DNA of 64,000 nt from Vulcanimicrobiota bacterium (GTDB lineage: Bacteria > Vulcanimicrobiota > Vulcanimicrobiia > Eremiobacterales > Eremiobacteraceae): positions 416,001 to 480,000 of the forward strand of contig CAWDVP010000006.1 of NCBI GenBank assembly GCA_963805945.1, read 5' to 3'. Position numbers and translations under genes: made by a program. Below are positions 1 through 64,000 of the stretch, piece by piece. The notes under the pieces are model-generated. The model made no database searches and was not told where the DNA came from. It was given only the letters and a program-made list of their open reading frames with translations. Numbering within the stretch: position 1 is the first letter of the stretch; every line of letters begins with the position of its first letter.

Positions 1-262
1 TCGGCACGAGCACCGGATAGCGCACGCCCGGCCTGCGCGCGATGCGGCGCATCACGTCCTCAGCGTCGGCGAGCTGCGGGATGGCTTTCGGGCTGACGAA
101 CGACGTCGCTTCGATTACCGGCAGTCCGGCATCCGAGAGCGCGTCGATGAAACGCACCTTCACATCCGTCGGGATCTCGACGCGTTCGTTCTGCAGCCCG
201 TCGCGGGGTCCGACTTCGACGATGGTGACGCGCTTCGGCAGCGCGTCGAGCGGACGCGGCAT
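1..262 (-). CDS. hmgL: Hydroxymethylglutaryl-CoA lyase, 5' part (runs off window edge)
   Basis: Not in ORF track. Manual translation from ATG 262: [26 protein letters not shown]...[28 protein letters not shown] is the HMG-CoA lyase signature; lies downstream of liuBCD. Confidence 0.9.
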
Positions 263-335
263 GCCGCGCGATTCGTCACGGCGGCGCGCCGGACCCGCAG
301 CGGCGCCGCCGGGCGGATCGCCGCCGGCGTGCATA

Positions 336-366
336 AGAAAAGAAGCCCGATCGCTCGGGCTTCTTC
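336..366 (-). terminator. Intrinsic terminator of the 387-956 gene
   Basis: Minus strand AGAAGCCCGA-GCGA-TCGGGCTTCT followed by TTTCTTAT. Confidence 0.75.
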
Positions 367-386
367 TGCTTTCGTGTCTCCGAAGA

Positions 387-956
387 CTAGGGATTCATGT
401 AGATGTGCGTGTTCTTCGGCGGCAGCTTCGGGTTGCGCCATTTCGTGCCGTCGGCGAACGTGATGTGCAGCGGAACGCACTGCGGCAGGCCGGTGCCTAG
501 CGGGAAGGTGCTCTGCGGCACGCCGTACTTGTGCTTGATCTCCGCGTTGGGCGAGAACGTGCCGACGTCTTTGGCCTCGGCCTTGAGGATGCCGTTGGCG
601 ATGAGGCCGAACTGGACTTCGGTCATGTCTTTATGCGTGATGTTCGTCCAGTCGACGGCCATCTGCGGCTGCGTCGTCGTGTATGTCGGTTGATAGTACA
701 TCCCACCCCAGGGATCTCCCCAGCGGCCGCCGCCGTAGAAGCCGGGCGCGTAGCCCCCATAGCCGCCGCTCTGCATCACGTTCAGCGACGCGTTGCAGGA
801 GCTGACTTTGATGAGTTGTGATGCGTGAGGGACAGCCGGCGCCATCGCCGGCGCCGCCATCGCTCCCGGTGTCGGGTTCGCGCTGACGGGCATCGCTGCC
901 ACGCACACCAGGACCGCGACAAAAGTGAAGAGCGCTACTATGCGCGAGATCTGCAT
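387..956 (-). CDS. Secreted hypothetical protein with Gly/Tyr-rich segment
   Basis: ATG 956 preceded by GAGGAG; signal peptide [26 protein letters not shown]; two Cys in mature part; own terminator. Confidence 0.8.
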
Positions 957-1104
957 GCAAATATCTCCTCGGTGAGCAGTATAGGATAGAAAAGCCGTTG
1001 GTCTTGTCTTTACGACCGAGTGGTGCAAATCCCGCCAAACGCGCTTTCAAAAACGGCGAACTGCGCATGCTATCGCGGCGTGGGCACCCTTGGCGACCGA
1101 GCGA

Positions 1105-3078
1105 TCAATCAGCGTTCGCCGCATCGATCTCCACCATGATGGCGCCCGCATCGACCCGATCCCCCGGCTTGACGTTCACCGCAAGCACTCGCCCGTCGTA
1201 CGGCGCGGCGACCGCATGCTCCATCTTCATCGCTTCCATGACCACGAGGACCTGACGCGCTGCGACGCGTTCGCCCGGCTTGACCTGCACCTTCACGATC
1301 GTGCCCGTCATCGGCGCGACGGCAGCGGTGGCGCCGCCATGACCGTGCGCGTGCGCGCCCGCGCGGGCGACGTCCTCGAGCGCGTCGAGCGCGAATGCGA
1401 AGCGGACCGGCGGCGTGCCGAAGCTGATCTCAATGCCGCCGGCAGTGCGCCACGCGTGAAATAATGTGACCGTTTCGCCTTCGACGAGTTCGAAAGCCGA
1501 TGCCGCGCCGGTCGCCCGCACCAACGCCTCGCGTCCGCCGCTGCGGCCGCGAAAGCCGCGGCCGTTCCAATCGCGATCGATCTCCAACGCCAGCGAAGCG
1601 GGCGCGACGAAACGCAGCTCGCGCGTCGCCGCACCGTGACGCCACGAGCCGAGCGTCTGCAACGCGCCGGCCGCGGCGATCGCCGCCGCGACGAGCGTGT
1701 CCTGCGCGGGCTGCGCTCCATCCCAATGATGCCGCTCGAGAAAGTCGGTGGCGACGTCGCCTTCGGCGAAGGACGGCTCGCTCGCCAGCCAGCGCAGGAA
1801 CTCGACATTGGAGGCGATGCCCGCCACCGCGCATTCGTCGAGCGCCGCGCGCAGCCGCCCGAGCGCTTCAGCTCGCGTGCGGCCGGACACGATGAGCTTG
1901 GCGAGCATCGGATCGTAGTCACTTGTGACCTCGCTGCCCGCCTCAACGCCGGCGTCGACGCGCACGCCGGGTCCGGACGGCATCGCGAAGCCGAGGATGC
2001 GGCCGCTTGAGGGGAGGGAGCCGTTTGCAGGATCCTCCGCGTAGATGCGCGCCTCGATGGCGTGGCCCCGCGGCACTACGTCGTGCTGTCGCAGCGCCAA
2101 CGGCTCGCCCTGTGCGACGAGGATCTGCTCTCGCACGAGATCGACGCCGGTCACCGCCTCGGTCACCGGATGCTCGACCTGAAGACGCGCGTTGACCTCG
2201 AGGAAATAGAACCCGCCGCTCGCGTCGAGCATGAACTCGACCGTGCCGGCGTTGACGTAGCCGACCGCGCTCGCGAGGCGGATCGCCGCATCGCCGAGCT
2301 GCGCGCGCAGCTCGGGCGGCACCGCGGGCGAGGGCGTCTCCTCCACGATCTTCTGGTGGCGGCGCTGCACCGAACAATCGCGTTCGTTGAGATGGATGCA
2401 TGCGCCGTGCCTGTCCGCCAGGATCTGCACCTCGACGTGCCGCGGCGCCACCAAGTATTTCTCCAAGAACACGGTCTCGTCGCCGAACGCCGCCGCCGCC
2501 TCGCGCCGCGCGCCCGCAAGCGCCTCGTCGAACTCGGCGAGGTCGCGCACGAGGCGCATCCCCTTGCCGCCACCACCGGCAGCCGCCTTGATCATCAGCG
2601 GCGCGCCGATCTTCGCGGCGTGCGCGGCAAGCGCCGTCGGGCTCTGGTCATCTCCCAGATAGCCCGGCACGGTGGCGACGCCGGCGGCGTGCGCCGCCTT
2701 TTTCGCCGCGATCTTGTCGCCGACGGCGCGCATGACGCGCCCGGGAGGCCCGACGAAGACCAGCCCGGCGTCTTCACAAGCGTCGGCAAAGGCCGGGTTC
2801 TCGGAGAGAAATCCGTAGCCGGGATGGATCGCGTCCGCGCGGGCGAGCCGCGCGGCGTCGATGACCGCGTCGATGCGCAGATAGGATTCACGAGCCGGCG
2901 CGGGGCCGATGCGCAGCGCTTCGTCGCACTCCTTGACGTGCAGCGCATCGCGATCCGCATCCGAGTAGACCGCGATCGACGCAATGCCCATGGCGCGGCA
3001 GGTGCGAGCGATCCGCACCGCGATCTCGCCGCGGTTGGCGATGAGCAGCCGCTTGATGCGTGCGCCTATGCGCGCCAC
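1105..3078 (-). CDS. liuD: 3-methylcrotonyl-CoA carboxylase alpha subunit (biotin carboxylase + biotin carrier)
   Basis: LIANRGEIA, HPGYGFLSEN, GGGGKGMR, RLQVEHPVTE, biotinylation motif EAMKM; in operon with liuB/liuC. Confidence 0.9.
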   Translation of the reverse strand: MARIGARIKRLLIANRGEIAVRIARTCRAMGIASIAVYSDADRDALHVKECDEALRIGPAPARESYLRIDAVIDAARLARADAIHPGYGFLSENPAFADACEDAGLVFVGPPGRVMRAVGDKIAAKKAAHAAGVATVPGYLGDDQSPTALAAHAAKIGAPLMIKAAAGGGGKGMRLVRDLAEFDEALAGARREAAAAFGDETVFLEKYLVAPRHVEVQILADRHGACIHLNERDCSVQRRHQKIVEETPSPAVPPELRAQLGDAAIRLASAVGYVNAGTVEFMLDASGGFYFLEVNARLQVEHPVTEAVTGVDLVREQILVAQGEPLALRQHDVVPRGHAIEARIYAEDPANGSLPSSGRILGFAMPSGPGVRVDAGVEAGSEVTSDYDPMLAKLIVSGRTRAEALGRLRAALDECAVAGIASNVEFLRWLASEPSFAEGDVATDFLERHHWDGAQPAQDTLVAAAIAAAGALQTLGSWRHGAATRELRFVAPASLALEIDRDWNGRGFRGRSGGREALVRATGAASAFELVEGETVTLFHAWRTAGGIEISFGTPPVRFAFALDALEDVARAGAHAHGHGGATAAVAPMTGTIVKVQVKPGERVAARQVLVVMEAMKMEHAVAAPYDGRVLAVNVKPGDRVDAGAIMVEIDAANAD

Positions 3079-3845
3079 GAAGGATCGCGCTTTTCGAGGA
3101 ACGCGCGCAGGCCTTCTTGCCCCTCGTCGCTCGTGCGCTGGTTGGCGAGTTTACGGGCGGTCCATGCGGCGACATCGCCTGGCGCCAGCCGCCCGACGTT
3201 GAGCGCGATCTCCTTCGCCACCCGCGTGGCCGACGGCCCGGCGCTCAACACCTCGGCGACGATCGCCGCCACCGCGGCGTCGAGGCCGGCGAGCGGCACG
3301 ACGTCGTGCACCAAACCGATGCGCTGGGCGCGCGCCGCGTCGAACTTCTCACCGGTGGTGAAGAGCGCGCGGGCGTGGGTCTCGCCGATCTTGGCGATGA
3401 CGAACGGCGAGATGACGGCCGGCACGATGCCGAGCTTGACCTCGGTGAAGCCGAAGACAGCATCGTCGGCCGCGACCACGCGATCGCACGCAGCGCACGC
3501 GCCGGCACCCCCGCCCAGCGCGGCTCCCTGCACGCGGGCGATGACCGGCACCGGACAGCTGTTCACCGCGTGCATCATGCCGGCGAGTTTCAACGAGTCG
3601 TCGAGGTTCTGCTCGCGCGTCATGCCGAGGCTCTTCTGCATGTAGCTGACCTCGGCGCCGCCGCAGAACACCGTCCCCTCGCCGGCGAGCACCACCACTC
3701 GCAGCGTCTCATCGGTGTGGAGCTTTTCAAACGTGCTGCGCACAAGCGCGATCATCACGTCGTCAAACGCATTGCGCTTGTCCGGCCGGTTCAAGGTCAC
3801 GCGCGCCACGCCGCCGTCGCGGACGACCGTCACGAAATCTGCCAT
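3066..3845 (-). CDS. liuC: Enoyl-CoA hydratase family, probable methylglutaconyl-CoA hydratase
   Basis: LNRPDKRNAF, GAALGGGAG, FTEVKLGIVPAVISPFV; between the MCC subunits. Confidence 0.85.
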   Translation of the reverse strand: MADFVTVVRDGGVARVTLNRPDKRNAFDDVMIALVRSTFEKLHTDETLRVVVLAGEGTVFCGGAEVSYMQKSLGMTREQNLDDSLKLAGMMHAVNSCPVPVIARVQGAALGGGAGACAACDRVVAADDAVFGFTEVKLGIVPAVISPFVIAKIGETHARALFTTGEKFDAARAQRIGLVHDVVPLAGLDAAVAAIVAEVLSAGPSATRVAKEIALNVGRLAPGDVAAWTARKLANQRTSDEGQEGLRAFLEKRDPSWRA

Positions 3846-3863
3846 GATCTTCTTCTTCTCCTA

Positions 3864-3888
3864 CGGTCGAATGAATTCGACCGCTACA
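3864..3888 (-). repeat. GTAG-family REP-like palindrome overlapping the liuB stop codon
   Basis: Minus: TGTAG-CGGTCGAA-TTCA-TTCGACCG; identical to copy at 20801-20825. Confidence 0.8.
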
Positions 3889-5491
3889 TCCTAAAGACGC
3901 CGAACTTCGTCGGCGTGCGCGGCGCGTTCGCCGCCGCCGCGATGCCCAACGCCAGCACCTGGCGCGTATCCGCCGGATCGATGATGCCATCATCCCAAAG
4001 CCGCGCGGTGCTGTAGTAGGGATTGCCTTCGGCCTCGTACCGCTCGAGGATGGGCCGCATGAATTCCTCGCGCTCGGCCGCGGACATGCTCTTGCCCTTC
4101 GCTTCGAGCGCTTCGAGACGCACGGTGAGCAGCACGTTGGCGGCCTGCGGGCCGCCCATCACCGAGATGCGCGCGTTCGGCCACATCCAGAGCTGCCGCG
4201 GCGAATACGCGCGACCGCACATGCCGTAGTTGCCGGCGCCGAACGAACCGCCGATGATCACCGTGAACTTCGGCACTTGCGCGTTGGCGACCGCCATGAC
4301 CAGCTTCGCGCCGTCTTTGGCGATGCCGCCCTCCTCGTATTGCTTGCCCACCATGAAGCCGGTGATGTTCTGCAAGAAGACCAGCGGCACGCCGCGCTGG
4401 CAGCACAGCTCGATGAAGTGGGTCCCTTTGAGCGCGCTTTGCGAGAAGAGGATGCCGTTGTTGGCGAGGATGCCGACCGGCTGGCCTTCGATGTGCGCGA
4501 ATCCGCAGACCAGCGTCTCGCCGTAGAGCGCCTTGAACTCGTGGAACTCGCTCGCGTCGACGAGCCGCGCGATGACTTCGCGCACCTCATACGGCTTGCG
4601 CCAATCGCGCTGGACGACGCCGTACAGCTCCTGTGCGTCGTATTTCGGCGGCCGCGGCTCGCGGACGCGCCACGGCGCGCGCGTGCGGCGGTTGAGATTC
4701 GCGACGATCTCGCGGCAGATCGCCAGCGCATGGCGATCGTCGAGCGCATAGTGGTCGGTGACGCCGGAGATGCGCGCATGCACGTCTGCGCCGCCGAGCT
4801 CCTCGGCGCTCACGATCTCGCCGGTCGCGGCCTTGACGAGCGGCGGGCCGCCGAGAAAGATCGTGCCCTGGCCCTTCACGATGATCGACTCGTCGGACAT
4901 CGCGGGGACATACGCGCCGCCCGCCGTGCACGAGCCCATCACCGCCGCGATCTGCGGGATGCCTTTCGCCGACATCTGCGCCTGGTTGTAGAAGATCCGG
5001 CCGAAGTGCTCGCGGTCGGGGAACACCTGGTCTTGCAGCGGCAAGAACGCGCCGCCCGAGTCGACCAGATAGATGCACGGCAGATGGTTCTGCTCGGCGA
5101 TCTCCTGCGCGCGCAGATGCTTCTTGACGGTGAGCGGGAAGTAGGTGCCGCCCTTGACGGTCGCGTCGTTGGCGACGATCACGCACATCGCGCCCTCGAC
5201 GACGCCCAGGCCGGTCACGATGCCCGCGCTCGGCGCATCGCCGTCGTACATATCCCACGCGGCGAGCGCCGAAAACTCGAGGAACGGCGACTGCGGGTCG
5301 AGCAGCAGGGCGATGCGTTCGCGCACCGGCAGCTTGCCGCGCGCGGTGTGCTTCGCCATCGCCTCGGAGCCGCCGCCCGCGGCGACGTGCGCCTGCCGCT
5401 CGCGCAGCTGCTCGAGCAGCGACACGAAATGCTCGCGATTCTTCGCGAACTCCGGATGCGAGGTATCGACCCGCGATTCTATGACGGCCAT
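3884..5491 (-). CDS. liuB: 3-methylcrotonyl-CoA carboxylase beta subunit (carboxyltransferase)
   Basis: [37 protein letters not shown], ends FGVFRM; start trimmed to MAVIESRVD at 5491. Confidence 0.93.
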
Positions 5492-5558
5492 CGGGCCACT
5501 CCACTTAACCCATGCAAGGGACGGCGCCTGCTCGGGGCCAACGGACCATAGCACCGCT

Positions 5559-6434
5559 ATGACAAGCGTTTTCGAATGCGTCCCCAACGTCTCCGAAGGA
5601 CGGCGTGCCGACGTGATCCAGGCTATCGCCGCCGCGGCCGCGGGGCCTGACGTCGTCTTGCTCGACACGCAAAGCGATGCCGCCCATAACCGCTCGGTGT
5701 TCACGCTCGTCGGCAGCGGTGACGGAGTGCTCGCCGCAGCGGTCCGTCTGGCCGGCGCCGCGGTCGAGCGCATCGACCTGCGCGCGCATACGGGCGAGCA
5801 TCCGCGCATGGGCGCGGTCGACGTCATCCCCTTCATCCCGATCGGCGCTGCGAGCATGGACGATGCCGTGCAACTCGCACGGCGCTGCGCGGAGCAGCTG
5901 TGGGAGCGCTATCGTCTTCCTTCTTATTACTACGAGTTCGCCGCGACGCGGCCGGAACGTCGCGATCTCGCGAGCGTGCGCAAGGGCCAGTTCGAGGGGC
6001 TGCTGACCGCGGTCAAGGAGCCGGCGCGGCAGCCGGACGTCGGCGATCCCGCGTTGCACGAGAGCGCGGGCATCGTCGCGGTGGGCGCGCGCAATTTCCT
6101 CATCGCCTTCAATGTGGATCTGGCCACGCCCGATCTCGCGCTCGCCGAGCGGCTGGCGCTCGCAGTACGCCGGCGCAGCGGCGGGCTGGCAGGCATCAAG
6201 GCGCTCGGCTTCGCGCTGTCCGAGTCGGTCGTGCAGGTCTCGATGAACGTCGTCGACGTCAACGCCATCCCGCTCTATCGCGTGACCGAGCTCATCCGCC
6301 GTGAGGCCGCGGCCGCCGGTGTCGCGGTGAAGAACTGCGAGTTGGTCGGCCTGTCGCCGCTGGCGGCGATCGCCCAGTCCGCCGCGTACTACCTCCATCT
6401 CGATTCGATCGACAGCCGCTCGATCACGTGGTAG
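5559..6434 (+). CDS. ftcd: Glutamate formimidoyltransferase
   Basis: [36 protein letters not shown]; adjacent to hutI. Confidence 0.92.
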
Positions 6435-7699
6435 ACGCGCCCGGACCTGGCTCATCCTATATGGTCGTCAATGCGACGCTGGTGACCATGGCCCCGCTAG
6501 CCGCGCGCGCGGACGGCGACGCACAAGTCACCGATGACGATCTCGGCATCGTCGCTGCGGGGACCATCGTGGTGCGCGACGGCATCATCGCCTCCGTCGG
6601 CGAGTTTTTCACGTCTGTAGTGCCCGAGCGAAGCTCGGGTGTGGATGACCTGCTCGTGCACGACGCGGGCGGCCGCGTCGTCATGCCGGGCCTGGTCGAC
6701 GCGCACACGCACGCGCTTTTCGCAGGCGATCGCGTCGCCGACTTCGAGTCGATGGCGCGCGGCGAGAAACCCGCCTTGGGGATCGCGTACACCGTGGAGC
6801 AGACGCGCGCGCTCGATTGCGATGGGCTTGTGGCGCTCGGCCACGCGCGATTGGCGGCGATGCTCGCGCACGGCACCACGACTGCGGAGGTGAAGACCGG
6901 CTACGCGCTCACCGCCACAGGCGAAGCGACGATGCTGCGCGCGCTCGCGCTATTGGACGCCGGTGCCAGCCTGCCGCATATCATCGCCACCTTTTGCGGC
7001 GCACACGCGCTGCCGCCGGAGTTCACCTCCTACGACGCGTTCGTCGACGAACTGGTCGAACGCATCCTCCCTGCGGCCGCGGACACCGGCGTCGCTCGCT
7101 TCGCGGACGCGTTCTGCGAGCAGGGTTACTTCACGCCTGAGCAGAGCCGCCGCTTCCTGGTCGCATGCAAAGCCCGCGGAATGCAACTGCGCCTGCACGC
7201 CGATGAGCTCAGCGCCGGCGGCGGCGCAGCTCTAGCCGCCGAGTTGCGTTGCCTTTCTGCGGACCACCTCAACTACGTCGACGCCGCCGACATCGCGGCG
7301 CTGCGCGCGAGCGGCACGATCGCCGTGCTCTGCCCCGCTACGGCGCAATACCTCGGTCTGCCGCGCTACGCGCCGGCGCGCGATCTGATCGCGGCGGGCG
7401 TTCCGGTGGCCGTCGCCACCGACTTCAATCCCGGCACGTGCCCGTGCTACTCGCTGCAGGAAGCCGCGCACCTCGCACGGCGTCACATGCGCATGAGCGC
7501 GGCAGAAGTGCTCGCCGGCGTCACTGTCAACGCGGCGCGCTCGCTCGATGCCGCCGGCGTCGCAGGCTGTCTCGCGCCCGGCCGTCCAGCCGACATCGTC
7601 ATGCTCGAGACGCGCGATCTGCGCGAGTTCGGCTACTACTTCGGCGTCAACCTGGTGCGCTGGGCGTCGCTCGGCAAGAGGGGACGAAATGTCGCTTGA
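6428..7699 (+). CDS. hutI: Imidazolonepropionase
   Basis: PGLVDAHTH, GTTTAEVKTGY, DAFCE, LHADEL, SADHL, VATDFNPG. Confidence 0.9.
   Translation: MVDAPGPGSSYMVVNATLVTMAPLAARADGDAQVTDDDLGIVAAGTIVVRDGIIASVGEFFTSVVPERSSGVDDLLVHDAGGRVVMPGLVDAHTHALFAGDRVADFESMARGEKPALGIAYTVEQTRALDCDGLVALGHARLAAMLAHGTTTAEVKTGYALTATGEATMLRALALLDAGASLPHIIATFCGAHALPPEFTSYDAFVDELVERILPAAADTGVARFADAFCEQGYFTPEQSRRFLVACKARGMQLRLHADELSAGGGAALAAELRCLSADHLNYVDAADIAALRASGTIAVLCPATAQYLGLPRYAPARDLIAAGVPVAVATDFNPGTCPCYSLQEAAHLARRHMRMSAAEVLAGVTVNAARSLDAAGVAGCLAPGRPADIVMLETRDLREFGYYFGVNLVRWASLGKRGRNVA
6616..6639 (+). repeat. REP-like palindrome in frame within hutI
   Basis: TGTAG-TG-CCCGAGC-GAA-GCTCGGG; near-identical intergenic copy at 63683. 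Confidence 0.75.
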
Positions 7700-8270
7700 G
7701 CTCGTCAACACCATCGCCGCGCTTTCGACGACCGCGGTCATCACCGCGACGGCGGTCGCCGCGCTCGCGCAGCTGCGGCATCTGCGCGCAGGCAATCAGA
7801 TCAGCGGGTTCCTGACGCTGCGCACGATGCTCGATGACGACGCCCACCAGCGTGCGCTCGCGATCCTCCAGCGCGAGGGCGACCTGGCGCAAGACGCAGG
7901 ATTTCGCGCATACGCGGCTGCGGTGTTCGCAGGGACGGCATCGGACCACGAACGATTCCGCGAGCTGCGCGCGGCGGTCTCGATGCTCGGCAACTCCTTC
8001 GAAGTCATGGGGACGCTCGTGCGCAACGGCGTCGTCGATCGACGCATGTTCCTCGAGCAGTACTGCGGGACCATCAGCGGCATGTGGCGGCGGCTCGAGC
8101 ATTACATCGCGATGGAGCGCCAGATCCAGCACGACGACGGGATCTGGGAGGATTTCGAGTACCTCGCCGCGCTCTCCAAAGCATTTCTCATCGAGCATCC
8201 GAGCGTGTATCCGCACGGCTTGGCACGAATGCTGCCGAGCTATCAGGCCGACCCGGCCCCACCGGATTGA
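7689..8270 (+). CDS. DUF4760-like single-TM protein (paralog 1)
   Basis: MSLELVNTIAA...AQLRHLRAGNQ, WEDFEYL, HPSVYP; motifs shared with five other copies; 11-nt overlap with hutI. Family name from recall. Confidence 0.8.
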   Translation: MSLELVNTIAALSTTAVITATAVAALAQLRHLRAGNQISGFLTLRTMLDDDAHQRALAILQREGDLAQDAGFRAYAAAVFAGTASDHERFRELRAAVSMLGNSFEVMGTLVRNGVVDRRMFLEQYCGTISGMWRRLEHYIAMERQIQHDDGIWEDFEYLAALSKAFLIEHPSVYPHGLARMLPSYQADPAPPD

Positions 8271-8346
8271 AATCGGGGCATTTCGAGGCCCTTTTCCACC
8301 CGCGCTGCGTTTGGAATTCGATCTGGAGGGTATTTCCGTGGTGTGA

Positions 8347-8772
8347 GTGGTGATGCACGCGACGGACCCTAACAGTTTTCACGCCCACTATCCGAGCGCC
8401 TATCGTTCCGCGGTCGAGGCCCGCCACGCGGTCGCCGATTTCGCGATCGATTGCGGCTTCGACCTCGCCGACACCGGCGACATCGCCCTGGCGGTCGGCG
8501 AGGCGTTCAATAACGCGGCCGAACATGGCCACCGCGACGCCGGTCAGATCCTCCTGCGGTGCTCGTTCGACGGCGTCGACCTCGCGGTCACCGTGGCTGA
8601 CAGCGGCTGCGGTTTCGACGTGCGTCATGTCGACCGGGCGCGAGGGGACCGCGGTAAGAGCGACCGTGGCCTTGGGATCTTTCTGATGCAGACGCTGATG
8701 GACAGCGTCGAGTACGACGGCTCCGGCACCGGCACTACGGTTCGGCTCGTCAAACGCCGCCAGCGCGGCTAG
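8347..8772 (+). CDS. Anti-sigma factor/Ser-Thr kinase-like ATP-binding protein (RsbW-like HATPase_c_2)
   Basis: IALAVGEAFNNAAEHG, VADSGCGFD, RGLGIFLMQTLMDSVEY, GTTVRL. Confidence 0.88.
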   Translation: MVMHATDPNSFHAHYPSAYRSAVEARHAVADFAIDCGFDLADTGDIALAVGEAFNNAAEHGHRDAGQILLRCSFDGVDLAVTVADSGCGFDVRHVDRARGDRGKSDRGLGIFLMQTLMDSVEYDGSGTGTTVRLVKRRQRG

Positions 8773-8781
8773 GCGTCTCCG

Positions 8782-10024
8782 CTACGCGACAAGCGAAGCG
8801 AAGCGCGCTTTGAAGTCCGCTGGCGCCAAGCCTGATGTCCTTGCGAGCTCCTCGAGGCGCGGTGACTCGAAGTCGCCGGGTTCCAGCCGGATCATATACT
8901 TGCGCGCGACCTCATAGGACTCGGTCGCGGTGTCCACGACGCGCACACTGATCCGGCCGGTGCTCGGGTCGATCATGTCCGACAAGGTGACCGGCACGAC
9001 GCGCCCACCGCGCAGCGCGATCATCGCGCCCGAGCCGCCGCCCATGAGGTAGCGGACGGCGCCATAGCCCAGCGTGCGCGTGTACTCGACGTCGAACGCG
9101 ACCGGCTTCGCGCAGCGCAGTTCGTAGCCGATCTCTTTCTTCACCACCGTCGCCGCGAAGCCGAGTCCTTCGAGCCGCTGACGCACGAAGCCGCGCACCG
9201 CGTCGCCGACGTCGAGGTCGCTGATGCGGATGTGGCCGTATTCGATCGCGCGGCACGTTCTTGAGCCCTTCGAGCGCGCGCTCGTCGAGCCGCTCGACCA
9301 CGCCCTCCGCGACGATCGCGACGCCGTGGTCGTGTCCCATCCAGCGCCGCTTGATCATGCTGCCGATGATGATGTCGGCGATCTGCTCGAGCGAGACGTT
9401 CGCGCCCGAGAACTCCTCCGGGATGATCGCCAGCGTGCCGCCGGCCGCCTTGCATATGCCGAGGGCCAGCGCGCCGGACTTGCGGCCCATGCACACGGCC
9501 GCGTACCAGCGCGTCGTGGTCTTGGCGTCCTCCATGAGGCTCTCGACGATGGCTGCGCCCACCGCCCGCGCCGTTTCGAACCCGAAGGTCGGCATGTTCT
9601 CGGGCAGCGGCAGATCATTGTCGATCGTCTTCGGGACCGTCACCACTTTGACGTCGCCGCCTGCGGCTTCCGCTATTTTGGCGGCGCCGTAGGTCGTGTC
9701 GTCGCCGCCGATGCACAACAGGTCCGTGATGCCGAGCGCTGTGAGGCTGCGGACGCAGTTCTTCAGCGACGCCTCATCTTTGGCCGGATTCGTGCGCGAC
9801 GTGCGCAGGATCGAACCGCCGGTCCAATGGATGCGGCTCACGTCGTCGATGTGCAGCTCGACGGCGTGCTTCGCGTCGCCGCCAGCCAGCCATTGAAACC
9901 CGTCATAGATGCCGAGGACGCGACAGCCCTCATTGATCGCTTCGATCGTGGCGGCGGCGATGACGCCGTTGATGCCCGGTGCCGGCCCGCCGCCCACCAA
10001 GATGCCTAAGGTGCGCGTGCTCAT
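8782..10024 (-). pseudogene. pfkA: Probable PPi-dependent phosphofructokinase with one extra base near 9245 (possibly a sequencing error)
   Basis: GGGPAPG, IGGDDT, PKTIDND, MGR in 8912-10024 frame; C-terminus (EYGHIR...GYELRC) continues in the 8782-9198 frame after CGC GAT C GAA TAC. Confidence 0.85.
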
Positions 10025-10028
10025 GGGT

Positions 10029-10571
10029 TCATTCCGTCGCGTCGTTCGTCAGATCCGCCATGCGCGGCACGCTCTTGGGATACGAGCCGGCCGGATGTGC
10101 CCGCATCCACAGCTTTCCTCTTACGGCTATGTATTCGAAATTCTCGTAGACCGATGGACCGTTGACCTCGCGCATGAGCTTGACGCTCGGCCAGACAAGC
10201 TCCCACATCGTCGACACCTGCCAGGACGTGGTGTCCATCAGAGCCGCCTCGTCGATCAATCCGTACTTGAGAAACGATCCGATCTGCTCCCACCAATCGC
10301 ACACGTGCAGTTCAAGATGGACGTGCCGGTCGGCATGGCCGTAGTCAGCGCGGAACTGCGGATCTTTCATCCGCTCGGCGAGGTCACGCCGGACGAAGCT
10401 TATGTACTCTTGCAACTGCGGATCTTTCCATTGTTCCAGGATGGCGAGCAGCGCCGCGAGCTGGTTGCTCGCCCGCAGGTGGCGCAATTGGATCAGTGCC
10501 GCGATCGCAGTGGTGGAGATCACAGCGAGCGTGCCGATAGCCGCGAATGCGGTGAGCGCCTCGTAGCTCAT
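10029..10571 (-). CDS. DUF4760-like single-TM protein (array copy 4)
   Basis: MSYEALTAFAAIGT...QLRHLRASNQ, DWWEQIG, YENFEY, HPAGSYP; ATGA overlap with upstream copy. Confidence 0.82.
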   Translation of the reverse strand: MSYEALTAFAAIGTLAVISTTAIAALIQLRHLRASNQLAALLAILEQWKDPQLQEYISFVRRDLAERMKDPQFRADYGHADRHVHLELHVCDWWEQIGSFLKYGLIDEAALMDTTSWQVSTMWELVWPSVKLMREVNGPSVYENFEYIAVRGKLWMRAHPAGSYPKSVPRMADLTNDATE

Positions 10572-11137
10572 CCGGAGCCGTCGCCGCGTGCCATGAGATC
10601 GCGGGCCTTGAGCTGCGCCATGCGCGGCACGTTCGCCGGGTAATAGCCGTCCGGATGGTGCGACATCCAAAGCTTCGCCCGCACGGCGATGAACTCGAAG
10701 TTCTCGAAGGCAGCCGGACCGAACTGCTCTCGCATCGATCCGATAGCCGGTTCCAGGTCATCCCATGAGCGCACCACTTGCGGCGCGGCGATGTCGAGCC
10801 ACGACTGCTCGTCGATCAATGCGTACTTGGTGAACGACCCGATCTGCTCCCAATAGTCGGCGACCAACAGCTCCGGGTGATCTGCCCGCGAGACGCCGCG
10901 CTCCTGGAATTGCGCCAGGAACTTCGGGTCTTTGAACTTCTCCTGCAGGACGCCGCGCACGTATTGGATGTGGTTTTGCATATCGGGCGTATCCCACATC
11001 TGCATCAGCGTCAGCAGCACGTTGAGCTGGTTGCCGGAGCGCAAGTGGCGCAGCTGGACGACCGCGGCGATCGCCGTCGCGGCGATGACCGCGAAGGTCG
11101 CGCCCGCGAAGATCGTGTTCCAGAGCTCAAGGGACAT
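10568..11137 (-). CDS. DUF4760-like single-TM protein (array copy 3)
   Basis: MSLELWNTIF...QLRHLRSGNQ, DYWEQIG, FENFEF, HPDGYYP. Confidence 0.82.
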   Translation of the reverse strand: MSLELWNTIFAGATFAVIAATAIAAVVQLRHLRSGNQLNVLLTLMQMWDTPDMQNHIQYVRGVLQEKFKDPKFLAQFQERGVSRADHPELLVADYWEQIGSFTKYALIDEQSWLDIAAPQVVRSWDDLEPAIGSMREQFGPAAFENFEFIAVRAKLWMSHHPDGYYPANVPRMAQLKARDLMARGDGSG

Positions 11138-11693
11138 CCGGCGCGACGTCCTCCGGATAGGGATCGATCACGGGCAGGCGCGGCGCATCCTTGGGAAACG
11201 TGTCCGGGTGTTTCGCCTCCCAAATGATCGCGCGCGACACGGTGTACTCGAAGTTGTCGTACGCCGTCGGCCCCCGCTTGCGACGGATGATGGCGATCAC
11301 GGGCATCATCCTGTTCCACGCGGCGATCGCCGTGAAACCGCCGCTTTCCATGAAGGCCCGTTCCTCGGTGTAGCCCAACTTGAGCATCCCGCCGAGCGAC
11401 TCCCAAAAGTCGATGTACGAGACTTCCGGATGCGCGATGCGATCGATCGGCGCGCGCATCAGCCCGGCGCGATATTCCGGGTCCTCGAGCCTCTTCTCGA
11501 CCTCGCCGCTGAAGACGTACGCTTGGAGCTTTCTCGCTTCGGGGCCAGCCCATTTGTCGAACAGACCCAAGGTGGCGCTGATCTGATTACCCGCTCGCAT
11601 GTGCCGGAGCTGGATGACCGCCGCGATCGCAGACGCCGCGATCACGACGAGCGTGCCGAAGGTCGAAAGCGCGGAGATCTCTTCCCAATTCAT
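11127..11693 (-). CDS. DUF4760-like single-TM protein (array copy 2)
   Basis: Start MNWEEISALS at 11693 (ATGA overlap); QLRHMRAGNQ, DFWESLG, YDNFEY, HPDTFP. Confidence 0.82.
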   Translation of the reverse strand: MNWEEISALSTFGTLVVIAASAIAAVIQLRHMRAGNQISATLGLFDKWAGPEARKLQAYVFSGEVEKRLEDPEYRAGLMRAPIDRIAHPEVSYIDFWESLGGMLKLGYTEERAFMESGGFTAIAAWNRMMPVIAIIRRKRGPTAYDNFEYTVSRAIIWEAKHPDTFPKDAPRLPVIDPYPEDVAPDVP

Positions 11694-12271
11694 GCGTGCG
11701 GCGCTCCCGCGCCGTGTGTTGCGGCATCGCTCACCTCCGGCAACGGCAGCCGCTCCATGTGTTTTGGAAATGCGCCGCCGGGGTGCCGGCGGCCGAAATC
11801 GCGGCTGCGAATCGCGAGATATTCGAAGTTCTCCCACAACGCCGGTCCGCTTAGGCTGCTCCTGCGCATCAACGCGATCGTCATGCCGAGACGATCCCAG
11901 TCGGCGCTCACCACCCCTCCGGCGAGGTCGAGAAACGGATCTGCTTGGATCAAACCATACTTGACCAGGGTGCCTACCTGCTCCCACCAGGTGATGATGC
12001 GCACCTCGGGATGCACGGACCAATCGTTGGCCGACGTGTCAAGGGAGCGTGCATAGCCGGGATCCTTGAACCTATCGGCGAGCCCCACACGCACCTGGTG
12101 GGCGGCTGCGCGCATCTCGGCGCCATCCCACATCTCGTTGAGCTTGAGCATCGCCTGCAGCTGATTGCTCGCCTGCAGGTGGCGCAACTGGATCAACGCT
12201 GCCACTGCAGTGGCGGCGATCACGACGAACGTGCCGACCGCTGCGAGGGTGCCTATCAACTCCAGCGACAT
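11690..12271 (-). CDS. DUF4760-like single-TM protein (array copy 1)
   Basis: MSLELIGTLAA...QLRHLQASNQ, WWEQVG, WENFEY, HPGGAFP; own RBS GGAGAG. Confidence 0.82.
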   Translation of the reverse strand: MSLELIGTLAAVGTFVVIAATAVAALIQLRHLQASNQLQAMLKLNEMWDGAEMRAAAHQVRVGLADRFKDPGYARSLDTSANDWSVHPEVRIITWWEQVGTLVKYGLIQADPFLDLAGGVVSADWDRLGMTIALMRRSSLSGPALWENFEYLAIRSRDFGRRHPGGAFPKHMERLPLPEVSDAATHGAGAPHA

Positions 12272-12283
12272 TGCGACTCTCCG

Positions 12284-12320
12284 AAAAAAAGACGAGGGCC
12301 GGGAAACGACCCGGCCCTCC
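12284..12320 (-). terminator. Intrinsic terminator after clpC
   Basis: Minus GAGGGCCGGG-TCGTTT-CCCGGCCCTC then GTCTTTTTTT. Confidence 0.75.
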
Positions 12321-12358
12321 TTCTTTGCGGCGCGCTCGGCGCCTTGCAGACGCGGGCG

Positions 12359-14857
12359 CTATGGACCGGATTGTTTGAGTTCCGGCTCCGGCGCCGGCGG
12401 CTTGAGCGGCTCGCCGATCTTGCGGAACACGGGCTTGCCGTCTTCGGCGTCGAGCAGGATGTGATCGCCGAGCTTGAACGTGCCGCGCAGCAGCTCTTCG
12501 GACAGCGGATCTTCCACCAGCCGGCCGATCGCGCGCCGCAGCGGCCGCGCGCCGAAGGCCGGATCCCAGCCTTCTTTGGCGATGAGTTCGCGCGCCGCTT
12601 CGGTCGCCTCGAGCGTCATGTGCTGGTTCTCCAGCTCCTTGACGACCTTGGCGAGCTCGAGCGTGACGATCTGCTTGATCTCGTCGACGTCGAGCGGATG
12701 GAAGACGACGACCTCGTCCACGCGGTTGAGGAACTCGGGCCGGAAGATGTGCTTGATCTCTTCCAGTATCTTGTTCTTCATCCGCTCGTAGCGGACCGCG
12801 GCCGAGCCTTCTTCTTTCACCGGGCGGAAGCCGATGTCGGAGTTCTTCTGCAGCCCGATCGCGCCGATGTTGCTCGTCATGACGATGAGCGTGTTCTTGA
12901 AGTCGACCGCCCGGCCTTGCGAGTCGGTGAGCCGGCCGTCTTCGAGCACCTGCAGCAGCAGGTTGAACACGTCCGGATGCGCCTTCTCGATCTCGTCGAG
13001 CAGCACGACCGTGTACGGCCGGCGCCGCACCGCTTCGGTGAGCTGGCCGCCCTCTTCGTAGCCGACGTAGCCGGGAGGCGCGCCGACCAGCCGCGACACC
13101 GCGTACTTCTCCATGTACTCGGACATGTCGATGCGCACCATCGACTCCGGATCGTCGAACATGAACTCTGCGAGCGTGCGCGCGAGCTCGGTCTTGCCGA
13201 CGCCCGTCGGACCGAGGAAGATGAACGAACCGATCGGCCGTTTGGGGTTCTTCAACCCCGCGCGCGCGCGCCGGATGGCGCGCGAGATGACCTTGATCGC
13301 CTCGTCCTGGCCGACGATGCGCTTGTGCAGCACGTCGCCCATGTTGAGCAGTTTGGCGGTCTCTTCTTCTTTGAGCTTGCTGACCGGGATGCGCGTCCAG
13401 GTGGAGACGATGTGCGCGATCTCCTCGGGCCCGACCGAGTTGGTCTTCTCGCCCTTGAGGTTGCGCTTTTCGACCCACTCTGCTTCCATCTGGGCCTTCT
13501 TGGCGCGCAGCTTTTCCTCGCGGTCGCGGATCTGCGCCGCGCGTTCGAATTCTTGCGCCTTGATGGCCGCTTCTTTCTCCGCCTTGACCTTGCGGATCTC
13601 GGTCTCGACGTCGCGGATCTCCGGCGGCAGTGAAGTGGACTGCAGCCGCACGCGCGAGGCCGCCTCGTCCATGAGGTCGACCGCCTTGTCGGGCAGGAAG
13701 CGATCGGAGATGTAGCGCGCGGACAGCCGTGCCGCCGCCTCGAGCGCTTCGTCGGTGATCTTGACGCGGTGATGCGCCTCGTAGCGGTCGCGCAGGCCTT
13801 TGAGGATTTCGACGGTCTCCTCGACCGACGGTTCGCCGACCATGATCGACTGGAAGCGGCGCTCGAGCGCCGAGTCCTTCTCGATGTGCTTGCGGAACTC
13901 GTTGAGCGTGGTCGCGCCGATGCACTGCAGCTCGCCGCGCGCGAGCGCCGGCTTGATGATGTTGCTCGCGTCGATCGCGCCTTCGGCGGCGCCCGCACCG
14001 ACAAGCGTGTGCAGCTCGTCGATGAACAGGATGATCTCGCCGCTCGCGCCGCGGATCTCGTCCATGACGCGCTTCATGCGCTCTTCGAACTCGCCGCGGT
14101 ACTTGGTGCCGGCCACCAGGCCCGCAAGGTCCAGCGTGATGACGCGGCGGTCGCGCAGCAGCTCAGGCACATCGCCGGCGATGACGCGCTGCGCCAGGCC
14201 TTCCGCGATGGCCGTCTTGCCGACGCCGGGTTCGCCGATGAGCGCCGGGTTGTTCTTGGTGCGCCGCGAGAGGATCTGCACGACCCGCTCGATCTCGGTG
14301 TTGCGGCCGATGACCGGATCGAGTTTGCCTTCGCGCGCCAGTTGGGTCAGGTCGCGGCCGTAGGCGTCGAGCGTCGGCGTCTTGCTCTTGCCCTTCGACG
14401 CGGTCTGCGTCTGGGTCTCGGCGCCGAGCAGCGACGTCGTCTGCACGCGCACCTTCGCCGGGTCGACGCCCAGGTTGGTGAGCACGCGCGCGGCGACGCC
14501 CTCGCCCTCGCGGATGAGGCCGAGCAGCAGATGCTCCGTGCCGATATAGTTGTGATTGAGCTGGCGCGCTTCTTCGAACGCGAGCTCGATGACCCGCTTC
14601 GCGCGGGGGGTGAACACCATCTCCTGCTGCACGGTCTGACCACCGCGCCCGACGATCGCCTCAACTTCGGCGCGGACCTTCGCCAGGTTGACTCCTAGAG
14701 TTTCCAACACTTTGGCGGCAAGGCTCTCGCCTTCGCTGATGATGCCGAGCAGGATGTGTTCCGTTCCTATGTAGTTGTTGCCGAGGCGCTGGGCTTCTTC
14801 TTGCGCCAGCACGATGCTGCGGCGCGCGCGCTCGGTGAACGGCTCCCACATTGACAT
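12359..14857 (-). CDS. clpC: ATP-dependent Clp protease ATP-binding subunit ClpC
   Basis: Double Clp-N repeats (YIGTEH), Walker A GEPGVGKT and GPTGVGKT, short UVR-type middle domain, IGF loop; start MSMWEPF. Confidence 0.95.
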
Positions 14858-14886
14858 TTGTTCTTCTCGTTCTCCCCCTATAGTCG

Positions 14887-14906
14887 TGCCCGAACGAAGC
14901 TCGGGC
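14887..14906 (+). repeat. Degenerate REP-like palindrome just upstream of the clpC RBS
   Basis: TG-CCCGAAC-GAA-GCTCGGG, one mismatch to the 6616 class; GTAG head degenerate. Confidence 0.55.
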
Positions 14907-14991
14907 CCGAGTACGTCCGTATGTTCGACGCCGCCCGGCAAATCCGCTTCTTCCTAAACGTATTGCTAGGTCACATCGTTTGGCGGGAAAT

Positions 14992-15022
14992 GAAGAGGGG
15001 TGCAGCTCCGGCTGCCCCCTCT
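14992..15022 (-). terminator. Terminator/attenuator-like hairpin in the clpC upstream region
   Basis: Minus AGAGGGGGCAGC-CGGA-GCTGCACCCCTCT then TCATTT (weak U tract). Confidence 0.5.
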
Positions 15023-15046
15023 CCGTATGATCGACGTATCGATTGC

Positions 15047-15230
15047 AGGCCCCAAGAGTGCTCGGTCTTCGCTGCACTGGTGCCCGCTCTTGCGAGCGGG
15101 AGTCGCATCGGCTTTCGCTGGATCGGGCGATGCCCAATCGCTACGCCCGGGTTACGCAATCCGGATGCGAGTCGGTGCTCACGCCGCTCGCTCGCCGATC
15201 AGTGCGCTGTAGAGCGGCCCCTTGAGGCTT
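15047..15230 (-). ncRNA. Candidate multi-helix structured RNA (family not recognised)
   Basis: 5' GCCUCAAGGG pairs with 3' CUCUUGGGGC; nested GCUC/GAGC, GCACUG/CAGUGC, UCGCAUC/GAUGCGA, GAUUGGGC/GCCCGAUC, CCCGCUC-GCAA-GAGCGGG; begins ~7 nt after a -10 box. Confidence 0.6.
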
Positions 15231-15236
15231 ACCCGC

Positions 15237-15265
15237 ATGATACGCCCGAGGTCCGGCAGTGTCAA
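15237..15265 (-). promoter_or_regulatory. Sigma70-type promoter
   Basis: Minus TTGACA-17 nt-TATCAT. Confidence 0.8.
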
Positions 15266-15308
15266 GGCGAACGCCGGAGAAGTTTTCTCGTTCCGCGAAT
15301 GTTTGCGT

Positions 15309-16796
15309 ATGACGGAATCCGGCCACAGCGTCGCCATCGGCCTCGGCTCGAATCTCGGTGATCGGCAAGGCAATCTCACCGGGGCGCTGCAGCGCTTGAG
15401 GAAAGTTATCCACATCCGAAGCGTCTCGCCTGTGTATGAGACGACGCCGGTCGGCTATACCGATCAGCCCGATTTCCTCAATCTCGTGTGCAACGGCACA
15501 ACCGCGCTCTCGCCGCACGACCTGAGCGCCGCGCTTTCGGACATCGAGCGCCGCGTCGGCCGCACGCCCTCATTCCCCATGGGACCGCGCACGATCGACC
15601 TCGACCTCTTGCTGTACGACGATCTCGTCCTGCGCGAGCCGGCGCTCACCATCCCGCATCCGCGCATGACTGCGCGCGCGTTCGTGCTCATCCCGCTGCG
15701 GGATATCGCGCCGGATCTCATCGAGCCGGTGTCGCGCCGCAGCGTCCGCGAGCTCGCCGCCGCGATCGACCCCGCGGGCATGCGGCGTCTGGAAGGCGGT
15801 CTGCTCGCGCGCTTCCGCCGCGACGTCCAGGAGCAGCGTCCGCAGGTGCCCCTCTCGCTCGATCGGGCGGGCGTCACCGGCGTGAAGACGACCGTCTCGC
15901 TCTCTTTGCCTGCGGGCCGGCAGCAGGCGATCGCGACGCTCGACATCTTCGCCGATCTCGACGCGCGGCACAGCGGCGTGCACATGTCGCGCTTCTCCCA
16001 AGACCTCGAAGATGCGCTCGCCGGGCTTTCGGCCGACGCCCAGGTCGGCGGCGAGTCGCTGGCGCTGCTGCTCGCGCAGCGCGTGGTGGAGAGCCAGCGC
16101 GCGGCGATCGCACGTGTCGAGCTGCGCGCCGAGTTCTCGCTGCCGCGTCACACGCCGGCGAGCGGCATCGCGACCAGCGAGTACTACACCATGCTGGCGA
16201 AGGCGGTGGCAGGCGCCGGGTTCGCGCGCAGCTGCGTCGGCGTCGAAGCAGAGGGCATCACCGCCTGCCCGTGCGCGCAGTCGATGGTGGCGGAAGCCGC
16301 TCGCGACCGCCTCGCCGGCGAGGGTTTCTCGGGCGAGCAGATCGAGCGGATCTTGCGCAGCATGCCGATCGCGACGCACAACCAGCGCGGCCGCGGCACG
16401 CTGCTCATCGGCGGCTCGCTGCCCGTGGATCTCGCCGGCATGGTGGAGATCGTGGAGCAGTCGATGTCGTCGGAGACGTATGACCTGCTCAAACGGCCGG
16501 ATGAGCTCTTCGTGGTCAACAAGGCGCACGCCGCGCCGCGCTTCGTCGAAGACGTCGTGCGAGAGATGCTGCGCTACGCGCACGACGCGCTCGCGGGCGC
16601 CCCCGACGATGCGTTCGTGCTGGCCCGTCAGGTGAACTACGAGAGCATCCACAAGCACGACGCGGTGGCCGAATCGAGCGCGCTCGTGGGCGAGCTGCGC
16701 CGCGAGCTGGCCGGCGCCACGGGGGTGACGCATACGACTCTCGAAGAGTGGCTTCACCCGCGAGACTCCGCGGCGTATGTAGGGCCCGAGCTTTAG
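15309..16796 (+). CDS. folK: Fusion: HPPK (FolK) + GTP cyclohydrolase FolE2/MptA family
   Basis: N-terminal IGLGSNLGDR, QPDFLN, GPRTIDLDLL, IPHPRM..RAFVL; C-terminal DVQE, GVHMSRF, TACPCA, THNQRG, LLKRPDE, FVEDVVR, ESIHKH. Confidence 0.9.
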   Translation: MTESGHSVAIGLGSNLGDRQGNLTGALQRLRKVIHIRSVSPVYETTPVGYTDQPDFLNLVCNGTTALSPHDLSAALSDIERRVGRTPSFPMGPRTIDLDLLLYDDLVLREPALTIPHPRMTARAFVLIPLRDIAPDLIEPVSRRSVRELAAAIDPAGMRRLEGGLLARFRRDVQEQRPQVPLSLDRAGVTGVKTTVSLSLPAGRQQAIATLDIFADLDARHSGVHMSRFSQDLEDALAGLSADAQVGGESLALLLAQRVVESQRAAIARVELRAEFSLPRHTPASGIATSEYYTMLAKAVAGAGFARSCVGVEAEGITACPCAQSMVAEAARDRLAGEGFSGEQIERILRSMPIATHNQRGRGTLLIGGSLPVDLAGMVEIVEQSMSSETYDLLKRPDELFVVNKAHAAPRFVEDVVREMLRYAHDALAGAPDDAFVLARQVNYESIHKHDAVAESSALVGELRRELAGATGVTHTTLEEWLHPRDSAAYVGPEL

Positions 16797-16804
16797 CTCG
16801 GGCC
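16778..16804 (+). repeat. REP-like palindrome forming the 3' end of the folK fusion
   Basis: TGTAG-GGCCCGAGC-TTTA-GCTCGGGCC; stop TAG at 16794-16796 lies within it. Confidence 0.8.
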
Positions 16805-16819
16805 GATTGGACAGCACCT

Positions 16820-17827
16820 ATGTGGGATTGGGAACGCGCTTCGATCCCGTACCGGCCGATCTACCTGCGCCGGCTCCGGCGTCGCCGGCTCGTCGCCGCG
16901 CTGCTTATCGCATGCGTCGTCATCCCTGTGTCCGCGTACCTGCACCAGCGCGCCGCCACATCGGTCAGCCAGCGCATCTTCGACGAAGTGGCCTCGACTA
17001 TCTCGTTGCGCTACTACGACCGATCGTACCATGGTGTGGCGTGGCGCGACCTCGCGGCGCAGTATCGCACGCGCATCGTCGACGCCCCGACGACCGCAGC
17101 GCGTTACGCAGCGCTGCGCGAACTTGTCGCGCATCTGCGCGACAGCCACACCGCGGTGTATTCGCCTGACGATCTGCAGCCGCGCCGCGACGAACGCCAT
17201 CACGCCGTCTTCGGGATGTCACCCGATGCCGCGGCCGCGCAAGGCTCGGCGATCGATTGGCGGGTGCTGAAGCCCGGCATCGGCTACCTGCGGATCGGGT
17301 CGTTCCCCGACTCGATCGATGGACTGCTCGGCTGGGCGATGACGGACGTCGGCCGCTATCCGTCGCTCATCCTCGATCTGCGCGGCAACCCGGGTGGCCT
17401 GGTTGATTCTGTCGATGCGGTCGCAGGGCTCTTCCTGCCGCCGGGCACGCTCATCTCGACCGGCACACGGCGTTACCATCTCTTCGGCTCGCAGCGATTC
17501 GTCGCCAGCGGGCGCGCGGGCGGGCCATACGCGGGCAAGCTCATCGTGTTGGTCGACGCGAACAGCCGCAGCGGCGCCGAGTCGCTGGCGCGCGCGCTGC
17601 AATACTATCACCGCGCGACATTAGTGGGGACGCGCACCGCCGGCAAGGTGCTCGGCGTCGACGTCGAGATAACGCTGGCGGACGGCGGCTTGCTGCGCGT
17701 GGCGACGCTGGACATGCGCGCGCCGGACGGACAGCGCCTTGAAGGCAACGGCGTTCAGCCTGATATCTTCGTGGCCGGCCGGGCCGCGCAGTTGCGCACC
17801 GCGCTCGGCGTGCTCAGCGGCCCCTAG
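16820..17827 (+). CDS. S41 family peptidase (CtpA-like) with N-terminal membrane anchor, no obvious PDZ domain
   Basis: LRDSHT, GYLRIGSF, ILDLRGNPGG, SRSGAE, GTRTAGK, LEGNGVQPDI. Confidence 0.88.
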   Translation: MWDWERASIPYRPIYLRRLRRRRLVAALLIACVVIPVSAYLHQRAATSVSQRIFDEVASTISLRYYDRSYHGVAWRDLAAQYRTRIVDAPTTAARYAALRELVAHLRDSHTAVYSPDDLQPRRDERHHAVFGMSPDAAAAQGSAIDWRVLKPGIGYLRIGSFPDSIDGLLGWAMTDVGRYPSLILDLRGNPGGLVDSVDAVAGLFLPPGTLISTGTRRYHLFGSQRFVASGRAGGPYAGKLIVLVDANSRSGAESLARALQYYHRATLVGTRTAGKVLGVDVEITLADGGLLRVATLDMRAPDGQRLEGNGVQPDIFVAGRAAQLRTALGVLSGP

Positions 17828-18198
17828 GTCATACCCGCGACTTTTTCCGTGAGGCGCTTGTAGACGGCGTCGGCGAGATCTTTCTTCTCGACGATCACCG
17901 CCGACGGCGCCGACTTGCGGCACTTGTCGATGTCTTTGGCCGGCACATCCGTGAGGATGACCGGCATGTTGCGCGTGTTGAAACCATCTTTGATGTAGCG
18001 CGCGGCTTCTCGTCCGTGGGAAGGGATCTTCCCGAGCGAGATCACCACCACGTCCGGACGCTCGCGGTTCAGCGTGTCGAAGAAGGTCGGCCAGCGCGGC
18101 TCGTCCTCGACCAGCTTTGCGCCAAGACCGGAGAGCATGTCCCTGTGCGCGACACTTTCGGGGTCACTGCGGAATTGCAAGAGCAGCACTTTGGGCAT
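17824..18198 (-). CDS. Stand-alone receiver-like protein lacking the phosphoacceptor Asp
   Basis: MPKVLLL...RERPDVVVISL...GREAARYIK...TRNMPVILT follows a CheY-like pattern. Confidence 0.65.
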   Translation of the reverse strand: MPKVLLLQFRSDPESVAHRDMLSGLGAKLVEDEPRWPTFFDTLNRERPDVVVISLGKIPSHGREAARYIKDGFNTRNMPVILTDVPAKDIDKCRKSAPSAVIVEKKDLADAVYKRLTEKVAGMT

Positions 18199-18316
18199 AC
18201 GCGCTGAGTTCGCCCGCGAGATGCGCCAGCCCCTTGGAATGATAGTCACACTCGCCGCCGAATGACCCGGACCCGGCCGTGGGCCGGTCCTGATCGAATG
18301 AAATAGGAGAAACCCG

Positions 18317-18685
18317 ATGACGACCGCTGGAGCGACCAAAGTCAAAGGCGTGGACGCGTCCTACTACACGGTGAAGGACATCAAACGCGCGACCAAGTTC
18401 TACAACGAATTGCTCGGCACGGAACCCACCGTGACGGTGGGCGAGAACATCGTCGAGTACACGTTCCCCGATGGCCACACGTTCGGCCTGTACCAGACCG
18501 ACGAGTGGACGCCGCACGGCGGGCTGCTGTTCGCGGTCGATGACGTCCAGGCTGCCGTCGCCGAACACAAGGCGCGCGGCGTCAAGTTCGACGGCGACGG
18601 CCACATCGAGGACACGCCGGTCTGCCACATGGCGTTCGGCGAGGACTCGGAAGGCAACAGCTTCATCATCCACAAGCGTAAGTGA
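18317..18685 (+). CDS. VOC/glyoxalase family protein
   Basis: RATKFYNELLG, FAVDDV, FGEDSEGNSFIIH; RBS AGGAGA. Confidence 0.88.
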   Translation: MTTAGATKVKGVDASYYTVKDIKRATKFYNELLGTEPTVTVGENIVEYTFPDGHTFGLYQTDEWTPHGGLLFAVDDVQAAVAEHKARGVKFDGDGHIEDTPVCHMAFGEDSEGNSFIIHKRK

Positions 18686-18741
18686 CGATCGCATCACTGC
18701 CGCGCACGGCGCGCGGCAGCGTTCGGTCTTGAGGTGATCGC

Positions 18742-19131
18742 ATGGCCACTAAAGGGGCGCGGGGCGTCGACGCGATCTTCTATCGTGCCGATGATCTGGA
18801 GCGCGCGACCACGTTCTACAACGCGCTGCTCGGCATGGAGCCGACGCAGAGCTGGCCGAACTTCGGCGCCGAATACACCCTGCCGAACGGCGAGACGTTC
18901 GGTCTTCTCAAGTTCCCGGACTCGGAACGTTTCGCGCACTACAAGGCGGCCTGGCATGCCGGCGCCGGCGTCATGTTCGCCTTCGACGACCTCGAGGCGA
19001 CGGTCGCCGCGTGCAAGGCGCGCGGCGTGAAGTTCTTCAACGACGGTAAGGTCGAAGAGACGCCCGTCTGCCAGATGGTGTTCGCCGAGGACTCCGAAGG
19101 CAACAGCTTCATCCTGCACAAGCGCAAGTAG
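18742..19131 (+). CDS. VOC/glyoxalase family protein (tandem paralog)
   Basis: RATTFYNALLG, FAEDSEGNSFILHKRK; RBS GAGG. Confidence 0.88.
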   Translation: MATKGARGVDAIFYRADDLERATTFYNALLGMEPTQSWPNFGAEYTLPNGETFGLLKFPDSERFAHYKAAWHAGAGVMFAFDDLEATVAACKARGVKFFNDGKVEETPVCQMVFAEDSEGNSFILHKRK

Positions 19132-19176
19132 CCTTCTGGCGGGTGCGAAAGCCCCGCGCACGGAATCCCCGGCCCC

Positions 19177-20727
19177 ATGTCGCATGAATCCGAACTCGAT
19201 CTGCTTCGCACGAAGCGGGCGCAATCGCGCGTGCCCGCGGGCGAGGCCGCGATCGCCAAGCAGCGCGAGCGCGGCAAGCTCACCGCGCGAGAGCGCATCG
19301 AGCGACTGCTCGACGCGGGCAGCTTCGTCGAACTCGACGCGTTCGCGGTCCATCGCACCGACGCGTTCGGCCTCGACGAGCGGCAGTTCGTCGGCGACGG
19401 CGTCGTCACAGGTCACGGCACCATCGACGGCCGGCAGGTCTGCATCTTCTCGCAGGACTTCTCCGTCTTGGGCGGTTCGCTGGGAGAAGTGTTTGCCGAG
19501 AAGATCTGCAAGGTCATGGATCTGGCGGTGAAGGTCGGCTGTCCGATGATCGGCATCAACGACTCGGGCGGCGCGCGCATCCAAGAGGGCGTGGTCAGTC
19601 TCGGCGGCTACGCGGAGATATTCTGGCGCAACGTGCAGGCCTCCGGCGTCATCCCGCAGATCTCGCTCATCGCCGGCCCCTGCGCCGGCGGTGCGGTCTA
19701 CAGTCCCGCCATCACCGACTTCATCATCATGGTGGACAAGATCTCGCAGATGTTTATCACCGGGCCGGAAGTGATCAAGACGGTGACCGGTGAGGAGGTG
19801 AGCTTCGAAGAGCTGGGCGGTGCGGCGACCCATAACTCGAAGAGCGGCGTCGCGCAGTTCCTGGCCGCCGATGAGGATGAGGCGTTCGAGCAGATCCGCC
19901 ATCTGCTCTCGTTCTTGCCGCAGAACAACCTCGACGATCCGCCGGTCGTGGACTCAGACGACGATCCGCAACGCACCGATCCTGGTTTGATCGACCTCAT
20001 CCCGGCGGCGCCGAACCTCCCCTACGACATGATCGGCGTCATCGAGCGCGTGGTGGATAGCGGCGAGTTCTTCGAAGTGCAGCCGCTCTACGGCGGCTCG
20101 CTGGTCGTCGGCTTCGCGAGGCTCGACGGCCAGCCGGTCGGCATCGTCGCTAACCAGCCGAAGGTGCTCGCGGGCGTGTTGGACATCAGCTCGTCGCTCA
20201 AAGGCGCGCGCTTCGTGCGCTTCTGCGACGCGTTCAACATCCCGCTCGTCGTGTTCGTCGACGTGCCGGGCTTCTTGCCGGGCACCAGCCAGGAGTTCGG
20301 CGGCATCATCAAACACGGCGCGAAGCTGCTCTACGCCTTCGCCGAGGCGACGGTGCCGAAGCTCACGGTGATCACGCGCAAGGCGTATGGCGGCGCGTAT
20401 GACGTCATGTGCAGCAAGCACATCCGCGCCGATTTCAACGTCGCGTGGCCGACCGCGGAGATCGCCGTCATGGGCCCGCCTGGCGCGGTGAAGATCATCT
20501 TCCGCGACGAGATCGCCAAGGCCGCCGATCCCGCCAAGCGCACGGACGAACTGGTCGCCGAATACGTCGAGCGCTTCGCCAATCCATACGTCGCGGCGGA
20601 ACGCGGCTATATCGACGACGTCATCGATCCGGCACAGACGCGGCCGGCGCTCATCAACGCGCTGCACCTGCTGGCGGGCAAGCGCGTGGCCCGGCCGGCG
20701 CGGCGCCACGGCAACATCCCTCTTTGA
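19177..20727 (+). CDS. pccB: Acyl-CoA (propionyl-CoA) carboxylase beta subunit
   Basis: [43 protein letters not shown], ends HGNIPL. Confidence 0.93.
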
Positions 20728-20936
20728 AGATCATCGAGATCACGCCGGCGGCCACGCCGGATGAGGCGGCCGCGATCGAGGCGGCCTTGAAGCTTATCAG
20801 CGGTCGAATGAATTCGACCGCTACAGGCAGCGCACGCGTATGGAGCGGTCGAGTTTACTCGACCGACCCGAGCGATGACCGCGCTCTCACGTGGCGCGAA
20901 GAGGCGCGGCGCGAAGCGGTCGATGCCGGCGTTTAA
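20724..20936 (+). CDS. Small acyl-CoA carboxylase epsilon subunit-like protein (70 aa)
   Basis: TTG start overlapping pccB stop (TTGA); [13 protein letters not shown]...WREEARREA resembles AccE/PccE-type subunits; stop overlaps next start. Confidence 0.65.
20801..20865. repeat. Head-to-head REP doublet inside the epsilon-like ORF
   Basis: Minus TGTAG-CGGTCGAA-TTCA-TTCGACCG (20801-20825) and plus TGGAG-CGGTCGAG-TTTA-CTCGACCG (20841-20865). Confidence 0.8.
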
Positions 20937-22698
20937 GAAGATACTTGTCGCCAACCGCGGTGAGATCGCGGTGCGCGTCATCCGCGCCTGTCGCGAGCTC
21001 TCCATCCCCGTCGTGGCCGTGTATTCGGACGTCGATCGCGAATCGCGACACGTCGATATGGCGGACGAAGCTTACCGCCTCGGGCCGGCCGCGCCTTCGC
21101 AATCATACCTGAATGTCGAACGCATCGTCGAGGTCGCGCGGCTCGCGGGTTGCGACGCGATCCATCCCGGCTACGGCTTCTTGGCCGAGAACGCCGGTTT
21201 CGCGAGGCGCTGCGCCGCCGAAGACTTGGTGTTCATCGGCCCGTCAGCCGACGTGATCGACGCTATGGGCGGCAAGATCGCCGCTCGCGCCGCGGCGCGC
21301 AAAGCCGGCATGCCGGTCGTGCCGGGCACCGACCGCGCCATCGTGAGCGCCGCGGAGATCTTCGCGTTCGCGGAGCGCTTCGGCTACCCCATCGCCATCA
21401 AAGCCTCTGCTGGCGGCGGCGGCAAAGGTCTCAAGATCGCACGCTCCGACAAGGAGGTCGGCGAAGCGCTCGATCTCGCCGCGAAAGAGGCGGCGGCGTA
21501 TTTCAAAGATGCGACGGTGTATGTCGAACGGTATCTCTCGGCACCGCAGCACATCGAGCTGCAGATCCTCGGCGATAAGCACGGCGGCATGGTGCATTGC
21601 GGCGAGCGCGAATGCTCGATGCAGCGCCGCCACCAAAAACTCGTCGAGGAGACGCCGGCCAACATCTCGCCGGAGGTCCGGGAGCGGCTCACCAGCGCGG
21701 CGGTAGCCCTCGCCCGCTCGATCGCCTACGACAGCGCCGGCACGATCGAGTGTCTCGTCGAGGGCGGCGACTTCTTCTTCTTAGAGATGAACACGCGCAT
21801 CCAGGTGGAGCACACCGTCAGCGAGATGGTCTGGGGGCTCGATCTCGTCAAGGCGCAGATCCGCGTCGCGGCGGGCGAACCGCTGTGGTTCACGCAGCGC
21901 GACCTCGCACCTCGCGGGCATGCCATCGAGTGCCGCATCAACGCGGAAGATCCATCGCACGACTTCCTGCCGCACGCCGGTCGCCTCGAACGCTACGTCG
22001 AGCCGGGTGGCCCCGGCGTGCGGGTGGATTCGAGCGCCTATCCCGGCTTCGTCATCCCGCAAGAATACGATTCGATGCTCGGCAAGCTCGTGGTCTGGGG
22101 TTTGGATCGCGAGGAGGCGGTCAGCCGGATGCTGCGTGCGCTGCGCGAATACCGCATCGAGGGCGTCACCACGACGATCCCGTTCTTGCGATTGCTCCTC
22201 GCGGGGGAGGATTTCAAACGCGGGCGCTATGCGACCCCGACGGTAGAGCGCTTCTGCGCCGCGCACGGCGCGGAGATCGCCGCCGCGTACCCAAGCGTCG
22301 CTCGGGCGCCACAGGGCTCGGAGCTGAGCTTCGCTCGGCCGCTACAGGACCTCACCGTGGAGGTCAACGACAAACGTTTCGTGGTCCGCGTGCTTGATGA
22401 CGGCGCCGGCGCGCGCGCGCGACGCCGGCCACCGCTGTCGCGGCAGAAGAAACGGCTCGCCGCGGACGGCGCGACGATCGGTGCGCCGATGCACGGCATC
22501 GTCGTCGAGATCAGCGTCAAGCCCGGCGACGCGGTCGCGGACGGCCAGGTGGTCGCGGTCATCGAGGCGATGAAGATGATGAACGAAGTGCTCGCCCACC
22601 GCGCCGGCACAGTGGCGGGCATCCACGCGAGCGCCGGCGACACCGTTGAGACCGGCTCGCCGCTCATCACGTTCGAAGAGGCGACGGCGCTGCCCTAG
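20923..22698 (+). CDS. pccA: Acyl-CoA carboxylase alpha subunit (biotin carboxylase + biotin carrier)
   Basis: ILVANRGEIA, HPGYGFLAEN, EMNTRIQVEH, EAMKM. Confidence 0.9.
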   Translation: MPAFKKILVANRGEIAVRVIRACRELSIPVVAVYSDVDRESRHVDMADEAYRLGPAAPSQSYLNVERIVEVARLAGCDAIHPGYGFLAENAGFARRCAAEDLVFIGPSADVIDAMGGKIAARAAARKAGMPVVPGTDRAIVSAAEIFAFAERFGYPIAIKASAGGGGKGLKIARSDKEVGEALDLAAKEAAAYFKDATVYVERYLSAPQHIELQILGDKHGGMVHCGERECSMQRRHQKLVEETPANISPEVRERLTSAAVALARSIAYDSAGTIECLVEGGDFFFLEMNTRIQVEHTVSEMVWGLDLVKAQIRVAAGEPLWFTQRDLAPRGHAIECRINAEDPSHDFLPHAGRLERYVEPGGPGVRVDSSAYPGFVIPQEYDSMLGKLVVWGLDREEAVSRMLRALREYRIEGVTTTIPFLRLLLAGEDFKRGRYATPTVERFCAAHGAEIAAAYPSVARAPQGSELSFARPLQDLTVEVNDKRFVVRVLDDGAGARARRRPPLSRQKKRLAADGATIGAPMHGIVVEISVKPGDAVADGQVVAVIEAMKMMNEVLAHRAGTVAGIHASAGDTVETGSPLITFEEATALP

Positions 22699-22729
22699 GC
22701 GTCGCCGAGCCGGCTGACGAACGCCAGTC

Positions 22730-24322
22730 GTGATGCACGAGCGCGAGACCGACAGCGGCATTCCCATCAAGCCCGTCTATTCGGCGTCGGACGTTGACGA
22801 TCTCGACCTTGCGCATCAGCCGCTCCCCGGCGAATATCCGTTCATCCGCGGCATCCAGCGCGAGATGTACCGCGCCCGGTTGTGGACGATGCGTCAATAC
22901 GCCGGTTTTGGCACCGCCAAAGAGTCGAACGAACGCTATCGCTACCTGTTGGCGCACGGGCAGATGGGCATCTCGGTCGCCTTCGACCTGCCCACCCAGA
23001 TGGGCATGGATTCAGACGCGCCGCTCGCCGCGGGCGAGGTCGGCCGGACCGGCGTCGCCATCGACACCATCGAGGACATGGAGGCGCTGTTCGACGCCAT
23101 CCCGCAGGATCAGGTGAGCGCGTCGATGACCATCAACGCGCCTGCGGCGATTCTGCTCGCGTTGTATCTCGCGGTCGCGCGGCGGCGCGGTGTTCCCTTC
23201 GCCAAGCTGTCGGGCACGTCGCAGAACGACATCCTCAAAGAGTATGCGGCGCGCGGCACCTACATCTATCCGCCCGGCCCGTCGATGCGGCTGGTCACCG
23301 ATCTCATGTCGTACTGCGCGCAGCACGTCCCCAAGTGGAACACCATCAGCGTCAGCGGCTATCACATCCGCGAGGCAGGTGCGACGGCCGCGCAAGAGCT
23401 CGCCTTCACGCTCGCCAACGGCCGCGCGTACCTGCGCGCCGCGCTCGATGCCGGCCTGGGTGTCGATGAGGTGGCCTCGCGCATGTCGTTCTTCTGGAAC
23501 GCCCACAACGATTTTTTCGAGGAGATCGCGAAGTTCCGCGCCGCACGCGAGTTGTGGGCGCACATCGTGCGCGACGAATTCCACGCCGCATCGCCCAAGG
23601 CGTGGCTCATGCGGTTCCACACCCAGACCGGCGGCTCGACGCTCACCGCGCAAGAGCCGGAGAACAACGTCGTGCGCGTCGCGCTGCAGGCGCTCGCCGC
23701 GGTGCTGGGCGGCACGCAGTCGCTGCACACGAACAGCATGGACGAGGCGCTCGCGTTGCCGACGCAAACAGCGGCCAAGGTCGCGCTGCGGACGCAGCAG
23801 ATCATCGCCTACGAGAGCGGCGTCGCGGCGACTGCCGATCCCCTCGCCGGCTCGTATTTCGTCGAGCGGCTGACCGCCGATCTGGCCGCCAAGGCGCGCG
23901 AGATCCTCGCGGAGGTCGATAAACGCGGCGGCGCCGTGGCGGCGATCGAGAGCGGCTGGATGCAGGAGCAGATCGCCGAGAGCGCCTACCGCGCGCAGGC
24001 GAAACTGGAGAACGGCCTGACGGCGGTCGTCGGCGTCAACAAGTTCGTCGAACCCGACGCATCGGCGGTCGCGCCGCTGCTGCAGCGTATCGATCCGTCC
24101 ATCGAGCGCGAGCAATGCGCGCGCCTTGCCGCGTTTCGGGCGCGGCGCGATGGCGCGCAGGCGGCGGCGCGCCTGGCCGCTGTCAAGCGCGCGGCGACGG
24201 CGACCGGTGCGCCGCTCATGCCCGAATTCGTCGAGGCGGTCGACGCCGGCTGCACGCTTGGCGAGGTCGCCGACGCGCTGCGCGAGGTCTTCTCCGTCTA
24301 TCGGCCCGCGGCGGCGGTCTAG
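22730..24322 (+). CDS. Methylmalonyl-CoA mutase, substrate-binding large subunit (no B12-binding domain)
   Basis: WTMRQYAGF (Tyr), [11 protein letters not shown] (Arg), [15 protein letters not shown]; no DxHxxG domain. Confidence 0.9.
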
Positions 24323-24325
24323 GAA

Positions 24326-24739
24326 GTGGACCGGCCGATCGATCACGTGGCGCTGGTGGTGCGCGATCTCGACGCGAGCGCCGCGGTCTATCGGACGCTC
24401 GGGTTCACACAACGCTACCGCGAGCGCGTCGAGGATCAAGGCGTCGACATCATCGGCATGAGCGCCGGCGATTCCACCATCGAACTGCTCAAGCCGCTGC
24501 AGCCGGACTCGCCGCTCGTGCGCTTCTTGGGCGACAAACCGTCGAAGCTCCATCACATCGCATACCGGGTGCCCGACATCGAGGTTGAGCTCGCGCGGCT
24601 CAAGGCGCAGGGCACGCGTCTCATCGACGAACGGCCGCGGCGCGGCGCGCACGGCAACCTCATCGCCTTCATCCACCCGAGCGCGACGGACGGCGCGCTC
24701 GTCGAGGTCTGCCAGCAAGGAATTCCCGATGTCGCTTGA
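24326..24739 (+). CDS. mce: Methylmalonyl-CoA epimerase
   Basis: IDHVALVV, EDQGV, IELL, LHHIAYRV, GAHG..IAFIHP, LVE. Confidence 0.9.
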   Translation: MDRPIDHVALVVRDLDASAAVYRTLGFTQRYRERVEDQGVDIIGMSAGDSTIELLKPLQPDSPLVRFLGDKPSKLHHIAYRVPDIEVELARLKAQGTRLIDERPRRGAHGNLIAFIHPSATDGALVEVCQQGIPDVA

Positions 24740-25271
24740 GGCCTGGAGCCTCGCCGCGTCGGCCGGCACGTTCCTCGTCATCGCGGCGACCGCGATCGCG
24801 GCGATCGTGCAGCTGCGCCACATGCGCAGCAGCAACCAGATCACCGCGCTCTCCAAGCTCGAGGAGATGTGGGATGATCCCGACTTCACCATCGCTCGGC
24901 GGCGCGTGGCGACGGAGCTCGACGAGCGCCTCAAAGATCCGCTGTTCCGGGCCAAGGTCGCCTCTGAGGTGCCGACCGACGAGCTGGTCCGCGCGCTCAA
25001 CGACGTGTGCAACTTCTACGAGACGATGGGCGTGTACGTCAAGCACGGCCTTGCCGACGTCGACGTCGTGTGCGATTTCTGGTCCGCCATCGTCAGCCAG
25101 ACATGGACACGGCTGAAGCCCGCGATCGCCCTCGCCCGGCAAGGGTCGATGGGTGATCAGCTGTGGGAGAATTTCGAATACATGGTCATCGTCACCCAGC
25201 GTTACCTCGCGAAGCACCCACGGACGTTTCCCCGCGGCATGGAGCGCCTACCGCTCGACGACGCGCAGTGA
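24729..25271 (+). CDS. DUF4760-like single-TM protein (paralog 6)
   Basis: MSLEAWSLAASAGTFLVIAATAIAAIVQLRHMRSSNQ, NFYETMG, WENFEY, HPRTFP; 11-nt overlap with mce. Confidence 0.82.
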   Translation: MSLEAWSLAASAGTFLVIAATAIAAIVQLRHMRSSNQITALSKLEEMWDDPDFTIARRRVATELDERLKDPLFRAKVASEVPTDELVRALNDVCNFYETMGVYVKHGLADVDVVCDFWSAIVSQTWTRLKPAIALARQGSMGDQLWENFEYMVIVTQRYLAKHPRTFPRGMERLPLDDAQ

Positions 25272-25284
25272 GGCGTCTTCGCTC

Positions 25285-26832
25285 TCACGGATGGGTCAGC
25301 GTCGTGTCGAGCTGTACCTCGAATGTGCGCTGCCAAGGAAGATAGATAGAGAGCTGGCTCTGCTGCCAGCCCGCCGGCGCGAAGTCGGCATCGAAGAGAT
25401 CGACTGCAAGCGGCCACAGCCGGGCTCGCACTTGTGACTCCGCGGCCGCGGTTTGGTCGCCGAGCGCGTACGTGTCGAAGCCGTCGCGGCGCAGCTCGGC
25501 GTTGAGCGTCGGCCGCACTAACAGGCGATAGTCGTAATCGTCCACGTAACGGTCGAACAGAAACGTCTCCTGCGCGTCAGGCCGCGCACTTCCGACGTGC
25601 CGTGCGAGAGCGCCGCACGCCGCAGCGGAGAGCGCGGTACCGGCGCTGTTCGCCGTGGTGTTCCACGACGCGAACGCCAGTGGCAGCGCGGCGACGCCCG
25701 CGCCCTGCAGCGCTTCAGGTTCGACCCGCTCCTCCCCGAGATCGTCGTCGATGAAGGTGATGTCGGCGAGCGCGATCGGTTCACCGTCGTGCAAGCGCTT
25801 CGCCAAGCGGCTGAAATAGTACGACCGCATCTCGACCGGCGTGAGCGGCGTGAACACGTCGAGCGTGAGATCCTGGCCGGCTTCGACCACCGTCACGTGC
25901 AAGGCGCGGGCCAAGCCTTCGATCGTCTGGTGGACGGGGACATCCTCGAGCGGGTCCTGCAGCCGGGCACCGAGCGGGCTTGAGTACTCGATCCGCACGC
26001 GCGGCGACCAGCCAGCCGCGTCCTCCGCCGCTCGGGTGACGGCTACCATGCCCATCTCATCCGCGCCCGGATTGAACAGCACGCGCCCGCTCGCGCGGAG
26101 TTCCGACGCTAGGGCGATCAGACGGCGCTGCTCTGATGCCTGCAAGCCGTCGGAAGAGCCTGCATCGTCTTGCGTGATCGCCAGCCATGCGATGTCGCCC
26201 TTGGCGGCGAGCGTGATGAGCTGCTCGTCGGTCGCGAGGTCGCGTGCGCGGGCGCCGATGTAATCCCAGAACGCCGCATCCGGAACACCGCTGCGAGACT
26301 GCGCGAGCGCGGCGCGATCGTCGGACGTGAGATGCGGCGCGCCGGCAAGCCGCGCATAGTTCGTCAGCGCCTCGAGATAGGGCTCGCTTTGCGGCGTCTC
26401 CGTCGGCGCCAAGCGCATGATCGTGCCGAAGACGTAGAGCGGCACACGCGGGTGCAGCTCGTGGAAGCGCGCCAGCGCCTGCAGGCGCGCCTGCGCGGTT
26501 GAGAGCGCGGTGGCAGGCGTTCTCGACGCGACGAGGCCGCCGTAGGCCAGCATGTCCGATGACACGACGACAGCGCTCAGCCCTTGTGTATCGAGCGCGA
26601 GCAGCCACTGACCGATCGCGTCGGCGTCGCCCGGCTTGGTGAAGTGCCCGAGCAGCTGCGGCGGCGGCATCTCGAGCCGCACCCCGCAGATGGCGGCGGT
26701 GGCCTGCGGGAATTGCGCCGTCGCCGGACGGTCGTCCATGGGGATGAACGCGATGCGGCTGGGCGCGCCGGCAGCCGGCGCCGCGACGAGGAATAGCAGC
26801 GCTGCTAACGCCGCACTACGGAGAATCGACAT
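25285..26832 (-). CDS. DUF4127-like secreted protein
   Basis: Signal peptide; FIPMDDRP, SDMLAYGGLVASR, TIMR, QDD, GADE, WNTTAN, LPW.R.FE; family name from recall. Confidence 0.75.
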   Translation of the reverse strand: MSILRSAALAALLFLVAAPAAGAPSRIAFIPMDDRPATAQFPQATAAICGVRLEMPPPQLLGHFTKPGDADAIGQWLLALDTQGLSAVVVSSDMLAYGGLVASRTPATALSTAQARLQALARFHELHPRVPLYVFGTIMRLAPTETPQSEPYLEALTNYARLAGAPHLTSDDRAALAQSRSGVPDAAFWDYIGARARDLATDEQLITLAAKGDIAWLAITQDDAGSSDGLQASEQRRLIALASELRASGRVLFNPGADEMGMVAVTRAAEDAAGWSPRVRIEYSSPLGARLQDPLEDVPVHQTIEGLARALHVTVVEAGQDLTLDVFTPLTPVEMRSYYFSRLAKRLHDGEPIALADITFIDDDLGEERVEPEALQGAGVAALPLAFASWNTTANSAGTALSAAACGALARHVGSARPDAQETFLFDRYVDDYDYRLLVRPTLNAELRRDGFDTYALGDQTAAAESQVRARLWPLAVDLFDADFAPAGWQQSQLSIYLPWQRTFEVQLDTTLTHP

Positions 26833-27530
26833 CTACACCGACAGGTAGCGCTGCATCAGCTCCTGGTCGTCGCGCAATTCCGCCGAGGCGTTCGACGCGA
26901 CGATCATGCCGTCCGACAGCACGTGCGCGCGATCGGATACCGCGAGCGCGACGCGGGCGTTCTGCTCGACCAGCAGCATCGTCATGCCCTCGGCCTTCAT
27001 CTGCATGACCGCCGCCTGGATCGCCTGAGCGACGACCGGGGCCAGCCCCTCGAGCGGCTCGTCCAAGAGGATGATCTCGGGATTCGAGATGAGCGCGCGC
27101 GCGATGCTCAGCATCTGCTGCTCGCCGCCCGAGAGCGACTTGCCGCTGTTGCCCTTACGCTCTTCCAAACGCGGAAAGAACGCGAAGACCTTCTTATAGT
27201 CCCACGGACCTTTGCGTCCGGCCAGCGTCGCGAGCTCGAGGTTCTCGGCCACGGTGAGGTTCGGGAAGACCCGCCGCTCTTCGGGGACATACGCGATGCC
27301 CATGCGCGAGATGACGAACGGCTTCATGCCGGCGATGTCGCGGCCGGCGAACTTGATCGTGCCGCTGCGCGGCGGCGTCACGCCCATGATGCTCTTGAGC
27401 GTCGTGCTGCGCCCCGAACCGTTGCGGCCGAGCAGCGCGACGACCTCGCCGCGGTCCACGTCGACCGTGACGTCCTGGAGGATGTGGCTCTTGCCGTAGT
27501 ACGTGTTGAGACCGTGGACTTCGAGCAGCA

Positions 27531-27531
<1 letters not shown>
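26833..27531 (-). CDS. livF: Branched-chain amino acid-type ABC transporter ATPase
   Basis: GRNGSGRST, LSGGEQQM, LLDEP, LVEQN. Confidence 0.9.
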
Positions 27532-28273
<742 letters not shown>

Positions 28274-28277
<4 letters not shown>

Positions 28278-29275
28278 GTTCGTTTCGCCCGCAGATTCTT
28301 CCACGCGCTTTCGGCAAGACCCCAGATGCCCTGCGGCGCGAAGAGGACGAAAGCGACGAAGACGATGCCGATGTAGCCTTCCCAGTACGCGGTGTAGTTC
28401 GAGATGTACTGCTGCATGAACTTGAACAGCCCGGCGCCGAGGATCGGACCCCAGAACGTGGGCGCGCCGCCGAGCAGCGTCATCATGACGATGTCGCCTG
28501 ATTCGGTCCAGTTGAGCTGCGACGGGTTGACCGCGCCGTCGTAGTAGGCGAGCAGCACGCCGGCGATCGCCGGCAGCATCGCCGACAGCACGAACGCGTT
28601 GATCTTGTAGCGCACGACGTCGTAGCCGAGGAACTCCGCACGCTGGCGGTTCTCCCGTATCGCGTGGCAGACGGCGCCGAACGGCGAGTGGATCACGCGC
28701 CACATGAACGCGGTGGCGAGCCACGCGATGATCGCGCACAGGATGTAGAACTGCGTCTCGTTGTTCATGTTGAGGTGCACGCCCGGCAGGATGTGCGTCG
28801 GGCGCGTGACGCCCTGGATGCCGTCATCGCCGCCGGTGACGGCGTTCCAGCGATCGCCGACGAAGGTCAGCACCTGGCCGACCGCGAGCATGATCATGGA
28901 GAAGTAGATGCCCGTGCTGCGCGGCACCACGACGCGCGCGAGGACGAACGCGAACAGCATCGTGCCGGCGAATGCGAGCAGCATCGCCGGCCAGAACGAC
29001 CAGCCGTGGTTGATGATCACGAAGGCGGAGAAATAGCCAGCCAGGCCCACGAATGCGGCGTGCCCGAACGACAGCTCGCCGGTATGGCCGTACAACAGGT
29101 TGAAGCCGAGCGCGATCATGCCGAAGATGACCATGTTGGTGGCGAGCGCGACGTTGCTCTTGAGGACGTGCACGAGCACCCACGGCAGCACCACGAGCAC
29201 CACCGCCCATACGAGCAGCGGCACCAGGCCGCCCCAGCTGTTGTGGCGCTGCTGCGCCGGCGTCAGCACGGCCAT
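28274..29275 (-). CDS. livM: Branched-chain amino acid-type ABC permease
   Basis: LSFGHAAF, TGGDDG, AIREN..RAEFLG, LLGG...FWGP. Confidence 0.88.
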
Positions 29276-30177
29276 CAGTCGAACAACCCTTCCGTACCGA
29301 AGAGGCCGCGCGGCCGCAGCAGCAGGATGAGCAGCATGAACGCGAACGGCACGATGTCCTCCGCCGAGGAGCCGCCGGGGATGAGCTGGACGGTGATCTC
29401 CTGCAGCAGACCGATGATGAGACCGCCTGCCACCGCGCCCCAGAACGAGCCGATGCCGCCGACGATGACGACGAGAAACGCGATGATGATGTAGGTCGCG
29501 CCCATGTTCGGATCGATGTTGTACAGCGGCGCCTCGAGGCCGCCCGCGAGCCCGCCCAGGAACGAACCGAGGCCGAAAACGACGGTGAAAGTGAGCGGCA
29601 TGTTGATGCCGAGGATGCCCACCATCTCGCTGTCGCGGGTGCCGGCGCGGATCGTCAGGCCGAGATTCGTCCGCACGAGCATCAGATACACGAGCACGAG
29701 CACGACGACGGTGACGAGGACCACGACGAGACGGAAGGTCGGGTACTGCGAGAATCCGAGGTTCACCGAGCCGGCGAGGAAACCTGAGGGCGAGAGCGGC
29801 TGCGGGATGTCGCCCCAGACCTTGCGGATGATCTGCGTGAAGATGAGAAACGCGCCGAAGGTGAACATGAGCACGTGCTCGGGCGGACGGCCGTACAGCC
29901 GCCTGATGAAGCCGCTCTCCATGCCCATGCCGAGCACCGCCATGCACAGCGCGCCGACGATGATGGCGGGGAACAGCCCGATCCTGGTCGAGAGCGTGAA
30001 CGTGATGTACGCGCCCAACGCGAAGAAGGCGCCGTGCGAGAAATTGATGACCCCCATGAGCCCGAGGATGATGTTGAGCCCAAGCGCGAGGAGCACGTAC
30101 AGCATGCCGCGCGTGAGGCCATCGAAGATGGTCTCCGCGATCTGGTTCGGCAGTATGGCGACATACGCCGCCGCCAT
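29275..30177 (-). CDS. livH: Branched-chain amino acid-type ABC permease
   Basis: ALGLNIILGLMGVINFSHG, VIVGGIGSF, LLLRPRGLFG. Confidence 0.88.
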   Translation of the reverse strand: MAAAYVAILPNQIAETIFDGLTRGMLYVLLALGLNIILGLMGVINFSHGAFFALGAYITFTLSTRIGLFPAIIVGALCMAVLGMGMESGFIRRLYGRPPEHVLMFTFGAFLIFTQIIRKVWGDIPQPLSPSGFLAGSVNLGFSQYPTFRLVVVLVTVVVLVLVYLMLVRTNLGLTIRAGTRDSEMVGILGINMPLTFTVVFGLGSFLGGLAGGLEAPLYNIDPNMGATYIIIAFLVVIVGGIGSFWGAVAGGLIIGLLQEITVQLIPGGSSAEDIVPFAFMLLILLLRPRGLFGTEGLFD

Positions 30178-30224
30178 CGTCAGGGCGGCATGAACGCTAT
30201 ACGTGGTCGATGCCCTCCGATATG

Positions 30225-30301
30225 GTAAGGGCCGACCTTTAGGTCGGCCCCACGGTGGTCTCCTTCAGAGTGTTTGCGGTCGAGTGAACTCGACCGCTCC
30301 A
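30225..30301. repeat. Inverted REP doublet between SBP and livH
   Basis: Plus GTAA-GGGCCGACC-TTTA-GGTCGGCCC (30225-30250); minus TGGAG-CGGTCGAG-TTCA-CTCGACCG (30277-30301). Confidence 0.78.
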
Positions 30302-30317
30302 CCCCAGGCCGCCGGGC

Positions 30318-31652
30318 TTACGCCCTGCTCTTTGGTGTGTACCCCTCCCGCGTCGGAATGGTCTGCGCGGCAAGCTTCGCCGGCGCGTCGCTCTGATCGC
30401 ATGGCTCCAGGGTCTCGCTTGCCGGCACGATCGCGTTGATCTTGAAGAACTGATTGGGGAATTTCCACTGCGATTTCGGGATCGCCTCGGTCACAAGCAC
30501 GTCGAGCTCGTTTTGATGGTCGCACGCCCGGATGTGGCAGAACTTCTTCTGCAGCCCATTGAACGTGAGGTCTTCCATCGCATGCGCGAGTTTCGTCGCA
30601 TCCGTCGTGCCGGCACGCAGGATCCCGGTGATGGCCGCTTCAGCGGCGAGCCAGCCGAGGTACATGCGCCAGTCGACGTATTGCGCGCCAGCGGCCTTCA
30701 GCTTGTCGCCGAGCTGCTTCGAGCCTTCGGTCGGGTAGTCGGGTGCCCAGGGCGCTCCCCAGATGCCTCGATTGTTCTCCGCACCGTAACCGAGCGCGAC
30801 CTCGACGCCGTTGAGCGGTCCGCCGACCTGCTTGAAGACCTTGTCGAGGCCCAGCTGGACGTATTGCTTGATGCCGTTGACCAGATCGCCGCCGTACCAG
30901 CTCAGCACGAGCACGTCTGCGCCGCTGTTCTTGGCCTTGGTGAGCTGCGCGGTGAAGTCGCCCGAGTTGACCGGGAACGCGGTGAGCTCGTTGCCGAGCG
31001 ATTTGCCGCCATTCGCCTCGAGCACTGTCTGGAAACCAGCTTGCGCCGAGTGTCCATACGCATAGTCCGGCGTGATGAAAAACCATTTTTTGCCGTATGG
31101 CAGCAGCGCTTTTGCCGTCGCATTCGCGAGCATCGAGTTCGCTGCTGTCGTACGGAAGCAGCACAAGCGAGCATTGCTGCCGGTGATCGTCGTGTCGTGC
31201 GTACCCGCCGCGACGTAGACGATGCCGAGCCGCTGCGCGAGCGCCGAGAGCGCCAGGCCGACGCCTGATGACACCTCGCCGACGAGCACGTCGACCTTGT
31301 CCTGTTCGATGAGTTTGGTGGCGTTGGGAACCGCGACGTCAGGCTTGGCGGCGGTGTCCGCATGGACGAGCTGGATCTGACGCCCGAGCACACCGCCGCG
31401 CGCGTTCCACTCGGCGACGGCGACCTTCTTGCCGAGCGACTGGCTCGATCCGGACACCGCATAGACCCCGCTCGTCTCGTCGACATCGCCGATGAGGATC
31501 GGCGCGTTGTCCGCGACGACAGCGGGCGCGTAACCCAGCGACGTCGCGACGCCCGCTCCCGCTCCGGCGACCGCAGCGGCGGCCGTGCCGACGCCGGCGA
31601 GAAAATCCTTACGTGACAGCGACGGCTTCGGAGAGTCTTCGGAATGTGCCAT
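30318..31652 (-). CDS. ABC substrate-binding protein (LivK/LivJ-like fold), Tat-like signal
   Basis: SRKDFLAG signal; NARGGVLGRQI, DYAYG, IRACDHQ; first gene of the liv operon. Confidence 0.87.
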   Translation of the reverse strand: MAHSEDSPKPSLSRKDFLAGVGTAAAAVAGAGAGVATSLGYAPAVVADNAPILIGDVDETSGVYAVSGSSQSLGKKVAVAEWNARGGVLGRQIQLVHADTAAKPDVAVPNATKLIEQDKVDVLVGEVSSGVGLALSALAQRLGIVYVAAGTHDTTITGSNARLCCFRTTAANSMLANATAKALLPYGKKWFFITPDYAYGHSAQAGFQTVLEANGGKSLGNELTAFPVNSGDFTAQLTKAKNSGADVLVLSWYGGDLVNGIKQYVQLGLDKVFKQVGGPLNGVEVALGYGAENNRGIWGAPWAPDYPTEGSKQLGDKLKAAGAQYVDWRMYLGWLAAEAAITGILRAGTTDATKLAHAMEDLTFNGLQKKFCHIRACDHQNELDVLVTEAIPKSQWKFPNQFFKINAIVPASETLEPCDQSDAPAKLAAQTIPTREGYTPKSRA

Positions 31653-31798
31653 GACGACCTCTTTCCTTGTGACGACCGGGCGGCAGAGTTGCGAAAAACG
31701 CCGCCTTGTGACGGGCGCCGTCCGTGCGAAAACAGCGTACGAAAAACGTTGGCAGGAGTATTATGCCCGCCTTAAGCGGTCTCCTACGGCCTGCTTCC

Positions 31799-32833
31799 TT
31801 AGTCGGGGTGCAGGGGTTGGGTCGGCAGCATGCCGGGCGCCGGCACCGGACCGCCGGGCTTGATGCCGCGCATCATGTCATTCCAGGCGCGCGCGATGGC
31901 CGGGTAGATCGTCGACAGACGATGGGTGCCCTCTGCTTGCTCGTAGTATGCTGACGGGATGCCCGCTTGGCGCAGCTGCTGCGCGACGAAGCGCATGTAC
32001 GAGTTGGGGATGACGGCGTCTCGGACCCCCGACACGATGTACACCGGCTTGCCGGTGAACGTGTCGAACACCGCGTCGCGGTCGCCGTTGTTCGGACCGC
32101 CCGCGATCGCGAGGAAGCCGGCCCACTCCTGGACCCGCTTCGGTCCTACCTGGTAGACGCCATAACCGCCCATCGAGTAGCCGACGAGGAACGTTCGGTG
32201 CGGGTCGATGGTGAACGCCTGCTTCGCCGCCTCGAGCGCCGCGTACACGTCGGCCGGCGCCGGGTCTTCATACTGGATGTCGCCGCGGCCATACGGCGCG
32301 ATGATGATCGTGCCGGTAGCGTCCGAGAGCTGCCGGAAGTATTTTATGGCGAGGATCTCGCTTTCCGTCTGCGTGCGCCCGTGCAGCAGGACGACCAGTG
32401 ACGCCTGGTGCCCGGCCTGATACGACGGCGGCACGTACAGCGCCGCCGGCTGCATCGATCCATCATATGGGGAGCGCACGAGGACCTCATCGAGGCCGCG
32501 CACCTGGGCGAGATCGTGGAACTTCCCGGTGGCCAGCTGGTCGACCGCCGAGGCGGTCAGTCTCACGTCGAGCGCCTGCCAATCGGCGTACTCCTGCGCG
32601 CTCATGACAGATGGGTCGGGAAAGTCGTCGAGGCCGCCGAGATCCTCATCGAGCCGCCCTTCGAGGATGACAGCGACGTGCGAGCGTCGCTCCACGTCGC
32701 TGAAGTTGTCGACGAGCTGCTTGTGGGCGGCCTGAATCGCCGTCCGGGTCTGCGCGAGCGTGGTCTGCGGGCCCGGCTCGGCGATCTGCGCCTGCAAGAG
32801 CAGCGCGGCGACCGTCACCGAGGCGAGGAACAT
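31799..32833 (-). CDS. Secreted alpha/beta-hydrolase (esterase)
   Basis: LYVPPSY, VLLHG, nucleophile elbow GYSMGG, G.RD.VI, GTH. Confidence 0.8.
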   Translation of the reverse strand: MFLASVTVAALLLQAQIAEPGPQTTLAQTRTAIQAAHKQLVDNFSDVERRSHVAVILEGRLDEDLGGLDDFPDPSVMSAQEYADWQALDVRLTASAVDQLATGKFHDLAQVRGLDEVLVRSPYDGSMQPAALYVPPSYQAGHQASLVVLLHGRTQTESEILAIKYFRQLSDATGTIIIAPYGRGDIQYEDPAPADVYAALEAAKQAFTIDPHRTFLVGYSMGGYGVYQVGPKRVQEWAGFLAIAGGPNNGDRDAVFDTFTGKPVYIVSGVRDAVIPNSYMRFVAQQLRQAGIPSAYYEQAEGTHRLSTIYPAIARAWNDMMRGIKPGGPVPAPGMLPTQPLHPD

Positions 32834-32923
32834 GCCGCCTTTCTTCTCCGATAATGAAACCTTACCCCTTGCCTGCTAGTATACTTCGGCGTCAGCAGTC
32901 ACGGCGAAAGGAGACACTTTCAG

Positions 32924-33436
32924 ATGTTTGCAGGCACCTCCACGAGCGTCCGTCGGATCATGACGGCCGCGGCGGCGTTCGCATTGCTCGCGGCGCTCGC
33001 GAGCACATCCCCGGCCGGCGCAGCAGCCGCACCGACCCCGGACGCCGGCGGCGGCTGCGGCAGCGTCACCATCGGATCGTCCGGCAGCGCCGACGTCCTC
33101 AAAGCAGAGAACTGCTTCTCCCACGCATATGCATCGTGCGACGATGCTCGGTTCTCGGTGGCCTTCCAGGGCGCCGACGCGGGCGTCGCGCGCACATTCG
33201 TCACCCTGCGCAACGATAGCAACTCGACGTGTCAAGTGGCTGAGGTCGTCGATCATCTCAAGGGTGCCACGGTCGCGTCGAGCGACACGTATCTCTGCAG
33301 CGACGCCAGGCAGAGCAGCGACGGTCTCACGTTCAAGAACTGCGGCGCCGAGGGCGACGTCTGGGTGCCTGCCGACCTCACGTCGGCGAGCGCGAAGCGC
33401 CTTCTGACGATCGCGTTCGCACCTGGCCTCATGTAG
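32924..33436 (+). CDS. Secreted Cys-rich hypothetical protein
   Basis: RBS AAGGAG; Ala-rich signal peptide; six Cys in mature region. Confidence 0.7.
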   Translation: MFAGTSTSVRRIMTAAAAFALLAALASTSPAGAAAAPTPDAGGGCGSVTIGSSGSADVLKAENCFSHAYASCDDARFSVAFQGADAGVARTFVTLRNDSNSTCQVAEVVDHLKGATVASSDTYLCSDARQSSDGLTFKNCGAEGDVWVPADLTSASAKRLLTIAFAPGLM

Positions 33437-33444
33437 GCGACGTA

Positions 33445-33516
33445 TGTAGGGGTCGATCTTCAGATCGACCCTCCCTGGACCACGACGAAGGGACGACCGA
33501 AAGGTTGTCCCTTACA
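33445..33516. repeat. Inverted REP doublet between convergent genes
   Basis: Plus TGTAG-GGGTCGATC-TTCA-GATCGACCC (33445-33471); minus TGTAA-GGGACAACC-TTTC-GGTCGTCCC (33490-33516) containing the murQ stop. Confidence 0.8.
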
Positions 33517-34417
33517 TTTTGGTCGCAAGCGCGCGGCGCAGGCTGCCGCTGTGTGAGGCGAGCAGCGCACGCGCCGTCGCGACGTCGCAGACGCGGCGCA
33601 GCATGACCACGGATTCTTTGACACGACCGCCGCTCGCGGCGAGCGCCCTGGCGGCTTCTTCTTCTGTTGCCCCAGCGAGCAGCATCGTGATGCGGAGCGC
33701 TCTGGCGCGCAGCTTCGCGTTCGCAGCCGCGACGTCCACCATGAGATTGCCGTGCACCCGGCCCAGCTTGACCATCACGGCCGTGCTGATCGTATGGAGC
33801 GCCATCTTCTGCGCGCTCGCCGCCTTCATACGCGTGGAACCGGCGATCACTTCCGCGCCGGTGCGCAAGACGATGGGTATCTGCACAGCGCTCGCGAGCG
33901 GCGTACGTTCGCTATTGGTCACGCCGATCGTCAGCGCGCCGGCGGCCTGGGCCGCGCGAAGCGCGCCGAGCACGAAGGGCGCCGCTCCGCTCGCCGAGAG
34001 CCCGATCACCGCGTCTGCGGCCCCAATCCGCGCGGCCGCGACCTCCGCCGCCCCGGCCGCCGCATCGTCCTCCGCGCCTTCGACCGCTCCGGCGACTGCC
34101 GCGCTGCCGCCCGCGATGTGCGCGACGACGAGTTCGCCGGCGGAGAACGTCGGACCGATCTCGGCCGCGTCGAGGACCCCGAGCCGCCCGCTCGTGCCGG
34201 CGCCGAAATAATGCAGCGTGCCGCCGGCGCCAAGGCGCTGCGCGATCGCATCGACCGCGGTTCCGATGACGTCGAGCTCGCGCTCGACCGCCCATGCGGC
34301 TCTCCGATCCTCGTCGTTGATGCGATGCAGCAGTTCGTGCGTGTCGAGCAGGTCGAGGTCGGCCGACGACGGGTTGGCGGCCTCGGTGAGCGGCAGCTCC
34401 TCCATCACCGGCGCCAC
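33512..34417 (-). CDS. murQ: N-acetylmuramic acid 6-phosphate etherase
   Basis: TE..NP, GAGTSGRLGVLDAAE, VEGAED, GSTRMKA, GNLMVDV. Confidence 0.93.
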   Translation of the reverse strand: MAPVMEELPLTEAANPSSADLDLLDTHELLHRINDEDRRAAWAVERELDVIGTAVDAIAQRLGAGGTLHYFGAGTSGRLGVLDAAEIGPTFSAGELVVAHIAGGSAAVAGAVEGAEDDAAAGAAEVAAARIGAADAVIGLSASGAAPFVLGALRAAQAAGALTIGVTNSERTPLASAVQIPIVLRTGAEVIAGSTRMKAASAQKMALHTISTAVMVKLGRVHGNLMVDVAAANAKLRARALRITMLLAGATEEEAARALAASGGRVKESVVMLRRVCDVATARALLASHSGSLRRALATKM

Positions 34418-34421
34418 CGCA

Positions 34422-35600
34422 TCAGGTTTGCCATATGCCGCGCATCAGCAACGCGAAGTTCTTGCCGGGCGCGATGGTGCCCATCACCACGGGATGGCGG
34501 GCTCCGGTCGCCGACGGCAGGTTGTTGGCGCGGCCGTGCAGCGCCTCGTACCCGAGCACGGCGAACGCCATCGCCTCCTTCGCGTCCACCGGCATGCCGA
34601 ACGCGTCCGAACGCTCGATGACCGCGCGCACCGAGCGCTTGCTCAGCTCTTCTTCGAGCGCGGTCATCAGCGCGCGATTATGCACGCCGCCGCCCGAGAC
34701 CACGAGCAGCGCGCAATCGCGCGGCACGGCGGCGGCGATGGTGCGCGCGGTAAGCGTGGTGACGGTGGCGATCAAATTCGGTCCCGTGACGCCGAGATTA
34801 GCGGCGCGCTGGAACACATCGCCGGCATAGGCCTCGCCGAACTCCTCGCGTCCGGTTGACTTGGGCGACGGGCGCCGGAACCACGCGTTCTCCATGAGCT
34901 CGTCGAGCAGCACCTCGGACACGCGGCCGCTCAGGCCGATGGCACCACCGCGATCGTAGCGCTGCACGCCATGCGTCTCGAAGCGCACGCATGCGTCGAT
35001 GAGCATGTTGCCCGGGCCGGTGTCGAACGCCCGCACATGCTCCGGGCCGCATCCCGCGGGCAGCCACGTCACGTTGGCGATCCCGCCGATATTAAGCGCC
35101 ATGCGGCTCTCGGTGGGGCTCGTGAGCAGGAGGTGATCGACGAACGGCACGAGCGGCGCGCCCTCACCGCCGGCCGCGACATCGGCGACGCGGAAGTCCC
35201 CGACGCTCGTGATGCCGGTGGCCTCGGCGATGATCGCGGGCGAACCGATCTGCAGGGTGGCGCGCGTCTCCGTGCTGCCCGTCGTCATATGGTACAGCGT
35301 CTGACCGTGCGAGGCGATCGCGTGAACGCCGCTGAGTTCGATGCTGTTGCGCTGCGCGAGCCGCAGCGCCGCTTCCGCGAACGCATCGCCGACCCGCACG
35401 TTGAGCGCGCAGACGTCGCGCGTGCTGCCCGTCCGCGGCGGCAACGCCGACTCGAGCGCGGCGCGCAATTCCGTCGCATAGGGGACCGTCGCGTGGCAGA
35501 GCAGCGCGACGTCGAGCGTATCGCCGTGGCGCTCGACGTCCACCGCCGCGGCGTCGATGCCGTCGAGCGACGTGCCCGACATCAGCCCGATGATGCGCAT
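34422..35600 (-). CDS. anmK: Anhydro-N-acetylmuramic acid kinase
   Basis: IGLMSGTSLDGID, SHGQT, GGEGAPL, NIGGIAN, FDTGPGN, PKSTGRE. Confidence 0.94.
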   Translation of the reverse strand: MRIIGLMSGTSLDGIDAAAVDVERHGDTLDVALLCHATVPYATELRAALESALPPRTGSTRDVCALNVRVGDAFAEAALRLAQRNSIELSGVHAIASHGQTLYHMTTGSTETRATLQIGSPAIIAEATGITSVGDFRVADVAAGGEGAPLVPFVDHLLLTSPTESRMALNIGGIANVTWLPAGCGPEHVRAFDTGPGNMLIDACVRFETHGVQRYDRGGAIGLSGRVSEVLLDELMENAWFRRPSPKSTGREEFGEAYAGDVFQRAANLGVTGPNLIATVTTLTARTIAAAVPRDCALLVVSGGGVHNRALMTALEEELSKRSVRAVIERSDAFGMPVDAKEAMAFAVLGYEALHGRANNLPSATGARHPVVMGTIAPGKNFALLMRGIWQT

Positions 35601-36680
35601 CTACGCGGCCTCGCTCGTCGCGCAGGCGACGACCTCGTCGTGCAGCGCTACGCGCAGATCCGCGATCGGTCCGGGCTCGCGCGAGAGGTAGACCCGATTG
35701 GTGAGCAGGACGACGGTGAGCTCGCGCGCCGGGTCGACGAACACCGATGTGCCGGTGTAGCCGGTGTGCCCGAATGACTCCGCGGAGAGCTTGTGCCCCC
35801 ACGGTCTGGCATCGGCAGGCTTAAGCGCCCAACCGAGGCCGCGGCGTTCACCATTGCCCGCTGCTTGTTCGCGGATCGCCGCGAGCGCTGTCGGCCGCAG
35901 CAGCATTGGTCGGCCGGCGGCCTGGCCGACCTCGCGATACATCTCGGCGAGTCGAGCGACGTCGTGCACGGTGCCGAACAGCCCCGCATGGCCCGCGACG
36001 CCGCCCATGGACCAGCATGTCTCGTCGTGCACCTCGCCGCACAGCAGGCGGCCGCGCCACGCGTCGCGCTCGGTGCAGACGACGCGCGCGAGCAGTTCGC
36101 CCTGCGGCCGATAACCGCACGTCGAGATCGCCAGCGGGTCGAACACCATGCTCTGCAGCGCGAGCGGCAGCGCCAGCCCGGAGAGCCGCGCGACCGCTTC
36201 ACCGAGCAGGATGAAGCCGCAATCGCTGTAGACGACCACCTCGCCCGGCGCGTGCACGAGCGGTGTCGCACAGGCGCGCTCGATGACGTGCGCGGCGTCG
36301 ACCTCCGCCCGCGCGTTGACGCTCGGCGGCAATCCCGATGTGTGGCTCAGCAGATGGCGGTAGGTGACCGCCTTTCGTCGCGGGTCGCGGCCGGCGAAGC
36401 GCGGGAACGTCTCGAGGATGGAGTCGTCGAGCGCGAACGTACGGCGGTCGAGCAGCACGAGCATCGCGGTGGTGACGGCGATCTTGGTGAGCGAGGCGAG
36501 ATCGAAGAGCGCATCCAGCATCGCGATCGGGCCGCCAGGCGACGATTCGCCGAAGGCCCCCTCGCAGACGATCGCTCCGGCCTGTCGCACCTGCACGACG
36601 GCGCACGAGCACACGCTGCCGATGGCCTCTTCGACCATGCGCAGCACCGCGCTGAAACGCTCCGGACCGCGCTCGCTCAC
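35601..36680 (-). CDS. Serine hydrolase, beta-lactamase family (probable muropeptide amidase/esterase)
   Basis: FDLASLTK (SxxK), LLSHTSGL, YSD, GEVHDE, GHAGLF, GHTGYTG; inside recycling operon. Confidence 0.85.
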   Translation of the reverse strand: MSERGPERFSAVLRMVEEAIGSVCSCAVVQVRQAGAIVCEGAFGESSPGGPIAMLDALFDLASLTKIAVTTAMLVLLDRRTFALDDSILETFPRFAGRDPRRKAVTYRHLLSHTSGLPPSVNARAEVDAAHVIERACATPLVHAPGEVVVYSDCGFILLGEAVARLSGLALPLALQSMVFDPLAISTCGYRPQGELLARVVCTERDAWRGRLLCGEVHDETCWSMGGVAGHAGLFGTVHDVARLAEMYREVGQAAGRPMLLRPTALAAIREQAAGNGERRGLGWALKPADARPWGHKLSAESFGHTGYTGTSVFVDPARELTVVLLTNRVYLSREPGPIADLRVALHDEVVACATSEAA

Positions 36681-38242
36681 GGCGCGCTCGACGCCACATG
36701 CGGCGCGGCGATCGTGACCGGTGCACGGCCGGGCGCCTGTGTCCGACCGAGCAGCACGTCGGCGGCGGCAGCGAGCGCTGCATCGTCATCGCCGAACGAG
36801 GCGACGACCGCGACGGTTTCGGGGAGCACGGCCGCATCGTAGGGTCCCAACGCCGCGACCGCGATCGTCGGTTTGCCGTACAGCGCGAGGTCGGCCGCCA
36901 AACGCGCTTGCAGCGGGTGGCGCAGCGCGTCGCGCGTAACGATGACGAAGGCGTCCGCCGACGCTGCCGCTAGTAGCGCCTGTTTGTATTCCTGCCCGGC
37001 CGGATCGAGACTGCGCAGCTGCTCGCTGACGTGCGCGCCGCCGGCCGCCAGCGTCTTGCCGAACGCGCTGCTCACGCGCGCGCTCGAAGGCTGGCCGCCG
37101 CCGGCGATGCAGTTGATCACGAGGATGCGTGCGTCCGGCGACCCCGGCAGCGGCGGCACGCCGCCGGCGCCACGGAGCAGCGTGATGGCACGTCGCGCCG
37201 CCTCCTTGAAGATGTCTGTAGCGGGCGGATCTTTAGATCCGCCCTGGCGTTCAGCATATCGCATGCGCAGCGCGTCGACGCGCGCCAAGCTTGCGGTCAC
37301 CCGCTCCGGGTCGAGCCGACCTTCGCGCAGCGCGCGGCCAAGCGCGTCGCGCGCCGCGCGCGCCGCATCGAGCGAATGCGAGAACAGCACGAGGTCCGCG
37401 CCGGCTTGGACGGCGAGCACGGCTGCTTCGCCGAGCGGATAGCGCTGCGCCACGGCCTGCATCTCCATGTCGTCGGTGCAGATGACGCCGTCGAACGACA
37501 ACTCGTGCCGCAGGATGTCGGTGAGGATGACGTGCGACAGCGTCGCCGGCGCGCCGCTTCGGTCCACGGCGGGCAGCCCGACGTGTGCGGTCATCACCAC
37601 GTCGACGCCCGCGTCGATCGCGGCACGGAACGGCACGAATTCGCGCGCTCGAAGGCGTTCGAGATCGCTGACCACGCTGGGAAGACCGGTGTGTGAATCG
37701 TCCTCTGTGTCGCCGTGGCCGGGGAAGTGTTTGGCGCATGAACCGATGCCGGCGTCGTGCAGCCCGTGCACGGCTGCGGTGACGTGCCGAGCGACGGCGT
37801 GCGGATCGTCGCCGAAAGAACGCAGTCCGATCACCGGATTGAGCGGATTGGTGTTGACGTCGGCGACCGGAGCGAGATCGAGCATGATGCCGAGCGCGGC
37901 GGCTTCTGCTCCGATCCGCGCATGCACGGCGCGCGTGAGCTCGACGTCATCGGCGGCGCCCAGCGCCATGGCCGAGGGTGGATGCGAGCCGGCTGCGCCG
38001 AGCCGCTCGACCACGCCGCCTTCTTGATCCACGGCGATGAGCAGCGGCTTGCATCGAGCGGCGCGCGCTGCCGCCTGCAAGGCGCCGGTCAGCGCGACGG
38101 TCGTTTCGGAGCCATCGATATTCGGGCGAAAGAGGATGGCTCCGGCGGTTCCGGCAATGAAATCCAACGTCCCGGCCGATGGGGACGCTCCTTCGAAACC
38201 GACCAAGAGCAGACCGCCTATCCGGTCCGCGAGCGCCTCCAT
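36677..38242 (-). CDS. nagZ: Beta-N-acetylhexosaminidase (GH3)
   Basis: VDQEGG, APVADV, RSFG, KHFPGHGDTEDDSH, TDDMEM; two-domain form. Confidence 0.9.
   Translation of the reverse strand: MEALADRIGGLLLVGFEGASPSAGTLDFIAGTAGAILFRPNIDGSETTVALTGALQAAARAARCKPLLIAVDQEGGVVERLGAAGSHPPSAMALGAADDVELTRAVHARIGAEAAALGIMLDLAPVADVNTNPLNPVIGLRSFGDDPHAVARHVTAAVHGLHDAGIGSCAKHFPGHGDTEDDSHTGLPSVVSDLERLRAREFVPFRAAIDAGVDVVMTAHVGLPAVDRSGAPATLSHVILTDILRHELSFDGVICTDDMEMQAVAQRYPLGEAAVLAVQAGADLVLFSHSLDAARAARDALGRALREGRLDPERVTASLARVDALRMRYAERQGGSKDPPATDIFKEAARRAITLLRGAGGVPPLPGSPDARILVINCIAGGGQPSSARVSSAFGKTLAAGGAHVSEQLRSLDPAGQEYKQALLAAASADAFVIVTRDALRHPLQARLAADLALYGKPTIAVAALGPYDAAVLPETVAVVASFGDDDAALAAAADVLLGRTQAPGRAPVTIAAPHVASSAP
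37217..37244 (+). repeat. REP-like palindrome in frame in the nagZ interdomain linker
   Basis: TGTAG-C-GGGCGGATC-TTTA-GATCCGCCC; read on minus as QGGSKDPPAT. Confidence 0.78.
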
Positions 38243-38321
38243 GCCTGCCTCTCCCGGTAGCCACACGGGTCGCGGCCCGCCGTCACCGTCTCGTACAAGA
38301 ACGCGCGCCGCACCCCCTCTC

Positions 38322-41027
38322 ATGAAGGACGGACCCTTGAAGCGCCTCACTCAACTCGTGACCATCGTCTCGATCGCCATCCTCGCCGCCGCTTTCCCGC
38401 CTTCGCGCGGCTGCGCCGATGCGGCACCCGGCGGCGACGCAACGGTCACTCGCGCGACCCTGCCGAACGGCCTGCGCGTCGTCATCGTGCGCAACTCGCT
38501 TGCGCCGGTCGTCAACGTGCAGGTCGTCTATCTCGCCGGCGCGGATGAGACCCCGCCGGGCTTTCCGGGCATGGCGCACGCGCAGGAGCACATGGCGTTC
38601 GCGCGCGGCATGACCGGGCTCACCGCGAACCAGCTGGCCGACATCGGCACCCTTATGGGCTCGTACGACAATGCGCAGACCGAGCAGACGCTCACGCGCT
38701 ACTTCTATGTCGTGCCGACCGAGGATCTCGGTTACGCGCTCAAGGTCTTCTCGATACAGATGCGCGGCGTGCTGGACGCCAACGACGAATGGGCGCAGGA
38801 ACGAGGCGCGATCGAGCAAGAGGTCGCCGCCGATCTTTCCAATCCGTTCTATCGTTTCTTCGCCGCCGCCCAGAACGATCTCTACGCAGGCACGCCGTAT
38901 GCGCACGACGCGCTCGGCACGCGTCCGTCCTTCGACAAGACGACCGGCGCGATGCTCAAGCAGTTCTACGACGCGTGGTACCACCCGAACAACGCGATCC
39001 TCTTCATCGTCGGCGATGTCGATCCGCAGCCGACGCTTGATTCGGTGAAGCAGCTCTTCGGCGCGATTCCGAGCCACGCGCTGCCGGCGCGGCCCGCGGT
39101 CCATCTGCAGCCGCTCAAGGCCAAGACGCTTACGCTGGACGGCGACCAGGGATTCGCCGTCGCGTTCGTCGGCTATCGTCTGCCGGGCATCAATGATAAG
39201 GATTTCGCCGCATCGCAGATCCTCGGCGATGTCCTTGCGAGCCAGCGCGGCGATCTCTATGCGCTCGGGCCGCAAGGCAAGGCCTTGCAGGCCGGCTACT
39301 TCCCGGTCACGTCGCTGCCCAAGGCGAGCACGGGCATCGTCTATGCCGCGCTGCCTCCAGGAGCGGACACCAAGGGCATGGCCGACACGCTCAAGAGCGT
39401 CATCGCCGACTATCAGAAGAACGGCGTACCAACCGACCTCGTCGCGGCGGCGCAGCGTCGCGTCGTCGCACAAGCGCAGTTCCGCCGAAATTCCATCAGC
39501 GGTCTCGCCGAGGCCTGGGTCAATGCGATCGCCATCGAAGGGCATGACTCGCCTGATGACAGCGTCGCAGCGCTCCAGCGGGTGACGGTCGACGACGTGA
39601 ACCGCGTGCTGCGGCGCTATTTCGTCAACGCGACCGCGCTCGTCGGCATCGTCAACCCGAAACCGGCCGGCAAGCCCGTCGCGTCGAAAGGTTTCGGCGG
39701 GGAGGAGTCGTTCGCACCGAAGGATGCCAAGGAGACGACGCTGCCCGACTGGGCGAAGGGCCTCGTGGCATCGATTGCAGTGCCGAAGTCGACCACCAAT
39801 CCGACGTCGTTCACACTGCCAAACGGCCTGCACATCATCGTGCAGCCCGAGCGCATCAGCCCCACCGTCACGGTCATCGGCCAGGTGAAGAACAACTCCG
39901 ATCTCCAGACCGCGCCGGGCAAAGACGGCGTCGATCAAGTGCTGGGCGGGCTGTTCACATACGGCACGACGACGCTCGACCGGCTGGCGTACCGCAAGGC
40001 TCTGGACGACATCGCCGCGCGAGCACAACCAGGTGCGAACTTCTCGCTCTCAGTGCTCTCGTCGGACTTCGATCGCGGCGTCCAGCTGCTCGCCGACGGC
40101 GTGCTCCACCCCGCGCTGCCCGCGCCGGCTTTTGCGATCGTGCAGAAACAGACCGCGGGCGCTCTCGCGGGGCAGTTGGAGAGCCCGGATTATCTCGCCG
40201 TGATCGCGCTCGTCAAAGCGCTCTACCCACCGACCGATCCTCAACAACGCTGGCCTTCGGTCGCCAGCGTGAACGCGCTGACGCTTGACGACGCGAAGGC
40301 GTACTACACGACGGTGTTCCGGCCCGACGTCACGACGATCGTCGTCATCGGCGACGTGACGCCCGACGGCGCGAAAGCGACGATCGAGCGTTGGTTCGGC
40401 ACATGGACGGCCAGCGGTCCGGCGCCGCAGACCGAATATCCGCCGGCGCCGAACAACGGGCCGTCCGCTGCAAGCGTGCCAGCGACCGGGGTAGTGCAAG
40501 ATTCGGTGACGCTGCAAGAGACCATCGGTTTGCTGCGATCAGATCCGGACTACTACGCGATGAACGTCGCCAGCTCGATCCTAGGCGGCGGGTTCTACGC
40601 CTCGCGGTTGTCGATCGATCTGCGTCAAAAAGCAGGCTTGGTCTATTCCGTCGGCTCCGAAGCAGATATCGGCAAGACCCGCAGTTCGTTCGCGATCTAC
40701 TACGGCTGCGATCCGCCGAAGGTCTCGCAGGCGCGCGCGCTCATCGAGCGCGACCTGCGCGACATGCAGACCGCGGTGCCCACGGCCAACGAGCTGCAGC
40801 GCTCGAAGGTCCAACTGCTCGCGGATATCCCGCTAAGCGAGCAGAGCGAGAACAGCATCGCGGGTGGCCTGCTGGAGCGAGCCCTGCTCGGCTTGCCGCT
40901 CGATGAGCCCCAGATCGCCGGCAACCACTACGCCGCGATGACCGGCGAGCAGGTGCGCGATGTGATGGCGAAGTGGGTCCGGGTGCCGGACTTCGTGCAA
41001 ATCGTGACCGGACCGCCGCCCCAATAG
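38322..41027 (+). CDS. M16 family zinc peptidase (pitrilysin-like), secreted
   Basis: Signal peptide; TLPNGL twice; HAQEH (HxxEH); WYHPNNA; start may be TTG 38337. Confidence 0.88.
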   Translation: MKDGPLKRLTQLVTIVSIAILAAAFPPSRGCADAAPGGDATVTRATLPNGLRVVIVRNSLAPVVNVQVVYLAGADETPPGFPGMAHAQEHMAFARGMTGLTANQLADIGTLMGSYDNAQTEQTLTRYFYVVPTEDLGYALKVFSIQMRGVLDANDEWAQERGAIEQEVAADLSNPFYRFFAAAQNDLYAGTPYAHDALGTRPSFDKTTGAMLKQFYDAWYHPNNAILFIVGDVDPQPTLDSVKQLFGAIPSHALPARPAVHLQPLKAKTLTLDGDQGFAVAFVGYRLPGINDKDFAASQILGDVLASQRGDLYALGPQGKALQAGYFPVTSLPKASTGIVYAALPPGADTKGMADTLKSVIADYQKNGVPTDLVAAAQRRVVAQAQFRRNSISGLAEAWVNAIAIEGHDSPDDSVAALQRVTVDDVNRVLRRYFVNATALVGIVNPKPAGKPVASKGFGGEESFAPKDAKETTLPDWAKGLVASIAVPKSTTNPTSFTLPNGLHIIVQPERISPTVTVIGQVKNNSDLQTAPGKDGVDQVLGGLFTYGTTTLDRLAYRKALDDIAARAQPGANFSLSVLSSDFDRGVQLLADGVLHPALPAPAFAIVQKQTAGALAGQLESPDYLAVIALVKALYPPTDPQQRWPSVASVNALTLDDAKAYYTTVFRPDVTTIVVIGDVTPDGAKATIERWFGTWTASGPAPQTEYPPAPNNGPSAASVPATGVVQDSVTLQETIGLLRSDPDYYAMNVASSILGGGFYASRLSIDLRQKAGLVYSVGSEADIGKTRSSFAIYYGCDPPKVSQARALIERDLRDMQTAVPTANELQRSKVQLLADIPLSEQSENSIAGGLLERALLGLPLDEPQIAGNHYAAMTGEQVRDVMAKWVRVPDFVQIVTGPPPQ

Positions 41028-41041
41028 CCCTGCGCCACATA

Positions 41042-41068
41042 TGTAGGGGCCGATCTTTAGATCGGCCC
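41042..41068 (+). repeat. REP-like palindrome
   Basis: TGTAG-GGGCCGATC-TTTA-GATCGGCCC; identical to 50710-50736 on the minus strand. Confidence 0.82.
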
Positions 41069-41173
41069 TCAATGAAACAAAGCGCCCTCGTGTGGCGTAG
41101 TACGTCTTTAGAACCCCGGCCCAACGCAGGGCCGACCTTGCAGACGATCACGGCGAAGGATCAGCAGGCGGGC

Positions 41174-43396
41174 ATGTCTTTGCGTTCGGCGCTCGTCGCA
41201 GCCTCGTTCCTCATCGCCGTGACGGCTGCGACTGTGGGTACCGGCCTGGCGTCGGTGGACCGCACCGACACCCTGCACGCGATCCGCGCCCCGCACCCGA
41301 TGCCGCTCGACGCCACGCTCGCCGATCCTGCATGGCAGGCCGGCACGGTCGCGAGCGGCTTCGTCAATTTCACCTCGCGGACCGCGCCCAAAGTCCAGAC
41401 TACCGTCTATCTCCTCTACGACGACACGAATCTGTACGTAGGCTTCCATTGCGAGCAGGCCGGATACGCGATCGTCGCCAGCCAGACGACCAACAACATC
41501 GGCCAAGGCGTCGACGACTACGGCCTCATCGGCATCGACCCCAGCGGCAATGGTTCGCGGCTGTATCAGTTCAGCACGACGCCCAGGGGCGTCCAATACC
41601 AGACCTCGAGCGAGTCGACGCGCTACAATCCGGCCTGGCAGACCGCGGCGAAGATCAGCGGCACGTCCTGGAACGCGGTCATGATCATCCCGCTCAAGGA
41701 TTTGCGGGCCTCGCCGGGCTCGTGGCGCATCAACCTCGTGCGACACGTGTCAGCCGCCAACGAAGATCTCACGTGGGCGTACGACCCGCAGATGCTCGCC
41801 TGGAACGATTCGACGTATTGGCCGCGCTGGAGCGGTCTGGTCTTCAAGTCGCTCGCCGCGCGGCCGTCTCCGTACGCCAATATCTTCGGCTTGGCGAGCA
41901 TGGGCGCCGATCGCAATTCCTTTCCGCAGCTCAACGGCACCGCAGGACCGTCGCACGCGCCGCACCTCGGCGTCGACGGTTCGATACCGTTCACCGACAC
42001 GCTCGCGCTCGTCGGCACGCTAAACCCCGACTATTCGAACGTCGAGGCCGACCAGCAGACGATCACGCCGCAGCAATTCCAGCGCGCGCTCAACGAGTAC
42101 CGGCCGTTCTTCGCGCAGGGCGCGCTCTATCTGACCCCCAGCGCGCAATTCAGCATCAACGGACCCTCCAACGAGCCCTTCTACACGCCCGCCATCGGCC
42201 AGTTCAACGGCGGCCTGAAGGTCGAAGGCACAGCCGGGCTCAACGCGATCGGCGCGCTGGCCGCCGTCGGTCCGGGCTTCAACGACGAGGCGTTTGGATT
42301 CAATCACCGGACCGCGGACCAGGCATCACGCTATTGGTTCAACGGCGTCGAGGCGCATCACACCGACGACGGATCGAGCGTGACGCCGTGCCCATTCGTC
42401 GGCGCGGCCGAGCTGACGTCGTGCACCGACTCACTGTTCGAGTTCGGTTCCCGAGTTTCGAGCCTGAAGACCGGCGTGGAGGGTGCATTCGACTACGCCA
42501 CCGAGACGGGCGAATACGTCCCCGACGCCGCGAAAGGCCACAGCTTCATCGGTTTCGGAGTGGTAAACCGCTCGCACTACAGCGTGGGCGGCGCGTATCG
42601 CGACATCCAGCCCTACTACGCGCCGGTCGACGGCTTCACGCTCATCAACGATATCCGCGGGCTCGCGGGCTTCGGCAACGCGCAAGGCCAGAGCAAGCCT
42701 GGCGGGCCGTTCAAGAGCTACAGCGTCGGCTTCGGCGCGGAGCGCTATTTCGACGACTCGGGCGCGGTGAAGTACAGCGAGTACAGCTGGTTCCTGCAGG
42801 CCACGCTCAAGGATCTCCTGACGTTCAACACCGGCCCGCTCGACAGTCAGATCCGCCAATACGACGTCGGCTATCCGGTCTATTCGAACGGCAACACGTT
42901 CTCATCGCATACGAACTTCTTCGGACTCAACTATCGCGACGGCACGCCGACGTCGATAGACGGCGCCTGGACCTACGGCCCGAACGCCGGTTTCCTAGCG
43001 CCGGGCGGCGTGCAAGAGCCCTTCTACTCCTCGTTCTACTTCAACGAGTTCGGCCTCAACGGCTCGGCCCAGCTGACTCCGCGCTTCAACGTCACCGCCG
43101 GGTACACGGGGGATTCCGAGCGCTGCTTCTTCACCGGCTGCGTGGTGCAGCAATCGCTGCGTCGTGTCAACCTGGGCTACAGCGTCGGTCCCGACGCCAA
43201 CGTCTCGCTCGCGTATCGCACGATCTCTGGCACGGGCTACGCCCCGACCGCGGTCAACTTCGCGGCGGCGTTCCATCGCAGGTTCCGCGGCGGCAACGAG
43301 CTGTATCTCGAGTGGGGCACGCCGCAGACGACCGCACAGCTCGATCGCTTCGTGGTGAAGTACGTGCTGCATCTGGGCGGCGGCACCGGGACCTAG
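41174..43396 (+). CDS. Secreted/outer-membrane protein with CBM9-like N-terminus and DUF5916-like region
   Basis: Signal peptide; YDDTNLYVGF, W.A.M.IP, TLNPDYSNVEAD, EYRPFF; alternating beta-strand-like C-terminus. Confidence 0.7.
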   Translation: MSLRSALVAASFLIAVTAATVGTGLASVDRTDTLHAIRAPHPMPLDATLADPAWQAGTVASGFVNFTSRTAPKVQTTVYLLYDDTNLYVGFHCEQAGYAIVASQTTNNIGQGVDDYGLIGIDPSGNGSRLYQFSTTPRGVQYQTSSESTRYNPAWQTAAKISGTSWNAVMIIPLKDLRASPGSWRINLVRHVSAANEDLTWAYDPQMLAWNDSTYWPRWSGLVFKSLAARPSPYANIFGLASMGADRNSFPQLNGTAGPSHAPHLGVDGSIPFTDTLALVGTLNPDYSNVEADQQTITPQQFQRALNEYRPFFAQGALYLTPSAQFSINGPSNEPFYTPAIGQFNGGLKVEGTAGLNAIGALAAVGPGFNDEAFGFNHRTADQASRYWFNGVEAHHTDDGSSVTPCPFVGAAELTSCTDSLFEFGSRVSSLKTGVEGAFDYATETGEYVPDAAKGHSFIGFGVVNRSHYSVGGAYRDIQPYYAPVDGFTLINDIRGLAGFGNAQGQSKPGGPFKSYSVGFGAERYFDDSGAVKYSEYSWFLQATLKDLLTFNTGPLDSQIRQYDVGYPVYSNGNTFSSHTNFFGLNYRDGTPTSIDGAWTYGPNAGFLAPGGVQEPFYSSFYFNEFGLNGSAQLTPRFNVTAGYTGDSERCFFTGCVVQQSLRRVNLGYSVGPDANVSLAYRTISGTGYAPTAVNFAAAFHRRFRGGNELYLEWGTPQTTAQLDRFVVKYVLHLGGGTGT

Positions 43397-43397
43397 G

Positions 43398-44408
43398 TCA
43401 CAGGTCTGCCCGCGTGCCGACGCCGCGCGCTTGTGCGCGCTCGTAGACCAGCGCCGCGCACGCGATATCTTCGATAGCGATGCCGAGCGACTCGAACAGC
43501 GTGATGTCGTCGTCCGATGTGCGGCCCGGCGCGCGGCCGGCGACGACGTCTGCCAGCAGCGTGAGCATCGGCGGCGCTTGCAGCACGCCGTCGGCCACCG
43601 CCAAGACGATGTCACCGGCTTCGTGCAGCGCGCCGTCGAGCGAATCGACGAAGAGCGCGGCGCGGGCCATCAGTTCGGCCGGTATTTCGCGCGCGCGCGG
43701 CGTGCACGCGCCCACCGCGTTGAGGTGCGCGCCGCGCTTCACCACGCGGTCCGGCAGGACTGGTTCGCTCGAGGCGGTCACCGTGCAGATCACGTCTGCG
43801 TCTTCGCATGCCGCCTCGGCGCTTTCAGAGGCGCGCGCCGCGATGCCCGCCTCGCGCAGCTCGCGCACCAGTGCGTCGGCACGGCGGCGCTCCCGCCCCC
43901 AGACCCGCAGATCATCCATGCGCATCACGAGACGTAGCGCGTGCGCGTGCGCGCGAGCCTGGACGCCGGTGCCGAGGACGGCGGCTATGGACGCATCCGG
44001 TCGCGCGAGCGCCTTCGTCGCCACCGCCGAAACGGCCGCCGTCCGGATCTCGGTGATATAGCGGCCGTCCATCAGCGCGCGCGGCTCGCCGTTGTGCGCG
44101 TCGAACAGCGCGATGAGCGCGTGGTGCGTATGCAGATCGCGTTCTGCGTTCCCGGGGAAGACGCTCACCAGCTTTGCGCCGAGAACGGAGCTCGTAGAGG
44201 TAGCCGAGGACGGTCGGGCAAGCTCGACCGCCCCAGAGCTTATGTGGCCTGGCATCGCGCCGAGCAGGCCGTCTTTGGCGAACACGATGTTGCGCAGGGG
44301 GAACCGCGCCGCATCGGAGGCTTGCGCGCGCAATGCGCCGTCGACGGCGTCGATCGCGTCGTTGATGGTCAGCAGAGACGCGATGTCGGCCTCGTTAAGG
44401 ATCAGCAA
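43398..44408 (-). CDS. Ornithine cyclodeaminase/mu-crystallin family protein
   Basis: GAKLVSVFPGN, ITEIRTAAVSA, GTGVQA, AVGA, FESLGIAIED. Confidence 0.88.
   Translation of the reverse strand: MLILNEADIASLLTINDAIDAVDGALRAQASDAARFPLRNIVFAKDGLLGAMPGHISSGAVELARPSSATSTSSVLGAKLVSVFPGNAERDLHTHHALIALFDAHNGEPRALMDGRYITEIRTAAVSAVATKALARPDASIAAVLGTGVQARAHAHALRLVMRMDDLRVWGRERRRADALVRELREAGIAARASESAEAACEDADVICTVTASSEPVLPDRVVKRGAHLNAVGACTPRAREIPAELMARAALFVDSLDGALHEAGDIVLAVADGVLQAPPMLTLLADVVAGRAPGRTSDDDITLFESLGIAIEDIACAALVYERAQARGVGTRADL
44211..44235 (-). repeat. Degenerate REP-like palindrome in frame in the OCD-family gene
   Basis: TGGGG-CGGTCGAGC-TT-GCCCGACCG within an atypical Ser-rich segment. Confidence 0.55.
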
Positions 44409-44809
44409 GCGTATCGAGCAAGATGAGCGCTTCGCCGTCGAGCACGACCTCTGCGCTCTGGTTCGCGCAGTGCGTCCGCAGCGTGACGAGCGCCTTCTCC
44501 GGATTGACGGCGAGCACCGTAGCCGTCGCGGTGATGGTGTCTCCCGGGAATACCGGCTTCAGGAATTCCAGCGATTGCGACACCCAGACCGATCCGGGGC
44601 CTGGGCAGCTTCGTGCCGATGACCGCCGAGATGAGGCTGGCCGTCAGCATGCCGTGCGCTATCTGCGTGCCGTAGCGCGTGCGCCGCGCGAACGCCGCCG
44701 AGAGATGCATCGGGTTGGTGTCGAGCGAGAGCGCGGCGAACGCCTCGATGTCCGCCATCTCGATCGTCCTCACGACGTGCGCGCTTGCGCCGATCGCAGG
44801 AGGTTCCAC
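44395..44809 (-). pseudogene. MaoC/PhaJ-type (R)-enoyl-CoA hydratase with one extra C near 44604 (possibly a sequencing error)
   Basis: DTNPMH, IAHGML..LISA in one frame; removing one C from CTGCCCAGG restores LPGPGSVWVSQSLEFLKPVFPGD. Confidence 0.85.
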
Positions 44810-46006
<1,197 letters not shown>

Positions 46007-46024
46007 CCCTCCCGGCTTTTGAGA

Positions 46025-46405
46025 CTACTTGATCTGGATCGTCACGGCGACGTGCTGGCCGTCGCGGATCACACCCGATATGTCCACGTGGACACCGACG
46101 CGCAGGTCGGCGATGCTGCCGGTCTCGCCATGCTTGTCGATGGACGTGGTAGGCGTGACATGGATGGACTGCTTCACCCCGGCGGCGGTGACTTCGACGA
46201 CGTTTTGGGCATACGCGACGCCCGAGACGACGCCGGTGATCTGGAAGTTGCCTTCGTTGACCGCCAGCCCGCTATAGATGCTCTCGTCCGCCCGCACGCC
46301 TGCCGGGCAAGCGGCGCAGGCTGCGGCGGGCTGCGACGGCGCGCACAGCCAGGCTGCGGCGACGATCGCGGCCATCGCCAAGAGCTTCGGGTTCTTCAGA
46401 CTCAT
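46025..46405 (-). CDS. Small secreted protein, DUF5666/OB-fold-like
   Basis: Signal peptide; GSIADLRVGVHVDISG pattern. Confidence 0.6.
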   Translation of the reverse strand: MSLKNPKLLAMAAIVAAAWLCAPSQPAAACAACPAGVRADESIYSGLAVNEGNFQITGVVSGVAYAQNVVEVTAAGVKQSIHVTPTTSIDKHGETGSIADLRVGVHVDISGVIRDGQHVAVTIQIK

Positions 46406-46527
46406 CTTCCGTATCATACGCCTGTGTAACGCATCCCGCAATGCGAGCGTTGCGCGAAACGTCGTCCGGACGCCGGTCACCCCCGTGTGGTCGAGGCCGC
46501 CGGGGAAGCAGGCACGAACTCGCAGGC

Positions 46528-47385
46528 ATGGACACTACGCGCTTGCCCTCGCGACTCCTTGGCTCGACCGGCGTGCGCGTCTCCGCCCTCGGTCTGGGAG
46601 GCGAGGGCGTGTTGCGGACCTTCGGCCGCGACGCGCAGGCGCGCGCGGTGATCGATGCGGCGATCGAGGAAGGCGTGACCTACTTCGATTGCGCGAGCGC
46701 CTATGCGGGCAGCGAGCAATACTACGGCGCGTCGCTCGGCTCCCGGCGCGACTCCATCTTCCTGTGTTCGAAGGCGCATGACCGGTCGTATGCCGGGGCG
46801 CTGGACATGCTCGATCGAACGCTCGCGAACATGCGCACCGACCATCTGGATCTGTGGCAGTTCCACGACGTGCGCACCATCGAAGATCTCGATCTGCTCG
46901 ACGGCGAGCGCGGCACGTACGCCGCATTCGTGCGCGCCAAGGAACAGGGCAAGGCCCGCTTCATCGGGATCACCGGACATTACGATCCGCAGATCATGCT
47001 CGAGGCGATCCAACGCTTCACGTTCGATTGCGTGCTGCTGCCGGTCAACCCATGCGAGGCCGCAGTGGACTCCTTCGCCTCGACCGTTATCCCGGAGGCC
47101 GCCGCACGCGGCATGGGCGTCATCGCGATGAAGGTCCTCGGTCGCGGGCTGCTGTTGGGGATGAAGGAAGACCCGCCGCTGGAGGCGCTCGTCGATTACG
47201 CGCTCTCCGCACCGGTTTCCGTCGCGATCATCGGCTGCGACGACGTGGCGCAGGTGCAAGCCGCGGCGCGCGCCACGCGTACGTCAGCGCCGATGTCTGC
47301 GGAGCATCAGCGCGCGCTCGAGAAGCGCCTGGGTCCGGAAAGCAAACGCACGCTGTATTACAGGCGGCCCGCCGCACCCGCTTGA
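46528..47385 (+). CDS. Aldo/keto reductase
   Basis: LGSTG..VSALGLG, YFDCASAY, TDHLDLWQFH, GKARFIGITGH, AMK. Confidence 0.9.
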   Translation: MDTTRLPSRLLGSTGVRVSALGLGGEGVLRTFGRDAQARAVIDAAIEEGVTYFDCASAYAGSEQYYGASLGSRRDSIFLCSKAHDRSYAGALDMLDRTLANMRTDHLDLWQFHDVRTIEDLDLLDGERGTYAAFVRAKEQGKARFIGITGHYDPQIMLEAIQRFTFDCVLLPVNPCEAAVDSFASTVIPEAAARGMGVIAMKVLGRGLLLGMKEDPPLEALVDYALSAPVSVAIIGCDDVAQVQAAARATRTSAPMSAEHQRALEKRLGPESKRTLYYRRPAAPA

Positions 47386-47873
47386 GGATCGCGCGTCCCG
47401 CGCCTGCTCAGCGTGAACGCAAGCGCGATGACATAGGTCCAGCAGACCAATGCAAGTATCGCGGAAAGTAGCACTGTGCCGAGCGGCCGTGGACCGATGA
47501 ACGTGATCAGGCAGATCACGAACGTATAGAACACAAGAGCGTAGTAGACGCCTCTCGACCAGATCGGCGCGTCCTTCAAAGATGCGCTCGTTATCGCCCT
47601 CATCTTATCGAAAGCGGAGAGATCGACGCGACGAGCGAGTGCCGGACGGAGCGCTCGGACGTCCTCGTCACTGAACGCCTCCACCAGCAGCGGGAATGCT
47701 TGGAGAATCACTGCGAGCATCCCGATACAAAAGAAGAAACCTGTGATTGCGAAAAACTCAGGCGTCCCGAGTTGCAACCATGCTGCGATATTCAGCACGG
47801 CGCTGAGCGCGAAAAGCGCAAGTGAGGCGACATAGACGGTTCTCAACGCGACCATAACGCGTGTCTTCGCCAC
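47358..47873 (-). CDS. Hypothetical membrane protein (about 4 TM), lower GC
   Basis: Four hydrophobic stretches; RBS GGAGG after the mqnD stop. Confidence 0.65.
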   Translation of the reverse strand: MAKTRVMVALRTVYVASLALFALSAVLNIAAWLQLGTPEFFAITGFFFCIGMLAVILQAFPLLVEAFSDEDVRALRPALARRVDLSAFDKMRAITSASLKDAPIWSRGVYYALVFYTFVICLITFIGPRPLGTVLLSAILALVCWTYVIALAFTLSRRGTRDPQAGAAGRL

Positions 47874-47889
47874 GGCTCGAACCTGCCTC

Positions 47890-48729
47890 CTACGCCACGA
47901 AGTCGATGTCCGGGACGGTCGGGATAATGCCGGCCTGCGCGCCGCGCTCCAAGAACAACCGGATGCTTTTGCTGCCGTCGTCGCCGAGTTCGACGGTGCG
48001 CGCGTTGACGTACATGCCGACGAATGTGTCTGCGGTGCGCTTCTCCATGCCGCGCGCGAAGGTGAGCGCCCACTCGAGCGCCTCTTGCCGATGCGCGAGT
48101 CCGTATTCGATGCTCGCCTTGAGATCGCGCGACATCTGACGTTTCACATCCTCGGGCAGCGAACGCCTGATGGTGTTGACGCCAAGCGGCAGCGGGAGAC
48201 CTGTCTGCGCATGCCACCACGAGCCGAGGTTGACGATCGAATGCAAACCGCGCTCCGCGTGCGTCAGCTGCCCTTCGTGGATGAGCAAGCCATACTGTGC
48301 GCTGCCGTCTTCGACGGCCTCCATGATGCGGTCGAACGGCATGACCTGCGGCGTGAAATCGCCGACGCACAAACGCAGCGCCAAGTAGGCGCTCGTCATG
48401 AGGCCTGGCACCGCGATCGTCGCGCCGCGCAGGGATTCAACCAAGCCGGGCGCGCGCGCCACGACCATCGGACCGTACGACGCCTCGCCCATCGACGCGC
48501 CGTGATTCAAGATGGCGTACTTGTCTGCGACGTACGCGTACGCATGCACGGAGATCGCGGTCGTGTCGAGCCGGCCTTCGCGCGCCCATTCATTGAGCGT
48601 CTGGATATCTTTGAGGATATGCTCGTAGGACAGCGTGCCGTCGCCGACCTTGCCCTTGGCGAGCGCGTAGAACATGAACGCGTCATCGGAATCCGGCGAG
48701 TGGCCGAGCGTCAGCGTCTTGGTCATCAT
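47890..48729 (-). CDS. mqnD: 1,4-dihydroxy-6-naphthoate synthase (futalosine pathway)
   Basis: GHSPDSDDAFMF, DIQTLN, LLIHEG, LPLPLG, MYVN. Confidence 0.9.
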   Translation of the reverse strand: MMTKTLTLGHSPDSDDAFMFYALAKGKVGDGTLSYEHILKDIQTLNEWAREGRLDTTAISVHAYAYVADKYAILNHGASMGEASYGPMVVARAPGLVESLRGATIAVPGLMTSAYLALRLCVGDFTPQVMPFDRIMEAVEDGSAQYGLLIHEGQLTHAERGLHSIVNLGSWWHAQTGLPLPLGVNTIRRSLPEDVKRQMSRDLKASIEYGLAHRQEALEWALTFARGMEKRTADTFVGMYVNARTVELGDDGSKSIRLFLERGAQAGIIPTVPDIDFVA

Positions 48730-48784
48730 CGCGCGGCCGCTTCGCGAAGGACTCGGCCTTCCCCGCCCCTAAACAATCAAGGCC

Positions 48785-49141
48785 ATGAATGAGCAAGATA
48801 CTTCTGCCGCAGTGACCGCGCCCGCCGAAGAGCATGCCGTCACTGAGGAGCAGGTCCGCGAAGCCCTCAAGAGCGTCATCGATCCAGAGATCGGACTCGA
48901 CATGGTGAGCCTCGGCTTGCTCTATGGCGTCGCCGTGGAAGGCTCGAAGGTCAAAGTGACCATGACGCTCACCACGCCGGCCTGTCCGGTGGGACCCGCG
49001 TTCGTGAACGCGGTGCATCAAGCGGTGAAGGCGATGCCAGGCGTCAGCGATTGCGATGTCGATCTCGTGTTCTCGCCGCCGTGGGATCCGCGCACCATGG
49101 CAAGCGACGAGGTCAAACTGCAGATGGGGTTCTACTACTGA
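48785..49141 (+). CDS. Metal-sulfur cluster assembly factor (DUF59/SufT-like)
   Basis: VIDPEIG, MTLTTPACP, VFSPPW. Confidence 0.9.
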   Translation: MNEQDTSAAVTAPAEEHAVTEEQVREALKSVIDPEIGLDMVSLGLLYGVAVEGSKVKVTMTLTTPACPVGPAFVNAVHQAVKAMPGVSDCDVDLVFSPPWDPRTMASDEVKLQMGFYY

Positions 49142-49911
49142 GCGCCGCGGACGCAGCGAAGGTCGCCGACGGCGCCGAGACGGGCGCCGTTTCCGTTCGC
49201 GGTCTGGTGAAGCGCTACGGCGATGTCGTCGCGGTGGACGATCTGTCGTTCGACGTCGCGAGCGGCGAGTTCTTCGGCTTCCTCGGCCCCAACGGCGCCG
49301 GCAAGACGACGACTATCAACGCGATCGTCGGGCTTGCCAATTTCCAGGCCGGCTCCATCCATATCTTCGGCGCCGATAGCGTCACGGACTATCGCCGCGC
49401 GCGTTCGTATGTCGGCCTCTCGCCGCAGGACTTCAATTTCGACCGCTACCTCACGGTCGAAGAGATCCTCATCTATCAGGGCGGCTACTACGGCATGCCG
49501 CAAGCGACCGCGCGGCCACGCGTCGCGCAACTGCTCGAACAGTTCGAGCTCACCGACAAACGCCGCTCCACCTACCTGCAGCTCTCCGGCGGCATGAAAC
49601 GCCGCCTCTCGCTCGCGCGCGCGCTCGTGCATCAGCCACGCCTACTCATCCTCGACGAGCCGACCGCCGGCATGGACGTCGAGCTGCGGCTCGAGCTGTG
49701 GGAATTCCTCAAGCGCATCAACGCCGACGGCATGACCGTGTTCATGACCTCGCATTACCTCGAAGAGGTCGAGATGTTGTGCTCCCGCATCGGCATCATC
49801 GACGGCGGCAAGCTCGTCGCGCTTGAGAATAAGGACGCGCTCGTCGCCACGCACGGCCGCGGCGGGCTGCAGGACTTCTTCTTGGACCTCGTCGGGCGGC
49901 GGCCGCGATGA
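49138..49911 (+). CDS. ABC-2 type transporter ATP-binding protein (start uncertain)
   Basis: GPNGAGKTT, LSGGMKRR, LDEPTAG; start placed at in-frame CTG overlapping the upstream TGA. Confidence 0.85.
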   Translation: MSAADAAKVADGAETGAVSVRGLVKRYGDVVAVDDLSFDVASGEFFGFLGPNGAGKTTTINAIVGLANFQAGSIHIFGADSVTDYRRARSYVGLSPQDFNFDRYLTVEEILIYQGGYYGMPQATARPRVAQLLEQFELTDKRRSTYLQLSGGMKRRLSLARALVHQPRLLILDEPTAGMDVELRLELWEFLKRINADGMTVFMTSHYLEEVEMLCSRIGIIDGGKLVALENKDALVATHGRGGLQDFFLDLVGRRPR

Positions 49912-50675
49912 TCGCGAACTGGGTCGGCCTCGAGACGATCGTGCGGCGCGAGTTCAAACGCACGATGATGACCATCAATCAGGTCGTGTGGCCGCCGATC
50001 ATCTCGACGCTGCTGTTCCTCTTCATCTTCGGCGTCGGCTTGAGCAACTCGATGCGCACGATGAGCGGCGTGCCGTACGTGCAGTTCCTCTTGCCAGGCC
50101 TGGTGATGCTCAACGTCATCTCGTCGAGTTACGACGAATCGTCGTCATCGCTCTTCCAGCAGCGCTTCCAGATGTCCATTCAGGAGCTGCTCATCGCGCC
50201 GCTCTCGCACTTGGAGCTTCTGCTCGGCTACCTCGTCGGCAGCATCCTGCGCGGCGTGGTCATCGGCGGACTCGTCATGGGGATCGGGCTGCTCATCGTG
50301 CACGTCGCGCCGCAGGACGGGCTGGTGCTCTTCTACTTCATGCTGATCACGTCGCTGCTGTTCTCCGCCGTGGGCATGATCGCGGGGCTGCTGGCGAAGA
50401 CGTTCGACAATCTCGCCATTTTGACGACGTTCATCATCACGCCCCTGACCTATGTGGGCGGCGTCTTCTCGAGCATCCACCAACTGCCCCCGATCGTCCA
50501 ACGGATCGCGTACTTCAACCCGATGCAGTATATGGTGGACGGGCTGCGCTTCGGCTACCTTGGGGCGTCGGACATCAATCCGATGGTGGACGCCGCGGTC
50601 GTCACCGTGCTCGCCATCGCCGCGTTCTCCGTCGCGTATTGGATGACCAAGAAGGGCGTCAACCTCAAGGTCTAG
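49908..50675 (+). CDS. ABC-2 type permease (YadH-like)
   Basis: PPIISTLLF, YVQFLLPGL, TPLTYVGGVF, NPMQYMVDGLR. Confidence 0.88.
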   Translation: MIANWVGLETIVRREFKRTMMTINQVVWPPIISTLLFLFIFGVGLSNSMRTMSGVPYVQFLLPGLVMLNVISSSYDESSSSLFQQRFQMSIQELLIAPLSHLELLLGYLVGSILRGVVIGGLVMGIGLLIVHVAPQDGLVLFYFMLITSLLFSAVGMIAGLLAKTFDNLAILTTFIITPLTYVGGVFSSIHQLPPIVQRIAYFNPMQYMVDGLRFGYLGASDINPMVDAAVVTVLAIAAFSVAYWMTKKGVNLKV

Positions 50676-50736
50676 GGCCGATCTGAAGATCGGCCCCTAC
50701 CTTGCTCGAGGGCCGATCTAAAGATCGGCCCCTACA
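50675..50736 (-). repeat. Tandem direct REP doublet between convergent genes
   Basis: Minus GTAG-GGGCCGATC-TT(T/C)A-GATCGGCCC at 50710-50736 and 50675-50700. Confidence 0.85.
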
Positions 50737-51189
50737 TCACTTGCCCTTCTTGGAGGGGGCGGTCAGGCTCTTGCCTTCGTACTCTTCTACTTGCTTGCGC
50801 CGCTCGTCGGAGATGAGCGTCGAGCGCTCGTTCGCAAAATCGTACATGACCGACACCGAGTTCACCTCGGCGACCAATTGCCCGGTGGCCGCGTTGGTGA
50901 TCTCCACTTCCACGAGAAACGACGAGCGACGCAGTTCGACGACCCGGCAGCCGACGAGCAGCTCGTCGCCCAGCTTCGCAGACGCATGGTACCGCGCGGT
51001 CAGCTCGGCGAGCACGAAGTCGAGCTCCTCGACGTTCTTCATGCCGCACACCTGCATCCAATACTCGTTGCGCGCCGTCTCGCAGTAGGTCAGATAGACC
51101 GCATGATTGACGTGGCGCAAGCCGTCGATGTCGCGGAAGACGACCTTGATCGGCCGTACGAATTTGAAACGGTTGAGCCGTCCGTCCAT
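50737..51189 (-). CDS. Acyl-CoA thioesterase (4HBT/YbgC-like)
   Basis: DIDGLRHVNHAVYLTYCETAR. Confidence 0.88.
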   Translation of the reverse strand: MDGRLNRFKFVRPIKVVFRDIDGLRHVNHAVYLTYCETARNEYWMQVCGMKNVEELDFVLAELTARYHASAKLGDELLVGCRVVELRRSSFLVEVEITNAATGQLVAEVNSVSVMYDFANERSTLISDERRKQVEEYEGKSLTAPSKKGK

Positions 51190-51196
51190 CTCCAAC

Positions 51197-51556
51197 CTAT
51201 GCGGCCTGAGACGGCGGCGACAGCCGTTGTCGGACGTACGCTCCCGCGTACACCCCGAGCAACGGCGGCACGAGCGCGAGCAGCGGCGCGACGATGTCTT
51301 TGAAGTGCGGTTGGCCGAAGGGGTAGGTCAGCCGATAGACGATCTCCGCGATCGGCACCCAGACGCCGAGCACGAGCGCCCATCGCCATGGCGCGCGCGG
51401 CTCAAGGAAGCCGAGCAGACCGCCGAACAAGAGCAGCAGCACGTAGACCAGCACGTCGCCGGCGCCGTGCAGCCCGGCGTACGCCGTTATGAAACCAAGG
51501 ACTATACCCAAGGCCGTAAGCCAGAGCGTTGTGGTCCCCACGAATCGCTCCTTCAA
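51197..51556 (-). CDS. Hypothetical membrane protein
   Basis: Four hydrophobic segments; P..PWRWAL; TTG start uncertain. Confidence 0.6.
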   Translation of the reverse strand: MKERFVGTTTLWLTALGIVLGFITAYAGLHGAGDVLVYVLLLLFGGLLGFLEPRAPWRWALVLGVWVPIAEIVYRLTYPFGQPHFKDIVAPLLALVPPLLGVYAGAYVRQRLSPPSQAA

Positions 51557-51572
51557 GACCCCCGCTGCACAA

Positions 51573-51964
51573 TCATTTCGGGCCCGCCAGCACGGCGTCC
51601 GCCTCGATCTCGACGACGATGTCGGGCGCGATGAGGCGCCGCACTTCGACCGCCGTGCACGCCGGCCGCACATCGCCGAACATCTCGGCATGCGCTGTGC
51701 CGACCGCGTGCCAGTCATTGATGTCGGTCACGAAGATGCGCGTGCGCACTACGTCTTCCGGCCGCGCTCCGGCTTCGCGCAGGGCGTCGGCGATGCGTTC
51801 GAGCGCACGCTGGCCTGCGTGTAGGCGTCCGGCCCCGCGACGACGCCGTGGCCATCCGTCCCGGTGGTGCCGGAGACATAGACGTGCGACCCGGCTCGCA
51901 CGGCTCTGGAAAAACCGACGAGCGGCTCCCATGGAGATGGGCTTGCGATGCGGAGGCGTTCCAT
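51573..51964 (-). pseudogene. RidA/YjgF family protein with one missing base near 51812 (possibly a sequencing error)
   Basis: WEPLVGFSRAVRAG..VYVSGTT..AYTQA in one frame; QRALERI..DVVRTRIFVTD..RPACT..VEIEADA in another. Confidence 0.85.
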
Positions 51965-52017
51965 CGGAGTTCTCCTAACCAGAGGTGGCCCTGACCGCGC
52001 TCACGTGAAGGATCATT

Positions 52018-54540
52018 ATGGCGGCCACCGAGTTCCATATCGAAGTCCGGCCGAGTATTCCGGCGCGGCTCGCGAAACTCCCCGACTTGGCCAACGATCT
52101 GCGCTATAGTTGGGACCGTGGCACGCGCTCGATGTTCGCCCGGCTCGACCAGCGGCTGTGGGAGGCCGTCGGGCACAATCCCAAAGTGTTCCTGCGCCGC
52201 GTCGAGGAAGGCCGCCTCGCCAAGGCCGCCGAGGATCCCGTCTATCTCGAAGCATACGATCAAGCGGTCTCGCGCTACGAGACCTATGTGCACGACGCAC
52301 CGCGGCGCAGCGCCGCCTCGCTCGCCGAGGACGATCTCGTCGCGTATTTCTCCGCCGAGTTCGGATTCCACGAGAGCGTCCAGATCTATTCCGGGGGCTT
52401 GGGCGTGCTCGCGGCGGATCATTGCAAGGCATCAAGCGATCTCGGATTGCCCTTCGTCGCGGTGGGATTGCTCTATCGCCAGGGCTACTTCACGCAGACG
52501 ATCGACGGCGACGGCAATCAGATCGCGACCTATCACCCTTCCGATTTCCAGGACTATCCGATCGCGCCGGCGGTCGACGCGGGCGGCAAAGAGATCCGCG
52601 TGCGCGTCAAGATCGGCGAAGCCGAGGTTTCGGTGCGCGTCTGGACCGCGCGCATCGGCCGCGTGAAGATACTGCTGCTCGACACCGATTCCGAGGAGAA
52701 CTCGGCGGCCGATCGCCAGATCACGTATCAGCTCTACGGCGGCGATCTCGACATGCGCATCAAGCAAGAGATCATCCTCGGCGTGGGCGGCGTGCGCGCC
52801 CTGCGCGCGGTCGGACTCGCGCCGACGATCTGGCACATCAACGAAGGGCATGCCGCCTTCTCGATCCTCGAGCGATGCCGCGAATACGTGGCCGGCGGTC
52901 TCGATTTTCCGGCGGCGCTGGAAGCCACCGCGGCGGCGACGATCTTCACCACGCACACGGCGGTCGAAGCCGGCCACGACGTCTTCGGATTGCCGATGGT
53001 CGGGCACTACCTCGGCGACATGGCGGGTGCCCTGAAGCTCGACCCGCATACCTTCGGCGAGATCGGACGCAAACCGGATCAGGGCAACGGCTTCAACCAG
53101 ACCGCGCTCGGCATCCATGGTTCGCGCTATCAGAACGGCGTGAGCCGGATACACGGTCGCATCTCAGCCGAGCTGTGCGCCTCGCTCTGGCCGGAGGTGC
53201 CGCCCGAAGAGAACCCGATGTCATACGTCACCAACGGCGTCCACGTCGCCACGTTCCTCGCGCGCGAATGGGTGAATCTGTTCAACACCGCGCTCGGCGC
53301 CGAGTGGCGCGGCGCTCAGGCGGATGCGGAGTTCTGGCTGCGCCTCAACACCATCCCCGACCAGCTCTACTGGAGCGTGCGCCAGTCGATCAAGTCGCAG
53401 CTGATCACGGACCTGAGCAAACGGCTCACCGCGCAGTATCGCCGCAACGGCGCCAGCGAGGCGCAGGTCGACCGGCTGCTGCACCTGTTGCAGCCCGACG
53501 ACCCCAACGTGCTGCTCGTCGGCTTCGCGCGCCGCTTCGCCACCTACAAACGGGCGACGCTGCTGCTGCGCGATCTCGAACGCCTCGAACGTCTCGTCAG
53601 CGATCCGGAGAAGCCGGTCGTCTTCGTCTTCGCCGGCAAGGCGCACCCGGCGGACGAGCCCGGCCAGGAGATGATGCGCCAGCTCTTCGAGATCTCGCGC
53701 TTGCCGTCGTTCCTCGGCAAGATCCTGCTCGTCGAGGGCTACGATCTGAGCTTGGCCCGTCACATGGTGTCCGGGATGGACGTGTGGCTCAACACGCCCA
53801 CCTATCCGCTCGAAGCGAGCGGCACGTCCGGACAGAAAGCCGGCATCAACGGAGTGCTCAATCTCAGCGTGCTCGACGGCTGGTGGGGCGAGGGCTACGA
53901 CGGCGCCAACGGCTGGGCGATACGGCCGTTCCCGATCGACGCGGATCTAGAACGCCGCAATCGCGAAGAGGCCGCCAATCTCTACGACATCCTCGAGCGA
54001 GAGGTGCTGCCGCTCTACTACGAACGCCACGCGCTCGGCTACTCGAAGGGCTGGGTGGAGAAATCGAAGCGCTCGATGCGCACGTTGCTGCCGCGCTTCT
54101 CCGCCCAGCGCATGGTCACCGAGTACTCGACGTCGTTCTACCAGCGCGCCTCGCAACACGGACGTCATCTCGCCGCTGACAACTTCGCCGCGGCATCCGC
54201 GCTCGCCGCCTGGAAGACCCACGTGCGGGGCGCATGGCAGGGAGCGAAGCTGCGTCTGGTCGGCAAACCGGTGACCGATCTCGCGTTCGGCAGCGAGGCG
54301 CGACTGGAAGTGGCGGCCACGCTCAACGGCCTCTCGCCGAGCGACGTCCGCATCGAGTGTCTGTTCGGCGGCAAAGCATATCAGTTCGTCGAGTCCGGAG
54401 CGCTCAGCGACGGCGAGCATCGCTTCACCCTCGACCTCCATCCGGAGATGTGCGGCCTGGTCGGCTACCGTATCCGGATGCTGCCGTACCATGAATTGCT
54501 GGCGCACCCGCACGAACTCGGCCTCATGATGTGGCTGTGA
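52018..54540 (+). CDS. glgP: Alpha-glucan phosphorylase
   Basis: YFSAEFG, YSGGLG, HINEGH, FARRFATYKR, EASGTSGQK. Confidence 0.93.
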   Translation: MAATEFHIEVRPSIPARLAKLPDLANDLRYSWDRGTRSMFARLDQRLWEAVGHNPKVFLRRVEEGRLAKAAEDPVYLEAYDQAVSRYETYVHDAPRRSAASLAEDDLVAYFSAEFGFHESVQIYSGGLGVLAADHCKASSDLGLPFVAVGLLYRQGYFTQTIDGDGNQIATYHPSDFQDYPIAPAVDAGGKEIRVRVKIGEAEVSVRVWTARIGRVKILLLDTDSEENSAADRQITYQLYGGDLDMRIKQEIILGVGGVRALRAVGLAPTIWHINEGHAAFSILERCREYVAGGLDFPAALEATAAATIFTTHTAVEAGHDVFGLPMVGHYLGDMAGALKLDPHTFGEIGRKPDQGNGFNQTALGIHGSRYQNGVSRIHGRISAELCASLWPEVPPEENPMSYVTNGVHVATFLAREWVNLFNTALGAEWRGAQADAEFWLRLNTIPDQLYWSVRQSIKSQLITDLSKRLTAQYRRNGASEAQVDRLLHLLQPDDPNVLLVGFARRFATYKRATLLLRDLERLERLVSDPEKPVVFVFAGKAHPADEPGQEMMRQLFEISRLPSFLGKILLVEGYDLSLARHMVSGMDVWLNTPTYPLEASGTSGQKAGINGVLNLSVLDGWWGEGYDGANGWAIRPFPIDADLERRNREEAANLYDILEREVLPLYYERHALGYSKGWVEKSKRSMRTLLPRFSAQRMVTEYSTSFYQRASQHGRHLAADNFAAASALAAWKTHVRGAWQGAKLRLVGKPVTDLAFGSEARLEVAATLNGLSPSDVRIECLFGGKAYQFVESGALSDGEHRFTLDLHPEMCGLVGYRIRMLPYHELLAHPHELGLMMWL

Positions 54541-56578
54541 TGCAGCGCAGCCGGATCGTGCGTTCCGCGTGCTGCCCCGGTTCCAGCGACACCGGCCACG
54601 CGAGCGAGATGCCCGCGGCCTGCATGATCTTCTCGAAGCCCAGCTCTGAGCGCGACACAGTATAGAGCGGCCGCGCGGCGAGCTCGCCCGCCGGCTCGAA
54701 ATGCAGCGCGACACTGCCGCCGAGCACGGTATCCGCAAGCGTCAGTTCGCCGGCAGCCGGCACGTGCAGCGCCGTCGCGAAACCTCCCCGCACGTCGCCC
54801 TCGATCAGGTAACTGCCGCCTGGTCCCTCGGCACTCGGCATCGCTAGATCGATTCCCACGCGCAGCACGCCTGAGACGAGCTGCGACGCTCGCAACGCGT
54901 AGCCGATCGTGACGGCGTCGCCTTCAACCCGGTAGACCTTCTCGACGTCCAACCCATCGAGGCGTGCGACGCACAGCGCCGCCGCGTCCCCTGCGCGGGC
55001 CTCGCCGTCGTATTCTATCGGATGGGCCTCGCCGTCCGGGCCCTGGTGCCACGAGTCGACGAACAGCCCGCGCGGCATGCGGTCCAGCTCCAGATCGGCT
55101 GCTTCGATGCGATCGACGAAGGCGACCCGCTCGTGTATGGAGAGTATCGAGCGGTCGGGTTCATCCGACCGCTTCGGTCGCGGCCGCACGATCCCGCCGC
55201 CGAGGATGGTGCGTATGTCGTCGTGATACTCCTCGTCGCGCCGCGCGAGCACGTCTGCGAGATCGACGCCGAAGCCGTAGTCGGTCAGTTCGCACACGAC
55301 GCCTCCGTCGCGCGGCCGCAACACGGCATAGAACCGGCCTGCACGCAGGGCTATCTCGGGCCGGCCGTCGAGGTCGATATCCTCTGTCGCGCTTGCGGGG
55401 CGTGCGCGCTCGCGGTCGAGCTCCGCGTCGAGCTCGGCGAGGTTGGCGTAGACGGAGCGCCGCAAGAACGGCAGGTAGATGCCGCCGAACATGCCATGCC
55501 AGTACGCGTCGTTGGCCTGCGCCCGATGCAGCGCCGCGCGCATCGGATCGGTCTGCCGCTCGGTGGGCAGGCCGTGGAACCGCGCTGAGGCGCCGAGCAC
55601 GCGCTTGTGCATCCAGTTGGCCTCCGGGTATTTCGTGAGGAAGTTCTTCCACGTGCCGCCGCGCAGATACGATCGATCTTGCTCGTGCGTGCCGGCGACC
55701 TGCGAACGCTCTGTGAGCCCTCGCAGCCGCCTGGCGGCCCACGCGGACAGCGTCCATTCGCCCATCTCCGCATACGACGTGGTGGGCAGATACACGAGTC
55801 CCGAACTCGGCGTGCTCGCATGGAACTGGCCGAGCGTCTGGGTCTCGATGTGTTGCGATGCTTCGATCTGGGTGAAGAACGCCTCGAGCCAGCCTCGTCC
55901 GTAGACCCATTCGAACGTGTCCGGCCAGATGCCGAACTTCTCGAGGTCATCGAAGTAGATCGCCGCAGCCGGTGACGCCTCGATCGCGGCGACCACCTCG
56001 GCGGCCGGCGTGAACGGGATCATGTACCGCAGCGACTCGGAGATGGGGAACAGATCGAGACGCCGGCCATCCTCTTCAGTGGTGAAATATCCGGTCAGCT
56101 CGTCGAGCGTTCTTCCCGCGCTGAGGAAATGGTAGTCGTCCACAGCGACGTAGTCGATGCCGCAGTCCGCGAGCGCGGGCAGGACGGTCGTCTCCCATAC
56201 GCGTTCGGCCAGCCATGCGCCGCGCGGCTGTACGCCGAAAAGCGCGCTGACGCGCGCCGTCATGGCGCGCAGCTGTTCGCGCCGGTCGATGTCCGGGATC
56301 GCGGCGAGCACCGGCTCCGTGTCACCGCCGCCCAGCACCTCGATCTGTCCGCGCGCGAGCATACGCGTGATGCGCGCGACGCCGGCGGGATAGGTCTGCG
56401 CGAGGTAGCCGAGCAGCCAACCGCTGACGTGCAGGCTGAAACGGACGCGCGGATGCCGCTCGGCGATCTCGAGGAAACGTCCGTAGCAGCGCTGCCATGC
56501 GTCGTCGATCACGGAGGTGAAATTGCCCACCGGCTGGTGCGCGTGAAAGCCGAGCAGCAGCCGCACCGCCGCGCTCAT
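54524..56578 (-). CDS. GH57 alpha-amylase/4-alpha-glucanotransferase
   Basis: HAHQP, WLAERVWE, DDLEKFGIW, YPEANWMHKR, NDAYWHG. Confidence 0.88.
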   Translation of the reverse strand: MSAAVRLLLGFHAHQPVGNFTSVIDDAWQRCYGRFLEIAERHPRVRFSLHVSGWLLGYLAQTYPAGVARITRMLARGQIEVLGGGDTEPVLAAIPDIDRREQLRAMTARVSALFGVQPRGAWLAERVWETTVLPALADCGIDYVAVDDYHFLSAGRTLDELTGYFTTEEDGRRLDLFPISESLRYMIPFTPAAEVVAAIEASPAAAIYFDDLEKFGIWPDTFEWVYGRGWLEAFFTQIEASQHIETQTLGQFHASTPSSGLVYLPTTSYAEMGEWTLSAWAARRLRGLTERSQVAGTHEQDRSYLRGGTWKNFLTKYPEANWMHKRVLGASARFHGLPTERQTDPMRAALHRAQANDAYWHGMFGGIYLPFLRRSVYANLAELDAELDRERARPASATEDIDLDGRPEIALRAGRFYAVLRPRDGGVVCELTDYGFGVDLADVLARRDEEYHDDIRTILGGGIVRPRPKRSDEPDRSILSIHERVAFVDRIEAADLELDRMPRGLFVDSWHQGPDGEAHPIEYDGEARAGDAAALCVARLDGLDVEKVYRVEGDAVTIGYALRASQLVSGVLRVGIDLAMPSAEGPGGSYLIEGDVRGGFATALHVPAAGELTLADTVLGGSVALHFEPAGELAARPLYTVSRSELGFEKIMQAAGISLAWPVSLEPGQHAERTIRLRCITATS

Positions 56579-58254
56579 GCTGTGTCGCCAGTAGTCGACG
56601 CACGCATGACGCCCAAGTGTTCCGGTGCGCCCCTGCCGACGCTCACCGCCTCGTCCAGGTCCCCGGGCGGCGCTTCGCCGAGCGCAGCGTAGAGATCGCG
56701 CAGATGCGCGCGGAACAAACGCTCGAAATCGCTCACGGGCTCCGCCGCGTTGTAGCCGCCCAACCACCAGAACCAGTCCGACGCTTCGCAGGCACGCAGC
56801 GCGGCCTCCGCGGAGCGCCGCGCCTGCTCGTCGAGACGCCCGCTCGCCGCGGCCCCGTCGTAGGCGCGCTTTGCCGCGGCCAAGAGATCCCAGCCGTGGT
56901 TCTTATCGCGATCGCCGATCCAGGTCGCGAACGTGCCACCGACCCAGCTGCCTGCGACGATCCTGTCGAGGCTGGGCAGCGACGGCGCCGCTTTGAGGTG
57001 CTCGGAGAACGTCGTCAGCCGCAGGTGCGGATGGCCGCTCAAGCGCTCGTACAGCGCGTCCAAGAAGGCGCGCCCGTTGTCTTCATAATACTCCCACGCG
57101 TTCTCGCCGTCGAGCGCGAGGGTCGCGACCGGCGCTGCTTCGCCGGCCGTCGCCGCGGCGATGCCGGCCAGCGCGCCGATGAGGTCTTCTGCGGCATCGT
57201 CGGCACGCCAACTCGAGTAGACGAAACCCACGCGATCGGACAGCTCGTCGTCGCGGAAGAAGCAGGTGATCGTGCCGGCTTCCGTGTGTACGTGATACGG
57301 TGTATAAAGATAGGCGCGACGCCTGCCTGGTTCGCCACGTCGCACGCCGAGGCTGTGCGCTAAGACGGCCTCGCCGCTCGCCGCCCATACGAAGCCGTTG
57401 GCCGCCAGCGCGGCGAGCGTCGCCATCGAGACGCCGCCCTCGGGGGGCCAGCAGCCGGTCGGCATCGCTCCGAAGGCGCGGGCGTGGTACTCTTTGCCTT
57501 CGTGCAGCTGGATCTCCGCGCGGGGGGTTCCACCCGCATACTCAGCTGCCCCGGGCATGTCCGCACCGGGCTGCGCCTCGAGCGCCGCCTTGAATTCGAT
57601 CAACAACGGCAGCATCGGATGCGCGTAGGGCGAGGTCGAGAGCTCGATGCGGCCGGCGTGCGAGAGCGCGCGATAGCGCGGGATGATCCCGGCGACGATC
57701 TCGCCGATGACCGCGAGCAGCCCCGCGCGGTCCGCCTCGTCGAAGCCGCGGCGTTTGGCGGCCAGGCGCGCGACGCGCTCATCGCCGCGACTGCCTTCGC
57801 CCAGCCACGCGAGGTGATACCACACGAGCGCATCGCTGCGGTCCGCCGCCGAAAGCGGCGCGCCGCCAGATGCTTCGTCGCCGGCGAGGCTGTACAGCCG
57901 CTCGAAGTCGGGGAAACGCGCGACCACGCGCGCCTCGTTGGCGCGGGTCAAGCGATGTGCGAGTCGCGCTCGCAGCGCCGGCTCATCCGCATCGCCTTGC
58001 CGTAGCGCGCGCAGCAGGGGATCCCGGAACGCTCCCGTCGCGAATTGGCGCTCGTAGTCGCGCAACTGCTCGAGCAGCACCGGCGTGAAATTGATCACCG
58101 CGCGCGCCCCCGGCGCTTGCTCGAGGTGCCACGCCATGTCGGCGTAGTCTTTCATCGCGTGCAGGTAGACCCAGGGCTGCTGATATTCGCCGTCCGCGGT
58201 CCGATAGCTCGGCTGGTGCATGTGCCAGCAGAGCACGACGTCGAGAGGCTTCAC
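56575..58254 (-). CDS. GH57 glycoside hydrolase (amylopullulanase-like)
   Basis: WHMHQP, CWPPEG, LDGENAWE, SDWFWW. Confidence 0.88.
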   Translation of the reverse strand: MKPLDVVLCWHMHQPSYRTADGEYQQPWVYLHAMKDYADMAWHLEQAPGARAVINFTPVLLEQLRDYERQFATGAFRDPLLRALRQGDADEPALRARLAHRLTRANEARVVARFPDFERLYSLAGDEASGGAPLSAADRSDALVWYHLAWLGEGSRGDERVARLAAKRRGFDEADRAGLLAVIGEIVAGIIPRYRALSHAGRIELSTSPYAHPMLPLLIEFKAALEAQPGADMPGAAEYAGGTPRAEIQLHEGKEYHARAFGAMPTGCWPPEGGVSMATLAALAANGFVWAASGEAVLAHSLGVRRGEPGRRRAYLYTPYHVHTEAGTITCFFRDDELSDRVGFVYSSWRADDAAEDLIGALAGIAAATAGEAAPVATLALDGENAWEYYEDNGRAFLDALYERLSGHPHLRLTTFSEHLKAAPSLPSLDRIVAGSWVGGTFATWIGDRDKNHGWDLLAAAKRAYDGAAASGRLDEQARRSAEAALRACEASDWFWWLGGYNAAEPVSDFERLFRAHLRDLYAALGEAPPGDLDEAVSVGRGAPEHLGVMRASTTGDTA

Positions 58255-58261
58255 GTGCGCG

Positions 58262-59539
58262 CTAGCCGGCGTGATGCACTGGCTGCCCGAGCATCTCGGG
58301 CGTGACCACGGTGATGCCGCTTTCGGTCCGGTAGAAACGCCGCGCGTCGGCTTCCGGATCTTCGCCGACCACCAACTCGTCCGGGATCTCGCACAGCTTG
58401 TCGATCACCGTGCGGCGCAAGCGGCATCGCCGCCCGATCGTCACGTTCGGCAGCACCACAGAGTCTTCGACCAGGCTATACGAGTTCACGCGCACGCTGG
58501 AGAACAGCAGCGAGCGCTGCACGCGCGCACCCGACACGACCGAACCGCCGGACACGAGCGAATCGATCGCGGTGCCGCGACGCTCGCCCTCATCGTGCAC
58601 GAACTTCGCCGGCGGCACCTGCTCCTGGTACGTCCAGATCGGCCACGCGGCGTCGTAGAGATTCAGCGACGGCGTGAGCTTGGTGAGGTCGAGGTTGGCC
58701 TCCCAGTAGCCGTCCACCGTGCCGACATCGCGCCAGTACGGCGACGCGCCCTCGTCGCCGACCCAGCTCGAGCTGAAACGATGCGCGACCACTTTGCAAC
58801 GCGGCACGAGCGCGGGGATGAGATCGCGGCCGAAGTCGTGCATCGAGTCGGGCAGCGAGAGATCGGCGGCGAGCGCCTCGTAGAGGAACGCCGCGTTGAA
58901 GACGTAGATGCCCATGCTCGCCAGCGTCATGTCGGGCCGCCCGGGGATCGGCGCAGGCGTCGGGGTCTTCTCCTGGAACCCCGTGACCCGATCGTTCTCA
59001 TCCACGGTCATCGTGCCCAGCTCCACCGCGGCGGCCATGGGGATCTCGACCGCGCCGATCGTCACGTCGGCTTTCGTGGACACGTGATCGACCAGCATCT
59101 TGCCGTAGTCCATCTTATAGATGTGATCGCCGGCGAGCACGAGCACGTACTCAGGACGATGGGAGCGGATTATGTCGAGGTTCTGGTAGACGGCGTCGGC
59201 GGTGCCGCGATACCACGCCTCTTCGATGCGCTGCGAGGCGGGCAGGATCTCGACGCACTCGTTGAACTCGCCGCGCAGGAAGCTCCAGCCGCGCTGCAGG
59301 TGGCGGATGAGCGAATGCGCCTTGTACTGCGTGACCACGCCGATCTGGCGCACGCCGGAGTTGATGCAGTTCGACAGCGGAAAATCGATGATGCGGAATT
59401 TCCCGCCGAACGGAACCGCCGGCTTGGCGCGCCATTCGGTGAGATGCATGAGGCGCGAGCCCCGGCCGCCCGCCAGCACGAGTGCAAGCGTCTTCTTCGT
59501 GAGCAGGCTGACGAAGCGCGGCTGTTGGGATTGCGCCAT
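58262..59539 (-). CDS. glgC: Glucose-1-phosphate adenylyltransferase
   Basis: [51 protein letters not shown]. Confidence 0.95.
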
Positions 59540-59604
59540 ACTCGCTCAACTCCTTGGAGAGCGGAGGGTTCTCCTTGGCACGTCCGAAGGGTGGCCTGCA
59601 AGCA

Positions 59605-62331
59605 ATGATCGGTACGCCTGCATCGCTCACCGCCGAAGAACAACGCCTATTCGAGAGCGCGTCGCACGAAGCCCGCTGGCGGCGCTGGGGCGCATATCTG
59701 AGTGAGCGCCAGTGGGGTACGGTACGCGAAGACTACAGCGCCGACGGTGAACCCTGGAACTATCTGCCGTTCGACGACGCGCGCTCGCGTGCGTATCGCT
59801 GGGGCGAAGACGGCCTGCTCGGCATCTCCGATAACCACCAGCATCTGTGCTTCGCGCTGGCGCTGTGGAACGGCGAAGATCCTATCCTCAAAGACCGCCT
59901 CTTCGGGCTGAGCAACCCCGAGGGCAACCACGGCGAAGACGTCAAGGAATGCTACTATTTTCTCGACGGCCTGCCGACGCATTCGTTGATGAAGGCGCTC
60001 TACAAGTATCCGCAGACGGCGTTCCCCTACGATCGGCTCATCAAGGAGAATCGCGGGCGATCGCGCGCCGAACCGGAATTCGAGCTCATCGAGACCGGCA
60101 TCTTCGACGAGAGCCGCTACTTCGACGTCACCGTCGAATACGCGAAAGCGTCGCCCGACGATATCTGCATCGAGATCTCGGTCACCAATCGCGGACCGGA
60201 GGCGAAGCGGCTGCACGTGCTGCCGACGTTATGGTTCCGCAACACCTGGGCGTGGGGGTACACCGGCAGAGCGGATTCGAAGGCGAAACCTGATGACCGC
60301 GCTCCGGCCATCTCCGTGCAGCGCGAGAGTCCGGAACTCGCGGTGCTCGAGGCGACGCATCCGGAGATCGGCACCCATTTCCTTTATGCACCGGCGGCCT
60401 CGGAACTGCTCTTCACCGACAACGAGACGAACTGGCGGCGCATCGCCAACAGCGCCAATTCTTCGCCGTACGTCAAAGACGGCTTCCACGACTACGTGGT
60501 CGAGGGCCGGACCGACGCGATCAATCCCGCGCGCACGGGGACCAAGGCCGCGCCGCACTACGTGCTCGATATCGCAGCCGGCCAGACCGCCGTGCTGCGG
60601 CTGCGTCTCGACAATGCCGGCGATCTCGTCGATCCGCTCGGCACGTCCTTCGAGTCGACGCTCGCGGAGCGGCGCCGGGATGCTGACGAGTTCTACGCGC
60701 GCATCGCGCCGTATCCCCAATCCGACGAAGCGCGGCGCATCCAGCGCACGGCCTTCGCCGGCCTGCTGTGGTGCCAGCAGTACTACAACTACGTGGTCTA
60801 TCAATGGCTCGACGGCGATCCAACCGGTCCGCCTGCCCCGCCGGAGCGGAAGAGCGGGCGCAACCATAACTGGATCCACGTGTACAGCGACGACATCCTC
60901 TCCATGCCCGACAACTGGGAGTACCCGTGGTTCGCGTCGTGGGATCTCGCTTTCCACTGTATCACCATCGCGATGATCGATCCCGACTTCGCGAAGCGGC
61001 AGCTCGCGCTGCTGACACGCGAGTGGTACATGCACCCGAACGGTGAGCTGCCCGCATACGAATGGGGCTTCGGCGATGTGAACCCGCCGGTGCACGCGTG
61101 GGCCACGATGCGGGTCTACCAGATCGAGCAGAAGATGTTCGGCCGCGCGGATCGGCTTTTCCTTGAGCGCGTCTTCCAGAAACTGCTCATGAACTTCACT
61201 TGGTGGTGCAATCGCAAGGACGCCGAAGGGAACAACGTCTTCCAGGGCGGTTTCTTGGGATTGGACAACATCAGCGTGTTCGACCGCAGCACGCAGCTGC
61301 CCGACGGCGGGCACCTCGACCAGGCCGACGGCACCGCGTGGATGGGTTTCTACTGCTTAAGCATGCTGGCGATCGCGGCAGAACTCGCGCTCGAGAACAG
61401 CGCGTATGAAGACATCGCCTCGAAGTTCTTCGAGCACTTCATCTACATCGCCGACGCGATCAACCACATGGGCGACGATGAACAGGGCGTGGCGCTGTGG
61501 GATGAGGCGAGCGGCTTCTATTACGACGTGCTGCACGTGCCCGGACGCATGCCGATGCGGCTCGGTGTGCGTTCCATGGTCGGGCTCATCCCGCTCATGG
61601 CGGTCATCGTGTCCGACACCGAGACGATCTCGAAGTTCCCCGACCTTCTCAAACGCATGCGCTGGTTCGTGGAGCACCGACCCGACCTGCACGGCAACGT
61701 GGCGCCGCTCGATCAGCCCGGCATCCGCGACCGGCGCATCCTCGCGATGCTGGACGGGACGAAGCTGCGGAAGATCCTGGCCACGATGCTCGATGAGTCC
61801 GAGTTCTTGAGCCCGCACGGCATCCGGTCGCTCTCGCGGTACTACAAAGAGCACGGCTACGAGCTCGACATCGACGGCATGAAGATGACGGTCGACTACG
61901 AGCCAGCAGAATCGACCTCGAACTTGTTCGGCGGCAATTCCAACTGGCGCGGACCGGTGTGGTTCCCGGTCAACTATCTCATCATCGAGGCGCTGCAGCG
62001 CTTTCATTACTACTACGGCGACGATTTCAAGGTCGAGTGCCCGACCGGCTCGGGCATCCTGATGAACCTATGGGAGGTCGCGTCCGAGCTGTCGCACCGG
62101 CTCATCGAGCTCTTCATGCGTGACACGCACGGGCGCCGGCCGATGTACGGCAACGCCGAGCTCTATCAGAACGATCCGCACTTCCGCGACCTGCTGTACT
62201 TCTACGAGTACTTCAACGGCGACACCGGCGCCGGGCTCGGGGCGATCCACCAGACGGGCTGGACGGGCCTCGTCGCCAAGCTGCTGCAGCAGTGCGCCGA
62301 GTATTGCGGGCAAGAGAAAGACCCGCTGTGA
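59605..62331 (+). CDS. MGH1-like/GH63 glucosidase
   Basis: LSERQWGTVREDYS, GNHGEDVKE, WEYPWFA.WD, NSNWRGPVW, HQTGWTG. Confidence 0.88.
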   Translation: MIGTPASLTAEEQRLFESASHEARWRRWGAYLSERQWGTVREDYSADGEPWNYLPFDDARSRAYRWGEDGLLGISDNHQHLCFALALWNGEDPILKDRLFGLSNPEGNHGEDVKECYYFLDGLPTHSLMKALYKYPQTAFPYDRLIKENRGRSRAEPEFELIETGIFDESRYFDVTVEYAKASPDDICIEISVTNRGPEAKRLHVLPTLWFRNTWAWGYTGRADSKAKPDDRAPAISVQRESPELAVLEATHPEIGTHFLYAPAASELLFTDNETNWRRIANSANSSPYVKDGFHDYVVEGRTDAINPARTGTKAAPHYVLDIAAGQTAVLRLRLDNAGDLVDPLGTSFESTLAERRRDADEFYARIAPYPQSDEARRIQRTAFAGLLWCQQYYNYVVYQWLDGDPTGPPAPPERKSGRNHNWIHVYSDDILSMPDNWEYPWFASWDLAFHCITIAMIDPDFAKRQLALLTREWYMHPNGELPAYEWGFGDVNPPVHAWATMRVYQIEQKMFGRADRLFLERVFQKLLMNFTWWCNRKDAEGNNVFQGGFLGLDNISVFDRSTQLPDGGHLDQADGTAWMGFYCLSMLAIAAELALENSAYEDIASKFFEHFIYIADAINHMGDDEQGVALWDEASGFYYDVLHVPGRMPMRLGVRSMVGLIPLMAVIVSDTETISKFPDLLKRMRWFVEHRPDLHGNVAPLDQPGIRDRRILAMLDGTKLRKILATMLDESEFLSPHGIRSLSRYYKEHGYELDIDGMKMTVDYEPAESTSNLFGGNSNWRGPVWFPVNYLIIEALQRFHYYYGDDFKVECPTGSGILMNLWEVASELSHRLIELFMRDTHGRRPMYGNAELYQNDPHFRDLLYFYEYFNGDTGAGLGAIHQTGWTGLVAKLLQQCAEYCGQEKDPL

Positions 62332-63680
62332 TGGCGGAGCAGGTCGACGCGATCGTCATCGGCAGCGGCCAGGGCGGTGTGCCCTTCGCCGCCGATCTCG
62401 CTAGGGCCGGCAAGAAGGTCGTGCTGTTCGAGCGTGGCAGACTCGGCGGCAGCTGCATCAATTACGGCTGCACGCCATCCAAAGCGTTCCTAGCCGCCGC
62501 GCACAACGCCGGCCGGGCCAGACGCGCCGCGGCATTGGGCGTCCATGCAGAAGTCAGCGTCGACTTCGCGGCCATCATGGACCGCGTGCGCTCGATCCGC
62601 GACCGGTTCATGGACGGCATCGCGAGAAAGCTCGCAGGGGCCGGCGTCCGCGTCGTGCCCGCGGAAGCCTCGTTCTCGGCCGAGCGCACGCTCAGCGGCG
62701 GCAGCGTCACTGCGATCGCGCCGCTGGTCGTCATCGACACAGGCACGTCGTCGTTTCTGCCGCCGATCGACGGTCTCGCCGGTACGCCGTACCTGACGAA
62801 CGTGAGTTTCTTCGAGCTGACGACCGCGCCGAAACGCATGCTCGTGATGGGCGGCGGCTACATCGGCCTCGAGCTTGGGCAAGGCCTGGCGCGTCTCGGC
62901 AGCGAGGTGCACGTGATCGATCATAACGATCGCGTGCTGGCGCGTGAAGAACGCGACGCGACCACGGTGCTCGAGCAATCGCTGCGCGAGGACGGCATCG
63001 TGTTGCACCTCGGTCGTGACGTGACGAAGGTCGAGCATGCCGCGGGGACGTTCGCGCTGACGCTCGACGACGGCGACCGCCTTGAAGGCGACGCGCTGCT
63101 CGTGGCGACCGGTCGCCAGCCGAACACCGCGGCGCTCAACGCGATGAAGGGCGGCGTGAAGCTCGACGCGCGCGGCACCGTCGTCGTCGACGAGCAGTTG
63201 CGCACCAGCGCTGCCGGCGTCTTCGCGATCGGCGATGTCGCAGGTCAGCCCGCCTTCACGCACGTCTCCTGGGAGGACTATCGCCGCCTGAAGGACATCA
63301 CGGCGGGCGGCTCGCGCACGCGCGCCGATCGCGTGCTCGCGTACTGCACGTTCACGGAGCCGCAGATCTCGCGGGTCGGCCTGACGTTGGAAGAAGCGCA
63401 GGCGAAGGGTCTCAAGGCTCGGGCCGTCACCTTGCCGATGGAGCACATCGCGCGCGCGGTCGAATGGGGACAGACGCTGGGCTTCTACCGGCTGGTCGTC
63501 GACACCACGAGCGACAAGATCCTCGGCGCGACCATGGTGGGCTACGAAGCCGGCGAGCTCGTGCACGTCATCCTCGCGCACATGGAGGCGGGCTCGACGT
63601 GGCATGTGCTCGACCGTTCGGTACACATCCATCCGACCTACGCCGAGGGGCTGCCCAGCTTGGCGCGGCTGCTCGAATAA
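62331..63680 (+). CDS. Class I pyridine nucleotide-disulfide oxidoreductase (MerA/RclA-like)
   Basis: GSGQGG, GGSCINYGCTPSK, GGGYIG, C-terminal HIHPTYAE; no terminal Cys-Cys. Confidence 0.88.
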   Translation: MAEQVDAIVIGSGQGGVPFAADLARAGKKVVLFERGRLGGSCINYGCTPSKAFLAAAHNAGRARRAAALGVHAEVSVDFAAIMDRVRSIRDRFMDGIARKLAGAGVRVVPAEASFSAERTLSGGSVTAIAPLVVIDTGTSSFLPPIDGLAGTPYLTNVSFFELTTAPKRMLVMGGGYIGLELGQGLARLGSEVHVIDHNDRVLAREERDATTVLEQSLREDGIVLHLGRDVTKVEHAAGTFALTLDDGDRLEGDALLVATGRQPNTAALNAMKGGVKLDARGTVVVDEQLRTSAAGVFAIGDVAGQPAFTHVSWEDYRRLKDITAGGSRTRADRVLAYCTFTEPQISRVGLTLEEAQAKGLKARAVTLPMEHIARAVEWGQTLGFYRLVVDTTSDKILGATMVGYEAGELVHVILAHMEAGSTWHVLDRSVHIHPTYAEGLPSLARLLE

Positions 63681-63682
63681 TG

Positions 63683-63706
63683 TGTAGTGACCGAGCGAAG
63701 CTCGGG
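63683..63706 (+). repeat. REP-like palindrome
   Basis: TGTAG-TG-ACCGAGC-GAA-GCTCGGG. Confidence 0.72.
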
Positions 63707-63712
63707 AATATC

Positions 63713-64000
63713 ATGGTCGGCCCCTCCATCGCCGACTCGGAGCTCGCCGCCTTCAATAAAGGTGAGCTGCTTCACGCGCAGCGGGTGCTCGGCGCGCAGT
63801 GCGCACGCGACGGCGACGTGGCGGGCGTGCGCTTCGCGGTCTGGGCGCCGCATGCGGTGGATGCGAGCGTCGTCGGTGACTTCAATGCGTGGGATGGACG
63901 ACGTGACGCGATGCGCCTGCGCGGTGAGTCCGGCGTGTGGGAACTTTTTGTGCCGGAGGCGGCCGCCGGCACGCGCTATAAGTTCGAACTGCACACGCGC
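63713..64000 (+). CDS. glgB: 1,4-alpha-glucan branching enzyme, 5' part (runs off window edge)
   Basis: Not in ORF track. Manual translation: ...LGAQ..GVRFAVWAPHA..ASVVGDFNAWDGR..MR..GVWELFVP..YKFE (CBM48 of GlgB). Confidence 0.85.
   Translation, partial: MVGPSIADSELAAFNKGELLHAQRVLGAQCARDGDVAGVRFAVWAPHAVDASVVGDFNAWDGRRDAMRLRGESGVWELFVPEAAAGTRYKFELHTR

Follow-up and report, generated by a model that had tools for sequence, protein, structure and literature searches.

A promoter-linked candidate structured RNA upstream of clpC in a Vulcanimicrobiota bacterium

Introduction

Does the DNA upstream of clpC in this Vulcanimicrobiota bacterium encode a structured RNA, and if so, would that RNA be a separate product or the leader of the clpC transcript? 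The stretch of DNA analyzed here (the window) is 64,000 nucleotides long. The gene for ClpC occupies positions 12359–14857 of its minus strand (832 aa by translation, ATG at 14857). An earlier note, made from the sequence alone, had proposed a promoter-anchored, multi-helix RNA in the clpC–folK intergenic region. The placement upstream of clpC is correct, but the gene on the other side must be redefined: folK lies on the plus strand, is divergent from clpC, and is fused to folE2. The fusion (HPPK plus GTP cyclohydrolase FolE2; 15309–16796, ATG at 15309) carries the Pfam domains PF01288 (1.5e-38) and PF02649 (1.7e-60).

Results

Promoter and gene context

The best sigma-70 match in the 64-kb window, already recognized in the earlier note as near-consensus, is on the minus strand at positions 15265–15237. 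The −35 hexamer TTGACA (15260–15265) and the −10 hexamer TATCAT (15237–15242) match at 11 of 12 positions, and their 17-nt spacer falls within the 16–18 nt expected of a promoter of this type. Promoter scans found one such site between 14000 and 16500, compared with 0.2 expected, and no other 11/12 site on either strand of the window; two others match at 10/12. From the sequence, transcription is predicted to start near position 15230.

No sigma-70-like promoter was detected by these scans between the proposed RNA and clpC, a result that fits a leader as well as it fits a separate RNA gene. In a fold of the full leader, a hairpin (14888–14906, minus strand) forms directly 5′ of the clpC ribosome-binding site GGGGGAG (14878–14872, minus strand). 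No credible small leader-peptide ORF was found. A MITE or other repeat element was considered for the region and rejected, as a second copy is absent from the window.

Predicted structure of the core

Positions 15228–15049 of the minus strand are predicted to fold into a 180-nt core composed of P1, an extension of P1, P2a, P2b, and the hairpins H1, H2, H3, and H5. P1 joins a 5′ arm, GCCUCAAGGG (15219–15228), to a 3′ arm, CUCUUGGGGC (15049–15058), and includes two G·U pairs; together with its extension, it spans ∼19 bp. Through P1, the extension, and P2, the 5′ end is paired with nucleotides 15079–15049, and the helices are organized around a three-way and a four-way junction in both the MFE and the centroid structures. 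The 5′ strand of P2a (15200–15207, GC followed by GCACUG) pairs with 15079–15071. The MFE fold also contains H1 (15167–15191), which is the variable part of the inner junction, H2 (15146–15165, UCCGG-(AUUGCGUAAC)-CCGGG with a 10-nt loop), H3 (15116–15145), and H5 (15083–15100, CCCGCUC-GCAA-GAGCGGG with a GNRA loop). Folds of the growing RNA chain indicate that P1 forms once its 3′ arm has been transcribed.

P1, the GCACUG/CAGUGC helix, the GNRA hairpin, and two hairpins further downstream (AUCGA-UACG-UCGAU with its UNCG loop, and a terminator-like stem) had all been described before, and each was recovered where it had been placed. The MFE fold includes the last four, at pair probabilities of ∼0.99. 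The inner helix UCGCAUC/GAUGCGA was sustained in part: its letters are present, but it lies outside the MFE fold, in an alternative that is 3.8 kcal/mol above. In the relative described below, one impossible pair is found among those specific to this alternative inner junction, versus none among those specific to the MFE fold.

The folding free energy is lower than expected from dinucleotide content. For a 251-nt segment, the MFE z-score against dinucleotide shuffles is −4.5, and for the 188-nt core (−92 kcal/mol) it is −3.6; none of 200 shuffles was as good in either case. Compared with the window's own segments after adjustment for composition, the core ranks 30th of 2716 (top 1%, z −2.79), which is good and not extreme, as several intergenic hairpin regions outfold it. 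P1 alone is at chance level, with its duplex energy reached in 132 of 1000 shuffles and at 683 of 1312 genomic placements. The minus-strand ensemble is well defined (mean base-pair distance 9.8, rank 9 of 1162), whereas that of the plus strand is diffuse (54.1, rank 840 of 1162).

The core is non-coding. Codon-phase GC periodicity is absent from it (spread 0.03; among 443 coding segments, the lowest value is 0.09 and the median 0.41), and no Pfam family was found for the four intergenic ORFs scanned. A small protein-coding gene was rejected on these grounds and on the presence of 1- and 2-nt indels within the core of the relative.

Downstream hairpins and repeats

Two hairpins follow the core on the minus strand. 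AUCGA-UACG-UCGAU (15030–15043) falls in a part for which no alignment to the relative was obtained. The second (14992–15024; 14 pairs, −26.9 kcal/mol) is a GC-rich stem-loop like those of intrinsic terminators, followed by the tail AUUUCCC. A proper U-tract is missing, and the terminator scan instead calls clpC's own terminator at 12319–12294, which has a T7 tail. Because the U tail of the upstream hairpin is weak, termination there is probably leaky.

A switch controlling read-through into clpC had also been proposed, in which GGGGCCUGCA would pair with UGCACCCC as an antiterminator. This pairing can be drawn, but a fold forced to include it has an energy of −91.9 kcal/mol versus −120.4 kcal/mol. 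The cost of 28.5 kcal/mol means that the switch is not supported in the form proposed. A switching helix would be expected to be shorter than P1 with its extension, 27 nt and an independent hairpin separate P1 from the terminator-like hairpin, and the sequence of the latter is not conserved in the relative. The sharing of P1 nucleotides between terminator and antiterminator that characterizes terminating riboswitches was not found. The best terminator analogue in the relative is a weak 7-bp hairpin 33 nt past P1 with RUURUU 5 nt behind it, identified in a degenerate sequence that is too permissive for such calls.

Immediately 5′ of each of the two leader hairpins is one copy of a 15-nt direct repeat on the minus strand. 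Copy 1, CGTCGATCATACGGA, is at 15022–15036, and copy 2, CGTCGAACATACGGA, is at 14916–14930, which is 59–73 nt upstream of the clpC ATG. A repeat pair of this kind arises in one of 300 shuffles of the intergenic region. Copy 1 is not recognizable in the relative; GTCGAACAT of copy 2 is compatible there and is also read as “VEH” in an upstream extension of the ClpC relative P0097. The retention of this box 59–73 nt before the ATG suggests that clpC has control sequences of its own, which was counted in favor of a separate RNA.

Conservation in a second organism

When a 167-aa ORF on the plus strand was searched against protein representatives, a spurious antisense ORF of another organism (P0127) was found, which served as the source of a comparison by degenerate back-translation. 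What made this homologue accessible among protein sequences was that a gene caller had produced a translation of the relative's RNA region. P0127 starts antisense of the clpC start, where it has a 10-residue stretch in common with the window's own antisense ORF. It then spans the clpC start, the leader, the core, and the promoter (MI…VK), with the parts alike in order and spacing. A second candidate relative, P0126, was rejected as an unrelated low-complexity match.

Over nucleotides 15047–15223, 33 of 59 residues are identical. At determined positions, identity is 80/93 (86%) in the core, 24/39 (62%) in the downstream hairpin region, and 36/50 on the promoter side, figures that derive from one homologue seen through its amino acid translation, with about one-third of the bases undetermined and an alignment that is partly a matter of judgment. 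The RNA is directly upstream of clpC and in the same orientation in both carriers, with the start codon 191 and 219 nt away.

The predicted pairs are largely preserved. Among the 67 MFE pairs, six fall in gaps in the relative, 57 have no forced change, three have a one-sided change that keeps the pair, one is compensatory, and none is impossible. The P1 3′ arm is compatible at 10/10 positions, and the P1 pair G15220·U15057 becomes A-U. The compensatory change is in P2a, where C15204-G15075 becomes U-A in the in-frame alignment; under the plain alignment this is a broken pair. Alone it is not significant, since at least one such change occurs in 1433 of 5000 permutations. Permuted differences create a mean of 5.4 impossible pairs, and results as good as those observed are seen in seven of 5000 permutations with the curated alignment or 46 of 5000 with the plain one. 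Forced differences affect seven of 127 paired positions versus 11 of 52 unpaired positions (p 0.004).

Indels in the relative are 1–3 nt long and are not all multiples of three, which argues against a conserved protein. Most are in the upper parts of H1, H3, and H5, with one in each strand of the P1 extension. H5 is 2 nt shorter, and H3 is without 15133–15132 and 15128, which form the top of its stem on both arms. H1 has a 3-nt deletion (15188–15186) and several forced differences. The stem and most of the loop of H2 are compatible, with loop nucleotide C15156 changed to U.

The promoter can be followed in the same way. The reverse complement of the −35 hexamer translates as (S/G)VK on the plus strand and that of the −10 hexamer, ATGATA, as MI. 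VK and MI are kept, with equal spacing, both in P0127 and in a further translated sequence, P0002, whose organism retains the promoter region beside folK-folE2. At the level of translated sequence, two other organisms are therefore compatible with both hexamers and their spacing. Counted by hand from the alignment indices, the relative's spacer measures 17 nt (the automatic count gives 18), and P1 begins 8 nt past the −10 hexamer in both the window and the P0127 relative. Thus, one other organism appears, from its translated sequence, to keep the core, the promoter, and their spacing.

Other clpC loci and family searches

A ClpC search of genome contigs returned at least 80 loci. Among the matches listed, those from the same phylum are L001 (80% identical) and L002 (69%, without its 5′ end). 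At L001, the gene upstream of clpC is a different one, and in the intergenic region of ∼165 nt the element is absent, no similarity was found, and no sigma-70-like match is present; a hairpin of different sequence precedes the ribosome-binding site. The element is therefore upstream of clpC in two of the three same-phylum clpC regions compared, those of the window and of P0127's organism.

Sequence searches returned no further copies. Comparison of the intergenic region by blastn with the window and the 80 listed loci gave no match beyond itself. A single-sequence covariance model (R1), applied to 781,681 bases from 81 sources, scored 231.9 bits on itself and 16.3 bits (E 0.68) on the next match. 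No match to the region was found in the plasmid and phage collections, and a homologue search with the 167-aa plus-strand ORF gave 68 candidates, none of which scored.

The comparison with covariance models that the earlier note had recommended was carried out with Rfam 15 (4227 models, including 6S, raiA, riboswitches, T-box, SRP, RNase P, and tmRNA), and nothing in the whole window reached a gathering score. When E values up to 10 were admitted for segments of 1001 and 266 nt, the sole match was of CRISPR-DR9 to the 18-nt hairpin H5, which is noise, with 15.8 bits where the gathering score is 45. ARAGORN reported no tRNA and no tmRNA. The earlier note had likewise seen no tmRNA, SRP, RNase P, T-box, or cobalamin signature in the region. 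Fourteen clpC loci of other lineages likewise gave no Rfam family. In listings from literature searches, nothing relevant was returned on noncoding RNAs or riboswitches of Eremiobacterota, on 6S RNA of WPS-2, or on a clpC riboswitch candidate, a “clpC motif,” or premature termination in a clpC leader. Taken together, the fold, strand, coding, and Rfam results support the earlier proposal of a promoter-anchored, structured, non-coding element on the minus strand upstream of clpC.

Discussion

The reading that we favor, tentatively and at somewhat less than an even chance, is that the element specifies a previously undescribed small structured RNA, which has a promoter of its own and a 3′ hairpin leaky enough for read-through into clpC. 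The sigma-70-type promoter (15265–15237, minus strand) would direct transcription from ∼15230, and the first 180 nt would fold into the well-defined multi-helix domain. If the 3′ end is formed at the GC-rich hairpin (15024–14992), the product could be a discrete and abundant RNA of ∼190–240 nt representing a new family, and leaky termination would extend some transcripts into clpC. Most likely, the domain would act by binding a partner (protein, RNA polymerase, or ligand) and not by alternative pairing. Stable bacterial RNAs usually have their ends joined by a long helix, which is followed by a small hairpin and then by a GC-rich one, and this layout was counted in favor of the small RNA. Counted against it were the absence of the element at L001, the chance-level energy of P1 alone, the missing U-tract and unconserved sequence of the terminator-like hairpin, and the position of the element, since in both carriers it directly precedes clpC and has the orientation of that gene, exactly as a cis-acting leader predicts.

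Such a leader is a close rival of the small RNA, and is itself a possibility to be taken seriously even if it is doubtful. The conserved core, located at the 5′ end of the clpC mRNA, would be a sensor that is aptamer-like or binds a protein or RNA polymerase, and the variable stretch with its hairpin would be an expression platform, so that read-through into clpC is regulated in the manner of a riboswitch, an attenuator, or a processive antitermination element. A conserved aptamer followed by a variable expression platform is the riboswitch pattern, and a well-conserved core preceding a stretch that is not conserved resembles it. The similar distances to clpC, the finding of no other sigma-70-like promoter for this gene, the probable leakiness of the hairpin, and the 15-nt box repeated before both leader hairpins also agree with a leader. 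However, the only mutually exclusive pairing proposed carries the energy cost given above, the long P1 helix forms upon transcription, and P1 is separated from the terminator-like hairpin by the spacer and the additional hairpin. No riboswitch or leader family of Rfam 15 matches, L001 regulates clpC without the element, and a single gene allows no inference about ligand or gene set. That the core is more specifically the sensor domain of a new cis-regulatory RNA class (a riboswitch, or a leader bound by RNA polymerase or protein) setting transcription into clpC is unlikely in our estimation. A simpler scenario, which we consider improbable, is that the promoter serves clpC by way of a long 5′ UTR, or acts divergently from folK, and that either the fold is a by-product of GC-rich spacer DNA or the conservation reflects signals at the DNA level, the RNA structure having no function. 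The rank of the core within the window, the chance-level energy of P1, the absence from L001, and the insignificance of the lone compensatory change are all compatible with a by-product. What speaks against it is that the core is conserved but the flanking leader is not, that differences avoid paired positions, that zero or one pair is broken compared with the 5.4 expected, that the H3 deletion removes the stem top on both arms, that the minus-strand ensemble ranks so high, and that the 8-nt distance from promoter to P1 is kept.

Two further explanations are each very improbable. The element could be the plus-strand 5′ leader of folK-folE2, such as a folate- or pterin-related riboswitch. The core is 80 nt upstream of the folK ATG, the plus strand folds well too (z −3.8), and P0002's organism keeps the promoter region beside this fusion gene. 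Yet no promoter-like site is found upstream on the plus strand, its ensemble is diffuse, and its composition-adjusted z is only −1.62. Mirroring the structure of the minus strand onto the plus strand costs 3.8 kcal/mol and turns both G·U pairs of P1 into A·C, and the GNRA and UNCG loops are confined to the minus strand. Neither strand matches the Rfam models for THF or ZTP riboswitches. Alternatively, the element could be a divergent 6S RNA of this phylum or a global regulator of another kind that also binds RNA polymerase. The element shares with 6S RNA its size of ∼180 nt, the strength of its promoter, and the long helix that closes it; 6S genes often share a transcript with a downstream gene and, in some bacteria, are near folate genes. 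But no 6S model matches the 266-nt segment even at E up to 10, and the fold is branched and lacks a large central bubble. A rod-like helix, GCGAGCGG/CCGCUCGC, is 3.9 kcal/mol worse, and its 5′ strand has a 3-nt deletion in the relative. With its three-way and four-way junctions, the element is indeed more branched than the 6S rod, as the sequence had first suggested.

Comparison with known systems leads to similar distinctions. Orphan structured RNAs of bacteria discovered by comparative genomics form a class that includes raiA and OLE. Like these, the candidate is promoter-linked, non-coding, and limited in lineage, with a multi-junction structure of ∼180 nt and loops of the GNRA and UNCG types; it differs in matching none of the 4227 Rfam 15 models, in having two carriers, and in being directly upstream of clpC. 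Attenuating riboswitch leaders also have a conserved 5′ domain closed by P1, then a variable stretch with a GC-rich hairpin, and one gene downstream. Here, in contrast, P1 and its extension run to ∼19 bp, a workable antiterminator is lacking, P1 is set apart from the terminator-like hairpin by a spacer and one more hairpin, and there is neither a family match nor a clue to a ligand; no known aptamer or ligand pocket was recognized in the core. The resemblance to 6S RNA extends to size, promoter strength, the long helix that joins the ends, and the possibility that the downstream gene is co-transcribed, but the interior is branched instead of a rod with a central bubble, and no covariance model matches. 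Cis-acting antitermination RNAs at the 5′ ends of operons, such as put of phage HK022 and EAR of Bacillus, might also be compared, as they place a structured element at the transcript start, then terminator-like hairpins, and then the gene. This likeness is a functional analogy only, for which Rfam was the sole sequence or model comparison.

The start of this candidate is unusually clear, with the best promoter in 64 kb and P1 beginning 8 nt beyond it. The way in which its relative was found indicates that mis-called ORFs in protein databases offer a route to comparative RNA data where contig collections cannot be searched. If the element is real, it would be a new structured RNA family in a phylum with very few cultured members. 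To our knowledge, clpC is regulated in other bacteria via DNA-binding repressors and not by RNA. The element, which is physically tied to clpC, is therefore a candidate either for an abundant RNA or for RNA-based control of proteostasis. If the core does serve as a sensor, the main unfoldase of protein quality control in Eremiobacterota would be directly linked to a signal, either a small molecule or a protein.

A probable conserved structured RNA upstream of clpC

The 451-nt gap between the divergent genes clpC (minus strand, from its ATG at 14857 to its stop at 12359) and a folK-folE2 fusion (plus strand, 15309–16796) very probably encodes a conserved, structured RNA, predicted to be transcribed from the minus strand and to start at a strong conserved promoter. 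The fusion gene specifies 495 amino acids with Pfam matches to HPPK (1.5e-38) and FolE2-type GTP cyclohydrolase (1.7e-60). An earlier note had labeled this region clpC–folK intergenic, which is correct as a location, although folK is oriented away from clpC. Paralogous DUF4760 genes are present at 10568–11137 (minus), 11690–12271 (minus), and 24585–25271 (plus), two or three of them immediately downstream of clpC, with an overlapping open reading frame (ORF) at 11127–12023 (minus).

Each of the sequence elements first described for this RNA was found where it had been placed. The promoter, TTGACA-17-TATCAT (15265–15237, minus strand), matches at 11 of 12 positions and is the sole site of this quality on both strands of all 64 kb; two others match at 10 of 12. 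Its −10 hexamer lies 8 nt from the start of the closing helix P1 (15228–15219 paired with 15058–15049). Minimum free energy (MFE) and centroid folds of 15232–15045 are concordant. In the predicted fold, the 10 pairs of P1 are followed by an extension of 2+2+3 pairs and then by P2a and P2b, and the core (15049–15228) carries two predicted junctions, a three-way one with the GCAA hairpin H5 and a four-way one with H1–H3. A UACG hairpin and then a GC-rich hairpin (−26.9 kcal/mol) lie 3′ of the core.

No family in Rfam 15 matches at gathering thresholds, and at E values up to 10 the only likeness is that of an 18-nt hairpin to a CRISPR repeat. Neither a tRNA nor a tmRNA is present in the window, plasmid and phage collections contain no similar DNA, and full-text searches, judged by their result listings, found no published account of such an RNA. 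A covariance model made from the window sequence and its MFE structure matched only its own region in 781,681 bases. Among the genome-contig matches listed, the closest ClpC relatives (80% and 69% identity) come from two metagenome-assembled genomes labeled Eremiobacteraeota and Vulcanimicrobiota; the remaining matches among those listed have at most 64% identity and belong to other phyla. At L001, the same-phylum locus with the 80% identical ClpC, another gene lies upstream of clpC and the intergenic region of ∼165 nt has no similarity to the element, which is thus not universal for clpC within the phylum.

Folding relative to chance and choice of strand

Whether the RNA folds better than expected by chance has a mixed answer. 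The MFE z-scores are −4.5 (251 nt) and −3.6 (core), and neither value was equaled in 200 shuffles. When base composition is regressed out, the core ranks 30th among 2716 window segments, and several other intergenic hairpin regions out-fold it in that ranking. In DNA of such high GC content, the P1 duplex alone is not beyond chance, its energy being reached in 132 of 1000 shuffles and at 683 of 1312 genomic placements. The core lacks a codon-phase GC signal, with a spread of 0.03, and none of 443 coding segments falls below 0.09.

The promoter, fold ensemble, adjusted z-score, and mirroring energy all point to the minus strand as that of the RNA. The minus-strand ensemble is sharp (mean base-pair distance 9.8, rank 9 of 1162), whereas that of the plus strand is diffuse (54.1, rank 840). 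Composition-adjusted z-scores are −2.79 for minus versus −1.62 for plus, and 3.8 kcal/mol is lost when the minus-strand structure is mirrored on the plus strand. The count of G·U pairs is indecisive for strand, with six in the minus and nine in the plus MFE fold.

Other parts of the window also fold well. A palindromic hairpin family with the core CGATCT-NN-AGATCG and G/C-run flanks (for example, GGGGTCGATCTTCAGATCGACCC) occurs at 33454–33467, 41051–41064, 50679–50692, and 50714–50727, with near matches at 39899 and 48880; six matches at ≤1 mismatch compare with 0.51 expected. Three of these hairpins lie in the convergent-gene gaps 33437–33511 and 50676–50736, the best-folding regions of the window. 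The family resembles REP-like elements or terminators that lack U tracts. The same-strand gaps 20728–20874 and 30178–30317 fold more strongly than the element upstream of clpC. The former, between carboxyltransferase and biotin carboxylase genes, has two hairpins with a GGTCGA...TCGACC core and might instead conceal a small protein-coding gene.

A relative seen through translated sequence

Noncoding DNA of GC-rich genomes is sometimes translated by gene callers, and protein databases were therefore queried with ORFs that happen to span the region. An extended folK ORF retrieved four relatives (P0002–P0005), all with the same HPPK-FolE2 fusion. In one of these, P0002, the called protein extends further upstream, through MIRLDPRSVKARS, whose window counterpart is MIRPRSGSVKANA. 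The reverse complement of the −10 hexamer is read as MI and that of the −35 hexamer as SVK; P0002 has the MI/VK spacing of the window and different intervening residues.

The homolog evidence for the core comes from one relative, known through amino acids only. A 167-aa plus-strand ORF across the whole gap matched P0127, a 177-aa “protein” that is a spurious antisense ORF of another organism. It starts as the antisense translation of a clpC start, sharing 10 residues with the antisense ORF of the window, and since the sequence at the clpC start as a whole differs from those of both the window and L001, the organism is neither of these. P0127 then passes through the leader, agrees with the window at 33 of 59 residues over nucleotides 15047–15223, which is exactly the core, and runs onward into TAMILWRRRGVKRR, where MI and VK recur with the window's spacing. 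By hand count, the hexamer spacer in this organism is 17 nt, against 18 nt in a scripted count. The −10 hexamer is 8 nt from P1 in both organisms, the ends of P1 are 173 nt apart (180 nt in the window), and the P1 3′ end is 219 nt from the clpC start codon (191 nt in the window).

P0127 was back-translated to degenerate bases and aligned to the window, and identity was scored at fully determined positions. The core is identical at 80 of 93 positions (86%), the proximal leader at 52 of 66 (79%, with 28 gap columns), the promoter side at 36 of 50 (72%), and the region of the UNCG and terminator-like hairpins at 24 of 39 (62%, essentially unalignable). In a curated alignment, with the block LADQ(C/Y)A(V/L)ER held in frame, 57 of the 67 MFE pairs have no forced change, six fall in gaps, three change on one side with the pair kept (including G15220·U15057 to A-U), one is compensatory (C15204-G15075 to U-A), and none is impossible. 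A plain alignment shifts a 2-nt indel, and the compensatory pair becomes one broken pair.

When the relative's differences were shuffled among same-base positions, a mean of 5.4 impossible pairs arose, and the observed result was matched in seven of 5000 permutations with the curated alignment and in 46 of 5000 with the plain one. The compensatory pair alone is not significant, as at least one arises in 1433 of 5000 permutations. Forced differences affect seven of 127 paired versus 11 of 52 unpaired positions (p 0.004). Indels are located in upper H1, H3, and H5, with one in each strand of the P1 extension, and the deletion in H3 removes the stem top on both arms. Several indels span just 1 or 2 nt and so exclude a conserved reading frame. 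At the inner junction, the relative's sequence favors neither the MFE version nor that of the earlier note.

The region between the core and clpC

The switch originally proposed for this leader is not borne out. Forcing the GGGGCCUGCA/UGCACCCC pairing gives −91.9 kcal/mol, versus −120.4 kcal/mol for the fold with P1 and the terminator hairpin, and in growing-chain folds P1 closes immediately once its 3′ arm is present. The terminator-like hairpin (15024–14992, minus strand) is strong, yet the tail that follows it, AUUUCCC, falls short of the U-tract rule; the hairpin's sequence is not kept in the degenerate sequence of P0127. The terminator of clpC itself (12319–12294, seven T) satisfies this rule, indicating that the organism uses canonical terminators.

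Upstream of clpC, the minus strand carries two copies of a 15-nt box, CGTCGATCATACGGA (15036–15022) and CGTCGAACATACGGA (14930–14916), which agree at 14 of 15 positions and are separated by 106 nt. A GC-rich hairpin immediately follows each copy on its 3′ side. Such a pair of copies arose in one of 300 shuffles of the gap. No further copy exists in the window at ≤2 mismatches, and no exact copy in 80 loci. The core of the second copy, GTCGAACAT (14929–14921, minus strand), lies ∼60–70 nt upstream of the clpC start codon. It is compatible with the sequence of P0127's organism and the ClpC relative P0097 shows it as “VEH” in its upstream extension. Judging from these sequences, GTCGAACAT is apparently retained by two other organisms, whereas the remainder of the proximal leader varies. 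The box may be a control site belonging to clpC itself, and GTCGAACAT could be part of an alternative-sigma-factor clpC promoter or an operator. GC-rich hairpins of unrelated sequence are found just upstream of the clpC ribosome-binding sites of L001 (3975–3991) and the window (14906–14888), and the best hairpin candidate in the degenerate sequence of P0127's organism is similarly located.

Possible identities of the RNA

Given the permutation results, chance pairing or a DNA-level signal is an unlikely source of these patterns. A plus-strand folK leader is highly improbable in view of the diffuse ensemble on that strand, and a divergent 6S RNA, a family that Rfam does not report here, is equally so.

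A riboswitch-like or antitermination-type leader of clpC is a real possibility, nearly as likely as a small RNA. Both carriers have the element upstream of clpC, conservation of the core does not extend to the region behind it, and no second sigma-70-like promoter was seen; however, the clpC region of L001 also has none. Our tentative preference is for a discrete small RNA whose 3′ hairpin would be leaky. This reading is favored by the strength of the promoter, the long helix that joins the two ends, the extra hairpin and spacer ahead of the terminator-like stem, the lack of a workable switch, and the hint that clpC is served by its own control sequences.
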